Positions 1 through 64,000 of a stretch of DNA of 64,000 nt are shown here, piece after piece. This stretch comes from Verrucomicrobiota bacterium. GTDB lineage: Bacteria; Verrucomicrobiota; Verrucomicrobiia; Limisphaerales; UBA11358. The translations under genes were made by a program, and so were the position numbers. Position 1 is the first letter of the stretch; each line of letters begins with the position of its first letter. Under the pieces are notes generated by a model. That model searched no databases, was not told the DNA's origin, and worked only from the letters and a program-made list of their open reading frames with translations. The stretch spans positions 45,544 through 109,543 of the forward strand of contig JBEKKZ010000005.1 of assembly GCA_050010435.1 (NCBI GenBank), in the 5' to 3' direction.

Positions 1-1
1 G

Positions 2-2506
2 TTTTACGAAATGTATCCGCCGACGTCGCGCAGCTTGGTGCAGGCGTTTGAAACGCGGGCGGTGAACCGGGACACGAACTTTACGGCTATCGTGCAGCGA
101 CTCCAGCCGTTGCTACAGGCCGGAACCAACAGCGAGTTTGGCAATTTGCAGGAGGCCATCGGCACGAACAACCTCACGCCGTATTTCCCGTTCTTTAATG
201 CCAGGAATGAGCTGTATCCAAACACTTTCATCCTGAATCAGCTTCAACGTGATGCGTTGGGCAAAATCAAACTCGGACTGGATTTGCAGGGCGGCACGTC
301 ATTCCTCGTGAGAATGGACACCAACCGCCTGGTCTACGTTGAGACGGTTACGAATAGTAGTTCAGGCGCAGTCGAGGTGATTACGAACATGGCCAGGACG
401 GAAGGTGCGTTGTCGCAGGCGGTCGAGGTGTTGCGCAAGCGCGTGGATGCGTTTGGCGTGGCCGAGCCAATCATTCAACCGGCGGGCGGCAACTGCATTT
501 TGATTCAGTTGCCCGGGCTGTCTCACGAAGCGAAGGAAAGCGCCAAGGCGCAAATTCAAAAGGCCGCGTATCTGGAATTCCGGATGGTGAAGGAAGACAG
601 CGACGAGATCATAAAAAACAACGAGCCGATTCCGCCCGGCTACGAGTTACTCAAGCGCGTTGAACTACAACCCAATGGCCCGCCGGTCATCGAGCAGGTC
701 ATCGTGAAGAAAAAGCCGGAAAACAAACTGGCCGGCGACATTATCGAAAACGCCTATGCCACGCGTGGCAACCTGGGCGAACCGCAAATTGAATTCCGAC
801 TGAACAGTGAAGGCGCGAAGCGGTTTGGTGAGGTGACCCGAAACAATATCGGGCAACGACTGGCCATTATTTTGGACAGAGAGTTGTATTCTGCGCCAGT
901 AATCCAAAGCGCGATTGAAACGGGCAATGGACAAATTACAGGTCGTTTCACCGTTGAACAGGCCCAGGAACTGGCCAATGTCCTGCAAAATCCGCTGCGG
1001 GCGCCGCTCATAATTGATTCTTCCTATGACGTTGACCCGACGCTCGGCCGGGACTCGATTCGCAGCGGCATCCATGCGTCCGTCCTGGCGATCATTTTTG
1101 TTTCCCTGTTCATGCTGGGTTATTATCTGCTGGCGGGCATCGTGGCAAATGTCGCGCTGGTCATTAACATCATCATCCTGCTCGGCGTGATGTGCTCCAT
1201 CGGCACCACGCTCACGTTGCCGGGCATCGCGGGCGTGGTGCTCACCGTCGGCATGGCGGTGGACGCGAACGTGCTGATTTACGAGCGCATCCGCGAGGAG
1301 TTGGCCAAGGGCAAATCGCTGCGCGGCGCCATCGCCGCCGGTTACGCCCGCGCCTTTGGCACGATTTTCGATTCGCATGTCACGACGCTGATTTCCTCGA
1401 TCATTTTGATTTTCATGGGCACGGGTGAAATCAAGGGTTTCGGCGTCACGCTGACGATTGGCGTGGCCGCCAGCCTGTTCACCGCGCTGGTGGTGACGCG
1501 GCTGATCTTCAATTTTCTGCTCGACCGCAACTGGATCAAATCGCTGCCGATGTTTCACCTCATCCGGGCCACCAAACTCGACTTTATGAAACTCGCCAAG
1601 CCGGCGTTCATTTTGACCTGGACGATCATTCTAATCGGTTTGGGTTACGGAATTTTTGATCGCGGCTCGAGATTGTTCGGCGTGGATTTTGCGGGAGGTG
1701 ACAGCACCAAGTTTAGTTTCGCGCAAAAGCTGGACGTGGAACAAATTCGTTCCGCGCTGACCGCTGCCGGTGAAAAGGATTCACAGATCCAGTATCAAAA
1801 AGACGTGGGCGGCGGCATCGAAACCCTCCGCGTGACAACTTCAATTGGCTCCGCTGAAAAAGTCGTGCAGGCGCTCACCGAAAAATTCCCGCAGGCGCAG
1901 TTCAAAGCCATCGAACAGCAGCGCGTCGGCGCGGTGGTGGGTGACGAAATCAAACGCTCGGCCATCATCGCCTCGTTGTTGTCGTTGTTCGGCATTCTGA
2001 TTTATGTGGCGTTTCGTTACGAATTTTACTTCGCCGTCGGTGCGGTCGTCGCGGTCATTCACGACGTGTTGATGACGATTGGCTGTTATTGCATTGCCAA
2101 CGGTGTTTCGGGCCGCGAATTTAACTCCACCGTCGTCGCGGCAGTGCTGACCATCATCGGCTTCTCCACCAACGACACCATCGTGATTTTTGACCGGATC
2201 CGGGAAGACCTGAAGCTTGGCGTGCGCGGCTCGTTCAAGGAAATCATCAACCAGGCGCTCAATCAAACCTTGAGCCGGACGCTGATCACCTCGGGCACGG
2301 TGTTTTTGGCCACGACGGCGCTTTACGTTTTTGGCGGTGGCGTCATCAACGACTTCGCGTTCACCTTCCTCATCGGCATCCTCACCGGCACGTATTCGAG
2401 CATCTACATCGCCAGCGCGCTGGTGTTGTGGTTGCACAAAGGCGAACGTCCGGCCATCGGCGGTTCGCAGGTGACGATGCAAAACACAGCGACGGCGCGC
2501 GTCTGA
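2..2506 (+). CDS. secDF: Protein translocase subunit SecDF (fused SecD-SecF); probably 5'-truncated by the window edge
   Basis: ORF 11..2506 (831 aa). SecD periplasmic-head motif LGLDLQGGTSF; two 6-TM blocks containing GIAGVVLTVGMAVDANVLIYERIREE and IIGFSTNDTIVIFDRIRED. The frame is open back to nt 2 and no N-terminal TM helix follows the first ATG, so the true start is likely upstream. Confidence 0.9.
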   Translation, partial: FYEMYPPTSRSLVQAFETRAVNRDTNFTAIVQRLQPLLQAGTNSEFGNLQEAIGTNNLTPYFPFFNARNELYPNTFILNQLQRDALGKIKLGLDLQGGTSFLVRMDTNRLVYVETVTNSSSGAVEVITNMARTEGALSQAVEVLRKRVDAFGVAEPIIQPAGGNCILIQLPGLSHEAKESAKAQIQKAAYLEFRMVKEDSDEIIKNNEPIPPGYELLKRVELQPNGPPVIEQVIVKKKPENKLAGDIIENAYATRGNLGEPQIEFRLNSEGAKRFGEVTRNNIGQRLAIILDRELYSAPVIQSAIETGNGQITGRFTVEQAQELANVLQNPLRAPLIIDSSYDVDPTLGRDSIRSGIHASVLAIIFVSLFMLGYYLLAGIVANVALVINIIILLGVMCSIGTTLTLPGIAGVVLTVGMAVDANVLIYERIREELAKGKSLRGAIAAGYARAFGTIFDSHVTTLISSIILIFMGTGEIKGFGVTLTIGVAASLFTALVVTRLIFNFLLDRNWIKSLPMFHLIRATKLDFMKLAKPAFILTWTIILIGLGYGIFDRGSRLFGVDFAGGDSTKFSFAQKLDVEQIRSALTAAGEKDSQIQYQKDVGGGIETLRVTTSIGSAEKVVQALTEKFPQAQFKAIEQQRVGAVVGDEIKRSAIIASLLSLFGILIYVAFRYEFYFAVGAVVAVIHDVLMTIGCYCIANGVSGREFNSTVVAAVLTIIGFSTNDTIVIFDRIREDLKLGVRGSFKEIINQALNQTLSRTLITSGTVFLATTALYVFGGGVINDFAFTFLIGILTGTYSSIYIASALVLWLHKGERPAIGGSQVTMQNTATARV

Positions 2507-2518
2507 CGATACACAATC

Positions 2519-3502
2519 ATGCCCGGTTTCGTTGAAATCACGCCATGGCACTGGGCGGGTTTCATTCTTTGCGTGCTGATTTTCCTCGCGCTCGACCTCG
2601 GCTTGTTTCATCGCCACGCGCGGGCAGTTAAATTCAAGGAAGCTGCCGCCTGGAGCGTGGTTTGGTTCGCGCTGGCGATGGCTTTTGCCGGGGCCATGGC
2701 ACATTGGCGCGGACAGGAGGAGGCGATTCAATTCACCACCGGTTATATCATCGAACTTTCCCTGTCGCTCGACAACATCCTCGTCATCGCGCTCATTTTT
2801 GCGTGGTTTCGCATCCCGGTGAAATTTCAGCATCGCCTGCTGTTTTGGGGCATTCTCGGCGCGCTCGTCATGCGTGGCGCGATGATTGCCGCCGGCGCGG
2901 AACTGATCAACCAATTCGACTGGGTGCTTTATGTCTTCGGCGCGTTCCTCGTTTTTGCCGGGGTTAAGATGCTTTTTTCCGGCAAGGAAACCCTGCAGCC
3001 GGAAAAAAATCTCGCGCTGCGGCTCGCGCGAAAATGTTTCGCCGTTTCACCTGACCTTGACGGGCAGAAATTTTTCACCCGGCTCGATGGCCGCTCCGCG
3101 CTCACACCACTGGCGTTGGTGCTGCTGCTCATCGAGACGACCGATTTGATTTTCGCCGTGGATTCCGTCCCGGCGGTTTTTTCCGTCACGCGCAAGGCAT
3201 TCATTGTTTTTACCTCAAACATTTTTGCCATCGTTGGCCTGCGCTCGATGTATTTTATGCTGGCGGGCGCGCTCGGTTATTTTCGCTATTTGAAAATCGG
3301 CTTGTCGCTCGTGCTCGCCGTTATCGGGGTGAAAATGCTCCTCGATCCGCATGGCCAGGAGCCGAAAAGGTTTCAGGTTGAAGTTCCGACGGGCGTTTCG
3401 TTGATGACGGTTGCCACGTTCATTATCATCGCCATCGTATTGTCCATCATGGTCGCGGAACGGGAGAAACGCACCGGCGCGGGCAATTCGTCAAAACCGT
3501 AA
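2519..3502 (+). CDS. TerC family integral membrane protein
   Basis: 327-aa polytopic ORF with TerC-type motifs ELSLSLDNILVIALIF and ETTDLIFAVDSVPAVF; starts 12 nt after the secDF stop. Confidence 0.8.
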   Translation: MPGFVEITPWHWAGFILCVLIFLALDLGLFHRHARAVKFKEAAAWSVVWFALAMAFAGAMAHWRGQEEAIQFTTGYIIELSLSLDNILVIALIFAWFRIPVKFQHRLLFWGILGALVMRGAMIAAGAELINQFDWVLYVFGAFLVFAGVKMLFSGKETLQPEKNLALRLARKCFAVSPDLDGQKFFTRLDGRSALTPLALVLLLIETTDLIFAVDSVPAVFSVTRKAFIVFTSNIFAIVGLRSMYFMLAGALGYFRYLKIGLSLVLAVIGVKMLLDPHGQEPKRFQVEVPTGVSLMTVATFIIIAIVLSIMVAEREKRTGAGNSSKP

Positions 3503-3508
3503 GCTCTA

Positions 3509-5257
3509 ATGAAATTCCGCTGGTCGCTCGCGCCGCCGCAACCGCTCCTTGCCGGTCAACTGGCGGCGCAGCTCAAAATCCCGCCCTTGCTCGCGCAATG
3601 CCTGCTCAATCGCGGTTTCAGCGAACCGTCCGCCATTGAAAATTTTCTCTCGCCGCGCCTCAAGAACCTTGCCGACCCTTTTTTGCTCCCGAACATGGCC
3701 GTCGCCGTCGAGCGATTGCTCCGCGCCCGCGAACAAAATGAATCACTGATCATCTTTGGCGATTATGACGTGGACGGCGTGACCTCCACCGCGCTCCTCG
3801 TCGAAGTTCTGCGTCCGCTTGGCTGGAAGGTGGATTTTTATCTGCCGAACCGCATGGACGAAGGCTACGGCCTCAGCGCCGACGGCGTCGAAAATTGCCT
3901 CAAAAAGTTTCCCGTAAAACTGCTGCTCGCCGTGGACTGCGGCTCGACAGCCGTGGAAACCATCAGCCTTCTGCGTTCGCGCGGCGTGGAGGTCATCGTC
4001 CTCGATCATCACCAGGTTTCTTCGCCCCCACCGGCCGCCGTGGCGTTGGTGAACCCGCAACTCCAAAGTAGCGCAGGCGTCCCGCCTGCACCGGACAGGC
4101 GTGACGCCTGTGCTACTTTCACCGAACTTTGCTCTGTTGGTCTGGCCTTCAAACTGGCTCATGCGCTGGTCAAACGCGGACGCGAAATTGGCTTGCCGGG
4201 CGCGGCGGAATTTGATTTGCGACCACTCCTCGATTTGGTCGCGCTCGGCACGATTGCCGACCTGGTGCCATTGACCGGTGAAAATCGGATTCTCACTTCC
4301 GCCGGTTTGCAACGCCTTAATATGACGCAGCGGCCCGGTTTGCTCGCGCTCAAGCAGGTCGCGCAGTGCCCGCCAATGCTCGGCGCTTACGAAGTGGGTT
4401 TTCAACTGGCCCCGCGCCTGAATGCCGCCGGCCGGCTCGAAACCGCGGAGGAATCGCTGCATTTGCTGCTCGCGCGCGATTTGGCCGGGGCCATGCCCAT
4501 CGCCCAAAGCCTCGACTCGCGAAACCGCGAACGCCAGAAGATTGAACGCGGCATCGTGGAGGAAGTCATCGGGGTCGTTAAATCAAAATTTGATCCGCAG
4601 ACTGATTTCGTCATCGTCGAAGGGCGATTGCTCTGGCACATCGGCGTGGTCGGCATCGTCGCGTCGCGCGTGCTGCAACAATTTTACCGCCCCACGATCA
4701 TTCTCGGCGGTGAAGGCGGTGAATGGCGCGGTTCGGGCCGCAGCATTGCGGGATTTGATCTGGCCGCCGCGTTGCGTGAGTGCGGCGATTTGCTCGTGCG
4801 GCACGGCGGTCACGCGATGGCGGCGGGACTGAGCCTTCAGCCGGACAAAGTGGACGCGCTCCGGCAGCGGTTGAATGAACTGGCGCGCCGCGCGTTGAAG
4901 CCGGAGGATTTGCAACCACCGGTGCGCCTCGATGCGGAAGTGGGTTTGGACGAAATGACTTTGGAATCGCTTGGCGAACTGGCGCGCTTGAAACCGGCCG
5001 GGCAGGGGAACCCGCCGGTGCAATTTTGCGCGCGCAGCGTCACGCACCAACGCCCGCTCCAGCGCATGGGCAAGGAGAAACAGCACGTCAAACTTTGGGT
5101 GACGGACGGCGCCGTGACGCACGAAGCCGTTTGGTGGAATGGCGGCGACGAGTCGTTGCCGGTCGGAAAATTTGATCTGGCGTTCGCGCCGCAGGTGAAT
5201 GAATTCAACGGCCGCCGCACGGTGCAATTAAAAGTGCTCGATTGGCGGGCGGCGTGA
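3509..5257 (+). CDS. recJ: Single-stranded-DNA-specific exonuclease RecJ
   Basis: 582 aa; DHH-family motifs IFGDYDVDGVTS, LLAVDCGS, VIVLDHHQ and DHHA1 motif GGHAMAAG. Carries a 17-codon family-A palindrome (SSAGVPPAPDRRDACAT). Confidence 0.9.
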   Translation: MKFRWSLAPPQPLLAGQLAAQLKIPPLLAQCLLNRGFSEPSAIENFLSPRLKNLADPFLLPNMAVAVERLLRAREQNESLIIFGDYDVDGVTSTALLVEVLRPLGWKVDFYLPNRMDEGYGLSADGVENCLKKFPVKLLLAVDCGSTAVETISLLRSRGVEVIVLDHHQVSSPPPAAVALVNPQLQSSAGVPPAPDRRDACATFTELCSVGLAFKLAHALVKRGREIGLPGAAEFDLRPLLDLVALGTIADLVPLTGENRILTSAGLQRLNMTQRPGLLALKQVAQCPPMLGAYEVGFQLAPRLNAAGRLETAEESLHLLLARDLAGAMPIAQSLDSRNRERQKIERGIVEEVIGVVKSKFDPQTDFVIVEGRLLWHIGVVGIVASRVLQQFYRPTIILGGEGGEWRGSGRSIAGFDLAAALRECGDLLVRHGGHAMAAGLSLQPDKVDALRQRLNELARRALKPEDLQPPVRLDAEVGLDEMTLESLGELARLKPAGQGNPPVQFCARSVTHQRPLQRMGKEKQHVKLWVTDGAVTHEAVWWNGGDESLPVGKFDLAFAPQVNEFNGRRTVQLKVLDWRAA

Positions 5258-5274
5258 AGTTTTTTAGAAATTAC

Positions 5275-5302
5275 TTGCAATTATTTCGGGAATGGCTAAA
5301 TT
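5275..5302 (+). promoter_or_regulatory. Possible sigma70-type promoter for the RRM protein gene
   Basis: TTGCAA (5275-5280), 16-nt spacer, TAAATT (5297-5302), about 135 nt upstream of ATG 5437. Pattern match only. Confidence 0.3.
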
Positions 5303-5436
5303 TGGCCCGTCTGTTGGACAACTTGTCCTTTCGAGGCATGGAAAATCTTCAAGTGAACGTGGTTCAGTGATGATTTGAGACCCGATGGTCGGGAACAGTC
5401 TGGAAAAACGGTTGGTCTTGAACAGCAAATCATTAA

Positions 5437-5763
5437 ATGAGCACGAAACTGTTTGTCGGAAATCTTTCCTTCAACACCACTGAAAATGACCTGCAGGAAG
5501 CGTTTGCCGCCCACGGCACGGTCGTCGAAGCCAACCTCATGATGGACCGGATGAGCGGCCGCTCGCGCGGCTTTGCCTTCGTCACCATGTCCACACCCGA
5601 GGAAGCACAAAAAGCGATTGCCGCCATGAACGGCGCGACGCTGGGCGAGCGTCAATTGACGGTTAATATCGCCCGTCCCAAAGAAGAGCGTCCCCGCGGT
5701 GACCGCGGCCCGCGCCGTGACTTCGGTGGCGGTGGCGGCGGCGGACGCCGGGATCGTTATTAA
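5437..5763 (+). CDS. RRM-type RNA-binding protein with Gly/Arg-rich tail
   Basis: 108 aa; RNP-2 KLFVGNLSF, RNP-1 RGFAFVTM, C-terminal RGDRGPRRDFGGGGGGGRRDRY. Confidence 0.85.
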   Translation: MSTKLFVGNLSFNTTENDLQEAFAAHGTVVEANLMMDRMSGRSRGFAFVTMSTPEEAQKAIAAMNGATLGERQLTVNIARPKEERPRGDRGPRRDFGGGGGGGRRDRY

Positions 5764-5787
5764 TCATCTCCGCAAGCAATTTTGGCC

Positions 5788-5829
5788 GGGGCGACGTTCT
5801 TGACGGGCGTCGCCCCGCGTCATTTTTTT
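5788..5829 (+). terminator. Rho-independent terminator after the RRM protein gene
   Basis: Stem GGGGCGACG (5788-5796) pairs with CGTCGCCCC (5808-5816), followed by a T7 run (5823-5829). Confidence 0.7.
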
Positions 5830-5888
5830 ATTGCGCGGATTTTTTATTGGCTTTTACGGTGCCGGGTTGGATAAGATTCGTTTCATTC

Positions 5889-6101
5889 ATGGAAGAACAC
5901 ATACAAATCGAGGGACGCATTCTGACGGTGCTGGCCGGGACGATGTTTCGCGTCGAACTGGACAATAAACATCAGGTCCTCGCGACTATTTCCGGCAAGA
6001 TGCGCAAACGATTTGTCCGTCTCACCGCGGGCGACCGTGTGAAAATGGAAATGTCGCAGTACGATTTGAACAAGGCACGCATCGTCTGGCGGTTGGGCTG
6101 A
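5889..6101 (+). CDS. infA: Translation initiation factor IF-1
   Basis: S1-like IF-1 sequence MEEHIQIEGRILTVLAGTMFRVELDNKHQVLATISGKMRKRFVRLTAGDRVKMEMSQYDLNKARIVWRL. Start trimmed from 5847 to ATG 5889. Confidence 0.9.
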   Translation: MEEHIQIEGRILTVLAGTMFRVELDNKHQVLATISGKMRKRFVRLTAGDRVKMEMSQYDLNKARIVWRLG

Positions 6102-6168
6102 ATTGACGGGGAAAATTTCGTTGCGGCCGAGCTTGCGTCTGCAACCGGCCAGCAACAGCTTTTACTGC

Positions 6169-6858
6169 ATGAACGCCGCCATTCTTGTCGCCGCCGGCAA
6201 AGGCATCCGCATGGGCGCGGGGGTGGACAAATTGTTTCTCGAAGTGGCCGGACGCCCGGTCGTCGCGCACACCTGGCAGCGGTTCGATGGGGCGAAGTGC
6301 ATCGGCGAAATTATTCTCGTCGTCCGCGAGGGGATGGAAAAACACTTCCTGGAACTTGCGGCAAAATTTCATTTTCAAAAACCATTTCGTGTCATCGTTG
6401 GCGGGACGGAACGGCAGGATTCGGTCTGGAACGGTCTGGAGGCGTTGTCGGTGACGGTGGAAATTGCGGCCATTCAGGATGCGGCGCGGCCTTGCACGAG
6501 CGGGGAGTTGATTGCCGCAACGGTCAAGGCGGCGGATGAAAGCGGCGCCGCGGTGGCGGCACAACCGGTAACGGACACCCTCAAGGAATCCGACGACGGC
6601 AGATTCATTCAGCGCACGCTCGACCGGTCGCGGCTTTGGACGGTGCAAACGCCCCAGACGTTTCGGGTCGAGGTGATTCGCCGGGCGCTGGCGGAAGCGC
6701 GCCGTCGCAAATTGATTTTCACCGACGACACGTCGGCGTGTGAATTGATTGGCCAGCCGGTCCGGCTGGTGTCCAGCGTGGCGCCGAATCCGAAAGTCAC
6801 GGTGCCGGGCGATTTGCCGTTCATTGAGACGTTGTTGAAAGGTAAAATTCAATTTTGA
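6169..6858 (+). CDS. ispD: 2-C-methyl-D-erythritol 4-phosphate cytidylyltransferase
   Basis: IspD N-terminal motif AAILVAAGKGIRMG..DKLFLEVAGRPV, plus IQDAARP and WTVQTPQTF. Start moved from 6103 to ATG 6169 (MNAAILVAAG). Confidence 0.85.
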   Translation: MNAAILVAAGKGIRMGAGVDKLFLEVAGRPVVAHTWQRFDGAKCIGEIILVVREGMEKHFLELAAKFHFQKPFRVIVGGTERQDSVWNGLEALSVTVEIAAIQDAARPCTSGELIAATVKAADESGAAVAAQPVTDTLKESDDGRFIQRTLDRSRLWTVQTPQTFRVEVIRRALAEARRRKLIFTDDTSACELIGQPVRLVSSVAPNPKVTVPGDLPFIETLLKGKIQF

Positions 6859-6927
6859 ACCGCCAGGACACAAACCGTTTCTAAAAACCTGGTGTCCGTA
6901 CGCCTTTGTGGTAGTCTTCCCCCGTTT

Positions 6928-8256
6928 ATGAGACGACGTTTGATTTATGGTTTGGTGATTGTGGCGCTGGTGTTGAACCTGGCGATTGGCGCGCGGATTT
7001 ATCTGGGGTCGGCGCACGCGGCGGACAAGCAGGACGCGGTGTATCCGAATCTGGAGTTGTTCGCCAACGTGCTTGAAAAGGTGCGCAAGGAATATGTGGA
7101 CGGCCAGAATCTGACGTATCACGACCTGGTTTACTCGTCGCTCAAGGGCATGGTCGGCTCGCTGGATCCTCACAGTGAATTCATGGACGTGAATGATTAC
7201 CAGCAATTGCAGAACGACACGGAAGGACGATTCGGCGGACTCGGCCTCGTCGTTTCGATGAGGGACAATTATGTGACCGTCATCGCGCCGATGGAGGACA
7301 CGCCGGGATTTCGCGCGGGAATTTTGTCCGGTGATCGCATCATTAAAATTGACGGCAAGAGCGCTGAGAAAATGTCGTTGCCGGAAGCGGTCAAACTGCT
7401 TCGGGGCGAGCCGGACACGAAGGTAACGGTGACCATTCAGCGTCCGTCATCGGGCCTGGTGAAGGATTACACGCTCACGCGCGCCATCGTCAAGATGGAC
7501 ATGGTCAAGGACATCAACGGCAAAAAGGAGTTTCCGCTGGGTGATGACAAAATCGGCTACGTCCGCATCGCGGAATTCGGCGACAAAGCCGGCGAAGAAC
7601 TCGAAGCCGCCTTGAACAAACTGAAAGCGGAGGGGATGAAGGCATTGATTATTGATTTGCGCTGGAATCCCGGTGGCTTGCTGGATGAGGCGGTGGAAGT
7701 TTGTGGAAAATTTCTGCCTCGTGGCCAGCTGGTCGTCACCACCGAAGGACGCGATCCGGGCCAGAATTTCGTCCGCCGCGCCGCCGGCAGCGGCGATGAA
7801 TTTGCCAGCAAGGCTGGTTCCCCAAAGCCGATAGTCGTGCTGGTCAATCTCGGCAGCGCGAGCGCGGCGGAAATCGTCACCGGCTGTTTGCAGGATTTGC
7901 ACCGCGCTGTCATTCTCGGCGAGAAAACCTTCGGCAAAGGCTCGGTGCAAAGCATTTTTCCGCTCGATGACGGCTCGGCGCTGAAACTCACGACCGCCAA
8001 ATATTACACGCCCAGTCACAAGGTCATTCACCAGCATGGCATCACGCCGGACATCGAAGTGCCCATGACCGAGGAACAGGAAGCCGCTTTGGTGCTGAAA
8101 CGCACGCTGGGCGGTCTGGAATCGCTCAACGCCACCAATCGCGTCAGCATCGAAAACGTTCATGACATCCAACTCGAACGCGCCCGGGATTTGCTCAAGG
8201 GCATCATGCTTTACAGCGGACGCGCGGATCGGGCGGAAAAAATGGCCGCGAAATAA
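6928..8256 (+). CDS. ctpA: Carboxyl-terminal processing (S41) protease with PDZ domain
   Basis: Signal-anchor [24 protein letters not shown] segment [42 protein letters not shown]41 motifs [12 protein letters not shown] and TFGKGSVQ. The upstream GTG 6892 is an alternative start. Confidence 0.85.
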
Positions 8257-8259
8257 AAT

Positions 8260-8353
8260 GAGACCTCTGCAAAACGGGCGTAGCGGCTTTCGGCAGAAAG
8301 CCGGACAATTCAATTTTCCGAAGAAATGCGGCGGTCTGCCGACACGCCGCTAC
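8260..8353 (+). repeat. REPIN-like doublet, family G (GTAGCGGC-hairpin ... hairpin-GCCGCTAC), copy G1
   Basis: gagacctctgcaaaacgggc GTAGCGGCTTTCGGCAGAAAGCCGG ... GCGGCGGTCTGCCGACACGCCGCTAC lies in the ctpA-tsaD spacer. It is the reverse complement of copy G3 (44697..44817). Confidence 0.85.
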
Positions 8354-8360
8354 GATAAAC

Positions 8361-9494
8361 ATGACGGTTCTTGCCCTTGAAACTTCCTGCGACGAAACCA
8401 GCGCCGCCGTCGTGCGCGACGGCAGGGTTTTGTCCAGCGCCGTCTCCTCACAAATCAAGTTGCACGCCGAATACGGCGGCGTCGTGCCGGAACTTGCCGC
8501 CCGCGAACATCTGCGGAATTTGATTCCCGTCGTGCAAACCGCGTTACGCGAGGCGGGGGTGCAGCCGGGACAACTCGACGCTGTTGCTGCCACGCAAGGA
8601 CCGGGTTTGCCGATGGCCTTGCTCGTCGGATTCAAGGCCGCGCAGGCCGTCGCGTTCACCTTGCGGAAACCATTCATGGGCATCAACCATCACGAGGCGC
8701 ATTTGTATTCACCGTGGATTTCTCAACAACCAGTGCCACTCCCTGTAGCCGCGGACGTCAGTCCGCGCACTTTAAGTTCAATGAAAGTCAGCGCCGACTC
8801 ACGTCGGCGGCTACGGTTCAGGGACTCAATGCGCGGAATTTTCTTTGCCGACTTCACCGCCTTTCAACCGAACGTTTCGCTCATCGTAAGCGGCGGGCAC
8901 ACCATGCTCGTGCGGGTGGAATCCGAATTGAAACATCGCGTGCTCGGTTCGACGGTGGACGACGCGGCGGGCGAATGTTTCGACAAAACCGGCAAACTCA
9001 TGGGGCTGCCATATCCCGCCGGACCCGAAATTGACCGGCTGGCGGAGCAGGGGAATCCAAAGGCGTTTGACTTTCCGCGACCTTTGCTTAATGACCCCGG
9101 TGATGACTTCAGCTTCAGTGGACTGAAAACCTCCGTGCGCTATTTTCTGCGTGATAATCCAGCCTTGCTGGACGACGCACAGCGCTTGCGCGATTTGTGT
9201 GCCAGCATCCAGGCGGCCATCGTCGAAGTGCTCGTGAAGAAAACCATCCGCGCCGCGAAACGAAACCACGTCCGTTGTGTAACTGCGTCCGGAGGGGTCA
9301 CCTGCAATCGCGCCTTGCGCCGCGAACTGGCGCGCGCGTGCGAGCGCGAAGGTTTTGCGCTGCAGCTTGCGGAAAAAAGTCTTTGCACGGACAACGCGGC
9401 AATGATTGGGATTCTGGCTGAAAGAAAATTGGCGCAAAATATTCCCGCCTCCGACCTCGACGAGGAAATCAAACCCGGCTGGGTTCTCGCTTGA
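8361..9494 (+). CDS. tsaD: tRNA N6-adenosine threonylcarbamoyltransferase TsaD
   Basis: 377 aa; Kae1/TsaD motifs [45 protein letters not shown]. Contains a family-C palindrome in frame ([23 protein letters not shown]). Confidence 0.9.
8745..8814. repeat. REP-like palindrome, family C, translated inside tsaD
   Basis: GTAGCCGCGGACGTCAGTCCGCGC ... GCGCCGACTCACGTCGGCGGCTAC. It starts on a tsaD codon boundary, and the same family occurs in glnS (35247..35308). Confidence 0.85.
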
Positions 9495-9512
9495 GTCGGG
9501 AAATCGTCACGC

Positions 9513-12185
9513 ATGGCCGACCGTTTGCCCATTTACGAAATCGAGCGCGACATCATCGCCCGGCTGAAAACCAACCGGCGGCTGATTTTGTCCGCGCCGA
9601 CCGGTTCCGGCAAATCCACGCAGGTGCCGCAAATGCTGCTCCGGCACGGTCTGCTCGGCGACGGGCAGGTAGTGATTCTCCAGCCGCGCAGGCTGGCCAC
9701 GCGGTTGCTAGCGTCCCGCGTGGCGCAGGAACTCGGCGTCCAGCTTGGCAACGAAGTGGGTTATCAAATCCGTTTTGAAAATATCACGTCTCCGCAGACG
9801 AAAATCCGTTTTGTGACGGAAGGCGTCTTGTTGCGGCAGATGATTGACGATCCGAATTTGCACGGCGTTGCCGTCCTCATCTTTGACGAGTTTCACGAAC
9901 GCCATCTTTACGGTGACATCACGCTGGCGCGCGCACTCGACTTGCAGGAGCAGCACCGGCCGGACCTGAATCTCATCGTCATGTCTGCGACGCTCGACGC
10001 GGAGTTATTGGGGGATTACCTCAACCAGGTAGGGCGGGCTGTCCCCAGCCCGCCGCGGCGCGCAGGGGACTGCGCGCCCTACCAATGCTCTGTCTTGTCC
10101 TCCGAAGGCCGCGTATTTCCGGTTGAAATCGAATACGCCGCGCAGCCGGGTTACACGGACAAACGCCCGGTTTGGGAGCAGGCTGCCGAGGCCTTCAGTC
10201 ACTATGTTGGCTCCGGCGGGGAGGGTGACGTGCTGGTGTTCATGCCGGGCGGCTTTGAGATTTCGCAGACCATCGAGGCCATCCGTCATACTTCGGAGTC
10301 GAAAGGTTTTATTTTGCTTCCGTTGTACGGCGAACTTTCCCCCAAAGACCAGGATGCCGCGGTGGCGCGTTACGGCCAGCGCAAAGTTGTCGTTTCCACC
10401 AACGTCGCCGAGACCTCGCTGACCATTGACGGCATCCGGCTGGTGATTGACAGCGGGCTGGCGCGCATTCCGCGTTACGATCCGTATCGGGGCATCAACA
10501 CGCTGCTCATCGAGAAGATCAGTCAATCGTCAGCGGACCAAAGGGCGGGGCGGGCGGGCCGCACCGCGCCGGGCGTTTGCATGCGGCTTTGGTCGCGGGA
10601 GGAACATGGACATCGGCTGGTTCAGGAACTGCCCGAAATCAAACGGCTTGATCTGGCTGAAGTCGTGTTGACGCTCAAAGCCGCCGGGGTCGAGGATTTG
10701 CGGAAATTCCGCTGGCTCGAACCACCGAATGAACAAAGCCTGGTCCATGCAGAGGAATTACTGGAAGACTTGGGCGCAATAAAAAGTAGCGCGGCCGTCC
10801 CGGCTGCCGCAGTTAATGACAATTCCAGTATTCAGCGGAATGCTGAACCCGGCAGGCGGGACGCCTGCGCTACTTCTCAAATCACCCCCATCGGCCGCAA
10901 GATGCTCGCGTTTCCGTTGCACCCGCGTTACTCGTGCATGTTGCTCGCGGCGCAGGAATACGGTTGCGTCCACCAGGCCTGCCTTGTCGCCGCGCTCACG
11001 CAGGGGCGCGATTTGCTGCTGCGCAATGTGGATCGTGACACGCAGGCGCTGCGGGAGGATTTGCTGGGGGAGAAGGCGTCGTCGGATTTCTGGATTCTGA
11101 TGCGCGCGTGGACTTACGCGGCCAAAAACCAATTCCGCCTCGACGCCTGCCGCCGGCTCGGCATCCACGCCGTCACCGCACGGCAGGTCGGGCCATTGTT
11201 TGAACAGTTCCTTCGCATCGCCAAAGACGAAGGTCTCGATGTGAAACCGCGCGAGGTGAAGGACGAGGCCTTGCAGAAGTGTATTCTCATCGGATTTTCC
11301 GACCGCGTGGCGCGGCGGCTGGACCAGGGCACGCTGCGTTGCGAATTGGTCCATAATCGTCGCGGTGTGCTGGCGCGCGAAAGCGCCGTGCAACACAGCC
11401 AGCTTTTCGTGGCTGCCGAAGTCCGCGAAGTCGAGGGCCGGGAAGTGAACACCATTCTTTCCCTTGCCACCGCCATTGAAGCGGACTGGTTGCGCGAACT
11501 TTACCCCGAAGACATGGAATCCGACCTGCACGTCCAGTTCGATTCCACGGCCAAACGGGTGCAAGCCGCGGAGCTGTTGAAGTTTCGCGGCCTGGCGCTG
11601 TCAGCCAAGCGCGTTGAACCGCCGCCGGCCGACATGGCGGCACGATTGCTGGCCGATGAAATTATTGCCGGACGATTGCTGTTGCCGAATTGGGATCACA
11701 GTGTCGAGCAATGGCTGTTGCGGCTGCGCCTGCTTTGCCAGCATTGCCCCGAGCTCCAGCTTCCGCCCATCACCGAAGACGATCGCAAGCACATCATCGG
11801 GCAGCTTTGCCACGGTGCGGTGAGTTACAAGGACATCAAGGAACGCGAAGTGAAACCGGTTGTGGTGTCGTGGCTGTCCGAGGCGCAACGCGGGTTGCTG
11901 GACAAGCACGCGCCGGAGCGGTTGTCGCTGCCGAACGGCCGCACGCCGAAGGTTGCCTACGAGGCGACCGGCTCGCCGCATATTTCGTTGCGCATCCAGG
12001 AACTTTACGACGTGATCCAGACGCCGAAGATTGCGCTGGGGCGCGTGCCGGTGCTGGTTCACATTCTGACTCCGGGCATGAAGCCGATACAAATTACACA
12101 GGACCTTGCCAGTTTCTGGCGCGAGCACTATCCGCGTATCAAATCCGAGTTGCAGCGGAAATATCCGAAACATCTGTGGCGATGA
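9513..12185 (+). CDS. hrpB: ATP-dependent RNA helicase HrpB (DEAH box)
   Basis: 890 aa; motifs I APTGSGKST, II DEFHER, III SAT, VI QRAGRAGR. Length and C-terminal region fit HrpB rather than HrpA (inference). Carries two in-frame palindromes. Confidence 0.9.
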   Translation: MADRLPIYEIERDIIARLKTNRRLILSAPTGSGKSTQVPQMLLRHGLLGDGQVVILQPRRLATRLLASRVAQELGVQLGNEVGYQIRFENITSPQTKIRFVTEGVLLRQMIDDPNLHGVAVLIFDEFHERHLYGDITLARALDLQEQHRPDLNLIVMSATLDAELLGDYLNQVGRAVPSPPRRAGDCAPYQCSVLSSEGRVFPVEIEYAAQPGYTDKRPVWEQAAEAFSHYVGSGGEGDVLVFMPGGFEISQTIEAIRHTSESKGFILLPLYGELSPKDQDAAVARYGQRKVVVSTNVAETSLTIDGIRLVIDSGLARIPRYDPYRGINTLLIEKISQSSADQRAGRAGRTAPGVCMRLWSREEHGHRLVQELPEIKRLDLAEVVLTLKAAGVEDLRKFRWLEPPNEQSLVHAEELLEDLGAIKSSAAVPAAAVNDNSSIQRNAEPGRRDACATSQITPIGRKMLAFPLHPRYSCMLLAAQEYGCVHQACLVAALTQGRDLLLRNVDRDTQALREDLLGEKASSDFWILMRAWTYAAKNQFRLDACRRLGIHAVTARQVGPLFEQFLRIAKDEGLDVKPREVKDEALQKCILIGFSDRVARRLDQGTLRCELVHNRRGVLARESAVQHSQLFVAAEVREVEGREVNTILSLATAIEADWLRELYPEDMESDLHVQFDSTAKRVQAAELLKFRGLALSAKRVEPPPADMAARLLADEIIAGRLLLPNWDHSVEQWLLRLRLLCQHCPELQLPPITEDDRKHIIGQLCHGAVSYKDIKEREVKPVVVSWLSEAQRGLLDKHAPERLSLPNGRTPKVAYEATGSPHISLRIQELYDVIQTPKIALGRVPVLVHILTPGMKPIQITQDLASFWREHYPRIKSELQRKYPKHLWR
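10029..10082. repeat. REP-like palindrome, family B (GTAGGGCGGGC...GCGCCCTAC), translated inside hrpB
   Basis: 54 bp = 18 codons (VGRAVPSPPRRAGDCAPY), codon-aligned with hrpB. Related copies lie at 16864..16919 and 57474..57546. Confidence 0.85.
10785..10874. repeat. REP-like palindrome, family A, translated inside hrpB
   Basis: AGTAGCGCGGCCGTCCCGGCTGCC ... GGCAGGCGGGACGCCTGCGCTACT; 90 bp = 30 codons ([30 protein letters not shown]), codon-aligned. Confidence 0.9.
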
Positions 12186-12229
12186 AATTGCGGTTCAAAT
12201 ATGCGAAGTGAACGAACCCTTCGCCCTGT

Positions 12230-12256
12230 CCCTCTCCCCGCCGGGCGGGGAGAGGG
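12230..12256. repeat. Perfect 11-bp-stem palindrome downstream of hrpB
   Basis: CCCTCTCCCCG ccggg CGGGGAGAGGG, followed by a partial repeat gggagagggg (12270-12279). May act as a terminator, but there is no T-run. Confidence 0.6.
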
Positions 12257-12297
12257 TGGCATCTGGCCGGGAGAGGGGTGATGATTGATAAACCACG

Positions 12298-12819
12298 ATG
12301 AATAATAAATCTTCAACCGATTTCGTTTCACAGCTTTGCCCGAAGTGCGGCCTGTGCTGCAACGGTGTTTTGTTTGCCGACGTTGAATTGCGAAAGGGCG
12401 ATGACGTCCAACGACTGGCTGGGCTTGGGTTGTCGTTGGAGAAAAAAGGCCGCCAAGGGACTTTCGCGCAACCGTGCGCCTGTTTCGATGGCACGCTTTG
12501 CAGGATTTACAACGAACGTCCAAAACGTTGCCGGACATTTGAATGTGGTTTGTTGAAGCGCGTTCAGGCTGGCGAGCTTGGCGCAGATGCGGCGTTGGAA
12601 ACGATTGCCCAAGCCAAACGTCAGGTGGAAAAAGTTTGTGAACTTTTGCGCTGTACGGGTTCGGATGACGGGCGACTCGCGTTGAGTAAACGCTACGGGC
12701 GGGCCATGAGCGGGCCGGTTGATTTATCTGGCGGGAAAGCGTCAGCCGGATTGCCCGGGAAACTGATGACTACCTATCGTGATTTGATGCAGACGCTTCC
12801 GCGCGACTTCTTGAAGTAA
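12298..12819 (+). CDS. YkgJ/UPF0153-type cysteine-cluster protein
   Basis: 173 aa; CPKCGLCCNG ... CACFDGTLCRIYNERPKRCRTFEC cysteine pattern typical of the YkgJ family. Confidence 0.75.
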   Translation: MNNKSSTDFVSQLCPKCGLCCNGVLFADVELRKGDDVQRLAGLGLSLEKKGRQGTFAQPCACFDGTLCRIYNERPKRCRTFECGLLKRVQAGELGADAALETIAQAKRQVEKVCELLRCTGSDDGRLALSKRYGRAMSGPVDLSGGKASAGLPGKLMTTYRDLMQTLPRDFLK

Positions 12820-13554
12820 CTATGGATACTGCTGCTGGATGGAGCGATTGGCCATGCGACTGCGCATCACTGCATACCAGTACAACGCCCGGAACGGATA
12901 AAACGGAATCGAACGGACAAATTGCATCCGCAGGCGTATGGCATTGAGCAAAACCTGTTCGTAAGGCATGGTCAGTGCCTTCCATTTAAGGCCAAATTTA
13001 TTCATGAGATACGCTTCAGCTTCCAGGTGCCGTCGCCAGGCTTCGTCCGGCGGGACGTTGGGAAAACTTTGCTGATACTGGTTTGGACGTTGAGGAAACA
13101 TGCCGGTGCTCCCGCTGGTGCCGGTATCCAGGCAGGTAAAGTTGGTGTCGTCAAAGTAGGTTTCGATGGAGAAAGTCATTTTTTGATGAAAATAGAAGGA
13201 GAAAAATCGCTGAGCATTCCTTTGTTGGAAGGTGGCCACTTGGATCGAGCCGAATTGAAAGCTGGTCAGATGCTGGAGATCGTTCGCATTCAGCCAATCC
13301 TGATAGTTTGACAATATTTGTTGCTTGTCTGCGCTCAAGCCGCCGGGAAGGGAATGCATCATGTTCTCCGGTTCACTCATCTTCCGGACCAGAAGATATA
13401 CCTGCCCGGCGATGATGAAGGGCGTGGCAGCAATGAGCAGCAAATAGGAGTTGTCAAAAATTGATCCAGAGGAATGCATGGACCGCAAAATAATCGGTCC
13501 CCTCCGGATGTAAAGCCCGTCGGGAGGGCGGCGGGGCGCTGCGGTCGCATTCAT
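12820..13554 (-). CDS. Hypothetical membrane protein
   Basis: 244-aa ORF with one predicted TM helix (YLLLIAATPFIIAGQVYLLV); no family recognised. Its stop abuts the stop of the convergent YkgJ-like gene. Alternative start ATG 13479. Confidence 0.5.
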   Translation of the reverse strand: MNATAAPRRPPDGLYIRRGPIILRSMHSSGSIFDNSYLLLIAATPFIIAGQVYLLVRKMSEPENMMHSLPGGLSADKQQILSNYQDWLNANDLQHLTSFQFGSIQVATFQQRNAQRFFSFYFHQKMTFSIETYFDDTNFTCLDTGTSGSTGMFPQRPNQYQQSFPNVPPDEAWRRHLEAEAYLMNKFGLKWKALTMPYEQVLLNAIRLRMQFVRSIPFYPFRALYWYAVMRSRMANRSIQQQYP

Positions 13555-13633
13555 CCCGGGGTCGGAAACATTTCAGGCGAACCGTTGGACATTTGCCGCA
13601 TCTGCCAATGGATTGGCATGGGGTTTGACTGAA

Positions 13634-14008
13634 TTACAACTTGTGGTCCATTTTTTTTGTGAGCGTCACCCGCCAGGGATCGTCATCGGCGCCGCCCACT
13701 TTGGCAAACCAAAGGTAATAAAACTCACCCTTGTCCCAAAACATCCACTGTTTTACCGGGTCCCCGGCCTTGATCCGGAACGTCAGCCCGGGCTGGTTGC
13801 CCCAATTCGAACCCAAAGGTACGATCGTGTCCTCCACTTCCGCCGGCTCACCCAGCAGTTGCTGCACATGCCAGCTTCTCCACCCCCCTTTGATGCGGTC
13901 GAACTTTTTTTTGAATGACGGACGGAACCACCACATATCCCAAAGTTTCCGATGGGCCAAGTTGAACCACTCCGGGTTGATGACGCAAGCAGAAACTGGC
14001 AGGAGCAA
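13634..14008 (-). CDS. Hypothetical Trp-rich protein
   Basis: 124-aa ORF, no family recognised. It is the only long ORF here without a stronger competitor on the opposite strand. Confidence 0.45.
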   Translation of the reverse strand: MLLPVSACVINPEWFNLAHRKLWDMWWFRPSFKKKFDRIKGGWRSWHVQQLLGEPAEVEDTIVPLGSNWGNQPGLTFRIKAGDPVKQWMFWDKGEFYYLWFAKVGGADDDPWRVTLTKKMDHKL

Positions 14009-14105
14009 GTGATTCTGCCGTCAACGGCTTGATGCAAATGCTCCGGCAGGATTTTCCACGGTAAAAGCTGTTGCTTGTTTCGTTTGGTTTGTTCAAGGTG
14101 TCATC

Positions 14106-14423
14106 ATGGCTTCGGAAACATTTCAGGCGAGCCGTTGGACGCGCGGGAATTTCCTTTTTCCCACCGTCATCGAGGTGACGGACCAGGCGGTCATCCGGCG
14201 CAGACGGTCGTGGTTCAGTAAGGACGAAATCAGCATCAGCATCACCAAGGTGGCGTCCGTCCACATCAAAACGGGAATCCTTTGGGCGGACATTTTGATT
14301 GAATCGTCCGGCGGCAGCGACCCGCTGGCGAGTCACGGCCACACGAAAGCCGACGCCCGCCGCATCCGTGAGTTGATAGAAACGGCGCAAGGAAGTGTGA
14401 CCGGCAGAATGGAACAGGGATGA
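14106..14423 (+). CDS. Bacterial PH-domain-like (bPH) protein
   Basis: 105 aa; pattern LFPTVIEVTDQAVIRRRRSWFSKDEISISITKVASVHIKTGILWADILIESSGG...ARRIRELIE matches the bPH/YdbT-like fold as I recall it. Ends 4 nt before the next gene. Confidence 0.55.
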   Translation: MASETFQASRWTRGNFLFPTVIEVTDQAVIRRRRSWFSKDEISISITKVASVHIKTGILWADILIESSGGSDPLASHGHTKADARRIRELIETAQGSVTGRMEQG

Positions 14424-14427
14424 AATC

Positions 14428-15363
14428 ATGAAAGCGTGCGGCGTCCTCGTGTTGTTTCTGGCGGGTTCACTTGTTGCGCGGGCGGATGACGACACGGTCA
14501 CATGGCCGGAACTGGTTCAAGGCGCGCAACAGTGGGCGCAGGAAAATCTCGACACGAACGTTCTCAACGCGCTTCCCGAGGTGGACGAGCGCGCGGTGCG
14601 GCAATTTTTTCGCGAAGTGCAGCAGCGCTTTCAAGGCGACTACGTGGTGGACCTTGCGGCGCTGCGGCAAACCGCGCGCACCGTCCTGCCGTTGCTGGAA
14701 AGTCGCGAGGAAACCCAGCCCTACGCCGCGTGGCTCAAGGCGCGGATGGATTACCTGGATGTCGCGGACGAAATCCGGCTCACGATTCCACCGCCAAAGG
14801 TTGAAACCAACCAGCCGCCCCAACCGGTTCCCAATCCCCCGCCGCAAAAGGAACGCGAGCTTTGGGTGAAAAAAGTTTCCGGCGGTCCCTGGCCGGCCCT
14901 GGCAAACGAATATGTGCCGGAGTTGAAGCCGATTTTCACCGCGCAAAAGATTCCGCCGGAACTGGTCTGGGTGGCGGAAGTGGAATCGTCATTCGACCGT
15001 CGCGCCCGGAGTCCGGCGGGAGCGGCGGGATTGTTTCAATTGATGCCGGATACGGCCAAACGGTTCGGTCTTTCCTTGTGGCCGCGCGATCAACGTTATC
15101 AACCGGAACCGAGCGCGACCGCCTCCGCCCAGTATTTGAAATATCTGTACGACCGTTTCAAGGATTGGCGGCTCGCCCTGGCCGCTTACAACGCCGGTGA
15201 AGGCACGGTGCAAAAACTTCTGGATCGCTATAAAACGCGCAGTTACGACGTCATCGCCGAACATCTGCCCGCGGAAACGCAAATGTATGTGCCGCGGGTC
15301 GAAGCAACCCTCTTGCAGCGTGAAGGCGCGAACCTCGACCAACTTTCCGCACCGTTAAGTTAA
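14428..15363 (+). CDS. Lytic transglycosylase (SLT domain), secreted
   Basis: Signal peptide MKACGVLVLFLAGSLVARA; SLT catalytic region VAEVESSFDRRARSPAGAAGLFQLMPDTAKRFGL ... AAYNAGEGTV. Confidence 0.85.
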   Translation: MKACGVLVLFLAGSLVARADDDTVTWPELVQGAQQWAQENLDTNVLNALPEVDERAVRQFFREVQQRFQGDYVVDLAALRQTARTVLPLLESREETQPYAAWLKARMDYLDVADEIRLTIPPPKVETNQPPQPVPNPPPQKERELWVKKVSGGPWPALANEYVPELKPIFTAQKIPPELVWVAEVESSFDRRARSPAGAAGLFQLMPDTAKRFGLSLWPRDQRYQPEPSATASAQYLKYLYDRFKDWRLALAAYNAGEGTVQKLLDRYKTRSYDVIAEHLPAETQMYVPRVEATLLQREGANLDQLSAPLS

Positions 15364-15551
15364 ACCCGAACTCCGAAGTTGAATTTCTGCGTTGGCGGAA
15401 TGCGACCGTCCCGACCGCAGCCAAGTGGGGTGGGCGGGCGGTTGGGAAATGTTCCGTGGCTTGAATGAAGCCAGTTGTTGCGCCCGAGGACAGGCGCACT
15501 CCGGCAGGGCCTCGTCCAACCCGCCCCCACCGGCAACTTCGGAGTTCGGGT
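15364..15551. repeat. Long hairpin element with 18-bp perfect terminal inverted repeats
   Basis: ACCCGAACTCCGAAGTTG (15364-15381) pairs with CAACTTCGGAGTTCGGGT (15534-15551). Inner G-rich/C-rich pair GGGGTGGGCGGGCGGTTGG and CCAACCCGCCCCCACC. Fills the spacer between the convergent SLT and aspC genes. Confidence 0.8.
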
Positions 15552-15572
15552 TAAATCACGCCGTGGGCAGAT

Positions 15573-16748
15573 TTATTTTGCCAGACTTCGTGCGAATTTC
15601 TCAATTCGTTCCAGGCCTTTTTCGATGTTTGCCATGCTGGTGGCGTAGCTGAGGCGGATGTAGTCGTCCGCGCCAAACGCGATGCCGGGCACGGCGGCGA
15701 CTTTCTCCGCGTCGAGCAGCTTCGCGCAAAATTCGGTGGACTTAAGACCGGTCCTGGAAATGTTCGGGAACAGGTAAAACGCGCCCTTCGGATTCACGCA
15801 GGAAATACCGGGGATGCCGTTCAATTTCTGGTGCGCGAAACGGCGGCGTTTGTCGAATTCCACCAGCCAGGCTTTCAAATGATCCATGGAACCGGTGATG
15901 GCGGCCAGCGCACCCTTCTGCGCGAACGACGTCGGGTTGCTTGTGCTGTGGCTTTGCACGGCGTCAATGGCCCCGGCAATCGGCTCCGGCGCGGCAAGGA
16001 AACCGAGGCGCCAGCCCGTCATGCTCCACGCCTTGGCGAAGCCGTGAACGATGATGGTTTGTTCCTGGTGCGCAGGCGAAAAGCTGGCAACGCTCTTGTG
16101 CACCGCGCCGTCGTAAAGCAGGTGCTCGTAAATTTCGTCGCTCATGATGAGCACGCCCTTTTCCACGCAAACGTCGCCCAGCGCCTTGATTTCTTCCGGC
16201 GTATAAACACTGCCGGTCGGATTGCTCGGCGAGTTCAAGATGAAAAGCCGCGTGTGGGACGTGATCGCGGCGCGGAGTTGCGCGGGTGTGACTTTAAATT
16301 CGGTCTTGTCGGTGGTTGGCAGAATCACCGGTTTCGCACTCGCGAGCTTCACCATTTCCGGATAGCTCAACCAATAGGGCGCGGGAATGAGCACTTCATC
16401 GCCCTCCTGGCACGTCGCCAGAATGACGTTGTAACACGAATGTTTGCCGCCGCAGGAAACAATGATTTGCGACGGCTTGTAAGTGAGGCCGTTTTCCCGT
16501 TTGAACTTGTCGGCGATGGCCTGGCGCAATTCCGGGATGCCGCTGGACGGCGTGTATTTCGTGAACCCGGCGGCGAGCGCCCTGGCGGCGGCATCCTTGA
16601 TGTGTTGCGGCGTGTCGAAATCCGGTTCGCCCGCGCCAAAGCCGACGACGTCTTCGCCCGCGGCCTTCATGGCCTTGGCCTTTGCGTCAATGGCGAGTGT
16701 GAGCGACGGCGACAGCGACGCGGCGCGTTTGGAAATTTTGTAGTTCAT
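15573..16748 (-). CDS. aspC: Aspartate aminotransferase (class I PLP enzyme)
   Basis: Starts MNYKISKRAASLSPSLTLAIDAKA; motifs GEPDFDTP, NSPSNPTG, PLP-lysine region GFAKAWSMTGWRLG. The track ORF (to 17033) was trimmed to ATG 16748 because the extension overlaps glgP. Confidence 0.9.
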   Translation of the reverse strand: MNYKISKRAASLSPSLTLAIDAKAKAMKAAGEDVVGFGAGEPDFDTPQHIKDAAARALAAGFTKYTPSSGIPELRQAIADKFKRENGLTYKPSQIIVSCGGKHSCYNVILATCQEGDEVLIPAPYWLSYPEMVKLASAKPVILPTTDKTEFKVTPAQLRAAITSHTRLFILNSPSNPTGSVYTPEEIKALGDVCVEKGVLIMSDEIYEHLLYDGAVHKSVASFSPAHQEQTIIVHGFAKAWSMTGWRLGFLAAPEPIAGAIDAVQSHSTSNPTSFAQKGALAAITGSMDHLKAWLVEFDKRRRFAHQKLNGIPGISCVNPKGAFYLFPNISRTGLKSTEFCAKLLDAEKVAAVPGIAFGADDYIRLSYATSMANIEKGLERIEKFARSLAK

Positions 16749-16863
16749 AACTTGTAAATGCAAAAAGGTTACGAGTGGTGCGCTAAAATTCAAGAAAGGA
16801 AATTCAACGGCGCGGAGAAACCGGCACAACGGGCGGCGGCGCTGATGTTGGTTTGTTGCTTCG

Positions 16864-16919
16864 GTAGGGCGGGCGCTGCCGCGCCGCCCTGATATTTGGG
16901 CTGCGCAGCGACGCAGCCC
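16864..16919. repeat. REP-like doublet, family B
   Basis: GTAGGGCGGGCGCTGCCGCGCCGCCCT ... GGGCTGCGCAGCGACGCAGCCC in the aspC-glgP spacer. Confidence 0.7.
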
Positions 16920-16930
16920 TGCCACAAATC

Positions 16931-19108
16931 TTACTTCGCCAGATAATACTTCCGGGTGTATTCCTTGACCATGCGGTCGGTGGTGAATTGCGGCACGAGC
17001 GTGACCATCGCGCGGCGGATGCGCTGAATCCATTGGCGCGGGATGCCTTGTTCGTCGCGGTCGAAAAACATCGGAATGACCTGTTCGGTGAGCGTCTGGT
17101 AAAGATTGGCGCTGTCCACGCGATCCTGTTCCTCGACGTTGTCCGGATTTGAATCGCTGCCGATGGCAAAACCATTTGTGCCGTCATAGCCTTCGCGCCA
17201 CCAGCCGTCGAGGATGCTGAAATTCAGGCAGCCATTGCAGCCGGCCTTCATGCCGCTGGTGCCGGACGCTTCCAGCGGGCGGCGCGGGTTGTTCAGCCAG
17301 ACGTCGCAGCCGGAAACCATCTGCCGCGCGATGTGAATGTCGTAGTTTTCGACAAACACCACACTGCCCGCCAATTCACCCTGTTTGCTGAGGTGAATGA
17401 TTTGCTGGATGAAGCGTTTGCCTTCGTCGTCGCGCGGATGCGCCTTGCCGGCAAAAATAAATTGCACCGGACGCTGTTTGTCGTGCGCGAGTTTCACGAT
17501 GTTGTCGAACTGCTGGAAAATCAGCGGCGCGCGTTTGTAAGTGGCAAAGCGGCGCGCGAAGCCGATGGTCAGCGCGTCGGGATTCAGCAAATGATCGAAG
17601 CGGATGTAATCGCCGGGCGCGATGCGCTGGGTTTGGTGCAACAGCCGCCGGCGGACGAATTCAATCATCTCGCGCCGCAGTTTGTAGCGCAACGCCCAAA
17701 GCTCCTCATCGGAAACGAACGACGCATCGGCCATTTTTTTCCAGAATTCAGCGTGGTGAATCGCCGCCGCCCAATCGTGTCCAAATTTTTCGTCCCACAT
17801 CCTGACCACACCCTCTCGCTTGTCCTTCATTTTTTCCCGCCAGAACTGGCGCACCGAACCTTTCATCCAGCCGAGCAGGTGAATGCCGTTGGTGATGTGG
17901 CCGATGGGAACTTTTTCGACGGGCGTGCCGGGATAAAGGGATTGCCACATGTGACGGCTGACGTCGCCGTGCAGTTCGCTCACGCCGTTGGCGGCGCGCG
18001 ACACTTTGAGCGCGAGCACGGTCATGCAAAATGGCTCGTGCGCATTTTCGGGATGCACGCGGCCCAACGGCAGAATGTCCTGAAACGGCACGGGCAATTG
18101 CTGCTGATAAAGCAGGAACGCGTAGTCCATCAATTCGGGAGCAAAGCGGTCGTGTCCGGCTTCAACCGGCGTGTGGGTGGTGAAAATACATTGCGCCCTG
18201 GTCGCGGCGACCGCGTCGGTAAATTTTTGTCCGGCGGCCATTTTTTCGCGGATCAATTCCAGCGTCAGGAAAGCCGCGTGACCGTCGTTCATATGAAAGA
18301 CCGACGGTTGCACGCCGAGCTTGCGCAGCAGGCGCACGCCGCCGATGCCGAGCAGGATTTCCTGCATGACGCGCATTGTGCCGTCGCCGCCATAAACGCG
18401 CGCGGTCAAATCACAAAAATGCTGGGCGTTTTCCGGGCGGTTGGCGTCGAGCAAATACACCGGCACGCGCCCGACGTTCACGCGCCAGGCCTGAAAGAAG
18501 ACGCGGTTCATGTCAATTTCCACTTCGCACACGAGCTTCTGGCCGTTCGCGTCCAGCACGGGTTCGAGCGGCACGTTTTGCGGGTCCACCAGATTGTAGA
18601 ATTCGGTCTGCCAGTTGTTCGAGTCGATGGCCTGTTGAAAGTAACCTTCGCGGTAAAACAAACCGACGCCGACAAAGCCGAGGCCGAGGTCGCTGGCGGA
18701 TTTCGTGTGGTCGCCGGCCAGGATGCCGAGGCCGCCCGCCGAAATCGGCAGCGACTCGTGAAAACCGAACTCGGCGGAAAAATACGCGACGGGATTTTGG
18801 AGCAATTGCGGCGCGTTCATGTGTCCCCAGGTGGTTTTGCTCTGGAGATACGACTCGAAATTGAGCAGCACGGCCAGGGCGCGATGCTCAAAGTCGGCGT
18901 CCTGCAGGCGCACGCGCAGTTCGTATTCCGAGACTTCGCGCAAAATGGCGGCGGCGTTGTGATAAAGATTTTGCCAGCTGCGCGGCGAGAGTTCCTGAAA
19001 TAAATCCTGCGCCTCCTGGTCCCAGCTCCACCACAAATTGCGGGACAACTTGTTCAAGCCTGCAACCAGCCCGTTCAATTCCGCGCCCGCGAGAGGTTTC
19101 CTTGTCAT
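16931..19108 (-). CDS. glgP: Alpha-glucan (glycogen/maltodextrin) phosphorylase, GT35
   Basis: 725 aa; N-terminal LSRNLWWSWD motif of the alpha-glucan phosphorylase subfamily and PLP site EASGTSGMKAGCNG. Confidence 0.9.
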   Translation of the reverse strand: MTRKPLAGAELNGLVAGLNKLSRNLWWSWDQEAQDLFQELSPRSWQNLYHNAAAILREVSEYELRVRLQDADFEHRALAVLLNFESYLQSKTTWGHMNAPQLLQNPVAYFSAEFGFHESLPISAGGLGILAGDHTKSASDLGLGFVGVGLFYREGYFQQAIDSNNWQTEFYNLVDPQNVPLEPVLDANGQKLVCEVEIDMNRVFFQAWRVNVGRVPVYLLDANRPENAQHFCDLTARVYGGDGTMRVMQEILLGIGGVRLLRKLGVQPSVFHMNDGHAAFLTLELIREKMAAGQKFTDAVAATRAQCIFTTHTPVEAGHDRFAPELMDYAFLLYQQQLPVPFQDILPLGRVHPENAHEPFCMTVLALKVSRAANGVSELHGDVSRHMWQSLYPGTPVEKVPIGHITNGIHLLGWMKGSVRQFWREKMKDKREGVVRMWDEKFGHDWAAAIHHAEFWKKMADASFVSDEELWALRYKLRREMIEFVRRRLLHQTQRIAPGDYIRFDHLLNPDALTIGFARRFATYKRAPLIFQQFDNIVKLAHDKQRPVQFIFAGKAHPRDDEGKRFIQQIIHLSKQGELAGSVVFVENYDIHIARQMVSGCDVWLNNPRRPLEASGTSGMKAGCNGCLNFSILDGWWREGYDGTNGFAIGSDSNPDNVEEQDRVDSANLYQTLTEQVIPMFFDRDEQGIPRQWIQRIRRAMVTLVPQFTTDRMVKEYTRKYYLAK

Positions 19109-19252
19109 ACGTCTTTAGTGCTAAATGTTGCGTTGGCTGGCACAAATGGCCAATCACCGGCGCTGACACTAATTGCGGGCGCGTGGTTCGGCAATAAAAA
19201 TTGAATCGCAATTCCATTTTGCGCGGATAAATTTCCACACGTTCGTGAATGA

Positions 19253-20059
19253 ATGAAGAAATACTGGCACGTCATCGGCATCGGGATCCAGAACAACCTG
19301 ACGTATCGCGTCAATTACCTGGCGCGAACGCTGTTCAGCTTCATCCCGCTGTTCGCCATGCTGTCGCTCTGGCGCACGATTTACGCCGGGAAAGAGCAGG
19401 GGAGCGCGCTCGGCGGTTACACCCAGGTGCAGATGATTTTTTACTACCTCCTCGTCGCCGTGGTGGACGTGCTGACGGCCGTTAACGAAGACGACTGGCA
19501 GATCGCCGCCGACATCCGCGAAGGCAACATCAGCCAGTTCCTGCTCAAACCGATTGATTATCTGTGGTACCGGCTGTGTCTGTTTTTTTCCGGGCGCATC
19601 GCGTTCATCTCCATGGCGTGTGTGCCGCTGGCGGTTTTTATTTTCTGCTTCCGGGATTATGTGGTTTTGCCGGCCAGCGGGGCGGCGCTGCCCGCCTTTG
19701 TGATTTCGCTCGTGTTGACGGCGCTGCTGCAATTCTTTATTTCCTACACCATGGCCATGCTGGCGTTCTGGCTGCTGGAAATTTCCACGTTCATCTTCAT
19801 CCTGTTCGCCTTCGAATTCCTGGCCAGCGGCCATTTGTTCCCGCTTGACCTGTTGCCGCCCGTGATCGGCCACGCGCTTTTTTTCACGCCGTTTCCGTCC
19901 ATGCTTTACGTTCCTGTTGCCATTTACATGGGCAAAATCGCCGGGGCCGGCATCTGGCACGGCTTGCTCATGCAATTGATGTGGTTGCTGTTCGCGTATG
20001 CACTCGCACGGTTCGCGTGGCGGCGCGGCATCAAAAAATACGCCGCGTTTGGAGGCTAA
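19253..20059 (+). CDS. ABC-2 family transporter permease
   Basis: 268 aa, 6 predicted TM helices. N-terminus MKKYWHVIGIGIQNNLTYRVNYLARTLFSF...LWRTIYAG resembles ABC-2 (COG4587-type) permeases. No ATPase gene in the window. Confidence 0.7.
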   Translation: MKKYWHVIGIGIQNNLTYRVNYLARTLFSFIPLFAMLSLWRTIYAGKEQGSALGGYTQVQMIFYYLLVAVVDVLTAVNEDDWQIAADIREGNISQFLLKPIDYLWYRLCLFFSGRIAFISMACVPLAVFIFCFRDYVVLPASGAALPAFVISLVLTALLQFFISYTMAMLAFWLLEISTFIFILFAFEFLASGHLFPLDLLPPVIGHALFFTPFPSMLYVPVAIYMGKIAGAGIWHGLLMQLMWLLFAYALARFAWRRGIKKYAAFGG

Positions 20060-20061
20060 TA

Positions 20062-20937
20062 ATGAGTCGAGAGTCGAGAGTCGAGAGTCGAGAGCAAAGG
20101 TCGCCGAGCGCCGAGGGAAAAGCCCTCGACCCTCGACCCTCGACCCTCGTCCGCTATAGCGCCATTTACACTGCGTTGTGGAAGACGTCCGTGACGCGCG
20201 AAATGTCGTTCAAGGGCAACTTTCTCCTTTGGATTGTCGTCGAGCTGGCCTGGTTCGGACTGCAACTCGCCTTCGTCGGGGTGATTTTCAGCCAGACCAC
20301 CACCGTCGGCACGTGGACGGTGTGGCAGGTGGTGCTGCTCACCGGCACGAGCAATTTCATCCAGGAAATTTACCAGGCGTTCTTTCTCGTGAACTGCACG
20401 AACCTCTCCGAACTCGTCCGCACGGGCAAGATGGATTTCCTGCTGCTGCTGCCGGTCAACACACGGTTCATCGTTTCGACGCGGCAGGTGGACCTGCCGT
20501 CGTTTGCCAACGCGGCGTTCGCCGTCTGCGTGATGGGTTTCGCGGCGGGAAAATTGAATTTGCACCCGACGGTCGTTCAGTTCCTCGGCTTTGGCGCGTT
20601 GTGCGCCGTCGGGCTTTTGGTGCATTATTCGCTCATGTTCATGCTCGCCTCGGTGAGCTTTTGGACGGTGCGCGCGCAAGGCATCGTGTGGGGCTACTAC
20701 AGTCTGTTCAACATCGCGCGGATGCCGGACGAGGCGTTTCGCGGCGCGTTCAAGGCCGTGTTCACCTTCGCGCTGCCCGTGCTGCTCGTGTCCAACGTGC
20801 CCGTGCGCGTGCTGGCGGACAAATTGACTTCGCCCACCATGTGGTTGGTGCTGATCGGTTTGGGTGTCGTCTGGGCGCTCATTTCCGAATGGTTCTGGCA
20901 GTTCTCCATCCGCCGTTACACCAGCGCGAGCTCGTGA
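20062..20937 (+). CDS. ABC-2 family transporter permease (second subunit)
   Basis: ATG 20062 lies 2 nt after the previous stop. Polytopic body YSAIYTALWKTSVTREMSFKGNFLLWIVVELAWFGLQLAF (COG3694-like). Codons 2-30 are encoded by a heptamer-periodic hairpin. Confidence 0.7.
   Translation: MSRESRVESREQRSPSAEGKALDPRPSTLVRYSAIYTALWKTSVTREMSFKGNFLLWIVVELAWFGLQLAFVGVIFSQTTTVGTWTVWQVVLLTGTSNFIQEIYQAFFLVNCTNLSELVRTGKMDFLLLLPVNTRFIVSTRQVDLPSFANAAFAVCVMGFAAGKLNLHPTVVQFLGFGALCAVGLLVHYSLMFMLASVSFWTVRAQGIVWGYYSLFNIARMPDEAFRGAFKAVFTFALPVLLVSNVPVRVLADKLTSPTMWLVLIGLGVVWALISEWFWQFSIRRYTSASS
20064..20149. repeat. Hairpin built from tandem heptamers, inside the first 30 codons of the permease gene
   Basis: (GAGTCGA)x4 at 20064-20091, 31-nt loop, (CCCTCGA)x3+CCCTCG at 20123-20149. 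The arms pair with one A.C mismatch every 7 bp. Confidence 0.85.
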
Positions 20938-20943
20938 GGAAAA

Positions 20944-20975
20944 AGTTGAGGGTTGAGAGTTGAAGGTTGAGAGTA
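20944..20975 (+). repeat. Tandem heptamer array (GTTGAGR)x4
   Basis: gttgagg gttgaga gttgaag gttgaga immediately after the permease stop; no inverted partner seen. Confidence 0.75.
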
Positions 20976-20983
20976 AAATGGCA

Positions 20984-21047
20984 TTCGGCAGAAAACCGCA
21001 CTACTCAAATTCCCTGGATCGTTCGGCGGTTTGCCGACCGCCGCTAC
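20984..21047 (+). repeat. Family G repeat, copy G2 (left GTAG arm truncated)
   Basis: TTCGGCAGAAAACCGCAC ... CGGCGGTTTGCCGACCGCCGCTAC aligns with G1 8289-8353. Confidence 0.7.
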
Positions 21048-21105
21048 TAACGCGCATTCCAAAATTAAAATTGTCTTCGCTCCCTTCAATTTTTATTTTG
21101 AGCCC

Positions 21106-21897
21106 ATGAAAAGAATCTCCTCGTTAATGCTTTCCGTTGCCGCGTTATTTGTTTTTTCAACCGCAACCGGATCGTTTGCGCAAAACACGAATGAAACCGG
21201 CACAAATACCTCATCGGTCCAGGTCGCCAACGAGGTCGTCCAAAACACCGCCATCATTCCGGCGCCGCGCGATGAAAAATGGATGGCCCAACACGCAGGT
21301 TTTGTGCAGGAGGCGCGAAAGGGCGGCATTAATATTTTGTTCCTTGGAGATTCCATCACGGACGGATGGCGCAATAAAGGTTTGAACGTCTGGAACAAGT
21401 ATTACGCGCCGCGACACGCCGCCAACTTTGGCATCAGCGCTGACCGCACCCAGCACGTCCTCTGGCGCCTGGATCACGGCGAACTCGACGGCATCAAGCC
21501 CAAGGTCGTCGTGCTCATGATCGGCACCAACAACACCGGCAAGGAAAATGACACCGGCAAAATCCGCAACACCATCCCCGAAACCATCAAGGGCGTGCAG
21601 GCGGTCGTCAAAGAATTGCGCGTGAAACTGCCGGACAGCAAAATTTTGCTCCTGGCCATTTTCCCGCGCGGGACGCTGGACAATCCGCAACGCGCCCAGG
21701 TTGCCTTGATCAACACCGTCATCGCCAAGCTCGACGACAGCAAGACGGTGAAGTTCCTCGACATTGGCCCAAAATTTCTGGAATTCGACGGCACGCTGCC
21801 CAAGAGCATCATGCCGGATTTGCTGCATCCCAACGCCCAAGGCTATCAAATCTGGGCCGACGCCATGGAACCGGCGCTGGATGAAATGTTGAAGTAG
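21106..21897 (+). CDS. SGNH/GDSL hydrolase, secreted
   Basis: Signal peptide MKRISSLMLSVAALFVFSTATGSFA; block I FLGDSITDGW, block III MIGTNN, block V DLLHPNAQGY. Start trimmed to ATG 21106. Confidence 0.8.
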   Translation: MKRISSLMLSVAALFVFSTATGSFAQNTNETGTNTSSVQVANEVVQNTAIIPAPRDEKWMAQHAGFVQEARKGGINILFLGDSITDGWRNKGLNVWNKYYAPRHAANFGISADRTQHVLWRLDHGELDGIKPKVVVLMIGTNNTGKENDTGKIRNTIPETIKGVQAVVKELRVKLPDSKILLLAIFPRGTLDNPQRAQVALINTVIAKLDDSKTVKFLDIGPKFLEFDGTLPKSIMPDLLHPNAQGYQIWADAMEPALDEMLK

Positions 21898-22232
21898 ATT
21901 GCCCTGCAGCGATGGTCTGTCTCGAAAGCTTTTGGGTCTGTGACCGCCACCAACCAAACACTGCGACGCTCATAGAACGCCGGTACAAAGCTTCCGTCGG
22001 GTGTTACAATTATTGAAATAGCTATTACACAAATTGTTCATTTTTGTGAAAGACGTCGGTCATGGAATTGTGACATTTGGGGTTCGACGGCGCAGAATGG
22101 AAACTTTGAACAGCAGGCAACCAAGGGAACGGAGAAGTGAAGGTTGTTTCCAACCTTTGTTTCCTTGGTTTGCTTCTGTAGAAACCCCGCTGTTTCTCCA
22201 GAATAAATCAATACCGCCGGCGTCCGAATCGG

Positions 22233-23699
22233 CTATTCGTTGTGCGGAATCTTGATCGTGCTCCCGCCGATGAATTCCCGGATCACGGCGTCGCCCGGGA
22301 TGAGGTCACCGGTTGAAATTTGTTTCTTCGTGAAACCTTCCACCGATTCGAGCAGCGTTTTTACCCGGTCGTAACGGATGCGGGCGTCGAGAAAACCCGC
22401 GTAAGGCGCGAAATCCTCCGGCTTGGGCAGCAGACCGTTTTCCCCGATGAAGAACGGCTTGAGCGCGGACAAATCGAAGGGGAACCCGCCGTTGATGATG
22501 TGATCACCCAGCCCCATGAGCGGAATGATGCTGAACAGCTCTCCGTAACGCACGTAATGCCAGTGCAAAATCGTGCGCAGCGCGCTGTGGTTGCGGTGGC
22601 GCGCGTCACGCAACATGCGCCGGATGAGACGCACGTCGGTGAACTGCGTGAGCCGGTTCGTGCTCCCGTCGCCTTCGTACAACACGTTCAGCGTTTCGAT
22701 GTAGAGACGGAATTGCGCGGAGGCATCCATCCCTTCGGTGATGGGCGGGTAAAACCCGTGCAGACAATCCAGCAAAAGAATCTGGTCCGGCTCAAGCCTC
22801 ACCTGCTTGGTGGCCACGCGCCGGCCTTCCTTGAAACTGTAAATCGGTTTTTCAACCGTCTGCCCCTCGAGCAGCGCCCGGAGGTGCTGATTCAACAACT
22901 GAATGTCCAGCGCTTCCGGCGTCTCGTAATTCCGGTCATTGATCCAGTCGGTCGGATGCTCGACCAGCGACCAGAAATAGTCGTCGAGATTGAGCATCAA
23001 AAAACGCAGGCCCTGTTTTTCGAGCCGCTGCGTCAACTTGACTGTCGTGGTCGTCTTGCCGGAGGAACTCGGACCGCTCACCCACATCATCCGCAAACGG
23101 TTGCCGGCGTTGTTCAGGCGGGACAAAACCTTCCTCGCGGCCTCGTCCAGCGACGCCTCATAAACCGCCAGCGACGCGGCGATCACCTCCTTGATGCGCC
23201 CGCTGCGGACCGCCTCATTGAGGCCGGCCACCGTGTCCACGCCCTGTTTGCGATTCCAGTCGAGGATTTGCCCCATGCGCTCGCGCGGAAAGCCGTTGCC
23301 CGCGAAATGCTCCTGCGAAATCGCTCCTTCACGCAGCCAATGCCGCCCCCAGCGATAACATTCGTAGGCATCGGCGGTGTTCTGGAAACCGTAGCTGCGC
23401 AGCGCGTGCAACACCTCGTCCTGGATGGTCTCGATCGGCGGCGGAAAATTCGAAATCAGGTGATGCGGGTCGGAGTTGAGACAGACAATGGCCGCGTCCG
23501 CCAGAAAGCTCGCGATGTTTTCATCCGAACCCTGCGCGCTGAAAATCTTGTCGTTCACGCCCGGTAGAAAATCCGTCCGAAAACCACCGATGGACTCCGC
23601 GGCGCGCAAGATGACCTTGCAGATGCGGTCCGAATCGAATTTGACCAGCGCCCGGTTGCGCTTCTGAACTTTGACAATGCGATTCTGAACTGGCATCAC
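22233..23699 (-). CDS. ATP-cone domain fused to a uridine-kinase/PRK-like P-loop kinase
   Basis: 488 aa. N-terminus VKVQKRNRALVKFDSDRICKVILRA resembles an ATP-cone. Walker A VSGPSSSGKTTT; C-terminal region (IRRMLRDARHRNHSALRTILHWHYVRYGE) resembles the uridine kinase family. Confidence 0.65.
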   Translation of the reverse strand: MMPVQNRIVKVQKRNRALVKFDSDRICKVILRAAESIGGFRTDFLPGVNDKIFSAQGSDENIASFLADAAIVCLNSDPHHLISNFPPPIETIQDEVLHALRSYGFQNTADAYECYRWGRHWLREGAISQEHFAGNGFPRERMGQILDWNRKQGVDTVAGLNEAVRSGRIKEVIAASLAVYEASLDEAARKVLSRLNNAGNRLRMMWVSGPSSSGKTTTTVKLTQRLEKQGLRFLMLNLDDYFWSLVEHPTDWINDRNYETPEALDIQLLNQHLRALLEGQTVEKPIYSFKEGRRVATKQVRLEPDQILLLDCLHGFYPPITEGMDASAQFRLYIETLNVLYEGDGSTNRLTQFTDVRLIRRMLRDARHRNHSALRTILHWHYVRYGELFSIIPLMGLGDHIINGGFPFDLSALKPFFIGENGLLPKPEDFAPYAGFLDARIRYDRVKTLLESVEGFTKKQISTGDLIPGDAVIREFIGGSTIKIPHNE

Positions 23700-23916
23700 C
23701 GCGGATTATAATGCAGTCGCATCAAGTTACAAAGCCGTTTCAACGCAACTTTAAACGGAGCATGTTGCGGGGCGCGAGTGGTTCCAACTCGCAGCGGGTC
23801 GGCTGCGGTGGGGGCGTTCCCAAAATATCGGTGTATGGTTGGCGTTTGCGGGTGCTGCGGTTTGGGACAAACCGCGGTCCGCTCCAGCAAAACACTTTTG
23901 GGAATTAGCCGGTCGC

Positions 23917-24663
23917 CTACCAGGCGGGCAACTTTTGGGTGGAAGTATTGGTGGAAGTGCCTGGCGCTTTTGGGGTGGAAGTGCCGGACGCCTTTTGGGG
24001 GGCAGGCTGGGTGACGACCGACTTGAGCGGCTTTGGCCGGGGCACTTCCTTGTAGTCGCGCGGAACTCCAAACAGTGAAGCGTCCAGCGGCCCTTCCTTG
24101 GCCGAAATCAGGGCCAGCGTGATCGTCTGGCCGCCGCCGGTGACTTGTGACCTTACCACCATGCCCGGCAACGCGCTCAACGCGGGAGTCATATCCGTGT
24201 CCGCGCCGGGGGTTTTGTCCAGCACGGCGTAGTCGGCCCGGATCCGGGCGTAATCCGGATAATTTTTGGCCACCCAGACCGTCCCGGTGATGCCGCGGTT
24301 ATTCGTCCACGTATAAAGTTCCGTATCGTAGTCGCCCACTTTCTGGGTTTTGCCCGTGGCGCGTGGCACGGGCGCCCGGGAGGCGGTGCCCGACGACTTG
24401 GCTGGCTTCATCGGCTGGCCGGGCGATTTCAAATACAGTTTCTGGCTGTGCAAAAGGTTGATGATTTCGCCCGTGTTCAAATCCGTGATGGTGCTCAAGG
24501 CCTGCGGCTGGCCGGCATACATGTCCATGCGGATCTTGGTGCCCTTGATCTTTATTGCGGCCACCTCGTTGTAGTTCGGGGAGACGATTTGCTGTTGCGT
24601 GACCAGATCGGCCCGCGCACCGGCGGCGCAAACCAGCGCGAGGGAAATAAAAATTTGTTTCAT
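23917..24663 (-). CDS. Secreted hypothetical protein (possibly DUF4412-like)
   Basis: Signal peptide MKQIFISLALVCAAGARA, beta-rich body, Ser/Thr/Pro-rich tail KASGTSTPKAPGTSTNTST. Start trimmed to ATG 24663. The family assignment is weak. Confidence 0.6.
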   Translation of the reverse strand: MKQIFISLALVCAAGARADLVTQQQIVSPNYNEVAAIKIKGTKIRMDMYAGQPQALSTITDLNTGEIINLLHSQKLYLKSPGQPMKPAKSSGTASRAPVPRATGKTQKVGDYDTELYTWTNNRGITGTVWVAKNYPDYARIRADYAVLDKTPGADTDMTPALSALPGMVVRSQVTGGGQTITLALISAKEGPLDASLFGVPRDYKEVPRPKPLKSVVTQPAPQKASGTSTPKAPGTSTNTSTQKLPAW

Positions 24664-24718
24664 GGCAGCGCGATAATCCTTCCGGCCTTCGTGGAAGAAA
24701 AGCAAAAAACATGAGGTT

Positions 24719-24781
24719 GTACGTCGAGCCTGTGGCTCGATAAATCGTTCAGATAAAACCGGCGCACAGCGCCGACGTTAC
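24719..24781. repeat. REP-like doublet, family E, copy E1
   Basis: GTACGTCGAGCCTGTGGCTCGA ... GGCGCACAGCGCCGACGTTAC; matches E2 at 26546..26596. Confidence 0.8.
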
Positions 24782-24966
24782 AACGTCGAAGCGCTCGCGT
24801 CAGCAGTTTACTCTTGGCTCTGCAAATGCTTTATCCCAGCCAAGCTTATTATGCGAACCGACGATAAGAGGCAAATAGCACAAGATCATGGCAGGGAATG
24901 TCTGAATTCCGGACATGGCCGGGCTTCAGAAGGCAGCACTGTCGCCATCATGCAAAAGGGGGTTGC

Positions 24967-25842
24967 ATGAGTTTCAGTTTCCCACAAGTCATGGGATTCA
25001 TAACCGGCGCGCTGCAATTCAGCGTCGCCGGTTACGCCCTGCGACTAAACCGGATCTTCGGGACGGCACGCGTGGGCTGGTCGCTGTTCTGGGCCTTTGC
25101 GCTTCTGGCACTGCTCCACTTGTTTCAATCCATTCCGTTGTTCAATTCCGGCGAACCGTTGGGGATCGAGATTGAGGTGATGTATTCGCTCATTTCGCTG
25201 CTGCTGCTGACCGGCATGGTTCACATCGAAACCTTGCTCAAAGAGCGTTTGCGGTTTGAGCGCGAGGAACGGCGTTTGCGGGCCGAATTGGAATCCGAAG
25301 TCAAAAAGAAAACGGCGTACCTGAGCCGGGCCATTGAGGAGCTGCAATCGGAAATTGACGGACGCAAACGAATGGAGACGGAGGTCGAGAAGACGCAGAA
25401 GGAACTCCTCGCCGCTTCCCGCCAGGCGGGAATGGTGGAGATAGCCGCCGGCGTGCTGCGCAACGTGGGCAATATTCTCAAGAACGCCGATGTCTCCGCC
25501 AGCCTGGTTTCCGACCAGGTGAAGCAATCCAAGATCGCCAATGTCGTCCATGTCGGCAACCTGATACGCGAACACGTGAAGGATCTGGGTGACTTCATGG
25601 CGCGCGATCCGAGGGGCCAAAAATTGCCGGAGTATATCGCGCAACTGGCCGAGCATCTGGCCAATGAACAAACCACCCTCTCAAGCGAACTGGATTCCCT
25701 CAGAAAGAACATTGAGGAAGCCGAAGCGGAGCAGGAAAGCTACACTAAACTCATGAGCAAGGATGACTTGGCAAAAGCCTCTGCCCCGGCCGACCACCCG
25801 CCAACCATGAATGGCGACACACCGGCGCTGCCGGACGTGTAA
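24967..25842 (+). CDS. Sensor-kinase-like membrane protein lacking a catalytic (HATPase) domain
   Basis: 3 TM helices, a coiled coil, then AGMVEIAAGVLRNVGNILKNADVS, which resembles the GVLHNVGN dimerisation/phosphoacceptor region of a histidine-kinase subfamily (from memory). The ORF ends about 110 aa later with no ATPase domain. Confidence 0.6.
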   Translation: MSFSFPQVMGFITGALQFSVAGYALRLNRIFGTARVGWSLFWAFALLALLHLFQSIPLFNSGEPLGIEIEVMYSLISLLLLTGMVHIETLLKERLRFEREERRLRAELESEVKKKTAYLSRAIEELQSEIDGRKRMETEVEKTQKELLAASRQAGMVEIAAGVLRNVGNILKNADVSASLVSDQVKQSKIANVVHVGNLIREHVKDLGDFMARDPRGQKLPEYIAQLAEHLANEQTTLSSELDSLRKNIEEAEAEQESYTKLMSKDDLAKASAPADHPPTMNGDTPALPDV

Positions 25843-26114
25843 ACTTCCAGCGAACACAAACCGCACATCCCCGAAATCACTGTGGAATCAGAACGGGTGC
25901 GAATTATCAATGCATCTCCAGGCGACATGAACTGGGCTGTCGCGTCGAGGCCGTGCCTCAAAAAATTGAGCCAAGCGAGTCGTCCGACCGGAGATTCATT
26001 CGATGTTGGATGCCCGCTCGCGCGACAGCGGAGTTGGGCGTTGGTTGCCTGCTCGCGATCTATCGGAGTTCGATGTTCCCCTTCTGCCGAACATCGCCCT
26101 GGCGCGCAACTCCG

Positions 26115-26471
26115 TCAGCGTGGTTCGTCGTCATGGTCCAACAATCGGGCGAAGTAAAAGCAGCCGGCCGCTACGAGGATTGAAACCGCCACGATGATTT
26201 CCGCCTGCGTGCCGGGCTGTTTCAGGTCATCGAACCACTCCTCAATTACCGGGCCCATTTTGCCGTAGAGCATTCCCATCTGCCGCGTCTGCGCCTTGTT
26301 GTATCCCAGCATGGAGAGGTCATCCGACACATCCGGAGAACGCGTCCCCAGCCAATAAACCAGGCCCGCGCTGCCAAGGCCCAGCACCAGCACGACGGTG
26401 CCGATGATCCTGAGCCGCGCCCGCCGCCGGGAGGATGAGTCCGGACTGGTTTTTTCGTCATTCACCGTCAT
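26115..26471 (-). CDS. Hypothetical two-TM membrane protein
   Basis: MTVNDEKTSPDSSSRRRARLRIIGTVVLVLGLGSAGLVYWL ... AEIIVAVSILVAAGCFYFARLL; start trimmed to ATG 26471. Confidence 0.55.
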   Translation of the reverse strand: MTVNDEKTSPDSSSRRRARLRIIGTVVLVLGLGSAGLVYWLGTRSPDVSDDLSMLGYNKAQTRQMGMLYGKMGPVIEEWFDDLKQPGTQAEIIVAVSILVAAGCFYFARLLDHDDEPR

Positions 26472-26545
26472 GGCGCAAAGCGTTCTACGCGTACCGTCAG
26501 GGAAACACAAGTCCGCCGGCGGGTGGGTAGTGTCCTAAATTTCGT

Positions 26546-26596
26546 GTAGCGTCGAGCCTGCGGCTCGACTAAATCGGCGCACAGCGCCGACACTAC
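26546..26596. repeat. REP-like doublet, family E, copy E2
   Basis: GTAGCGTCGAGCCTGCGGCTCGAC taaatc GGCGCACAGCGCCGACACTAC. Confidence 0.8.
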
Positions 26597-26660
26597 AACA
26601 AAATTAAGATACCGGCCGCCGGATTGCCATTTGAGCTTGAACCGGCAACACTGTTTGCCC

Positions 26661-26939
26661 ATGAAACACAATTCGTATTTTGACGGAAAAGTTCAAAGTC
26701 TGGCCGTGAACACATCGGAAGGCCCGGCCACGGTGGGCGTCATCGAGCCGGGCAAATACACCTTCAAGACCGACTCGGAAGAGCACATGCACGTCGTCGC
26801 CGGCACGTTGAAGGCGAAGCTTCCGGGCGCCGCGTGGCAGGCGTTTGCCAGGGGCCAGTCCTTTGTGGTCCCGGCGCATGCCTCTTTTGATGTTGAGGCC
26901 ACGGCCGACGTTGCCTACATCTGCCATTACAAAAAGTAG
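26661..26939 (+). CDS. ppnP: Pyrimidine/purine nucleoside phosphorylase PpnP (DUF1255/YaiE family)
   Basis: MKHNSYFDGKVQSLAVNTSEGPATVGVIEPGKYTFKTDSEEHMHVVAGTLKAKLPG... is typical of PpnP; start trimmed to ATG 26661. Confidence 0.8.
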   Translation: MKHNSYFDGKVQSLAVNTSEGPATVGVIEPGKYTFKTDSEEHMHVVAGTLKAKLPGAAWQAFARGQSFVVPAHASFDVEATADVAYICHYKK

Positions 26940-26942
26940 TTT

Positions 26943-26966
26943 GTAGCGGCGCTCTGTGAGCGCCGG
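26943..26966 (+). repeat. REP singlet, family D, copy D1
   Basis: GTAGCGGCGCTCTGTGAGCGCCGG (GTAG followed by a 7-bp stem). Confidence 0.8.
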
Positions 26967-26978
26967 ATGCTGGCAAGT

Positions 26979-27033
26979 GTGGCACAGACCTCTGGTCTGT
27001 GTTTTGGGTACACAGGCCGGAGGCCTGTGCCAC
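26979..27033. repeat. Palindromic doublet, family K (GTGGCACAG...CTGTGCCAC)
   Basis: GTGGCACAGACCTCTGGTCTGTG ttttgggta CACAGGCCGGAGGCCTGTGCCAC. Confidence 0.8.
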
Positions 27034-27039
27034 GAGAAG

Positions 27040-27129
27040 TCACGTCTTGGCGTTGAAAATGAATTGGCGCCACTCCGGCAACGCGCTCAACTGGTCGAGC
27101 ACAAATTCTTTGAAGAAGTCGTCAGCCAT
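27040..27129 (-). pseudogene. Truncated tfoX-like gene fragment (T1): 17 conserved N-terminal codons, then divergence and a stop
   Basis: Reads MADDFFKEFVLDQLSALPEWRQFIFNAKT*. The first 17 codons match the intact gene at 27733..27787, and the upstream region (27130-27385) parallels 27788-28040. Confidence 0.6.
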
Positions 27130-27302
27130 GATGCAAACGCGGGAGAAGAGTTAACGCAAAGTCGCGAATGGGGAGCACAGCTGCCCCGGCTGCGCCCGCC
27201 TGCGTGGCCGTAGCCACTTCGTCGCGGCGAAGGCCCGGGGCGGGCGCGCTCCCAAATCAAAAACGGGTCACAACCTTGCGGACTTGCGCATCCGCGCACC
27301 TT

Positions 27303-27374
27303 CGGAGCGCCGGCCTCCGGCCCGGCGAGTGTTGAGATTCCAGTAAAAACGCGCCGGATCGGAAATCGGCGCTC
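27303..27374. repeat. Palindromic element, family F, copy F1
   Basis: GGAGCGCCGGCCTCCGGCCCGGCG agtgttgagattccagtaaaaa CGCGCCGGATCGGAAATCGGCGCTCC. Confidence 0.85.
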
Positions 27375-27385
27375 CGCTGTTGCCA

Positions 27386-27787
27386 TCAAAGTCGGGGGCA
27401 GTGTGATGCGCTCCTTGCGGACTTGCGCGGGACGCGATTTGGCCGGGACAATTTGGGAGGCTTCTTGCTGCCGGCGGCGATTTGAATCGCACGGTTCGCC
27501 CATGCCACCAGCACTTCCCGGTTTTCCAGCACGTCCGGCGGCACTTCGTGATAACCCATCGTCATCACGCGTCCCTTCATCTCGTAGGTGAACGGTCCCA
27601 TGCCGTGTGCAATATAGTCAGCCTGTGATTGCGCGTCCGTTTTGAAAAACAGCCGGCCCTCGTCCAAAATCCCGAAGAAGCGTCCGCCGGAATACAATCC
27701 ATGCGCGCCGAACATCGCCCTGGCGCGCCCGTCCGGCAACGCGCTCAACTGGTCGAGCACAAACTCTTTGAACGATTCATCCGCCAT
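27386..27787 (-). CDS. TfoX N-terminal-domain protein
   Basis: MADESFKEFVLDQLSALPDGRARAMFGAHGLYSGGRFFGILDEGRLFFKTD... (TfoX_N pattern). The track ORF extension to 28147 runs through repeats and was trimmed to ATG 27787. Confidence 0.7.
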   Translation of the reverse strand: MADESFKEFVLDQLSALPDGRARAMFGAHGLYSGGRFFGILDEGRLFFKTDAQSQADYIAHGMGPFTYEMKGRVMTMGYHEVPPDVLENREVLVAWANRAIQIAAGSKKPPKLSRPNRVPRKSARSASHCPRL

Positions 27788-27936
27788 TGAAGCAAAAGAT
27801 TTAACGCAAAGAACGCGACCTGTCACGCCGTAGCCGAAAGCGAAGGAGGAAGGTGCAAAGTGCAAAGCAATGGCGGAAACCCTGGGAGCGCCGCCGTCCC
27901 GGCGGCGTGGGCCGGGCGCATCCGAACACTGCCCCC

Positions 27937-28015
27937 GGAGCGCCGGCCTCCGGCCCGGCGAGTGGCGAGTGTTGAGATTCCAGTAGAAACGCGCCGGATC
28001 GGAAATCGGCGCTCC
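27937..28015. repeat. Palindromic element, family F, copy F2
   Basis: GGAGCGCCGGCCTCCGGCCCGGCG agtggcgagtgttgagattccagtagaaa CGCGCCGGATCGGAAATCGGCGCTCC; near-identical to F1. Confidence 0.85.
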
Positions 28016-28127
28016 GCTGTTGCCATCAAAGTCGGGGCAGTGTGCGGATGCGCCCGCGTGGGCCGATTGCCAAAAAATTACCTTGCCTTTTTCTGGCGTG
28101 TGTCTCATACTTGGGCATTCAGATGTT

Positions 28128-28601
28128 ATGGCCTTAAGTCTTCCCACCAGTAAAATTCTGGTTGTTGATGACGATCCGGTAATCCTAAAAGCCTTGTCGT
28201 CGGCCCTCGAACCCAGAGGCTACGAGGTGTTTACCGCCGTTGACGGTCCCGCAGCCTTCACGGTCGTGCTCTGGGAACAGCCGGACCTCATCCTGCTCGA
28301 TATTTTCTTTCCGCCCGATATCTTCCAGAGCGGCAACACCTGGGATGCGTTTCAGATTATGCACTGGCTCCAACGCATGGGCGGACCCCGTGCCAGGAAC
28401 ATCCCCGTAATCGTCATGTCCGGGGCTGAACCGGGGGAATTCAAGGATCGTTGTCTGGCCGCCGGCGCAGTGGACTACTTCCAAAAACCGATCAAGATTC
28501 CCGAACTGCTGGACGCCATTAAGCAAATCTCCCGCGTGCGTGTGCGTGATGTGCCGCTTGAATTGGCGGCCAAGTCAAATTCCGATCACCTGCGCCTCTA
28601 G
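28128..28601 (+). CDS. Stand-alone response-regulator receiver (CheY-like)
   Basis: ILVVDDDPV, DLILLDIFFP, VIVMSGA, YFQKP receiver landmarks; no output domain. Start trimmed to ATG 28128. Confidence 0.8.
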   Translation: MALSLPTSKILVVDDDPVILKALSSALEPRGYEVFTAVDGPAAFTVVLWEQPDLILLDIFFPPDIFQSGNTWDAFQIMHWLQRMGGPRARNIPVIVMSGAEPGEFKDRCLAAGAVDYFQKPIKIPELLDAIKQISRVRVRDVPLELAAKSNSDHLRL

Positions 28602-28609
28602 CCAAACAT

Positions 28610-28667
28610 CCGGCGGCAATGCGCTCAACTGGTCGGGGACAAATTCTTTGAAGGAGTCGTCTGCCAC
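28610..28667 (-). repeat. tfoX 5'-module copy T3 (start codon mutated to GTG)
   Basis: ccggcggcaatgcgctcaactggtcggggacaaattctttgaaggagtcgtctgccac aligns with 27733-27787 and 27075-27129. Confidence 0.75.
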
Positions 28668-28689
28668 GATGCAAACGTGGGAGAAGATT

Positions 28690-28722
28690 TAACGCAAAGA
28701 CGCGAAGACGCAAAGTCGCAAA
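28690..28722 (+). repeat. Tandem octamer array (ACGCAAAG-like x4)
   Basis: acgcaaag acgcgaag acgcaaag tcgcaaat. A related ttaacgcaaag motif follows each T module (27153, 27801, 33354). Confidence 0.7.
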
Positions 28723-28723
28723 T

Positions 28724-28810
28724 GCCGCAGAGCGGCAACGGAAATTAGCCGGGGACAACGTCCCCGGTTGACGTGAGGAATGTGTCGCGTCCCGGAGGGA
28801 CGATGGAAAG
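28724..28810 (+). repeat. 87-bp repeat, family M, copy M1 (two short hairpins)
   Basis: gccgcagagcggcaacggaaattagCCGGGGAcaacgTCCCCGGttgacgtgaggaatgtgtcgCGTCCCggaGGGACGatggaaag; about 90% identical by eye to 33751..33837. Confidence 0.85.
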
Positions 28811-28814
28811 TGTT

Positions 28815-28868
28815 GTAGCGACGTTCTGTGAGCGTCGGAAGATGTTGACGGTCATAGACCGCCGCTAC
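28815..28868. repeat. REP-like doublet, family D, copy D2
   Basis: GTAGCGACGTTCTGTGAGCGTCGG aagatgttga CGGTCATAGACCGCCGCTAC. Confidence 0.85.
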
Positions 28869-28874
28869 AAAAAA

Positions 28875-28901
28875 GCGCGCCACTCCGGCAACGCGCTCAA
28901 C
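28875..28901 (-). repeat. tfoX 5'-module fragment T4
   Basis: gcgcgccactccggcaacgcgctcaac matches 27066-27091. Confidence 0.65.
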
Positions 28902-28914
28902 GCCCCCGGTTGAC

Positions 28915-29229
28915 TCAGGGTTTCTTCTTTCCTGATTCAACCGCCGTAGCTCTTTCAATAACCACAGTTACATATTTATTAACCGCCACTACGAGGCGAC
29001 GATAATGTTCATGCGATATCATAATTCGCTCTCCGGGCATTAACTTTAACCAAGGGCACGCTTCTATAAGTTTACGATCCGCTAAAGATGCTCGATGAAC
29101 AATCGTGTGACGAAGCTGCTGAAGTTCGTAAATATCCCGACGAATTCCATCTTCCACTCTACCCGCCAAGCCAACCACCTTAAGAAGAGAATGTGGTTGT
29201 GTTATGCCTTCTGCACTTCCTTCGCCCAA
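28915..29229 (-). CDS. Hypothetical protein with HEPN-like Rx4H motif
   Basis: 104 aa; ELQQLRHTIVHRAS contains R-x4-H in a predicted helix. Visibly lower G+C. Lies 6 nt downstream of the preceding gene's stop. The function call is weak. Confidence 0.45.
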   Translation of the reverse strand: MGEGSAEGITQPHSLLKVVGLAGRVEDGIRRDIYELQQLRHTIVHRASLADRKLIEACPWLKLMPGERIMISHEHYRRLVVAVNKYVTVVIERATAVESGKKKP

Positions 29230-29235
29230 GTCTTT

Positions 29236-29754
29236 TCATTTTGCAAGTGGCGGCGGGATGTTCTGTTGGCTCTTCTGAAGGGCCTGTGCCCCGATTTTGA
29301 CCAGAACAAGCTTCCGCAGGGCGTCGGACGGTTTTGAGGGGTCCGGCCCCTTACACATGCCGGCTATGTTGCGCGTAATCTGGACCGGGGTCAGGATGAG
29401 TCCCCAGGGAAATCCCCACCAGCCGAGCACGGCCGAAAACAGCACGCCGCCCAACTGGCTTTTGGTCGCGCAGGAACGGCAGGAAACCTGCGGCGTGGTG
29501 GTCCACCGCGTCAGCACGAATGCCGACCAGACCCGATGGACTTTGTGAACGTCAATGGGTCCGAGTCCCCGGCACTTGGGACAGTTGCCCCGGAAAATTT
29601 CCTCCACCTGCCGGTCAATCACGTCCGGCGGGACTTTTTGGGCAACGCTGAGGACATAAGCGTTGGTGAGGCATTTTTTGTTGCAGAAGCGCTGGGTGCC
29701 GGAACTCAAGCCGCCCATTATAATCGTTGACCCGCAATAACCGCATTTTGCCAT
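29236..29754 (-). CDS. Zinc-ribbon membrane protein, hypothetical
   Basis: MAKCGYCGSTI...RFCNKKC, a second CPKC...CRSC ribbon, then hydrophobic LGGVLFSAVLGWWGFPWGLILTPV. Start trimmed to ATG 29754. Confidence 0.6.
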   Translation of the reverse strand: MAKCGYCGSTIIMGGLSSGTQRFCNKKCLTNAYVLSVAQKVPPDVIDRQVEEIFRGNCPKCRGLGPIDVHKVHRVWSAFVLTRWTTTPQVSCRSCATKSQLGGVLFSAVLGWWGFPWGLILTPVQITRNIAGMCKGPDPSKPSDALRKLVLVKIGAQALQKSQQNIPPPLAK

Positions 29755-29899
29755 AGGCTTATGGCTCCTTACCCTGAAGCCTCCCGGTACGAATGTCGAG
29801 TCAGGATTTGGACGAGGGAAAAGTGACCGATGGTGAGTGACAGGAGCAAAGGCAGTGAACTGCGAAACATGCAAAACACGCGAAAAGATTTTTTATGGG

Positions 29900-32524
29900 T
29901 TATGGCGGACTTAGTTTTTCCCGGACAGCCCTCTGGATCGTTTTCGCACCGGGAAGTTTGAGGTCCTTGTCTTTGATGGAGGTGGCCGGATCGAGAATCT
30001 GGCAACGCAGCCAGGTGGCAATCACCCACGCAACATCAGAAGTCGTGTGGCTGTTATAATCGGTGAACGCCTCCTGCATGTGTTGCTTGTCTTTGAGCAG
30101 ATACAAAATCAACACATGACGGAAACGGTCGGTCTCAGGCCCGCCCAGGAATTGGATCGCGTCATTTGTGTTCATCCCGTATTTCAGAATCAAAATGGTG
30201 CGCAGCACGACACCGTTGTCCGGCTTGCCAAAGTAATCCAGCGCTTTTTGATGGTCGGGGCTTTTGGCGTCCTTGAGGGCCGGAATCAGCGGAACGAAAT
30301 TCTTGAGTATTTGCCCGGTGCTTTCCGGCCCTTTATCGGATTCGTAGCGCTCAATCAGGTCGTTCATTTGTTGTTCCATCCCTTTGTCATCATCGTGTAC
30401 GGCACAGTTCCAAAAGGCCAGCAACATTGCCCGGTAACTTCCCGTGTTGCTGTCTTCCAGGGCGGTTCTCATCAAATCCTCGTCCTTCTGCACAAAACCA
30501 ATTGCCCACAACTGGGGACCGGTGTTGTTGGAAAACCCAACCTCCAAATCAAGCATGGTGCGGATTTCCCGATAAAACCGTTTTGCCGAGTCAAACGCCC
30601 CGGCGGCGATATAGGTTGAGATGACCCGCTCTTCCAATCGGGAGTCGGGATGTTCCCAGAAAAGCCTTTCAAACTCCTGCGCCCGTTCCAGATTTGGCAT
30701 TTTCGCGTACTTCTCCTCGTAGAGAGCATTAATTTTGAGGGGGATTGGGACCGGAATGGCCTCCGCTAGGTTGTCTTTCAATGCTTTCAGCCCGTTGACC
30801 CGTCCCAGTTGTTCCGGGGTAAACCAATCCGAGAGATATGCCAGTGAGATAAAATCAGAAAGCGGGCCGCATTCCTGATGATATCTGGTCAATAACTGCA
30901 CCATGTCATCCCGCTGTTGAGCGTAACATAACGTCCACGCCTGCCATCGCACATCGTAGGGCCGGAGCCAGCATCGTTTGAAAAATAGCCGCGCCGCGTT
31001 GGTGTCATTCATGTCCTTTGAAAAAGGTTGAATGTCCACTCCCACCCGTGTTCCCATGTCGTCCACCATCTGTAGCCGGAACAAGGTGGATTGCAGATTA
31101 TAAACTTCCTTTTGCAGGTCATTTTTAAAGAACGGCGATTGTCCTTGGATGTTGCGAGTGGCCTCATTGAAAATGCTTTTGGCCAGGTCCCGGACACCCC
31201 AATACTGGTTCACAAAAATATATCGCGACCCCATTTGCAGACTGTTCATCTCCCAGCCATAGTTCAGGAGATCGCGCGCCGTGACCGTTGCCACGGGCGT
31301 CAATTTCCCTTCCCCCTGTTCGTAGCCCATTTCCAGCAGTGGCGCGACGTGTTTCAAACCCATCAAACTGGCGTCATCCTCTCCAGCAGGGCGGACAAGA
31401 TCGGCATTGGAAATCGCATTAAGCAACGGCTGATAGTTGGTGTAATCCAGTGAGGTAGGGGAGAATTTCCGCAGCGCATTCACCCAGGCGGCACGGGAAA
31501 TGGCGGGCCATGCGCCTTCGAGTATCCTGCCGCCGCTGACGGTGGTATCCAGTGCAAAGTAAGGCCCGTAATTATACAACCGGTAAATCGTCTTCCGGTC
31601 ATCGTCATACAAGGGGCCGACAACTTCCGTCAGCGCCTGGCCGAGTGCCTGGGATCGTGCATAATAAACCAGCATCGGCATGGCGAACGGACGATGTCCA
31701 GGGTCTGCGGCAAACAGAAAAGCCTTCCGGGCCGGTGGTTGCCGGAGAAATAAATCCCACCAGACATAAAATTGGGAATCATTCTTGAGAGTTTCATTTG
31801 TCGGCGAACTTTTCGTCCACAGATCGGATGCGGCGAATTGTCTGCCCGCCAGGAAAAGAATGGGGGCCCACTTTCTGTCGCCCGACGGGTCCGGCTTGTC
31901 CACCATGGCTTCGCCCAGGCAAAGCCATGCCGCTGACCGGCTGGACATCGTGGCATCCAACGTCACACCCCCGGCCAGACCGGGCAGCGGCGTGTGGCTC
32001 ATCAATCCCGCCAGACCGGGAATATATTCCGCTTCGGAATTGGTCGGTTTTGGCCCGACCAGTTTAAACATGGACGCCATTCCTTCCTCCCGTGACATGC
32101 CGGCCTGATCGGCGCCGGCCCAATAGCGTTGCGTCAAGTCCAGGTCCGAAACTTTTGGGAGAGGCGACCATTTGCCCGCGGACCACATCTGTTTGAATAC
32201 GTTGCGGTAAAAGCCCGGCCCCTCGAGCAGGAGACTTTCGGGATAATGCACCTCCGCTTCCCGCAGCGCCTTTCCCTGTGCATCCAGCCAATGCAAATTC
32301 CAAGTGGTGACACGGTTGCTGTTGACCGTGACCGAATAGGTTACCTCCTTGAAATTCCCGCCCTGAAGATTCTCCCGCCACGCAAGGATGCGGGCCAGCT
32401 CGACGACGAAGAGGCGTTGGATCTTGTCATGATATTCAGTTTCCGGCGCATAGAGTTGCGCCTGACCAGATGCTGCCAGGAGCAGGCTGCTGAATATCCC
32501 CATAAGTATCCGGCGGGATTTCAT
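29900..32524 (-). CDS. Large secreted hypothetical protein (874 aa), no recognisable family
   Basis: Signal peptide MKSRRILMGIFSSLLLAASGQAQ. Long uninterrupted ORF with a helical, repeat-like C-terminal half. No catalytic motif recognised. Confidence 0.7.
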   Translation of the reverse strand: MKSRRILMGIFSSLLLAASGQAQLYAPETEYHDKIQRLFVVELARILAWRENLQGGNFKEVTYSVTVNSNRVTTWNLHWLDAQGKALREAEVHYPESLLLEGPGFYRNVFKQMWSAGKWSPLPKVSDLDLTQRYWAGADQAGMSREEGMASMFKLVGPKPTNSEAEYIPGLAGLMSHTPLPGLAGGVTLDATMSSRSAAWLCLGEAMVDKPDPSGDRKWAPILFLAGRQFAASDLWTKSSPTNETLKNDSQFYVWWDLFLRQPPARKAFLFAADPGHRPFAMPMLVYYARSQALGQALTEVVGPLYDDDRKTIYRLYNYGPYFALDTTVSGGRILEGAWPAISRAAWVNALRKFSPTSLDYTNYQPLLNAISNADLVRPAGEDDASLMGLKHVAPLLEMGYEQGEGKLTPVATVTARDLLNYGWEMNSLQMGSRYIFVNQYWGVRDLAKSIFNEATRNIQGQSPFFKNDLQKEVYNLQSTLFRLQMVDDMGTRVGVDIQPFSKDMNDTNAARLFFKRCWLRPYDVRWQAWTLCYAQQRDDMVQLLTRYHQECGPLSDFISLAYLSDWFTPEQLGRVNGLKALKDNLAEAIPVPIPLKINALYEEKYAKMPNLERAQEFERLFWEHPDSRLEERVISTYIAAGAFDSAKRFYREIRTMLDLEVGFSNNTGPQLWAIGFVQKDEDLMRTALEDSNTGSYRAMLLAFWNCAVHDDDKGMEQQMNDLIERYESDKGPESTGQILKNFVPLIPALKDAKSPDHQKALDYFGKPDNGVVLRTILILKYGMNTNDAIQFLGGPETDRFRHVLILYLLKDKQHMQEAFTDYNSHTTSDVAWVIATWLRCQILDPATSIKDKDLKLPGAKTIQRAVREKLSPP

Positions 32525-32576
32525 GGGCGGACTTTAGCGGCTTCATTCCTGGCGGTAAACGCCAAACTGGCTCGCA

Positions 32577-33119
32577 TCAGCCTTGCGAACATTCCTCCCA
32601 CAACGTGAAAATTCCGAGCGCCCGGGTCCAGCGTTCGATGTAAATTGTGTCGCAGCCGGTGGCGGCGAGGTTCTTCACGTCACGCAGGTGCCGCGGGGAA
32701 CGTGATTTCCGGGCCCAATGCAGTTTCGAGATGATGAGGTCTTCCTTGCTCACGATCCAGGTCTTGAAGTTTTCAAATTTGACGCGCTGCCGGCGGCTGA
32801 ATTCGGTGAGGCGATATTTGATTTGCTGGCAGATGATGCAATTCACTTTGATGCGGTTTTTTCGGTGGTTGAGGTTGAAGAATGATTGTTGGGCAATGGC
32901 ACTGTCCACCGCTTCGCGGGAAATGTCGTAGTCGGGGCTGAACAAACGGACCATGATTTCGGCGTCTTCGGGGCGCAGGGCAATGACGAAGTCAAGATTA
33001 TGGGGCACGCACGGCAGGGCGTAGCAGTTCAGCGCCATCGAGCCGGTGAGCATGTAGCCGATGTCCGCCGCGTCGAGCCTCTCGGAAATGTCGCGGACGA
33101 TGTCGATCTGGTTTTGCAT
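32577..33119 (-). CDS. Nucleotidyltransferase-fold protein (MNT/AbiEii-like superfamily) with degenerate catalytic motif
   Basis: IGYMLTGSMALNCYALPCVPHNLDFVIAL resembles the GS...(R/T)xDxD strand-helix of minimal NTases, but the acidic pair reads NLD. C-terminal KEDLIISKLHWARKSRSPRHLRDV is typical of this family (from memory). Start trimmed to ATG 33119. Confidence 0.55.
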   Translation of the reverse strand: MQNQIDIVRDISERLDAADIGYMLTGSMALNCYALPCVPHNLDFVIALRPEDAEIMVRLFSPDYDISREAVDSAIAQQSFFNLNHRKNRIKVNCIICQQIKYRLTEFSRRQRVKFENFKTWIVSKEDLIISKLHWARKSRSPRHLRDVKNLAATGCDTIYIERWTRALGIFTLWEECSQG

Positions 33120-33395
33120 GCGGGGCAGGGATGCGATATTTCCGGTTTCAGCTTTGATCGAAATGACCGGTCCACCCCGCACCAGGAGAAAGGATTTGGC
33201 GCCGGGGCGCAAATCCGCAAAGTCGCTATTCTGGCATGTTTTTTTCCCAGTCATCGTGCCTCCGCGGGTAATAAATCAGCACAACCCGGGCCAAGCGCCC
33301 GGCAGGTCGCCGGCGTGAATGGCATCAATAACTTTGGCACATGGGGAAGGGTTTAACGCAAAAGCACAAAGCCGGAAGGGGCAATGGAAGGTATT

Positions 33396-33449
33396 GTAGC
33401 GGCGCTCTGTGAGCGCCGGAAAATGGCGACGGTCATAGACCGCCGCTAC
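33396..33449. repeat. REP-like doublet, family D, copy D3
   Basis: GTAGCGGCGCTCTGTGAGCGCCGG aaaatggcga CGGTCATAGACCGCCGCTAC. Confidence 0.85.
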
Positions 33450-33467
33450 AAAAATACTCATGTAATT

Positions 33468-33516
33468 CCGGCAACGCGCTCAACGGGTCGAGCGCAAATT
33501 CCTTGAAGGAGTTCGT
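33468..33516 (-). repeat. tfoX 5'-module copy T5 (degenerate)
   Basis: ccggcaacgcgctcaacgggtcgagcgcaaattccttgaaggagttcgt aligns with the T1-T3 copies. Confidence 0.7.
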
Positions 33517-33738
33517 CAACCCCAACGGGGTTGCGTCATTCAGCCCAACGTTGAAGCGAGAATTCGCGGCTACGTTGGGTTCACGGATCAAAACGGAATC
33601 AACCCTGACGGGGTTGAATCAATCAGTGAAATAACAGGATGCAACCCCGATGGGGTTGGAAATGATTTTGGAACAGATGACCCAGGGTAGCGCGTTCCGC
33701 ACAACCCTGGGCTGAGAGATGGAATCCCGTTGGGATTC
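33517..33738 (+). repeat. Cluster of six short stem-loops, including three CAACCCC-N3-GGGGTTG hairpins
   Basis: Hairpins at 33517-33533, 33544-33579, 33600-33616, 33642-33658, 33681-33711 (cccagggtagcgcg...ccctggg) and 33722-33738 (gaatcccgttgggattc). Confidence 0.8.
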
Positions 33739-33750
33739 TGGCTCACAAGT

Positions 33751-33837
33751 GCCGCGGAGCGGCAATGGAAATTAGCCGGGGACAACGTCCCCGGTTGGCG
33801 TGAAGAATGTGTCACGTCCCGGCGGGACGGTGGGAAA
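33751..33837 (+). repeat. 87-bp repeat, family M, copy M2
   Basis: gccgcggagcggcaatggaaattagccggggacaacgtccccggttggcgtgaagaatgtgtcacgtcccggcgggacggtgggaaag; direct repeat of M1. Confidence 0.85.
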
Positions 33838-33973
33838 GGTTTGCATGTATTCTCCCGGCGTGCGCGAAGCGTTTTTGGAGTGCGACAGTCCTCTGGCGCT
33901 TTTGGGATTACGCTCCCAAAATCAAAAAGGAACCACCGAAAAACCGTGTTGGGGAATCTTGGCAAATTCTCAG

Positions 33974-34900
33974 TTACGGGATCGCTTGCGTTGTGAAATA
34001 GAAATCAATCCCGTTATCTCCTGCAACGATGGCAGATGATGCCGAAGAGAATGGTCTTCCATCTACAAAAACTTGATTCGATGTTACCAGCACTGGAGCA
34101 AATCCAGGGCGTAGAAAACGGCCTTCGATCTGAACGGCGTTTTCATTTAGATATCTACAACGAAACACAATGCCTTCTCCATCGGTGATACTGATTTCAT
34201 GACGATCATTTTTGGGTTCACAGTAAATATTGGGATTGATCTCCCATTTGTTATTTCGAAGCGTGGCTATGATTCTGCCATCAGCCCTGATCAGATCTGC
34301 AGATACGTATAGACCATTACTCGTTCTGTGCATCCAAACGAGTCGCTGACCGTTTATCACCATAACAGTGTGTTCAGCATCAATCGTAGTTTGATATGAT
34401 AGAAGGTTTCCCAAGAATATCTTCACAGCGGTGTGAGGAATACTGGATGGTGCCGGACGGGGATCAGGTTCATTGGCAGGCATCAGAACGCCATGCAGTT
34501 CAGCTTCTGAATCTCTGGCTGTCAGATTTGTATTCGCATGAATAATTATATCCCTCCCGGCCTGTAAGCTACCCGGAGAATCGATGATGCTTTGAGGACT
34601 CAGAGTTGAGTCTCTGCTGTTTGACTGCCCCAACACCTGAGCCGGATTGAAAAAGTAAACGACAACAAACACAGCCAAAGCACCTCCAGCGCGGATTATA
34701 ACATCTGCTGTTGCGTTAATCTCTAATTTCAAAAACCCTGGAATCATTGCAGCTACACCTGCGGCAGCAAGAGCTATCACAATGCGAAAAGTCTGATACT
34801 GAAAAGATGTTGGATTTGGTATAAATATTGCCAGAACAAGAAGCGCACAGATGAAGACGCATCCGAATATGAATGCTAAAATGACTTGGATCTTCTTCAT
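33974..34900 (-). CDS. Hypothetical membrane protein (3 N-terminal TM helices plus beta-rich C-terminal domain), low G+C
   Basis: 308 aa; MKKIQVILAFIFGCVFICALLVLAIF..., FRIVIALAAAGVAAMIPGFL, IRAGGALAVFVVVYFFNP. A/T-rich codon usage unlike the neighbouring glnS. Confidence 0.65.
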   Translation of the reverse strand: MKKIQVILAFIFGCVFICALLVLAIFIPNPTSFQYQTFRIVIALAAAGVAAMIPGFLKLEINATADVIIRAGGALAVFVVVYFFNPAQVLGQSNSRDSTLSPQSIIDSPGSLQAGRDIIIHANTNLTARDSEAELHGVLMPANEPDPRPAPSSIPHTAVKIFLGNLLSYQTTIDAEHTVMVINGQRLVWMHRTSNGLYVSADLIRADGRIIATLRNNKWEINPNIYCEPKNDRHEISITDGEGIVFRCRYLNENAVQIEGRFLRPGFAPVLVTSNQVFVDGRPFSSASSAIVAGDNGIDFYFTTQAIP

Positions 34901-34906
34901 TAAGTT

Positions 34907-36832
34907 TTATACCTTCCGTGCCTCTTTCGCCCAGGTGTCCTTCAATGTAATCGTTCGATTGAAAATGAGGCGTGAGGCGTTGGGCACGAGGCTTGAGTCT
35001 TTGTCCAAAGCAAAATAGGCGAGGCGCTCGAATTGGTAGCGCAGCTCCGGCTTCGCGTCTTTCAGGCTTGGCTCGCATTTTGCCGTCACCACTTCCAGGC
35101 TGTGCGGGTTGAGCGTGGATTTGAAGTCGCCAGCCGCATCCGGCTCCGCAGTGGTGAACAGGCGGTCGTATAATCGGACTTCAGCGTCAATCGCGTGCGC
35201 GGCGCTTACCCAATGGATTGTGCCTTTGACTTTCCTATTCGGGCCCGTAGCCGCAGACGTTAGTCCGCGCACTTCCATTTCTTTGCGCCGACTCACGCCG
35301 GCGGCTACAAATTTGGAATCGAGGTCGGCGGTGCAACGCAGTTCCACAATCTTGCCGGCGGCGTCCTTCACCACTTCGTCGCATTTGATGATGTAGGCGT
35401 ATTTCAACCGGACTTCGCCGCCGGGTTTTAACCGGAAATATTTCGGCGGTGGCACTTCCTTGAAATCGTCCTGCTCAATGAACAGTTCGCGGCTGAACGG
35501 AATTTTCCGTTTGCCCACGTTTTCGTCCTCGGGATTGTTGACGGCGTCCAGTTCCTCGGTTTTGCCTTCGGGATAGTTGGTGAGGACGACCTTGATGGGG
35601 CGCAACACGGCGAGCCGGCGCAGGGCACGCTTGTTCAGGTCTTCGCGGATGGCGTGTTCGAGCACGGCCACGTCGGTCAGGCCGTTGTATTTGGTGATGC
35701 CGATGTTGTAGGCGAACGCGCACAGCGCGGTCGCCGGAACGCCGCGTCGCCGGATGCCGCTGATGGTGGGCATGCGCGGGTCGTCCCAGCCGGTGACGAG
35801 TTTTTCGCTCACAAGCTGCATCAACTTGCGTTTGCTCATCACGGTGTAGGCGAGGCTGAGCCGGGCGAATTCGTATTGATGGGGCAAGGGACGCGGCAGG
35901 TCGAGGTTCTCCAGTATCCAATCGTAAAGCGGGCGATGCACCTCGAATTCCAGCGTGCAAATGCTGTGCGTGATGCCTTCGATATAATCGCTCAGGCAAT
36001 GCGCGAAATCATACATGGGATAAACACACCATTTGACGCCGGTGTGATGATGGTCGGCGTGGCGGATGCGGTAAATGAGGGGGTCGCGCATCCAGACGTT
36101 CGGCGCGGTGACGTCAATCTTTGCGCGGAGCGTGCGCGCGCCGTCGGGGAACTCGCCGTTCTTCATCCGGGTGAACAAGTCGAGGTTTTCCTCGACGCTG
36201 CGGTTGCGGAACGGGCTTTCCTTGGCGTTGCGGCGATATTCGTCGGTTTCGTCCGGTGTCAGGTCGCAGACATAAGCCTTGCTCTTCTTGATGAGCGCGA
36301 CGGCGTATTCGTAAAGCTGGTCGAAATAATCCGAAGCATAAAATGGCTCCAAGGTAGCGCAGCCGTCCCGGCTGCCTTCCTCGGATGCTTGCAGGCGGGA
36401 CGCCTGCGCTACATTTGCAGGCGGGACGCCTGCGCTACCAGAAACTGGTGCCAAATAAAAATCAGGTTTGCCATTGCTCGTAATCGTCTCCGGGGTTTTG
36501 CCTTTGGGTTTCAGGCCGAGCTTGTCATCGGCCCAGCCGGCGATCAGCCAGTTCACGTCCTCGATGATGGAGTCCACGTATTCGACGTCTTCCTTGGTCG
36601 GGTTGGTGTCGTCCATGCGCAGGTTGCAGACGCCGCCGAACTCGTGGGCGATGCCGAAGTTGAGGCAGATGCTTTTGGCGTGGCCGATGTGCAAATAGCC
36701 GTTCGGTTCGGGCGGAAAGCGGGTGTGAATGCGCGGATACTTTTTCTCGGCAACGTGTTTCTCGACGATGTCGCGGATAAAATCAGACGGACCGGCAGGC
36801 GATGGCGGATTACCTGTGTTCGGATTGCTCAT
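34907..36832 (-). CDS. glnS: Glutaminyl-tRNA synthetase
   Basis: 641 aa; HIGH region [19 protein letters not shown]-type TVMSKRKL, C-terminal [13 protein letters not shown]...RLYDRLF as in GlnRS. Two palindromes are translated in frame. Confidence 0.95.
35247..35308. repeat. REP-like palindrome, family C, translated inside glnS
   Basis: GTAGCCGCAGACGTTAGTCCGCGC ... GCGCCGACTCACGCCGGCGGCTAC; encodes (minus strand) [21 protein letters not shown]. Confidence 0.85.
36353..36439. repeat. REP-like palindrome, family A, 1.5 copies, translated inside glnS
   Basis: GGTAGCGCAGCCGTCCCGGCTGCC ... GCAGGCGGGACGCCTGCGCTAC attt GCAGGCGGGACGCCTGCGCTACC; 87 bp = 29 codons ([29 protein letters not shown]). 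Confidence 0.9.
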
Positions 36833-37013
36833 TTGTCATGCGCAGACTAACAAACCCATGAGCAATTGTCCAACGGCGGTAAAAAGCCGCGGCGCGGCGG
36901 AAGAGAGCAGCCACAGCGACAGCCGTGGGGATGCGGAATTTGGTCTTCCTGGGACGAGGTGCTGGAACAGGGAACGATAACCGCCGATTGTCTAATGAGC
37001 ACTGATCAAACAA

Positions 37014-37175
37014 TTACCGTCTGCCGTAGCGAAGCATTACCATCGCCATGGTTCCAGCGACAACAAGGCTGACCATTAGAACGAGAACGATGATGGACAT
37101 CTGATTTTTGCGCTGATCGCGCGCCAAATGCGGGAACAGCAGCTTTCCCAAACGTTTAGAGAAATATTCTGTCAT
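37014..37175 (-). CDS. Small single-TM protein (53 aa), paralog B
   Basis: MTEYFSKRLGKLLFPHLARDQRKNQMSIIVLVLMVSLVVAGTMAMVMLRYGRR*. It replaces the implausible 184-aa track ORF 37014..37568. Confidence 0.5.
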   Translation of the reverse strand: MTEYFSKRLGKLLFPHLARDQRKNQMSIIVLVLMVSLVVAGTMAMVMLRYGRR

Positions 37176-37189
37176 ATACAACGGAGCCA

Positions 37190-37348
37190 TCAGTGCCGAC
37201 CGGACATCATCCACATCACCAGCGAGCCGGCGCCGCAAAGGCTGGCCGCCAGGACAAGCAGGATGACAAGCAGTTGCTGATTGCGCTGGTCGCGCGCCAG
37301 ATGCGGGAACAGCAGCTTGCCCGTGCGTCTTACAAGATATCCGGTCAT
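37190..37348 (-). CDS. Small single-TM protein (52 aa), paralog A
   Basis: Hand translation gives MTGYLVRRTGKLLFPHLARDQRNQQLLVILLVLAASLCGAGSLVMWMMSGRH*. It shares the GKLLFPHLARDQR core with paralog B, lies 14 nt upstream of it and is in a different frame. Confidence 0.5.
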   Translation of the reverse strand: MTGYLVRRTGKLLFPHLARDQRNQQLLVILLVLAASLCGAGSLVMWMMSGRH

Positions 37349-37920
37349 AGTGTAAAAATGGTGTTTCTCGTCGCGATGGCTCGTCGCAGCTTATGTGCCA
37401 CCATCGGCGCGATGGACAGTTGCCATTTATCTCCGGAAAACGATCCCAATGAAACCCATTGCGGTGGAAGCAAATCCACCAAACCAGTTGAAAATAAAAT
37501 GGGGGCTCGACGGAACGACGATCAACTGCCTTTTCGAAACTTAGTCCGCACCGAATCGCCAACACCAAGCGGGCAGAACGAATGAAAAGCGCACGTGTTG
37601 CAAAGCAAAATGTGCAGCAGCACGGTTTCGACAGGAAGCTGATGCCAGCCTTATTTTATTATCGTATCCCGGTTCATTACACTAATTGGCCTATTATTCC
37701 CCCATTCATGTCTCGATTATTTACATTAGTGTTCCATTAGTGTCTTAGATTTTTACATAACGAGATAATTTCTGGCGCCTTAGCGACCATCAAAGAGATT
37801 TTCCGTTTTGGGTGTCTTGATTCTTTACAGAATCGTGCGTGCGATTTGGACATGAGGGTTGGAACGTAAATTCCACTTTACCAAATGATACGCCACCCTG
37901 AAATCAATCCGTGCGCAGCG

Positions 37921-38421
37921 TCAGATTTTGAGGTTTTGATTTTTCGCGCGCGATTCCTCGGCGAGCTTTTGTTTGAATTCCTCCAGCGCCTTTTGCAATC
38001 GTTCGCTGCCCACGCTCAAAATTTGAACCGCCAGCAGCCCGGCGTTTTTCGCCGCGCCAATCCCGACGGTTGCGACCGGCACGCCCGGCGGCATTTGCAC
38101 GATGGAGAGCAACGAGTCGAGGCCCTTGAGCGATCTGCTTTCGATGGGCACGCCGATGACGGGCAGGATGGTGAACGCCGCCGTCACGCCCGGCAGATGC
38201 GCCGCGCCGCCCGCGGCGGCGATGATGACGCGCAGGCCGCGTTCGTGCGCTTTGCCGGCGTATTGCTCCAAATCCTTCGGCGTGCGATGGGCCGAAATGA
38301 CCTTCGCTTCGCTGGCGATGCCGAATTGCGCGCACACATCGGCGGCGGCTTTCATCGTTGGCCAGTCGGAGTCGCTGCCCATGAGAATTCCGACCAAAGG
38401 TTTGGTTTCACTCGTTTTCAT
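37921..38421 (-). CDS. purE: N5-carboxyaminoimidazole ribonucleotide mutase
   Basis: [32 protein letters not shown] motifs. ATG 38421 preferred; 38445 is an alternative. Confidence 0.9.
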
Positions 38422-38514
38422 TCGCGGAGATTCTAGCGGATTCAAAACCGAAAGTCATCCGAATTGAATTCGTGCAAATTTGTGAAATTCGTGTCAAACT
38501 CCGGGGTATCGGCC

Positions 38515-39129
38515 ATGACGACCGCCAACAAAATCACGATTCTGCGCATCCTGCTGATTCCGTTTTTTGTCGTCGAATTGATTTATTACCTCCAAACCGG
38601 CAACGAAATTCACCGGCTGCTGGCAATCCTTTCGTTTGCGGTCACGGCGATCCTGGATGGCGTGGACGGTTACATCGCGCGGCGTTACAGCCAAAAAAGC
38701 GAGCTGGGCGCGATTCTTGATCCGCTCGCGGACAAAATGCTGCTCTTGTCGGCCATCGTCACGTTGAGCTTCAATCACGCGTCGTACATCGGACAAATCC
38801 CACTCTGGCTCACGGGCACCATCCTCGGACGCGATTTGCTGGTGCTCATCGGCATCGCCGTCGTTCGATTCATCGTCGGCAAGGTGATCGTGCGCCCGCG
38901 CCTCATGGGCAAAATCGCGACGGTGCTGCAAATGATCGTGGTCTTTTGGATTTTACTGGACTGGGACCGCGATTTGAATGCGCGCTGGCTCAAGGTCTGG
39001 ACGTTTGGCGCGGCAATATGCACGGGCGTGTCGGGGCTGCTTTACATCTGGGATGGCGTGAAACAGCTCGGCTCGCATCCGGCAAGTTCGCCGACGGTGA
39101 AGAGCGGGAGAACTGGAGTGATGGAGTAA
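38515..39129 (+). CDS. pgsA: CDP-diacylglycerol--glycerol-3-phosphate 3-phosphatidyltransferase
   Basis: CDP-alcohol phosphatidyltransferase motif DGVDGYIARRYSQKSELGAILDPLADK; polytopic. The last 5 codons and the stop lie inside the octamer hairpin. Confidence 0.8.
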   Translation: MTTANKITILRILLIPFFVVELIYYLQTGNEIHRLLAILSFAVTAILDGVDGYIARRYSQKSELGAILDPLADKMLLLSAIVTLSFNHASYIGQIPLWLTGTILGRDLLVLIGIAVVRFIVGKVIVRPRLMGKIATVLQMIVVFWILLDWDRDLNARWLKVWTFGAAICTGVSGLLYIWDGVKQLGSHPASSPTVKSGRTGVME

Positions 39130-39197
39130 TGGAGTGATGAAAGAAAAAGTATTGCTTCGAGTCCCAACGTTCCATTACTCCAATACTCCAACACTCC
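39115..39197. repeat. Hairpin built from tandem octamers, overlapping the pgsA stop
   Basis: ggagtgat ggagtaat ggagtgat (39115-39138), 35-nt loop, attactcc aatactcc aacactcc (39174-39197). Confidence 0.85.
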
Positions 39198-39209
39198 ACT
39201 CTCTGATTT

Positions 39210-39683
39210 ATGGCTAAGGAACTGGAATTAAAATTAAAGGAAGGCGATGTCGCGCCGGAGTTTTCGGCGGCGACCAGCGGCGGCGGAAAAGTTTCACTTG
39301 CCGATTTCAAAGGCAGGAGCGTCGTGCTGTATTTTTATCCGAAGGATGACACGCCGGGTTGCGCGAAGGAAGCGTGCGCGTTCCGCGACCATTTCGCCGG
39401 GTTCAGGAAGAAGGGTGCGGTCGTGTTCGGCGTCAGCACCGACCCGGTGAAGTCGCACGATAAATTTGTCAAGAAGTTCAAGCTGCCGTTCACGTTGCTG
39501 GCGGACGAGGACAAAAAGATTGTCGCGGCTTACGGCGTTTGGGGGGAGAAGAGTTTCATGGGCCGGAAATACCTGGGCACGCATCGCGTGACCTTTCTCA
39601 TCGGGCCGGATGGGCGCATCAGAAAGATCTGGCCGCAAGTGAAACTGGACGAGCACGCGGAGGAAGTGCTGGCGATGTTGTAA
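39210..39683 (+). CDS. bcp: Thiol peroxidase Bcp (peroxiredoxin)
   Basis: VVLYFYPKDDTPGCAKEACAFRD active-site region; 157 aa. Confidence 0.9.
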   Translation: MAKELELKLKEGDVAPEFSAATSGGGKVSLADFKGRSVVLYFYPKDDTPGCAKEACAFRDHFAGFRKKGAVVFGVSTDPVKSHDKFVKKFKLPFTLLADEDKKIVAAYGVWGEKSFMGRKYLGTHRVTFLIGPDGRIRKIWPQVKLDEHAEEVLAML

Positions 39684-39908
39684 AATCTGACAGGTGTGCG
39701 GAAAAATCGCCGGAGGCATCGTGAATAAAACCAGGCCCCGAAGGGTCTCGTTTGCGACACCCCATCCATCCGTGCTTGGATTCAGGAACTTGCAGGGCAT
39801 TTCCTTCCGAAAGTATTGAGACACGACATGATACCCCATCGGCATTATTCGTGCTTGAACAGGGGTTTGCAACGTGCAGTCTAAGGGAAATTAGGATGGA
39901 TTGAAGTC

Positions 39909-41573
39909 ATGATTAACCGCTGGCAATGGACATTGGGTTGTGCTGTTTCCAGCTTGCTGCTGCTGTTCTGCGGCTTGCTGGTGCCGGCGTATTTGCGGGC
40001 GGTGGATGTCAATGTCATCCAGCGGGCCGGGGGCGACACGCCGGCCCTGACCGCACAGGGGCTGTCGCTCGTGAACCAGCAGAATCTGGGGACCGCCTGG
40101 TTGTTTTTTCAGGCGGCGCAGGCGGAGGAAATTTCCGGCCGGGAAAATCTCGGCCTGGCCGTGACCAACGCGATGCGGCAGCATCCCGACTGGCTGGTTT
40201 GGGGCAACGACTCCGCGTTGAAGCGTCTCTTCGGAAATGATTCCCCGTCACCGGAACCTTTCACCGGGTTCATCGTCCGGCAAAAAAACCGGGAGGCCGC
40301 GCTGGACCTGTTGCGCGCCTCAACCAGTCCCACCGTGCAGGAATTGCTGCGCTGCCGCGGGCTGACCGGCACCACCCTGTTCACGCCGTCGCAGTCGGCT
40401 TCCGGCCAGGCCTTTGATGTGGCGGTCACGATCTGCGGATTGTTGGTGGAGCAAGGGCGGTTGACGACGGATTTGGGCGACAACATTTTCAAACTGGCCT
40501 CGGCCGCCAACCGCGGCGGGGGTTCGCAACCGCTGGAGCAGGTGCTGATGGATTTGATGTCGCTGGGCCGGCGATTCAGTTGGGGCCAGCTCGTGGCGTT
40601 CACCGGCCGCATCGAGGACATCAGGACGTTGCATGTCCTCGCCGACCAGGTCCGCGATGCCGGCGTGCAATTGCCCGTGCTTTTCTCCATCGTGGCGCTT
40701 TCCGGCCGGCCGGCGGCGGTGGCGAAATATATCACGCATTTTCCTCAGACCGCGTTGATCGATCTCGGTTACAGCCTCAGGTTCGGCGCGGGCGCGGTGA
40801 ACGAACTGCTGGCGCGCGACCAACTGCTTTACCGCGCCGGTTCCCGCCGGCACCTGGGAGTGGATTGCAGCCTGCGGCTGCCGTGGCTGGCGTTCATGCT
40901 GAAATGGCTGGGCTACCTGTCGAGCGGATTTCTTCTGGCCGCCTCGCTGCATTTTGCGCGGCCAGCCGTATCGTCCCTGGAACAACCGTTGCAGGTGCGC
41001 GGGTTCCATGTGGTCCGCGAGAGTTTGTTTGCGCTGGGTTTCCTGCTGGTGGTGCTGCTTCTGAGCGAGCCGTTTCTCGCCCAGGACACACGGAAAGAGG
41101 AGTACGCCTTTCGACTGCACGTGCCCACGACGGGCACGGTGGTCCTGGCCGGATTCGCCCGCAATCATCCGAACATTATGAACAACATGATCCTGCTGAC
41201 CCTGCTGCTGTTCTTCGTGCTGCAGGCACTGATCTATATTGCCTGCCTCGTGAAGCTGGCGGAAATCCGCCGGCAGAACGTCACGCCCCGCATCAAGCTC
41301 AGGCTGCTCGAAAACGAAGACCACCTGTTCGACGCCGGCCTGTACCTGGGCTTTGTTGGCACCATCATCTCGTTGATCCTCGTCTCGATGGGGGTCATCA
41401 AATTCAGCCTGATGGCCGCTTACTCGTCCACGTCCTTCGGCATCATCTTCGTGTGCGTGTTTAAAATCTTCAACCTGCGCCCGGCCCGCCGGCGATTGTT
41501 GCTGGAAGCCGAAGCCGAAGCCGCCGGCCCCGCCGTACCTGTTGCCACGCCAACACTGGTCACGCCATCATGA
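39909..41573 (+). CDS. Polytopic membrane protein, C-terminal helices MotA/ExbB/TolQ-like (tentative)
   Basis: 554 aa; N-terminal TM, about 300-aa soluble region, 5 C-terminal TM helices. LFDAGLYLGFVGTIISLILVSMG resembles the LLGLLGTV channel helix. Its stop overlaps the next start (ATGA). Confidence 0.6.
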   Translation: MINRWQWTLGCAVSSLLLLFCGLLVPAYLRAVDVNVIQRAGGDTPALTAQGLSLVNQQNLGTAWLFFQAAQAEEISGRENLGLAVTNAMRQHPDWLVWGNDSALKRLFGNDSPSPEPFTGFIVRQKNREAALDLLRASTSPTVQELLRCRGLTGTTLFTPSQSASGQAFDVAVTICGLLVEQGRLTTDLGDNIFKLASAANRGGGSQPLEQVLMDLMSLGRRFSWGQLVAFTGRIEDIRTLHVLADQVRDAGVQLPVLFSIVALSGRPAAVAKYITHFPQTALIDLGYSLRFGAGAVNELLARDQLLYRAGSRRHLGVDCSLRLPWLAFMLKWLGYLSSGFLLAASLHFARPAVSSLEQPLQVRGFHVVRESLFALGFLLVVLLLSEPFLAQDTRKEEYAFRLHVPTTGTVVLAGFARNHPNIMNNMILLTLLLFFVLQALIYIACLVKLAEIRRQNVTPRIKLRLLENEDHLFDAGLYLGFVGTIISLILVSMGVIKFSLMAAYSSTSFGIIFVCVFKIFNLRPARRRLLLEAEAEAAGPAVPVATPTLVTPS

Positions 41574-42922
41574 ACCGCAGCATCCTTATTGTCATCTGCG
41601 ACTTCCTGCTGTTGAGCCTGCTGACGTTCTCGACGGACCTCAGCAAGATGGCCGGCGAGAACGAGGGCTCCGCGGCGACCGTCAAGGTGGACGTCCTGCC
41701 CAAAACGGGGGACAACAACTCGAAGGATCTCGCGGCGGTCATGCAACAGGCGCTCGGCGAGGAGCAAAAGAACCGCGAGCAGTTGCAGGCGGAACTGGCC
41801 AAGGCTCGCGAAGCGGCGCGGCAGCAACAGGAGCAATTTGACCAGCAGGCCAAGGAACTGCAGCAGAAACAATCAAACCTCGAACAGCAGTACGCCACGG
41901 CCCAGGCCAACATCCAGGCGCTCAACCAGAAATTGCAAAGCACGGCCACCGAAACCTCGATGACCCGGGAACAGCTCGCGGCGAAGGAGGCTGAAATCCA
42001 AAAGCAGACCGACCTGGCCACCAGCCTGCAGAAACAACTCGCCCAGCTGAGCAACCAGCTCCACGCGGCGGATGTGGAAAAACGCATCGCCACCGGGCAG
42101 GTCGCCCTGATGCAGCAACAGGTGCAGGCCGAGCGCGCCGAAAATGCCCGGCTGGCCGAGGGTTTCAAAACGCTGGCGACCAATTCAGGCGCCTTGACCC
42201 GGGAAATCCGTGAGAACCGGGCCCTGGCCCCCAACACCATCTTCGATGACTTTGTCAAAAACCGGGTCCAGACCAGTTTCGTCGCGTCCCGGACCGGCCT
42301 GTTCGGCATTGATTTGGGCAAGAACAAAACCACCGAAACGGTGCTGGTCACCGACGGCAACAAGACGTATGCCTTGTGCCATGTGCAGGACACCCCGCTG
42401 ACTTTGTGGGATCCCGGCACGGACTGGGAGAAGCTCACCGGAACGCTGGCCCACAACCAGGCGCAGGTCTCCATCCATGCGTTGTCCTTCCACCTTCAGG
42501 ATCCGCGCGTGGTGTTCATGCCGGTCACGAAGGCGGAAGCCGCCCAACTCGGCTGCAAGGTTTACTCGATTTCAGCGGACCCGTACAAATTCCAGGATGC
42601 GGTGGTGATTGGTGTGCAAGGGGACTATTACGGCCAAAGCAGCTTTCAGATTGATTTGAACACGCCGCAATACGTCAAACTGGACCGCAATCTTTTGAAG
42701 GGGCTGTTCGGAAAATTCAATCCCTCGCGCGGCGACCTGGTTTTCAGCCGGACCGGCGAGTTGTTGGGGATCATGGCCAACGGCACCTACTGTCTGGTGC
42801 TGCATGACTTCGCTTCGGATGTAACCTTCCCATTTGGCCGGGACATTCGCACCCAGCACACCGGCGACGCCTTGTCCCAGCTTTATTCATACGTATTCAA
42901 CTTGCCCTCCAGGTTGAAATGA
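41570..42922 (+). CDS. Single-TM (Asp-containing) coiled-coil protein with C-terminal trypsin-like domain (tentative)
   Basis: 450 aa; MNRSILIVICDFLLLSLL, a Gln-rich coiled coil (residues about 55-250), and a C-terminal domain with YALCHVQD, QDPRVVFMPV and FNPSRGDLVFSRTGELLGIMANG spaced like a His/Asp/Ser triad. Confidence 0.6.
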   Translation: MNRSILIVICDFLLLSLLTFSTDLSKMAGENEGSAATVKVDVLPKTGDNNSKDLAAVMQQALGEEQKNREQLQAELAKAREAARQQQEQFDQQAKELQQKQSNLEQQYATAQANIQALNQKLQSTATETSMTREQLAAKEAEIQKQTDLATSLQKQLAQLSNQLHAADVEKRIATGQVALMQQQVQAERAENARLAEGFKTLATNSGALTREIRENRALAPNTIFDDFVKNRVQTSFVASRTGLFGIDLGKNKTTETVLVTDGNKTYALCHVQDTPLTLWDPGTDWEKLTGTLAHNQAQVSIHALSFHLQDPRVVFMPVTKAEAAQLGCKVYSISADPYKFQDAVVIGVQGDYYGQSSFQIDLNTPQYVKLDRNLLKGLFGKFNPSRGDLVFSRTGELLGIMANGTYCLVLHDFASDVTFPFGRDIRTQHTGDALSQLYSYVFNLPSRLK

Positions 42923-43029
42923 CTGGGGTCATACTGCGGTCAGACGCGCAATCCTGGTTTGACATGGACGCGGCAAATCCTGAAAATGTCCGTAACGAAA
43001 AGGAATTAACCAGATAACCAAAAACGATT

Positions 43030-43509
43030 ATGCCAATTCCAACTGGATCAAAAGCTCCTGACTTCACCCTCAAGTCCAAGCAGGCGTCCGGTCTCGTGGA
43101 CGTGAAGCTCAGCAACAACTTCGGCAAAAAGAACACCGTGCTGCTCTTTTTCCCGCTCGCGTTCACGAGCGTTTGCACGAAGGAAATGTGCGACCTGACC
43201 GCCGGGCTCAACGCCTACCAAGGCCTCGGCGCGGACGTCATCGGCATCAGCGTGGACAGCCCCTTCGCGCAGGAAGCGTGGGCACAAAAGGAAAAAATCG
43301 GCATCACGCTCACCAGCGATTTGAACAAAACGGTGATTAAATCTTACAACGTCGTGTTCCCGATGCTGGCCGGCGTGGGCGACACGGCGGCGCGCGCCGC
43401 GTTCGTGATTGATAAGAAAGGCGTGGTGCAATACAGCGAACAGACGCCGACGCCGAAAGACCTGCCAAACTTTGATGCCATCAAGGCGGCGCTGGCGAAG
43501 TTGAAGTAA
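43030..43509 (+). CDS. Peroxiredoxin (AhpC/TSA family, AhpE-like)
   Basis: APDFTLKS...VLLFFPLAFTSVCTKEMC; 159 aa. Confidence 0.85.
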   Translation: MPIPTGSKAPDFTLKSKQASGLVDVKLSNNFGKKNTVLLFFPLAFTSVCTKEMCDLTAGLNAYQGLGADVIGISVDSPFAQEAWAQKEKIGITLTSDLNKTVIKSYNVVFPMLAGVGDTAARAAFVIDKKGVVQYSEQTPTPKDLPNFDAIKAALAKLK

Positions 43510-43547
43510 TTTTCAACCAGGCTGTGTCCGTTTGGCTGCACGTTTGT

Positions 43548-43606
43548 GTAGCGGCGGTCTATGACCGTCGCCATTGATTTAACCGTCGCTCACAGAGCGC
43601 CGCTAC
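43548..43606. repeat. REP-like doublet, family D, copy D4 (inverted relative to D2/D3)
   Basis: GTAGCGGCGGTCTATGACCGTCG ccattgatttaa CCGTCGCTCACAGAGCGCCGCTAC, between the convergent peroxiredoxin and M50 genes. Confidence 0.85.
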
Positions 43607-44520
43607 AAAATCGGCGGAGCATTTGAAGCCGCCATCCATTCGCTCATCGGCCGCACGTTGCCGCATTCCGGGCAGGACGCCACCACAAATTGAGCTCCGC
43701 AGTTTGGACAAACGCCCTGCGTTTCAAACGTGTCAAAGGCTTTCCGGCATTTCCCGCATACCCAGAATGCGCCGCGGGGCGGGGCGACTTTGCAGACCGG
43801 ACAGGCAAATCCGTCGTGACGCGGCGCATTGGCGACGCGGGCCATCGCGCGGGCCTGCATCAAGCCACCCCAGCAATTCAGCAAAATAAAAGCGGCCATG
43901 ATGCCGAGCCAGAAGGATTGTTGCCAAAAGGCAAACAGGATCAGGCCGGCCACACCTACAAAGCCGATGCTGCTGGCGATGAGCAGGCTGCGCGCCCGGC
44001 CAAATACAAACCAAAGCAACGACCGCAAAATCTGTCCGCCGTCAAGCGGATAGACTGGCATCAGATTGAAAATCAGCAAAATGGTGTTGATATACCAAAT
44101 CGTCATCACATAAACGTAAAGGTTCGGAAAGGTTTCCATCCAACCGGCTGAATATCCCAGCCACCAGATGATTGAAAACACGGGGAAAAGCGCCACATTT
44201 ACCAGTGGTCCGGCGGCGATGCTCCAAAGCATGGCGCCCGGACGTTGCGGCGGGGAGACATACGCCACGCCACCGAGCGGCCAGAGCACGATTTGATTCG
44301 CCCGCCCGCCCACCTGCCGACACGCGAGCGAATGGCCGAACTCGTGCATGAGCACGATCAAAAATAGCGTGAGATATTCCAGTGCATTCCAGTGGATGGA
44401 AGAATAATGGTTCGCCCGGGTCTGAATTTCGTACCACGCGACGAAAAACCAGGACCAATGCAAAAAAACTTCAATTCCGAAGAGCTGGAACAACCGGATG
44501 GAGCCTCGATGGGTTGGCAT
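43603..44520 (-). CDS. Site-2 (M50) metalloprotease with C-terminal zinc ribbons
   Basis: HEFGH zinc site, NLMPVYPLDGG motif, C-terminal CPVC...CGKC...CPNC...CPEC. Start trimmed to ATG 44520. Confidence 0.85.
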   Translation of the reverse strand: MPTHRGSIRLFQLFGIEVFLHWSWFFVAWYEIQTRANHYSSIHWNALEYLTLFLIVLMHEFGHSLACRQVGGRANQIVLWPLGGVAYVSPPQRPGAMLWSIAAGPLVNVALFPVFSIIWWLGYSAGWMETFPNLYVYVMTIWYINTILLIFNLMPVYPLDGGQILRSLLWFVFGRARSLLIASSIGFVGVAGLILFAFWQQSFWLGIMAAFILLNCWGGLMQARAMARVANAPRHDGFACPVCKVAPPRGAFWVCGKCRKAFDTFETQGVCPNCGAQFVVASCPECGNVRPMSEWMAASNAPPIL

Positions 44521-44593
44521 GTCGCGCCGATTTATCCCACACCTGCCCGCCGCAGACAAGGTTTTTGGCAGGGCCGGAGCCTCTTTCAAAACT

Positions 44594-44617
44594 GTAGCAG
44601 CCGACGTGAGGAGGCTC
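44594..44617 (+). repeat. REP singlet, family C-like
   Basis: GTAGCAGCCGACGTGAGGAGGCTC resembles the right-arm complement of family C (GTAGCCGCCGACGTGAGTCGGCGC). Confidence 0.6.
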
Positions 44618-44624
44618 ATCATTT

Positions 44625-44698
44625 TCGATTTACGATATGCGATTTACGCGTCGCGCATGAATTGTGGAAGGATTCGTAAATCGTAAATCGCATATCGA
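44625..44698. repeat. Hairpin built from tandem heptamers (CGATTTA-type)
   Basis: tcgatttacgatatgcgatttacg (44625-44648), about 25-nt loop, cgtaaatcgtaaatcgcatatcga (44675-44698). The arms pair with a few mismatches. Confidence 0.8.
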
Positions 44699-44817
44699 GA
44701 CCTCTGAAAAATGCCCTTTCATCGTAGCGGCGGTCGGCAGACCGCCGCATTTCTCCAGCAAATTGAAGAGTGCGGCTCTCTGCCGAGAAGCCGCTACGCC
44801 GGTTTTGCAGAGGTTTC
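44697..44817 (-). repeat. REPIN-like doublet, family G, copy G3 (complete, with terminal inverted repeats)
   Basis: GAGACCTCTGAAAAA...GTAGCGGCGGTCGGCAGACCGCCGC...GCGGCTCTCTGCCGAGAAGCCGCTAC...TTTTGCAGAGGTTTC; reverse complement of G1. Confidence 0.85.
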
Positions 44818-44963
44818 ATATCGTTAATTCAGTTTGAGCCTCGTTACCTCGGCTGCCACGGGGATCTGAAGCGGCCTTACCGGTCCCGGCCGTTTCCATT
44901 TCGTAACACTACTTTAACCGGACCGTCATTGAGCCCGGCACGAGTCGGGGTAAGTTATCCGGA

Positions 44964-45344
44964 ATGGTGCCGCGTATTTTGATTGTGGATGATGAACTCG
45001 ATTTCGTCGAGTTGGTGCAATATCGCCTCGCCGGGTTGGGTTGCGAATTCATTGTGGCCAACAATGGGGTGCAGGCGTTGAGCCAGGCGCGGCAGTTCAA
45101 ACCGGATTTGATCCTGCTCGACATCTTGCTGCCCGACCTTGATGGTCTGTCCGTTTGTAAAATTCTGCGCCGCCAGCCGGCCACTAAAAAAACCCCGGTG
45201 ATTTTCATGAGCGCGCTTTCCAGCGAAGTGACCAAACGCACCGTGGCGGTGCATGCCGAGGATTTTTTCATCAAGCCGCTCGACTTGGAACGACTCGAAC
45301 ACCGCATCGCCGACTTGTTGCATCCCGAGCCGGTGGTGAAATGA
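44964..45344 (+). CDS. Stand-alone response-regulator receiver (CheY-like)
   Basis: ILIVDDELD, DLILLDILLPDLDG, VIFMSA, FFIKP; 126 aa with no output domain. Confidence 0.85.
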   Translation: MVPRILIVDDELDFVELVQYRLAGLGCEFIVANNGVQALSQARQFKPDLILLDILLPDLDGLSVCKILRRQPATKKTPVIFMSALSSEVTKRTVAVHAEDFFIKPLDLERLEHRIADLLHPEPVVK

Positions 45345-45423
45345 GCTGCCAAGCCAATTTCAACCTCCGTACAATAGGACAGAACTCCGCGGAAAATATA
45401 ACGGAAACATCCGCCCGGCAATT

Positions 45424-45612
45424 TTATGTTAATACCGGGGACTGACTTAACCACAAGTGAGCACAGATGAAGATTGCCAGCCCTATCCCGACGCGTATTG
45501 GTGGTCTTCCAGCGGCATCGAGTGTTCCGTTTTTGGTCACAGAGATCTTCCACGTGTTGCTGACTATTGCCCAAACTAATCCGAGCCATAATCCGATAAG
45601 ATAAACATTCAA
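45424..45612 (-). CDS. Possible small two-TM protein (62 aa, TTG start)
   Basis: Part of track ORF 45424..45726. (M)NVYLIGLWLGLVWAIVSNTW...IGIGLAIFICAHLWL has two hydrophobic helices; low G+C. The start is uncertain and there is no homology support. Confidence 0.3.
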   Translation of the reverse strand: MNVYLIGLWLGLVWAIVSNTWKISVTKNGTLDAAGRPPIRVGIGLAIFICAHLWLSQSPVLT

Positions 45613-45709
45613 TTCCGACAAATAGTTGCAAGAGAATTGGTTCTTTTGGCTGTGCGGCCCGGATTTTGCGTTAACGAGAACGCCAAACACATCTAAAAAT
45701 GCCAAAGGC

Positions 45710-46762
45710 ATGAAACACGTCATCAATATTGCCGGTTACCTGTTGGTACTGGCCGGGTGCAGCTTTGCTGCTTGGTCGGCCTATGTCATCCTCTCCGAAT
45801 CTTATGTTACTGTGGGGGCCGGGGGCACTTCGGGCTTCGCACCCCGACCAAGGATTGTGATCACCAGCCCGGCCACGGACGTGGTTTCACAACCTATGAT
45901 TCAAGTCATCGGCTTCTTTCCAACAGAGATCAAAACTATTACTTACGACATAGCTAATGCCGCAGGAACAAATAAGAGCCAAACCGATCGGCAGTATAAT
46001 GCAATGGTAACCAGCCAGTTTTTTGACCGGGCAAAAGCTGACCGGATGAGGCAAGAAATGTTTAAAAATCGGAATAAACCCTGGAAACCGGGTTCGAAAA
46101 TGGAACAGCCCGAATTTGTATTCACCACCAACTTCTTTCAGTTATATGACATCAATTTAGCCAAAGGAAAAAACTGCATTACCATTCACGTAAGGGACAA
46201 TAGCGGCAGGCAATATTCAACGAGGAGATTCTACACACTGGATTACACCGGCGACAAAATCCCGCCTGTGTTGACGCTGATCTGGCCCACGAATAATTGT
46301 GAAGTGGCGGGCGACGACTTTACGTTAAATGCCCGGGTGGATGATAACAACGCCACCATTAAAACGACCATCAAGGATGCTCAAGGTGGAATCCATGAAG
46401 GATATGCCATAGTTGAGCGCAACGGATTGGTATGGGTTAAAAACCTGCCAGTCCACTCGGGTTCGAATGAAGTGACCGTTGTGGCGACGGATGCTGCCGG
46501 CAATTCCAGCACCAACCGTTTCAATGTTGGCAGATCTTCCGTAACAGTTACCATGCAACCACTCGAACCCGACCAGCTAAACAAGCCGCTCGTCAACGTC
46601 CATGGAACGATAAGCGACGCCTCTTGCGGGGTTAAGGTCAATGGCGCGGAAGCAACAGTCCATTCGAATGGGACATGGGAGGCTCAGAAAGTGCGGGTCA
46701 GCCCAGCCGGCATGGCAGTTTTCAATATGTCAGTCTTCCGCAAACCGAAGGCACAACCATGA
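45710..46762 (+). CDS. Membrane-anchored beta-rich (Ig-like) protein, paralog 1
   Basis: Signal-anchor MKHVINIAGYLLVLAGCSFAAW; shares ITSP..V..P.IQ..G.F, YTLD, PP...WP.N...AG..FTL.A.V.D and VVA.DAAGNSST blocks with the next gene. Confidence 0.7.
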   Translation: MKHVINIAGYLLVLAGCSFAAWSAYVILSESYVTVGAGGTSGFAPRPRIVITSPATDVVSQPMIQVIGFFPTEIKTITYDIANAAGTNKSQTDRQYNAMVTSQFFDRAKADRMRQEMFKNRNKPWKPGSKMEQPEFVFTTNFFQLYDINLAKGKNCITIHVRDNSGRQYSTRRFYTLDYTGDKIPPVLTLIWPTNNCEVAGDDFTLNARVDDNNATIKTTIKDAQGGIHEGYAIVERNGLVWVKNLPVHSGSNEVTVVATDAAGNSSTNRFNVGRSSVTVTMQPLEPDQLNKPLVNVHGTISDASCGVKVNGAEATVHSNGTWEAQKVRVSPAGMAVFNMSVFRKPKAQP

Positions 46763-47817
46763 AATTCCCCAAGTTCAATACTATTGCCATCATCGTTATT
46801 GTGTTGGGTGTTCTCGGAGGAGCCTTTTGGGTCTCAAGAGTTCCTTATCGGGAAGATGAACCAATTGCCGCATCGGCTACGACATCCGGAGCAACACCCG
46901 CTCCAACACCTCCGAAACCAATCTTTGTGGTCATCACCAGCCCCACGAACGGGGTTGTCGGTGCACCCTTGATTCAACTGAAGGGCAATTTTGTAGGCAG
47001 TATTTCCAGCATTACCTATGATGTGCTCAATTCCGAAGGTTGTCGGACCAACCAAAGAAATTATGTCATCAACTGGGGTCCGGGACCGGAAGAGGTTGCT
47101 ACAAATTATTTTGAATGCCCCAACCTGCCGCTTTCCAAAGGAACCAATCAGATCGTTCTGCACACCTTGTTCGACGATGGCCGCAATTTAACCAACCAAG
47201 TTACCTATGTGCTGGATTTTAGTAACTGGACCAACCCGCCCGAAATAAAAATCCTGTGGCCGTCAAACGAAACCAGCATTGCGGGATCAATGTTCACCTT
47301 GCAGGCACAAGTAGCCGACCCGACCACCACCATCCATGTATCGGTGTCCCATCAAAGCACTCCTCCCCTTGAATTCGATGACGCCATCGTTGAGCACAAC
47401 GGTCGGGTGATTGTAAAGGATTTGCCTTTGGAAGATGGAACCAATGTAATCAGTGTAGTCGCCAGGGATGCCGCCGGCAATTCCAGCACCACCAATTTGA
47501 ACATTTACGGAAGCCCCATCAAAATCACCATGAGGCCAGTAAACCCAGACCAGTTACATCAACAATATGCCACCGTCTCAGGAATGATTAGCGATGCCAG
47601 CCTGACGGTATGGGTTAATGGCCAGCAGGCAACGGTTTCCACCAACGGTCAGTGGACGGCAGACAACGTGACTCTCGCGCAAACCCGGACAATACATTCC
47701 TTTAAACCGGGATTCCAACAGTTCGGTTACCGGCCGAATGTCACCTTCTATTTTACGGTTTCGGCGTTTAAAGAAAAGGCAATGGTTGCCACTCAACGAT
47801 TTGAGGCCAGCCCTTAA
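46759..47817 (+). CDS. Membrane-anchored beta-rich (Ig-like) protein, paralog 2
   Basis: ATG 46759 overlaps the previous stop (ATGA). MKFPKFNTIAIIVIVLGVLGGAFW anchor; colinear similarity to paralog 1 (roughly one-third identity by eye). Confidence 0.7.
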   Translation: MKFPKFNTIAIIVIVLGVLGGAFWVSRVPYREDEPIAASATTSGATPAPTPPKPIFVVITSPTNGVVGAPLIQLKGNFVGSISSITYDVLNSEGCRTNQRNYVINWGPGPEEVATNYFECPNLPLSKGTNQIVLHTLFDDGRNLTNQVTYVLDFSNWTNPPEIKILWPSNETSIAGSMFTLQAQVADPTTTIHVSVSHQSTPPLEFDDAIVEHNGRVIVKDLPLEDGTNVISVVARDAAGNSSTTNLNIYGSPIKITMRPVNPDQLHQQYATVSGMISDASLTVWVNGQQATVSTNGQWTADNVTLAQTRTIHSFKPGFQQFGYRPNVTFYFTVSAFKEKAMVATQRFEASP

Positions 47818-48015
47818 ACTCGAAGAAAAGGGACTGGCTTGCAATTTTGAAACTGGAGGATGGAGAACCCAATGGTGTTTTGGCAGCCCTTGAAGTTATG
47901 GATCGTCAGGAAACTCGCCCCAACTAAACTGACCCACGCCAACCTCCGCTTCGCTTGACACAGCTGCATGCAGGCTTCATTTTCACATCCGCATAAGTGA
48001 TTTTTTATTGGCCGA

Positions 48016-50955
48016 ATGCACAACTTATTCAACACACTCCGGAAATTTGACCTCGGCGGCGGCAGGCAGGGATCGTTCTATTCCCTGCCCGCGCTGGAAG
48101 AGGCCGGCGTCGGGCCGGTTTCCCAATTGCCCGTCTCCATCCGCCTCGTGCTCGAGTCCGTGCTCCGCAATTGCGACGGCAAAAAGGTCAGCGAACAAAA
48201 CGTGCGCGCGCTGGCGAATTGGAAGCCAACTGAAACCCGCACGGAGGAAATTCCGTTTATCGTCGCGCGCATCGTGCTGCAGGATTTCACCGGCGTGCCG
48301 CTGCTGGTGGATTTGGCGGCGATGCGCTCCGCCGTTCAACGGCTGGGCAAAAATCCGAAAATCATCGAGCCACTCGTGCCGGTGGATCTGGTCGTGGACC
48401 ATTCGGTGCAGGTGGATTTTGCGGGCAGCGTGGATGCGTTTCAGAAGAATCTGGACATGGAATTCCGGCGCAATCGCGAGCGTTATCAATTTCTCAAATG
48501 GGGCATGCAGGCCTTCGACACGTTCAAGGTCGTGCCGCCCGGCATCGGCATCGTCCATCAGGTCAACTTGGAATATCTCGCCAAGGGCGTGCTCAGTAGC
48601 GCAGGCGTCTCGCCTGCACAGAGCAATGGGAATGCAGCCGGGACGGCTGCGCTACTTTATTATCCGGACACGCTGGTTGGCACGGATTCGCACACGACAA
48701 TGATCAATAGCCTCGGCATCGTGGGTTGGGGTGTCGGCGGTATCGAGGCTGAAGCCGGCATGCTGGGCCAGCCGGTTTATTTCCTCACGCCGGACGTCGT
48801 CGGCGTGCATCTCACCGGCGCGTTGCGCGAGGGCGTCACCGCCACCGACCTCGCGCTCACCATCACGGAAATGCTCCGCAAGGCAAAGGTCGTCGGCAAG
48901 TTCGTCGAATTTTTCGGTCCCGGCGCGGCGGCGTTGCCGGTTGTGGACCGCGCGACGATGGCGAACATGGCGCCCGAATACGGCGCGACGATGGGTTTCT
49001 TCCCGATTGATGCCGAGTGCGTAAATTATCTCCGCGCCACGGGCCGCAGCGAAGAGCTTTGCCTGACCTACGAAAATTATTACCGCGCGCAGGGTTTGTT
49101 CGGCATTCCCAGGAAGGGCGACATCGCCTACTCGCAGGAACTGGAACTCAACCTTGGCATGGTGGTTCCCAGCGTGGCCGGCCCGAAGCGCCCGCAGGAT
49201 CGCATCGAACTGCCGAAGTTGAGAGACGCGTTCATGAAGGCGATGACGCGTTCGGTCATGGACAATGGCTTCGGCAAGCGCTTCGAGGAGCTGTATGTAA
49301 CCGCGCGGGTCAACACGGCGCGGGAGGCCCATCCGCCCATTAATCACAGCTATGGCCATCGCAAGCTGGGCGTGGATCCCAGCGAATCCGAGATGCGCGA
49401 CCAGCACCCCGCGCCCCACACCTCGGAGCATGTGCCTTCCACGACGTTTCGCGGGGTGCAGTCCGAAATTCGCCACGGCAGCGTGCTCATCGCGGCCATC
49501 ACCAGTTGTACGAACACGTCGAATCCCAGCGTCATGCTCGCCGCCGGTTTGCTGGCGAAGAAGGCCGTGGAATGCGGACTCAGCGTGAATCCCGTCGTCA
49601 AAACCTCGCTCGCCCCCGGCTCGCGTGTGGTGAGCGATTACCTGGACCGGACCGGCCTGCAATTCTACCTCGATCAGCTCGGCTTCAACCTCGTGGGTTA
49701 CGGCTGCACGACTTGCATCGGCAACTCCGGTCCCCTGCCGGCCACGGTCGAAGACGCGATCAACAAATACGACCTGGTCGTGGCCTCCGTCCTTTCGGGC
49801 AACCGCAACTTCGAGGCGCGCGTGCATCAGAGCATCAAGGCGAACTTCCTCATGTCGCCACCGCTCGTTGTCGCCTTTGCGCTCGCGGGCCGCGTGGACA
49901 TTGACCTGAGCCGCGAGCCGATCGGCACGGGCAAGAATGGCCGGCCGGTTTATCTTCGCGACCTCTGGCCAAGCCTGCGTGAAATCCGCGACCTCATGCA
50001 AACCGCGTTGCAGCCGGAAGTTTATCGCAGGCTGTTCAAGGATTTTGCGGCGCAGAATCCCAAGTGGAACGAAATCCCCTCGTTCACCGGCAATGTTTTC
50101 GTATGGGACCGCCGGTCCACTTACATACAGGAACCGCCGTTCTTCGAGAAGTTCCTGCTGCAAGCCGGGGAAATTCGTGAAATCAAGGGTGCGCGAGCGC
50201 TGGCCATTTTTGGCGACAGCGTGACGACCGACCACATTTCACCCGCTGGATCCATCAAGAAGACATCGCCGGCTGGAAAATATCTCATCGAAAACGGTGT
50301 CGAACCGGCGGACTTCAACAGCTACGGCTCGCGGCGGGGCAACGACCGGGTGATGACGCGCGGCACGTTCGCCAATGTCCGCATCAAAAACCTCATGGTG
50401 CCTGGAGTTGAAGGTGGGGTGACCAGATTTTTTGGTAGCCGCGTTCGTGAGAATGCGGATGCCACAGGTGAAAAGCCCGGCGCTTTCACAAGCGCCGCTA
50501 CGGGGGAGGTGATGCCGATTTACGACGCCGCCATGAAATATCGGACTGCCGGCGTTCCGCTGGTGGTGATTGCCGGACAGGAGTACGGCACCGGTTCATC
50601 CCGTGACTGGGCTGCGAAAGGCACGAACCTGCTCGGCGTGAAGGCCGTCGTGGCGCAGAGCTTCGAGCGCATCCACCGCAGCAACCTTGTCGGCCTGGGC
50701 GTGCTGCCGCTGCAATTCAAGGAAGGCACGACGGCACAGACGCTCAACCTCGATGGCACGGAGACCTACGACATCGTCGGCCTTGGCGCGAATTTGAAAC
50801 CGCAGCAGGATTTGACGCTGAAAATCACGCGCCAGGACGGCGGCGTGGAAGATGTGCCCGTGCGTTGCCGGATTGATACGCCGATTGAAATTGATTACTA
50901 CCAGCATGGCGGCATTTTGCCCTACGTGCTGCGGCAGTTGGTGGCGAAGGCGTGA
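48016..50955 (+). CDS. acnA: Aconitate hydratase A
   Basis: 979 aa; [33 protein letters not shown] Fe-S ligand regions, C-terminal swivel domain ([19 protein letters not shown]). Two palindromes are translated in frame. Confidence 0.95.
48595..48656. repeat. REP-like palindrome, family A, translated inside acnA
   Basis: AGTAGCGCAGGCGTCTCGCCTGCA ... TGCAGCCGGGACGGCTGCGCTACT; codon-aligned, reads [21 protein letters not shown]. Confidence 0.9.
50435..50501. repeat. REP-like palindrome, family D-like, translated inside acnA
   Basis: GTAGCCGCGTTCGTGAGAATGCGG ... CCGGCGCTTTCACAAGCGCCGCTAC; reads [23 protein letters not shown] between the conserved GVTRF and [13 protein letters not shown]. Confidence 0.8.
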
Positions 50956-50961
50956 GCAATG

Positions 50962-51028
50962 GGAACGCCGGCCTCCGGCACGGCGCGATGTTATAGCCGA
51001 AACAAGCCGTGCCAAAGGCCGGCGTTCC
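50962..51028. repeat. Palindromic element, family F, copy F3
   Basis: GGAACGCCGGCCTCCGGCACGGC gcgatgttatagccgaaacaa GCCGTGCCAAAGGCCGGCGTTCC. Confidence 0.85.
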
Positions 51029-51032
51029 AAAA

Positions 51033-51791
51033 ATGAAACCGCGAACCAAGCGCGAATATCTGTGCCAACTTGTTGAGGGGAAGAATAAAGCGTTCCGTCC
51101 GCTTACAGATGAAGAGAAGGCGCTGGGCTTCCATGGCTGGCATGAGCGCGGTTATCTGCCGCATTGCGATTATCCTGGTCTCGTTCAATTCGTCACGTTT
51201 CGCCTTGCCGATTCCATGCCAGCCTCACGTCGCGGTGAGTGGGAACATTTGCTCAAGATTGAAGACGATCGGGAGAAGCGCACGAGACTGGAGGAATATC
51301 TTGATCGCGGAGTTGGTGAATGTCATTTGCGCGATCCGCGAATCGCCAAAATTGCCGAAGACGCCATGCTTCATTTTCATAACGAACGCTACGAACTGCT
51401 CGCCTGGTGCGTGATGCTAAATCACGTCCATGTTCTTGTTCATGTCTGGCAGACGCCGCTATGGAAGACGGTGCGAAGTTGGAAACACTTCGTCCAAACA
51501 CAGGCGAATCGATTGCTTGCGGAACACCGGCTTCCAGCACGGCGCGGTGGTGAAAGGAACAGCAACGAGCCGGGCCGGAGGCCGGCGCTCCAATGGCAGC
51601 GGGAATACGGGGATACATTCATGCGGGATGGAGATCAGGAAAGGAAAGCCGTTCGTTACATCGAAAACAATCCGGTGACGGCAAGACTGTGTCGCGTGGA
51701 CAAGGAGTGGCCTTTCAGCAGCGCAAGGTTTCGGGATGAATTTCATCGGCTGTTGATTCCCGCCGGAGCGCCGATCTCCGAATCGGCGTGA
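51033..51791 (+). CDS. REP-associated tyrosine transposase (RAYT; IS200/IS605 Y1 HUH family)
   Basis: YLPHCDYPGLVQFVTFRLADSMP, HUH motif NHVHVLVH, QWQREYGDTFMRD, catalytic Tyr in AVRYIENNPVTARL, WPFSS. ATG 51033 preferred over GTG 51009. Confidence 0.85.
   Translation: MKPRTKREYLCQLVEGKNKAFRPLTDEEKALGFHGWHERGYLPHCDYPGLVQFVTFRLADSMPASRRGEWEHLLKIEDDREKRTRLEEYLDRGVGECHLRDPRIAKIAEDAMLHFHNERYELLAWCVMLNHVHVLVHVWQTPLWKTVRSWKHFVQTQANRLLAEHRLPARRGGERNSNEPGRRPALQWQREYGDTFMRDGDQERKAVRYIENNPVTARLCRVDKEWPFSSARFRDEFHRLLIPAGAPISESA
51521..51591. repeat. Palindromic element, family F, copy F4, translated inside the RAYT gene
   Basis: GGAACACCGGCTTCCAGCACGGCG ... GCCGGGCCGGAGGCCGGCGCTCC; encodes about 24 aa (EHRLPARRGGERNSNEPGRRPAL) between ANRLL and QWQREY. 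Confidence 0.8.
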
Positions 51792-51835
51792 GAATCCGGC
51801 GCCAGCCAACGCGCCGAATCGGAGTGCGGCGCTCC
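51765..51835. repeat. Palindromic element, family F, copy F5
   Basis: GGAGCGCCGATCTCCGAATCGGCG tgagaatccggcgccagccaac GCGCCGAATCGGAGTGCGGCGCTCC. The RAYT stop codon TGA (51789-51791) is in the loop. Confidence 0.85.
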
Positions 51836-51959
51836 CATTGCATCTCGAGGTTTCTCCGGTTTTACCACCGCCACCGCACCGGCCCTGGCCAGATGTGAAC
51901 AAATAAGCCTTGAACCCGCGGATTATTGGCTCACATGATGCCCGTGGTTTTTCTTAATC

Positions 51960-52981
51960 ATGATCGAACTCAAGGTTCAATGCGACTGCGGTCAGAAGTA
52001 CAAGTTCGACGTTGATCCGATCAACGGCCAGATGCCCTTCACCGTGGCTTGTCCGGTCTGCGGTGCTGATGGGACGGAAAAGGCGAACGCGCTCCTGCAG
52101 CAGATGCTGCCTGAGCTGGCGGCTCAACCGGCGGAGCCACCGGTGCCGGTTGTGACGCAACCGAGATTGCGCATCAGCAGTTCCCTTCCTGCAACTTCGC
52201 CGGCATCACCGCCACCCCTGGCCCCGGTGCCGGCCGTGGCGCCGCCACCTCCCATCGGCGCGTTGCGGTCAGCCCCGGAGGCGGCGGCAAAAAAAACCGT
52301 GGGCAACCCAGCTTTGGGCTGGGTTTGCTGGGCGGTGCCCTCGGCGCCTTGGTGGGGACGTTGATTTATTTTTTGATTTTCAAATATACCGGGTTTCGAA
52401 TCAAGTTGCTGGCCGTGGGAGTTGGCGCGCTGGCCGGCTGGGGCGCGGAACTTTTGGGCCGGGGCGAGGGCAGCAAGGAATTGGGCGGGATCACCGCCGT
52501 GTTGGTATTGGCGGGCATCATCGGTGCACAATATTTGGTGGCCTTGGGCTGGTGGCATGAATTTTCCCCCGCCCAAATCTTCAATTCAGCCTACACCAAC
52601 AGCGTTAGGGAGGCGAAGGAGGTGGTCAAGGCGGTCCCCTCCGGTTCCGACGAGGAGATCCGGAGTTACCTGGCCCGGGAACAGGCCAAGGAGAATGCCG
52701 AAGCGGGCGAGAAGCCCAATCCGGCGTCCATTACGAAAGAGGACATCAAGGAATTCCGGGAAAAGAGTCTTCCGGAATTCCAGGAACTGGCCAGTGGTAA
52801 AATGAACAAGGACCAATACAACGCCAAAAACGGAATTGACCCCACGAAATTAAAAAGCGAGGAGGACAGCGAGGAAGGCACTTTCAAGGGGATTTTCCTG
52901 CTCTTGCTGCTGAGCAAAATCAACCTCGTTTCCTTGTGCGGGGCGGCCGGCCTGGCTTACAAAATGAGCACCAACGCGTGA
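51960..52981 (+). CDS. Zinc-ribbon / Pro-rich linker / 4-TM membrane protein that needs a -1 frameshift at an A8 run (or is a frameshifted pseudogene or a homopolymer sequencing error)
   Basis: Frame-0 ORF 51960..52364 (CDCG...CPVCG ribbon, Pro-rich linker) ends 23 codons after the A8 run. The -1 frame is open from before the run and continues ...KKNRGQPSFGLGLLGGALGALVGTLIYFLIF... to 52981. Confidence 0.55.
52289..52328 (+). promoter_or_regulatory. Candidate -1 ribosomal frameshift signal
   Basis: Slippery A_AAA_AAA (52289-52295, codon-phased in frame 0), 7-nt spacer, then a 10-bp stem with one bulge: GCAACCCAGC (52303-52312) pairs with GCTGGGTTTGC (52318-52328). Confidence 0.45.
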
Positions 52982-53011
52982 GGCCCGGGAGAACTGCTGC
53001 CTTCACAGCAG

Positions 53012-55588
53012 CTATGACTGCTCCGGCTTTACCACCGCCACGACCACCGCGGTCGGCTTGAGATATTTTTGCGCGGCGGCTTTGATTTGCTCCAGAGTGA
53101 CGGCTTCGTATTTCGCGTCGTCGAGTTCCGCGCGCTGGTAGCCGAGGCCGTAAAGTTCATCGAGTGTGGTCGTGGATGCCAGGTGACCAAGGTCCTGCCG
53201 CGCGATTTTTTTCTGGCCGATGATTTTGGCCTTGGCGCGTTTGAGTTCCTCGGCGGTCAAACCTTCAGTGCGCAGGAGTCCGGCTTCCTTGAGAATTTCC
53301 TGTTCGACCAACAAGGCCTTCGACGGCTCGGTGCCGGCGTAAAAGGCGAAGTAGCCGGGCGCCAGTCCGGCGAAATGTTGCGCGCCGACGTAGTAGGCGA
53401 GGCCGAGTTGCTCGCGAATCCGCAGAAACAGCCGCGAACCGAGGTCGCTGCACGATTCTTGAATCAACTCGAGCGCGTAACGGTCTTCGTCGTGCATCGT
53501 CGTGCCGGGAAAACCGATGACGATCACCGCCTGCTTTTTGTCGCGGATTTCCTCAACTCGCTGCATCACCGGGGGAGGTGTGTCGGGCGATGTGCAAATC
53601 AGTTCGTTCGCTGCATCGCTGGATTTCCAATGGGCAAAATGTTTTTCGACGGCGGATTTAACCTCCGCCGTTTCCACGTCGCCGTAAATGGCGAGAACGC
53701 AATTGTTCGGCGTGGCCAGTTTTTTGTGAAACGATTTCAAGCCGGCGGCTTTAAGGTTGGCAACGGCTTCTTCCATGCCGGTTGAATCCAGACCGTAGCC
53801 GATGTTGCCAAACAGCGTGCGGCGCATGGCCAGGCTGGCGCTTTTAAGCAAATTGTCCTTTTGTGCGTAAATGTCGGCAATTTGCACCTCGCGCTCACGT
53901 TCGAGCGCGTCGGCGGGAAAAACCGGGTTCAGCAAAACGTCGGCGAGCAAATCGAGGCCGGCCGTAAAATCGCTGCTCATGGTTTCCAGGTTGATGCCGA
54001 AGCTGTTATTGCCGCCGTAGCTGTCAATGCTGCCGCCGGCCGTCTCGATTTCTGTCGCAATGTCCCGGGCGCTGCGCTGCGACGTGCCTTTGAGCAGCAT
54101 CCGGCTGGTCAACTGGGTGATGCCGTTGTTTTCCCTGGTTTCGGCGAGCACGCCGCCTTGGAACATGGCGCGAAATTCGACAAAGGGCAGGCGATGATCT
54201 TCCTTCACGAGCAGGCGCAGGCCGTTCGGCAATTCAAATTTCCGGATCGCGTGCTCGGTTTTTTCTTCAACGGCGACGGACAATTTGGGCGCGGTGCCAT
54301 CGGGCAACAGCGTGTAAAGGGTGCGGTTTTCCGCCGTGAGATATCCACGCGCAACGCGCAGGATGTCATCGGGCCTGACGCGCTTGACGGCGGCGAGGTA
54401 ACGTTCGGAAAAATTCAAATCATTTGCCGCCAGCCAGTTTGCGCCGAGGTTTTGCGCCTGGCCTTCCATCGTCTTGCGCGCGGCAAGCGTGGCGGCAATG
54501 AATTGTTTCACCGCCTTGCCGAGTTCGCCGGCGGTAACCGGCGACGTCTTTATTTTTTCAACCTCGGCCAGCATCGCGTCACGCGCAGCGGTGAATTTGT
54601 CCGCGTCCACGACGGCGCTCATGCCGAACAAACCCGGATTGCCGGGGCTGTAAGCCCACGCGTCAACGTGGTGCACAACACCTTTCTTCTCGCGGACATG
54701 CTGGTAGAGGCGCGAACTGCGGCCGCAGCCAAGCAAAACGGCGAGCACATCGAGGGCCGGCATGTCGGGATGCCGCACTTCGGGAATGTGCCAGGCAAAA
54801 TGAAAATGACCGAGTTCAATGGGCGCTTCCTCGACGATTTCACGCGCTGCGGTTTGCTTCGGCTCTTCCGGCAACACGACTGATGGGAGCGCCCGGGCCT
54901 TGGTTTTTTCGTAGGCGGTGCGGATTTGCGCGATGACTTCGTCGTTCTTAATGTCGCCGGCGACGACGTAAAACACATTGTTCGGCGCGTATTTTTCGGC
55001 GTAGTAACCGCGGATGTCATCGGGTTTCAGCTCGCCGAAAATGTCGGGGTACCCGATGACGGTGAAGCGATACGGACTGCGCGTGTAGGCGGTTTCAAAC
55101 AGGCGGCGGCTGGCGCGGCGGCTGGGATCGTCCTGGCCCATGTCCATTTCGCGGCGGATGACGTCGAGTTCCCTGGCCAGTTCATCATCGGGCAGGGTGG
55201 CGTGCTGCATGATGTCGCACAGGATGTCAATCGCCGTGCGCGCGCCGGTGCTGGGCACGTCAATGTGATACACCGTGCGGTCGAAGCTCGTATAGGCGTT
55301 CATGTAACCGCCGGCTTCCTGCACTTCCTGGTCAATGCGGCTGCCGGGACGGGTGGTTGTGCCCTTGAACAGCATGTGTTCGAGCACGTGCGACAGGCCG
55401 GCGCCGAGCCATTTGCCTTCGTGAATGCTGCCCGCCATGCACCACGCCTGCGCCGACACGACCGGCGCGCTGTGATCTTCGCGCACGATGATGATCAGCC
55501 CGTTTTCGAGCGTGGTGAGCGTGACCCCGGGCGGCAGCGACGGAATTTTCATCGCCGAAATTCTGGTTGAAAAAGTGGTGTCACTCAT
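53012..55588 (-). CDS. M16 family zinc peptidase (two tandem M16 halves)
   Basis: 858 aa; inverted zinc motif HVLEHMLFKGT near the N-terminus, and a second inactive-type M16 repeat in the C-terminal half. Confidence 0.85.
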   Translation of the reverse strand: MSDTTFSTRISAMKIPSLPPGVTLTTLENGLIIIVREDHSAPVVSAQAWCMAGSIHEGKWLGAGLSHVLEHMLFKGTTTRPGSRIDQEVQEAGGYMNAYTSFDRTVYHIDVPSTGARTAIDILCDIMQHATLPDDELARELDVIRREMDMGQDDPSRRASRRLFETAYTRSPYRFTVIGYPDIFGELKPDDIRGYYAEKYAPNNVFYVVAGDIKNDEVIAQIRTAYEKTKARALPSVVLPEEPKQTAAREIVEEAPIELGHFHFAWHIPEVRHPDMPALDVLAVLLGCGRSSRLYQHVREKKGVVHHVDAWAYSPGNPGLFGMSAVVDADKFTAARDAMLAEVEKIKTSPVTAGELGKAVKQFIAATLAARKTMEGQAQNLGANWLAANDLNFSERYLAAVKRVRPDDILRVARGYLTAENRTLYTLLPDGTAPKLSVAVEEKTEHAIRKFELPNGLRLLVKEDHRLPFVEFRAMFQGGVLAETRENNGITQLTSRMLLKGTSQRSARDIATEIETAGGSIDSYGGNNSFGINLETMSSDFTAGLDLLADVLLNPVFPADALEREREVQIADIYAQKDNLLKSASLAMRRTLFGNIGYGLDSTGMEEAVANLKAAGLKSFHKKLATPNNCVLAIYGDVETAEVKSAVEKHFAHWKSSDAANELICTSPDTPPPVMQRVEEIRDKKQAVIVIGFPGTTMHDEDRYALELIQESCSDLGSRLFLRIREQLGLAYYVGAQHFAGLAPGYFAFYAGTEPSKALLVEQEILKEAGLLRTEGLTAEELKRAKAKIIGQKKIARQDLGHLASTTTLDELYGLGYQRAELDDAKYEAVTLEQIKAAAQKYLKPTAVVVAVVKPEQS

Positions 55589-55877
55589 TTGATGAAATCA
55601 AATTCGCTGGAAACCGGGGCGGACAAATTTAAATGTTGAAATCATTTTGTCATTACAGATTTATGTCAGACGGGAAGGATATTGGGAAACGGGTTTTGGG
55701 CAATTCAATTCCCAGTATCGCGTTCGGCCTGGGCGCATCTCAATTTATGAGCAGGGCTCCATAATCGGAAACCGCAGCCATTGCGACCATTTCATTAACA
55801 CCCTGCTTTAGCGGGGTGTTAATGAGAGCCGGATAAACCTGCACAAAAAAGTGAGATGCGCCCCGCAGGTTGGCGTT

Positions 55878-56297
55878 TCAACCAACAATCGGCTTGTTTT
55901 CGGAATCGAATTTGCTCTGCGGCCAGAATGGTTTGCGGAAGGCTTCGGTGAAATTGTAGCCGTTTTGAAAATCGCCGCGCGTGTCTTTTTCGGTTTTGGC
56001 GAGCAGGCTGCTTTCCACCATGTTGAAAACGATTTCGCCGAAGTCCAGGCAATTGTGCACGCCCCAGTCTTCAAACACGGTCACCGTCATCGGCCCAAAT
56101 TGATTCAGCGCAAACCGCCGGATGCCGTCGAGCAATTCCTGGCCGCTGACATGGCGGATGGCGCCGCGAGTTTCCTTGCCGACGAGCTTCTGCGTGTAGT
56201 CGAGCGCTTCGCGGACAAACAGGTAGGCGTCGCGTGTGTACCGCGAATCCCTGGCCAGGATTTGCTCCACCGCTTCGTCAAAATTGATTTCTTGCAT
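55878..56297 (-). CDS. Conserved hypothetical protein, Minf_1886-family-like (PVC-restricted)
   Basis: 139 aa; MQEINFDEAVEQILARDSRYTRDAYLFVREALDYTQK...HVSGQELL matches my memory of the Minf_1886/TIGR04138 family. The name assignment is moderate. Confidence 0.65.
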   Translation of the reverse strand: MQEINFDEAVEQILARDSRYTRDAYLFVREALDYTQKLVGKETRGAIRHVSGQELLDGIRRFALNQFGPMTVTVFEDWGVHNCLDFGEIVFNMVESSLLAKTEKDTRGDFQNGYNFTEAFRKPFWPQSKFDSENKPIVG

Positions 56298-56298
56298 G

Positions 56299-56430
56299 TC
56301 AAGGTTTCGCCGACTGAATCACTGCCTGGGGTGGATGCGCGGTGCGATAGGTTTTAACAGCCCAGCCGGTCAGCAGCAAACCCAGGACAATACAGAGAAC
56401 CATTTGTTCCTGTTTCGTCAGGCGGTTCAT
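56299..56430 (-). CDS. Small membrane protein (43 aa), coupled to the downstream gene
   Basis: Hand translation gives MNRLTKQEQMVLCIVLGLLLTGWAVKTYRTAHPPQAVIQSAKP*. Its stop lies 1 nt before ATG 56297. Below the ORF-track size cutoff. Confidence 0.45.
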   Translation of the reverse strand: MNRLTKQEQMVLCIVLGLLLTGWAVKTYRTAHPPQAVIQSAKP

Positions 56431-56606
56431 GGCAATAATCTAACGGAATCAGGCAGTCTCGGCAAGTCGTACTAATGGCCCGGTAATGGTAATGTTACGG
56501 TTTGGTGGGGCGAGGCTACTGACGAGCTGGCTCGCGGGGACGCTCGCCCCCCAACGGCTTTACCCTTGCGACGGCTTTGCGGTGTTTGTTAATTTGCACC
56601 CGCTTT

Positions 56607-57362
56607 ATGGCAGCCATTGGCCGATTTCAAAAGGGCGAGGAAATATTTTACGCCAAAGTCGTGGACGGCAAATTGTTCCGGCTGCGCGGCGAAGTTTTCG
56701 GCTCGCCGTCCTTCGACCGCAAGCCCACTCCGCGCAAAGGCATCCGCACGTTGATTCCCGTCGTGCCGTCCAAAATCATCGCCGTCGGCCTCAATTACGC
56801 CGACCACGCGCGGGAAATCAGCCAACCGCCGCCAAAAGAGCCGTTGTTCTGGCTCAAAGCCACGACGTCGCTGATTCCCGACGGCGGGAAAATTGAAATT
56901 CCTTTTCGGGAACATCGCACGGATTACGAAGCCGAGCTGGCCATCGTCATTGGCCGCAAAGTTCGCAACGTCACGCCCACGTCGGCGTCGCGCTACATTT
57001 TTGGTTACACCACCGCGGAGGACATCAGCGACCGCACCATTCAAAATTCCGAAAGCCAGTGGGCGCGGTGCAAATCGTTCGACACGTTCACCCCGCTCGG
57101 CCCTTACGTGGAAACGAAAATTGATCCGGGTGAATTGACCATCCAGCTTTTCCAAAACGGCCAGTTGCGGCAGAACTCGAACACGAAGCAGCTCATCTTC
57201 AAGCCCGCCGAACTGGTCAGTTTCATTTCCACGAACATGACGCTGCTGCCCGGCGACGTGATTCTCACCGGCACCCCCGGCGGCATCGGCCCGATTCAAT
57301 CCGGCGACCGGCTGGAGGTGCGGATTCAGGGACTCGCCCCGCTGGTCAACACGGTGAAGTGA
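56607..57362 (+). CDS. Fumarylacetoacetate hydrolase (FAH) family protein
   Basis: IIAVGLNYADHA, LFWLKATTSLI, DYEAELAIVIG, GDVILTGTPGGIG motifs; start trimmed to ATG 56607. Confidence 0.85.
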   Translation: MAAIGRFQKGEEIFYAKVVDGKLFRLRGEVFGSPSFDRKPTPRKGIRTLIPVVPSKIIAVGLNYADHAREISQPPPKEPLFWLKATTSLIPDGGKIEIPFREHRTDYEAELAIVIGRKVRNVTPTSASRYIFGYTTAEDISDRTIQNSESQWARCKSFDTFTPLGPYVETKIDPGELTIQLFQNGQLRQNSNTKQLIFKPAELVSFISTNMTLLPGDVILTGTPGGIGPIQSGDRLEVRIQGLAPLVNTVK

Positions 57363-57366
57363 GAAC

Positions 57367-57399
57367 GTAGCGGCGTCTCGGCAGAGCGCCGCATTTTCT
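57367..57399 (-). repeat. Family G singlet, copy G4
   Basis: GTAGCGGCGTCTCGGCAGAGCGCCGCATTTTCT matches the first arm of G3. Confidence 0.75.
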
Positions 57400-57473
57400 A
57401 ATTTACGGCAGTTGCCCGGTAGCCGTTGCGCTTCGCGGCATGATACCAATTCCCAGTGGGAATCGGCACATGG

Positions 57474-57546
57474 GTAGGGCGCGCCACTCCGTCCGCGCCG
57501 CAATCGTTGTGCGGACGAGCGGCGGGCAGAGGGCTGCCCGCCCTAC
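57474..57546. repeat. REP-like doublet, family B, copy B3
   Basis: GTAGGGCGCGCCACTCCGTCCGCGCC ... GGCGGGCAGAGGGCTGCCCGCCCTAC. Confidence 0.8.
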
Positions 57547-57579
57547 CGAGGTTTGTTCCGGTTGTCATTGAGAAATGGC

Positions 57580-57753
57580 ATGAGGTCCGCGCCAGTCACA
57601 CCCCAACCGGAATGGCATCATCTCCCGCGTGACTGGCCACATTTGGGCGCGGTCGTGCCAGGTTTTCCCTTTCTGCATCCGCTGGATGAGAATTTCTGGG
57701 AACAGTTCTGGAAACTTTACCAGCAGCGTCGGGAACCGATGCCGCAGTCCTGA
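57580..57753 (+). CDS. Possible small Trp-rich protein (57 aa) embedded between REPs
   Basis: ATG 57580; MRSAPVTPQPEWHHLPRDWPHLGAVVPGFPFLHPLDENFWEQFWKLYQQRREPMPQS*. No homology support. Confidence 0.25.
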   Translation: MRSAPVTPQPEWHHLPRDWPHLGAVVPGFPFLHPLDENFWEQFWKLYQQRREPMPQS

Positions 57754-57765
57754 CACAGCGACATT

Positions 57766-57828
57766 CCGGCAGGGCGCTGCATTATTTGGTTTGCGGCTCT
57801 CTGCCGAGGAGCCGCTACGCCGCAAAAT
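57766..57828 (-). repeat. Family G doublet, copy G5 (degenerate)
   Basis: agcgacattCCGGCAGGGCGCTGCATTAT ... TGCGGCTCTCTGCCGAGGAGCCGCTAC aligns with G3. Confidence 0.7.
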
Positions 57829-57874
57829 AAAATTCTTCGTTCCTTCGTTCCTTTGTGGTTAATCTTTCCGCCAC

Positions 57875-59665
57875 ATGAAGTGGTCCCAAGCATTTATTCC
57901 GACCCTGCGCGAAGCTCCGGCTGACGCGGAAATCCTTTCCCATAAACTCCTGCTGCGCGCCGGGCTTATCCGCAAGCTCGCGGGCGGGGTTTACACCTTT
58001 CTGCCGCTCGGTTTGCGCGCGCTGCGCAAGGTGGAGCAAATCGTCCGCGAGGAAATGGACCGTGCGGGCGCGCTCGAACTGCTCATGCCCGCCCTTCAGC
58101 CGTCGGAAATCTGGCAGCAAAGCGGCCGGTACGAAACCGCGGGCAACGTGTTGTATAAATTGAAGGACAGCGGAAACCGCGAATGGGTTCTCAGCCCGAC
58201 GGCCGAGGAGGTCATTACCACCACCGCCGCCAGCGAGATTAATTCCTACCGGCAGTTGCCAAAGAATTTTTACCAGATCAGCGTCAAGTTCCGGGACGAA
58301 ATCCGTCCGCGCTTCGGCCTGATGCGCGCCCGTGAGTTCATCATGAAGGACGCCTACAGTTTTGACGTGAGCGACGAGGCGGCGCAGGTGTGCTATCAGA
58401 AAATGTACGACGCCTATGCGCGCATCTTCGCCCGGTGCGGACTGAAGGCGTTTCCGGTCGAGGCCGACACCGGCGTCATCGGCGGGAAATTTTCGCATGA
58501 ATTCATGGTTCCGGCGGAAACCGGCGAGAATGAGGTGGTTTACTGTGAGGCCTGCGGTTACGCGGCGAACATCGAGAAGGCCACCAGCGGCATTCCCAAA
58601 ACCGCCGCGCGTGAAGTCGGCGCGGCGATTGAAAAGTTTGCCACGCCCGGCGTTGTCACCATCGAAGCGCTGAGCAAGGCGCCTTACGGCGTTCCGGCCA
58701 ATCGTCAGATCAAAACGCTCGTTTACATCGCAGATAGCAAACCAGTCATCATTTTGATCCGCGGCGACGACCAGTTGAACGAAGCCAAGCTCGCGGGTAT
58801 CATCGGCACCGCGGTGTTCCGTCCAGCCACACCGGAAGAATGCGTGGCCACGCTCGGCGCGCATCCGGGAAGTCTCGGTGCGATTGCGAGCGCGCTGAAA
58901 AGTAGCGCAGGCGTCCCGCCTGCAAACTCCGAGGGCAGGCCAGAGGCCCGCGCTACTTTGCAAATATTCGCCGACGAGCGTTTGCGCGGCGCGAATGACA
59001 TGACCACCGGTGCGAATGAGGACGGTTTCCATTTCCGCAATGTCTCCATCGAACGCGACATCAAGGGGACGCAATGGTTCGATTTAAGAACTGTGACTGC
59101 CGGTGAACCCTGCGCGAAATGCAGCAAACCGCTGAAAATCCGCCGCGCCATCGAGGTCGGCCACGTTTTCAAGCTCGGCACGAAATACAGCGAGAAGCTG
59201 GGCGCAACATTTCTGGACGAGGCCGGCACGCGCAAGCCCGCCGTCATGGGTTGCTATGGCATTGGCGTTACACGAACCCTGCAAGCGGTCATCGAGCAGT
59301 GCAACGACAAGGACGGCATCATCTGGCCGTTAAGTATCGCGCCGTATCAGGTTTGCATCACACCGTTGGGCGTGGCGCCGGACAGCGCGGTGATGAAACT
59401 GGCGGAGAAAATTTACGCGGAACTGACCGCACGCGGCGTGGAAGTGATTCTGGATGACCGCGATGAACGTCCCGGCGTAAAATTCAAGGACGCGGACCTG
59501 GTGGGCTTTCCGATTCGCGTGGGCATCGGCGAGAAATCGCTGGCGAAGGGCGAAGTAGAACTCAAGCCGCGCGGTGGCGCGCTGCAACCCGTCAAGGCCG
59601 ACGAAGCGGTGGATGCCGTGATAAAATTGGTGGAAGCAAGCAATGGCGGTCTGCGAACGGCATGA
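57875..59665 (+). CDS. proS: Prolyl-tRNA synthetase (bacterial type with INS editing domain)
   Basis: 596 aa; class II motif 2 FRDEIRPRFGLMRAREFIMKDAYSF, motif 3 GCYGIGVTR, C-terminal anticodon-binding domain. One palindrome is translated in frame. Confidence 0.95.
   Translation: MKWSQAFIPTLREAPADAEILSHKLLLRAGLIRKLAGGVYTFLPLGLRALRKVEQIVREEMDRAGALELLMPALQPSEIWQQSGRYETAGNVLYKLKDSGNREWVLSPTAEEVITTTAASEINSYRQLPKNFYQISVKFRDEIRPRFGLMRAREFIMKDAYSFDVSDEAAQVCYQKMYDAYARIFARCGLKAFPVEADTGVIGGKFSHEFMVPAETGENEVVYCEACGYAANIEKATSGIPKTAAREVGAAIEKFATPGVVTIEALSKAPYGVPANRQIKTLVYIADSKPVIILIRGDDQLNEAKLAGIIGTAVFRPATPEECVATLGAHPGSLGAIASALKSSAGVPPANSEGRPEARATLQIFADERLRGANDMTTGANEDGFHFRNVSIERDIKGTQWFDLRTVTAGEPCAKCSKPLKIRRAIEVGHVFKLGTKYSEKLGATFLDEAGTRKPAVMGCYGIGVTRTLQAVIEQCNDKDGIIWPLSIAPYQVCITPLGVAPDSAVMKLAEKIYAELTARGVEVILDDRDERPGVKFKDADLVGFPIRVGIGEKSLAKGEVELKPRGGALQPVKADEAVDAVIKLVEASNGGLRTA
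58901..58957. repeat. REP-like palindrome, family A, translated inside proS
   Basis: AGTAGCGCAGGCGTCCCGCCTGCA ... GGCCCGCGCTACT; 57 bp = 19 codons ([19 protein letters not shown]), codon-aligned. Confidence 0.9.
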
Positions 59666-59668
59666 TTT

Positions 59669-59827
59669 TCAACGTGGCAGCGGGTGGAATGTGAAGCGGG
59701 TGGGTTGGTTTGCCGTTGGATCAATATTCACCGTGTAATAAACGCCGTCGTTCAGAAGTTCGGTGCCGGACAAGGCCGGGCAGAGCCGCACCCGGAACGG
59801 CCACCAAAGATGCGCCTCGTGCAGCGC
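59669..59827 (-). pseudogene. Relic 3' end (about 50 codons plus stop) of a metallophosphoesterase gene paralogous to 62940..63929
   Basis: 59676-59827 aligns with 62947-63098 (152 nt, 14 mismatches by hand count). The stop codon position is conserved (59669-59671). No upstream remainder of the gene is present. Confidence 0.7.
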
Positions 59828-59910
59828 GGAACTGAAACGGATGGCGGTCCGGCCCGTTCACTTCGATTTTGCGAAGAGCGGAAAGGTGACGCGCGCATAC
59901 CAAAGCCGCA

Positions 59911-62610
59911 TTATTGACCGTTTTCAGACGTCACGGCTTTCAACGGCAAAAAGGCCGGGGTATTCCCGCTGGTTGCGGGTTTTAACTCTGCTTCATCCAG
60001 CCTCGTCCGGTCTCTTTCGTTCAGTATGGTTCTAATGATCTGCCGGTAAGAAGGGGACGCCAAGGCGATCCGGCCCAATTCAAACCCGACTGGCTCGAAA
60101 TCGGGATCCAGTCGGTACGCTTCTCCAAGTTTCTGCAGGGTTTTCTGCGCGATTTCCGGGGTGATTGGCTCATTCCCTAGTTTTGCCCCTTCCAGATTCA
60201 CCTCCATAAGTTTTCCGGCCGCCAGCCAGGTGTTTTTGATGGAGGCATACGCGTTGTCCGCATGCGATCCATCAGGAAAACGAACCAGCGATGGATCCGG
60301 CGGACTCCTGAATTTAAAAAACGCTTCCCAGCTTCTGTTGTAGGATTCCCGCCTGTTCAGATACGCTTCCCGCGGTGCTTGAAAAAGAATATACGGATTG
60401 AGGTCGGTGTTAAGCACGCCCGAACGTGAAAATTCGGACAATCCTTTTGCGTCCGTTACATACTCACCCATGAAATCGTTCACATCGTATATGACATGGC
60501 CGGCCGGTTTATCGCGCTGAAGATTGCGTGTCAGATAATCGATGTCGATTTTCAAAGGATGTCCCGTTTTTTTGCCCACCAAAAGCAGCAGGGGATTGTT
60601 GGCATCGTAGGTGGCCATAAACGCGTGCGATTCGGGAAACACAGTAATGAAGGTGCGGACCAGCGATTTTAGAACGTCGGTATCAAAATTGATGAGCGGG
60701 ACCCACTGGGCCACCAATCCGTCTTCGGTCAGATGATCGCACATGGCGCGAAAGTGTTCCAACGAGAAAAGGCTGCTCGCTCCATCAAGGCTGGGATCAA
60801 AAATGTCGGCGACAATCAGGTCATATTTATCAGGGGAGGCGGAGGTAAATCTGCGGGCATCTGCTTTCACCATACGGACCCGCGGGTCATACTGGACGTC
60901 GAAATTTATATCGCGGAACCAGTGCATCATATCCACGATTTGCGGGACGATTTCCACCGCATCGATCTGTTTCAAGGGATACTGTTTCACGGTGCCGAGG
61001 CCGGTGCCGGTGGCAACCCCCAGAAAGAGCATGCGTTCGGCCTTCGGCTGCAACAGCAGGGACATGTGCCCCAAGCGCATCTCGTTCCATCCATCTCCTC
61101 CGCCCAGCACGAAACCTCGATGTATCATCAACAGCCGCAGCGGCTGTCCCCATATCCCGGTTACACCTTTTGGCCCCAATACCCGCACGGTGCCATACAG
61201 TGTTTCCCGTTTATCCACCAGAATCCACCCTTCAGGTGTGGGATAGGTCTCCAGGTATTTTGAGGAGAAAAAAACCAGAAAAATAATAACTCCCGCGGCG
61301 AGACCAATGTATTCTAATCGCAACGACTTCATTGCATAGAGCCAGGCAAGGAGAAAAACCAGCGCGACGCCGCAAAGCGCCGCCTCGTATCCCCAAAAAT
61401 GGATGACGAACAACCCAAAAACGAAAGGCGCCAAGGCCGACCCCAGCGTATTCAAGGCATAACCTTTGCCGACGGAATATCCAGAAAGCTCTCCCGCCAG
61501 GCGGCTGAACAGAGCGCCCATGAGCATGGTGGGCGACAGGAAAACCAGCAGGGAAAGTATCACCTCGGCCAGAAGGTTTCGAACCAATCCGGACCCCGGG
61601 GGTGTCAGCCAGTCGTAAATCGGCCGGGCAACTGAAAGAATGAGTGTGGAAATGACGATGGAAACAATCAGCCACGCCAGGAGCCGGGAAATGTCTTTTT
61701 CACCGATGACGTTCCGTGCGCGCCGTTGACAGATCCAGGCGCCGGCGGCGGTGCCGAGGAGGTAAACCGCCAGAAGATTGGCAAACGTGTAAACGGTATC
61801 AAAAAACAGCTGGGCCAGGATACGCACCAAAACAACCTCCAGCCCGATCCCCGCCAGGCCCGTGAGCAATAACAACACGTAAACTTCTTTGACGGGCAGG
61901 TGTGTGATCGCCCTTTTTGTGTTTTGGTGGCTGGCGGGCGCATCGGGTTTCACCACCGAAGGCAAATAGACGCTCCGATGCCAGCCATACGCCAGCAGAG
62001 CGGCGATGATTCCGATCAGCGACAACCATGCGGCTCCGGTTGCCATGCCGCAGGAAGGAAAAATAAAATAGATGCTGATGAAGACTCCCAGCGTGGCGCC
62101 CAACGTGTTGGCAAAATAAAGGCGTCCCAGATTTTTCGCGCCGGCTTCCGCTGCCTGAACGCGCCGGCGGGCCTCCGAGACATACGCCAAGGTGGCTCCC
62201 ATGCAGAATGTGGCGGGCAGCAAGGCCAGGCCCGAGACAAGCAAGGAGAGTCCCAAGGCGATGAGGCGGTCATTGTCTCCCGCCAAAGGCCCGATCAGCG
62301 GGGGAAGGGTCCGAGCCAGCCACAGTAAAAAGCGAGGGCTGCCCCAGGCATATACAGCCGTAAAGAGTTCGAGAAGGGAAAAAAACACCGCGGGATTTTT
62401 TGCCTTGTGCGCGTGATTGTTCAGGCAATACGCTCCACCCACCATTCCCCCGAAGAACCCGGCCAGCACGCCCAATACGCCCATCATCTCACTGCCCAAT
62501 GCCAGCGACAACAGCCGGGTCCAGAGCAATTCATATCCCAGCGCGGCAAAGCCGGAGAGAAAAAATGCCAGCAGAAGGAGACGGTCGGAAGTCGAATGTC
62601 GGTTAAACAT
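59911..62610 (-). CDS. Fused polytopic (MFS-like) membrane domain / spermidine-synthase-like protein
   Basis: 899 aa; about 14 TM helices, then a SAM-fold region LFLGVATGTGLGTV...IDAVEIVPQIV...YDLIVADIFDP as in aminopropyltransferases, then a helical C-terminal extension. Confidence 0.7.
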   Translation of the reverse strand: MFNRHSTSDRLLLLAFFLSGFAALGYELLWTRLLSLALGSEMMGVLGVLAGFFGGMVGGAYCLNNHAHKAKNPAVFFSLLELFTAVYAWGSPRFLLWLARTLPPLIGPLAGDNDRLIALGLSLLVSGLALLPATFCMGATLAYVSEARRRVQAAEAGAKNLGRLYFANTLGATLGVFISIYFIFPSCGMATGAAWLSLIGIIAALLAYGWHRSVYLPSVVKPDAPASHQNTKRAITHLPVKEVYVLLLLTGLAGIGLEVVLVRILAQLFFDTVYTFANLLAVYLLGTAAGAWICQRRARNVIGEKDISRLLAWLIVSIVISTLILSVARPIYDWLTPPGSGLVRNLLAEVILSLLVFLSPTMLMGALFSRLAGELSGYSVGKGYALNTLGSALAPFVFGLFVIHFWGYEAALCGVALVFLLAWLYAMKSLRLEYIGLAAGVIIFLVFFSSKYLETYPTPEGWILVDKRETLYGTVRVLGPKGVTGIWGQPLRLLMIHRGFVLGGGDGWNEMRLGHMSLLLQPKAERMLFLGVATGTGLGTVKQYPLKQIDAVEIVPQIVDMMHWFRDINFDVQYDPRVRMVKADARRFTSASPDKYDLIVADIFDPSLDGASSLFSLEHFRAMCDHLTEDGLVAQWVPLINFDTDVLKSLVRTFITVFPESHAFMATYDANNPLLLLVGKKTGHPLKIDIDYLTRNLQRDKPAGHVIYDVNDFMGEYVTDAKGLSEFSRSGVLNTDLNPYILFQAPREAYLNRRESYNRSWEAFFKFRSPPDPSLVRFPDGSHADNAYASIKNTWLAAGKLMEVNLEGAKLGNEPITPEIAQKTLQKLGEAYRLDPDFEPVGFELGRIALASPSYRQIIRTILNERDRTRLDEAELKPATSGNTPAFLPLKAVTSENGQ

Positions 62611-62939
62611 GGGTCATTTCAAAATTGCATGACAACCGGGATGACAAGGCTCATTCTTCAACAAAAGTCAGTGTCCGCCCTCGCCCCAGGCTGCGCTGCG
62701 AATTTATAATTGTACTTCCGTTTGGGCTTGGATTGCAGACCGGCCGGCCGATTTCTGCGCCATTGTCCGCCGCCGCGCGCCGGCCGCCGGTTCGCTATTT
62801 CATGCCGTTTGCCAGGGATGATCCCGGCATTTGTCATGCGACAAGTTGCCAATCTTCACCGACCCCGGCAAACCTTGAAGGTGTCACCCATTACACGGCG
62901 TCGGTCAACAAATAAAAGCCATCGTTCCCAATATTTGTT

Positions 62940-63929
62940 TCACCGCGGCAGCGGATGGAATGTGAAACGGGCGTGTTGGTTTACCGTTGGATCAATTTTC
63001 ACCGTGTAATAGCCGCCATCATTCAACAGCTCGGTGCCGGACAATGCCGGGCAGAGCCGCACCCGGAACGGCCACCAAAGATGCGCCTCGTGCAGCGCCA
63101 ACGTGACCCGGCGGGCCGTGTGACCCAGAAACCGGATGGGCGGAATTCCCGACAGCATCCGGCTTTTCCACAAAATCAGCCGCGTGTGCAGATGTCCGAT
63201 GATGGTCTGTTCCACCTGCGGCAACCGGCGGCGTACCTGTTCCTCACGCCACAAAAACGGCAGCGCCGTAGGATCGTGACAGAACAACAGCACGCGTTGC
63301 TCCGGTTGGAGCGCGTCGAAGGCGGCGCGGATTTCGGCGAGATGCGTCTCGCGTAATCGTTGCCACTCCGGCCATTCGTCCGGCAGTGCATCAGGTTGGT
63401 TTGCGGGCAGGGCGATGAGGGGCGAGGCCACCCCCAGGAGCAGGTAACGGCCGATGGCCAGTTTCCAGAGCGGTTGCAGACCCAGCTGCTGCGTGGCGCA
63501 ATGCCAACTGGCCAGCCGCATCCCGCCCTTCCCGCCAACCAGGGTTAATTTCCCAAGTTCATGATCGCCGATGGTGAACCGCGCGCGGTCGCCGAATTTT
63601 GCGCGGAGCTTGCCGAGACATTCCTGGGCGCTTTGAAACGACGCCGGGTCGCTCACGCCCACAGACCCGCTATCGCACGGATAATCCCCATTGGCCACGA
63701 GATAATCCAACGGCCCGGTTTCGGCCAGAAAACGGTCGAGTTGCCGTCCCTGGTCGAGCGGATGACGCATCCAGATTAAATGCCGGTAGGCGCGCGTGAC
63801 TGCGCGGAGCAGGGGATTGGCGATGGTGCGATATTCGTAATCTTCGCCGCGGGCGCGCTCGGCGGGGCCGGCGTAATGGATGTCGCTCAAAATGGCGATC
63901 GTGACATCTCCCTGCGCGCGGGTTTCCAT
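62940..63929 (-). CDS. Metallophosphoesterase (calcineurin-like)
   Basis: IAILSDIHYAG, VANGDY, LLFCHDP, IIGHLH metal-binding landmarks; 329 aa. Confidence 0.75.
   Translation of the reverse strand: METRAQGDVTIAILSDIHYAGPAERARGEDYEYRTIANPLLRAVTRAYRHLIWMRHPLDQGRQLDRFLAETGPLDYLVANGDYPCDSGSVGVSDPASFQSAQECLGKLRAKFGDRARFTIGDHELGKLTLVGGKGGMRLASWHCATQQLGLQPLWKLAIGRYLLLGVASPLIALPANQPDALPDEWPEWQRLRETHLAEIRAAFDALQPEQRVLLFCHDPTALPFLWREEQVRRRLPQVEQTIIGHLHTRLILWKSRMLSGIPPIRFLGHTARRVTLALHEAHLWWPFRVRLCPALSGTELLNDGGYYTVKIDPTVNQHARFTFHPLPR
62947..63098 (-). repeat. 152-bp direct repeat partner (3' end of the intact metallophosphoesterase gene)
   Basis: Partner of 59676..59827; the inner 52 nt (63047-63098 vs 59776-59827) are identical. 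Confidence 0.85.
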
Positions 63930-63935
63930 GCGGCG

Positions 63936-64000
63936 TCAATTATTCACCGCCGCCGCATCACGGCTGTTGTTTTGGTCGAGGCAATCGCGGACGGTTTTGG
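63936..64000 (-). CDS. 3' end of an unidentified gene running off the window
   Basis: Open minus-strand frame ...KTVRDCLDQNNSRDAAAVNN* with its stop 6 nt upstream of the metallophosphoesterase start. Too short to identify. Confidence 0.3.
   Translation of the reverse strand, partial: KTVRDCLDQNNSRDAAAVNN

Follow-up and report, generated by a model that had tools for sequence, protein, structure and literature searches.

A Verrucomicrobiota RAYT gene flanked by REPINs and carrying a conserved in-frame REPIN between its HUH and tyrosine motifs

[quoted passage not shown] 2018, BMC Genomics 19:475, PMC6006769), and subclass 2.4 TnpAREP is equivalent to RAYT group 4 of Bertels et al. 2017 (PMC5581495). 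The E. coli TnpAREP/RAYT (YafM), whose structure is 4ER8 (Messing et al. 2012, PMC3479197), has the Y1 HUH fold and is encoded by a REP-flanked gene. It is a subclass 2.2 protein (DHLH / WE / YIHYNP) of 165 aa, with neither the N-terminal YLPH extension nor an intragenic REP, and its REPs have a GTAG foot. The REPIN-RAYT systems of Pseudomonas and enterobacteria (Bertels & Rainey 2011, PMC3116915; PMC5581495), which are groups 2 and 3, comprise inverted doublets of GTAG REPs that form a hairpin and a REPIN-flanked RAYT at a fixed locus, without an in-frame copy; each genome has several paralogs, every one with its own REP type. TnpA of IS200/IS605 (IS608, ISDra2) shares the fold, and subterminal hairpins flank its gene, but it belongs to mobile, multicopy elements. 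Protein-coding genes that contain REPs or Rickettsia palindromic elements are the subject of Di Nocera et al. 2013 (PMC3733652). In-frame REP singles or dimers were found to encode 20-30 aa in otherwise normal proteins, intragenic GTAG repeats are most numerous in the verrucomicrobium Opitutus terrae, and recB of two Xanthomonas species carries different REPs at one site; insertion into a RAYT gene and GGAG-foot families are not reported in that paper.

The window, i.e. the whole 64-kb stretch of DNA analysed here, belongs to a Limisphaerales/Pedosphaera-like genome of Verrucomicrobiota. Its only RAYT gene is a further case of the intragenic-REP RAYTs, a phenomenon known for the subclass since 2018; the original prediction, which called a RAYT colonised by its own presumed substrate unusual, overstated the point. 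The features are as follows.

27304-27375, unstranded: dispersed family-F REPIN away from the RAYT, found by unit-pattern search
27937-28015, unstranded: second dispersed family-F REPIN, which together with the 27304-27375 copy brackets a TfoX_N gene
48016-50955, plus strand: aconitase gene acnA, upstream neighbour and synteny anchor (Pfam Aconitase 4e-155, Aconitase_C 2e-38)
50962-51028, unstranded: 5' REPIN, units 50962-50985 (+) and 51005-51028 (-); slot filled in 36 of 37 related loci
51033-51791, plus strand: RAYT/TnpAREP gene, 252 aa from ATG 51033 or 260 aa from the alternative GTG 51009
51153-51164, plus strand: YLPH N-terminal family motif, residues 41-44, from an alignment of 120 homologs
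51420-51431, plus strand: HUH motif NHVH, residues 130-133, on strand β3
51521-51591, unstranded: internal in-frame REPIN, units 51521-51544 (+) and 51568-51591 (-), encoding E164-Q187 (EHRLPARRGGERNSNEPGRRPALQ)
51594-51626, plus strand: β4 segment WQREYGDTFMR, equivalent to W94-R104 of E. coli TnpAREP, the GTAG-foot contact region
51657-51659, plus strand: codon of the catalytic Tyr209 in motif YIENNP, aligned to 4ER8 Y115 and invariant in the homolog alignment
51765-51835, unstranded: 3' REPIN, units 51765-51788 (+) and 51812-51835 (-), supplying the last 8 codons (GAPISESA)

The RAYT ORF contains the motifs YLPH, VQFVTFRLADSMP, NHVHVLV and RYIENNP, with none missing. The start at ATG 51033 is favoured by the N-termini of homologs (MKPQTKREYL and similar), giving 252 aa. 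Among the 120 homologs, L42 and P43 do not vary, and at least 90% have Y41 and H44. E. coli TnpAREP 4ER8 is the only PDB sequence match of the protein (E = 1.8e-6, 15% identity). NHVH (130-133), WQ (188-189), and YIENNP (209-214) align with HMH, W94-Q95, and Y115-P120 of 4ER8, respectively, so that the HUH, W-Q, and Y-I-x-x-N-P motifs are shared and Tyr209 and N213 correspond to Y115 and N119. The AF2 model, with a pLDDT of 67 overall and 70-84 in the core, has the Y1_Tnp fold with the element order β1-αA-αB-β2-β3-αC-β4-αD. Its best Foldseek match is 4ER8_A (E = 3.3e-5, probability 1.00, TM (target) 0.61), followed by IS200/IS605-type TnpA (IS608, ISDra2). The protein is hence a RAYT-type Y1 HUH transposase, as had been proposed from the motifs. 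The profile search suggested at the same time gave a divided result: NCBIfam REP_Tyr_transpos matches at 5.9e-16, but the curated family cut-offs are missed (Pfam PF01797, 19 bits vs 23; NCBIfam NF047646, 58.7 bits vs 80). Both the N-terminal extension and the inserts lower the scores. Precomputed PF01797 matches are present on many close homologs. The motifs NHVH / WQ / YIENNP fit the subclass 2.4 motif signature NH[IFV]H / WQ / YIxNNP, and none of the other subclass signatures in Table 1 of PMC6006769 fits all three. In addition, the gene has an in-frame REPIN between HuH and Y, an extra conserved N-terminal motif, and flanking REPs, all of which are found in subclass 2.4.

Each REP unit of family F is 24 nt long and has a GGAG/GGAA foot and a stem, CGCCGnn and nnCGGCG, closed by a short loop. 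A REPIN of 67-71 nt contains two such units, inverted and separated by a spacer of ~19-24 nt, and forms one long hairpin, which agrees with the REPIN definition of Bertels & Rainey 2011 (inverted units, short spacer, hairpin). An inverted-repeat search and ssDNA folding confirmed that each of the three ~70-nt palindromes foreseen at the RAYT is a REPIN. The arms of the 5' copy (50962-50984/51006-51028) are 91% complementary, those of the 3' copy (51765-51788/51812-51835) are 88% complementary, and the internal pair (51521-51543/51569-51591) was detected via the direct-repeat families D1/D2 and the cross-pairs I5/I6. The 5', internal, and 3' REPINs fold as ssDNA with -28.8, -24.1, and -29.3 kcal/mol (z = -6.8, -3.3, and -4.4), respectively. 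A single unit is itself an imperfect palindrome (CGCCGnn-loop-nnCGGCG) with 81% of cells paired and double changes at both variable stem positions; this per-unit hairpin is less well supported than the long hairpin because, with fixed columns, the stem register varies among subtypes. The window has 12 occurrences of the unit pattern vs 1.4 expected, and 0 of 100 shuffles reach this number. Of the five doublets in the 64 kb, three are at the RAYT, and the two near the TfoX_N gene place family F away from it; REPIN populations in the sense of Bertels & Rainey 2011 number tens to hundreds of copies per genome.

All units, both in the window and in the related loci, have a GGAG or GGAA foot instead of the canonical GT[AG]G. 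The repeats are thus not GTAG-type, as originally described, but the contrast is softer than it appeared: the GTAG family of the window (GTAGCGCAGGCG-TCC-CGCCTGC) has the same architecture with a foot one base apart. The descriptions of the gene ends also needed adjustment. The 5' REPIN overlaps the ORF start, as first described, only with GTG 51009, while it ends 4 nt before ATG 51033. The 3' REPIN does provide the C-terminal codons, eight rather than about nine, and the stop TGA (51789-51791) directly follows its left arm. Between positions 50700 and 52100, no Rfam families and no promoter or terminator signals were found above background.

The internal REPIN (71 nt) encodes 24 residues in frame, as had been read from the ORF, but the net gain is +19 aa, since the HUH-to-W distance is 58 aa compared with 39 aa in insert-less orthologs. 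Insert-less relatives and outgroups read ...ANKLLGRTGRFWQPEYW with this distance of 39 aa, and the clade of the window RAYT has 53-72 aa. This sequence comparison shows that the internal copy is a true insertion, which keeps the reading frame, lies between the HUH and Tyr motifs, and replaced an ancestral G-R-x-G turn. In related loci the insert lies between HUH+101/104 and HUH+172/175 nt. In the AF2 model, it is located between helix αC (143-165) and strand β4 (188-196) with pLDDT < 50, so the 24-residue segment, which is rich in Arg and Pro, is predicted to be a disordered surface loop. The reading frame ERRxPxRR is constant across the main clade and gives 5-6 Arg. A different picture is seen in the related locus L038, whose insert has a slightly different junction and a different unit structure (a three-unit array), which indicates an independent gain. 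Insert-less L043 is sister to L038 in 100/100 bootstraps (Kimura distances). The insert-bearing genes are therefore non-monophyletic, and a single ancient insertion is too simple; a single origin is contradicted by this sisterhood and by the L038 junction. Sister clades use a second in-frame REP site in another loop, and other independent insertions are read in other frames, giving GAP... and RSDAPRS.

In 45 of 80 related loci, acnA lies directly upstream of the RAYT homolog, and the window has a single RAYT, so the gene occupies a fixed chromosomal position; by contrast with IS200/IS605 elements, the repeats are dispersed independently of it. The related genomes have several RAYT paralogs each, and every paralog is paired with a REP type of its own. 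At least 34 homologous genes (~60-90% identity), the majority of which immediately follow acnA, have the insert at the identical codon position, and 119 of the 120 best database homologs carry it. REPINs flank the homologous genes in 36 of 37 tabulated loci, with a gap between 5' REPIN and ATG of either 2-10 nt (14 loci) or 42-52 nt and, in most orthologs, the stop codon inside the 3' REPIN. This association, together with the co-variation of subtype described below, agrees with the proposal that the repeats are the presumed substrate. The RAYT frame is open in 31 of the 37 loci examined. REP density is 2.41 units per kb in the RAYT module vs 0.16 per kb outside it (27 REP units in 171 kb of related loci). 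The RAYT tree and the aconitase tree are not fully congruent. acnA has an in-frame REPIN hot spot of its own, which different REP families occupy in different genomes and which parallels the Xanthomonas recB site (PMC3733652).

The palindrome of the internal copy is conserved as such. In 31 aligned internal REPINs, 88.5% of cells are paired, compared with 33-42% in slid controls; double changes occur at 11 pairs (71 cells), which 0 of 500 shuffles match. Arm complementarity is 20.6/24 in the internal copy and 20.5/24 in the 5' extragenic copy. Among conserved four-fold sites, four of the seven in the arms do not vary and a fifth reaches 97%, whereas 0 of the 32 in the rest of the gene are invariant. 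The internal core and the 5' flank of the same locus differ at 1.24 of 13 positions, compared with 4.2 for other loci (permutation p <= 1e-4); in 1137 of 1260 locus pairs, the core is closer to its own flank than to its ortholog. Even the three-unit internal array of L038 has its mirror in the 5' flank of the same locus. The good palindrome, the compensatory changes, the frozen synonymous sites, and the tracking of subtype together mean that the internal copy is maintained at the DNA level. The spacers behave otherwise: the similarity of internal and 5' spacers is no higher within loci than between them (0.55 vs 0.53, p = 0.065), and wholesale gene conversion from the 5' REPIN is unsupported.

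We consider it reasonably probable that the locus is a REPtron, that is, a domesticated, chromosomally fixed Y1 HUH RAYT/TnpAREP with three cognate REPINs that works in the following way. The RAYT, presumably an active enzyme, would nick and join single-stranded DNA at REP hairpins, and REP(IN)s would consequently pile up at its own gene, inside it as well as around it. Copies within the gene would survive only where they are in frame and in a permissive loop; the disordered insert loop, the second loop used in sister clades, and the acnA hot spot are in line with such a filter. The internal copy would be old and vertically inherited, and a process at the DNA level would keep its arms well paired and of the REP subtype that prevails locally. 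Candidates for this homogenising process are REP-templated repair, conversion or replacement at the occupied site, and selection for co-evolving RAYT recognition. Selection on the peptide does not explain the upkeep of palindrome and subtype. These observations leave room for a functional role of the DNA element or the peptide, which the next two readings concern.

The internal REPIN may be a selected cis-regulatory hairpin, in mRNA or transient ssDNA, that throttles RAYT expression via the RAYT or the translation/decay machinery, with the start-codon and stop-codon REPINs acting alongside it. Such a role would account for the conservation of palindrome and synonymous sites beyond the needs of the peptide and over at least 34 homologous genes, as well as for the 5' REPIN at 2-10 nt from the ATG in 14 loci and the stop codon within the 3' REPIN in most loci. 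However, selection on mRNA pairing predicts an excess of G:U over A:C, and sense-strand G:T and antisense-type A:C mismatches are balanced (33 vs 42, p = 0.36). Orthologs L029, L030, and L043 look intact without an insert, acnA holds a similar in-frame REPIN where autoregulation would be senseless, and the region showed no Rfam match and no promoter or terminator signals above background. We regard this reading as unlikely.

Another reading is that the Arg-rich loop (ERRxPxRR...RRxALQ) has been co-opted into the DNA-binding surface, with REP subtype and recognition loop changing jointly. The αC-β4 loop borders the REP-hairpin contacts K82, T85, H86, K91, R97, and R98 of E. coli TnpAREP (contact residues as listed in the Fig. 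S11 legend of PMC6006769), Quentin et al. suggest that αC-β4 insertions of subclasses 2.2 and 2.6 may aid DNA binding, and the main clade uniformly uses the frame that supplies the 5-6 Arg. On the other hand, the segment is predicted to be disordered, its variable residues merely mirror the DNA subtype, and independent insertions are read in the frames GAP... and RSDAPRS. All catalytic motifs are retained in P0091, where the insert is partly deleted, and in the insert-less L029, L030, and L043. A peptide function needs neither a maintained palindrome nor frozen synonymous sites, and the co-option is quite improbable. We give a similarly slim chance to the in-frame REPIN being a working part of the system, either as a substrate-like hairpin that also codes for an Arg-rich recognition loop or as an autoregulatory binding site; the dual role is conceivable because the insert loop borders the hairpin-contact region. 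If it were true, the variable loop residues would change with the REP subtype, and enzyme specificity would be physically coupled to substrate sequence.

The window copy has some deviations of its own. G193 stands where Trp is invariant in the 120 homologs, a Trp that corresponds to E. coli W99, a REP-foot contact; R165H weakens the left-arm stem of the internal REPIN, and P129L adjoins the HUH motif. Judged from these residues, W193G and R165H could impair the window copy. W193G and P129L would also suit a recent accidental REPIN insertion that interrupted and probably inactivated the RAYT, as would the internal palindrome being the weakest of the three (z = -3.3). Yet the protein deviates at 5 conserved columns, an ordinary count next to the family median of 4, so decay of this copy was rejected, though W193G is still notable. 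The catalytic motifs are conserved, the frame is intact in 31 of 37 loci, and the insert position is shared by 119 of 120 best homologs and at least 34 homologous loci; the homolog survey contradicts a recent accident, which is very improbable, and the wording of an interrupted or colonised gene does not hold in that sense. Least credible is an ancestral palindromic segment with the short loop as a secondary deletion and the dispersed repeats derived from the gene: the insert-less L043 and L029/L030 do nest within or near the insert-bearing clade, but outgroup comparison contradicts this, as the short loop (G-R-x-G-x-F-W) is found in all outgroup clades (L078, L065/74/75, L073, L045-L071, and L066/L080) and in E. 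coli TnpAREP, the REP family is also extragenic and in acnA, and L038 differs in junction and unit structure, indicating independent gain.

Compared with PMC6006769, the present case adds a phylum, the GGAG foot, the αC-β4 site, deep conservation, and concerted evolution. Verrucomicrobia are absent from the text and supplements of that report, its subclass 2.4 foot is GT[AG]G where ours is GGAG/GGAA, and the insertion domain modelled there is in the β3/αC loop and called peripheral. Nor does it describe conservation among orthologs, covariation, an internal copy that evolves in concert with the flanks, or synonymous sites that are frozen. The intragenic-REP RAYTs are thereby extended to Verrucomicrobiota and to a GGAG-foot REP. 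The E. coli foot contacts E100/H101 are D and T in the window RAYT, and this replacement is useful for defining foot recognition.

RAYT-REPIN systems are the main case in which a transposase was domesticated along with non-autonomous elements that form a vertically inherited population, and this clade bears on the question of how enzyme and repeats are matched over the long term. It offers a natural experiment, in which a REPIN is locked in the reading frame of the enzyme at a fixed position in dozens of genomes. The internal arms switch subtype in step with the extragenic copies while the synonymous sites of the arms are frozen, which points to REP-directed homogenisation or replacement that reaches occupied sites despite the constraint of coding. 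Judging from the acnA hot spot, housekeeping proteins are shaped by the same process.

The RAYT gene, its palindromes and two more doublets of family F (the REP family with a GGAG/GGAA foot) lie as follows; z compares folds computed as single-stranded DNA with shuffled controls.

50962-51028, 5' palindrome, z = -6.8
51009..51791, plus strand, RAYT open reading frame, 260 aa counted from GTG
51521-51591, internal palindrome, z = -3.3
51765-51835, 3' palindrome, z = -4.4
27304-27375, dispersed family-F doublet, far from the RAYT gene
27937-28015, dispersed family-F doublet, far from the RAYT gene

Homolog N-termini (MKPQTKREYL and similar) favour the ATG at 51033 as start, giving 252 aa. The protein carries the motifs YLPH, a β1 strand VQFVTFRLADSMP, NHVHVLV and RYIENNP. 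The only family matches are Pfam Y1_Tnp and NCBIfam REP_Tyr_transpos; the scores, 19 and 58.7 bits, fall below the curated cut-offs of 23 and 80, respectively. With a profile of 19 homologs, one PDB sequence was found, E. coli TnpAREP 4ER8 (E = 1.8e-6), whose W94-Q95 and catalytic Y115 align with W188-Q189 and Tyr209. The AlphaFold2 model (mean pLDDT 67, core 70-84) has strands and helices in the expected order, and Foldseek ranks 4ER8_A first for it (E = 3e-5, probability 1.00), with IS200/IS608/ISDra2 transposases next. The triple NHVH / WQ / YIENNP is compatible with subclass 2.4 alone (Table 1 of Quentin et al. 2018, PMC6006769). The RAYT gene comes immediately downstream of acnA in 45 of 80 homologous loci taken from genome assemblies, and is hence a fixed chromosomal gene.

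All three palindromes are located where they had been predicted. Each is composed of two inverted 24-nt units (GGAG/GGAA foot, stem CGCCGnn, short loop, nnCGGCG), making it a REP doublet (REPIN). The window contains 12 occurrences of the unit pattern versus 1.4 expected, and the two dispersed doublets place family F away from the RAYT gene as well. Across related loci, REP density is 15-fold higher in the RAYT module, at 2.41 units per kb, than in its flanks, at 0.16. The 5' REPIN ends 4 nt before ATG 51033, the internal REPIN codes for E164-Q187, and the 3' REPIN codes for the last eight residues, with TGA immediately after its left arm.

For the 2327 homologs from a database search, the source names indicate Verrucomicrobiota and Limisphaerales. 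Identity is 68-90% for the best 120, of which 119 contain the segment ERRxPxRR...RRxALQ. In its base architecture the family has 89 aa from YLPH to HUH, 39 aa from HUH to W and 21 aa from W to Y (anchors NHVH, WQ and YIENNP); the sequence in outgroups and in some orthologs is ...ANKLLGRTGRFWQPEYW. In the window's clade, HUH and W are 53-72 aa apart. As the loop is short in outgroups and long in this clade, the palindrome is a true insertion replacing a G-R-x-G turn. In the AlphaFold2 model the site is the αC-β4 loop (helix 143-165, disordered 165-185, strand 188-196). The gene had been described as interrupted and colonised, words that suggest a recent event. The insertion is not recent: at least 34 genes of ~60-90% identity have the internal REPIN at one position, from HUH+101/104 to HUH+172/175 nt. 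Of the 37 loci inspected, 31 have kept an intact reading frame. Locus L033 has a stop codon in the internal REPIN (ER*SPDR), and L046 and L057 have apparent frameshifts; these three are probably pseudogenised orthologs or assembly errors. In the homologous protein P0003 the left-arm peptide is tandemly duplicated (LAERRLPARR LAERRLPARR). Locus L014 has REP units at 3509/3759/4009, a 250-nt period, and identical spacers in its internal and 3' REPINs, suggesting that the gene's 3' part was duplicated in tandem along with its REPIN.

Alignment of 31 internal REPINs, gap-free across 71 nt, shows 88.5% of cells paired in the long hairpin, compared with 33-42% in slid controls. Two-sided changes occur in 11 pairs and 71 cells, a covariation reached by none of 500 shuffles. 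Arm complementarity is 20.6/24 for the internal copy, 20.5 for the extragenic 5' copy and 18.8 for the 3' copy. Outside the arms, none of 32 conserved four-fold degenerate codons is invariant, the commonest third base averaging 57%; within the arms, four of seven such sites are invariant, one is at 97%, and the remaining two co-vary with their pairing partners. Sense-strand mismatches are balanced (G:T 33, A:C 42), which argues against selection acting on mRNA pairing specifically.

The variable unit core has several subtypes, GGCTTCCAGCA, GGTCTCCGACC, GATCTCCGAATC, GAGCACCGCCTC, GATCTCCTGATC and others, and the gene tree shows repeated switches among them. Compared with the 5' flanking units of its own locus, the internal core has 1.24 differences in 13 positions, versus 4.2 for other loci and 4.5 for internal copies elsewhere (permutation p <= 1e-4); for the 3' flank the values are 2.9 (own locus) and 4.3 (other loci). 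In locus L038, an odd three-unit internal array is repeated in its own 5' flank. Spacers are not homogenised, with identity 0.55 within loci and 0.53 between (p = 0.065), so simple whole-element conversion from the neighbouring copy does not explain the likeness of the cores. Possible processes are conversion limited to the arms, replacement out of the genome's pool of REPINs, and selection for recognition by the co-evolving enzyme.

Intragenic REP insertion occurred more than once in this RAYT family. L043, without insert, and L038, with insert, form a sister pair in 100 of 100 bootstraps, and the L038 insert joins the protein at a different point, after G-R-F. In two paralogous clades, REPs or REPINs are inserted in frame at a second position, following EWEHLLKIED, and add 9 to 47 aa: L045-L063 and L071 (HUH-170 to -280 nt) with type GGAGCGCGGAGCATTGCTCCGCG, translated RSDAPRS, and L066 and L080 with type GGAGCGCCGGTCTGCGACCGGCTT, translated GAPACSRL.

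RAYT and aconitase trees disagree (L002, L013, L017 and L043 versus the window), suggesting recombinational exchange of the module. L002 is 89% identical to the window in RAYT and 77% in the AcnA C-terminus; L017 and L043 share ~1.46 kb of DNA, including the aconitase 3' end, at 94.6% identity, while their RAYT lineages differ. L043 has an additional 404-aa gene between acnA and RAYT. Eleven loci (L004, L010, L017, L020, L021, L023, L027, L031, L032, L038, L041) have titles naming non-Verrucomicrobiota taxa (Bifidobacteriaceae, Bifidobacterium, Klebsiella, Hyphomicrobium or Kapaibacterium) despite Verrucomicrobiota acnA-RAYT synteny; their bins are probably mislabelled.

Further repeats and genes of the window are the following.

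48596-48655, in-frame GTAG-type REPIN (63 nt, 21 aa) in acnA (48016-50955)
4068/4116, 10786/10873, 36354/36412/36438, 58902/58956, GTAG-foot REP family GTAGCGCAGGCG-TCC-CGCCTGC, mostly doublets
21047, 28868, 33449, 43548, 44724, second GTAG-foot REP family GTAGCGGCGGTC...
about 27440-27790, minus strand, TfoX_N open reading frame (Pfam 1e-25)

The acnA REPIN occupies the loop flanked by EYLAKGVL and YYPDTLVG. This loop in orthologs (L003, L005, L008, L009, L013, L017, L021, L026, L031 and others) is empty (15 nt) or holds the same GTAG REPIN, family-F REPINs reading SERRxPxR...GAP, or other REP families, at least five families in all. The loop is a recurrent hot spot of in-frame insertion or replacement. 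These genomes thus have a general habit of taking up REPINs in frame in permissive loops and of exchanging them at occupied sites; a like habit is recorded for Opitutus terrae (Di Nocera et al. 2013, PMC3733652). Both GTAG-foot families share the family-F architecture except for the foot, and no RAYT for them was found within the 64-kb window. A 17-nt stretch of the TfoX_N gene occurs in five copies (24165, 27075, 27733, 28885, 33468), suggesting a cluster of TfoX_N paralogs; the copy at 27440-27790 sits between the two dispersed family-F REPINs.

The window RAYT has Gly at residue 193 (51609-51611), where 120 of 120 homologs have Trp. The position is equivalent to E. coli W99, listed among the foot-contact residues of TnpAREP (Quentin et al. 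2018, PMC6006769). P129L (51417-51419) replaces a 95%-conserved Pro just ahead of the HUH motif, and R165H (51525-51527) lies inside the left REP arm, weakening its stem. With five deviations at conserved columns against a family median of four, the protein does not look generally decayed on sequence grounds; its activity is uncertain.

A RAYT carrying its own presumed substrate had been considered unusual. The core of this finding is already described: subclass 2.4 tnpAREP genes have in-frame REP insertions between HuH and Y (Quentin et al. 2018, PMC6006769). The present case differs in phylum, Verrucomicrobia being absent from the text and supplements of that study; in foot, GGAG/GGAA instead of GT[AG]G; and in site, αC-β4 instead of the β3/αC loop of the modelled 2.4 insertion domain. 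That domain was termed peripheral, and αC-β4 insertions of other subclasses were placed near the REP-recognition region. That study does not report conservation among orthologs, covariation, concerted evolution or frozen synonymous sites. The observation behind the original prediction is confirmed and its interpretation supported in part. A Verrucomicrobiota lineage here has a REPtron with an in-frame REPIN that is old and conserved, and whose maintenance acts at the DNA level.
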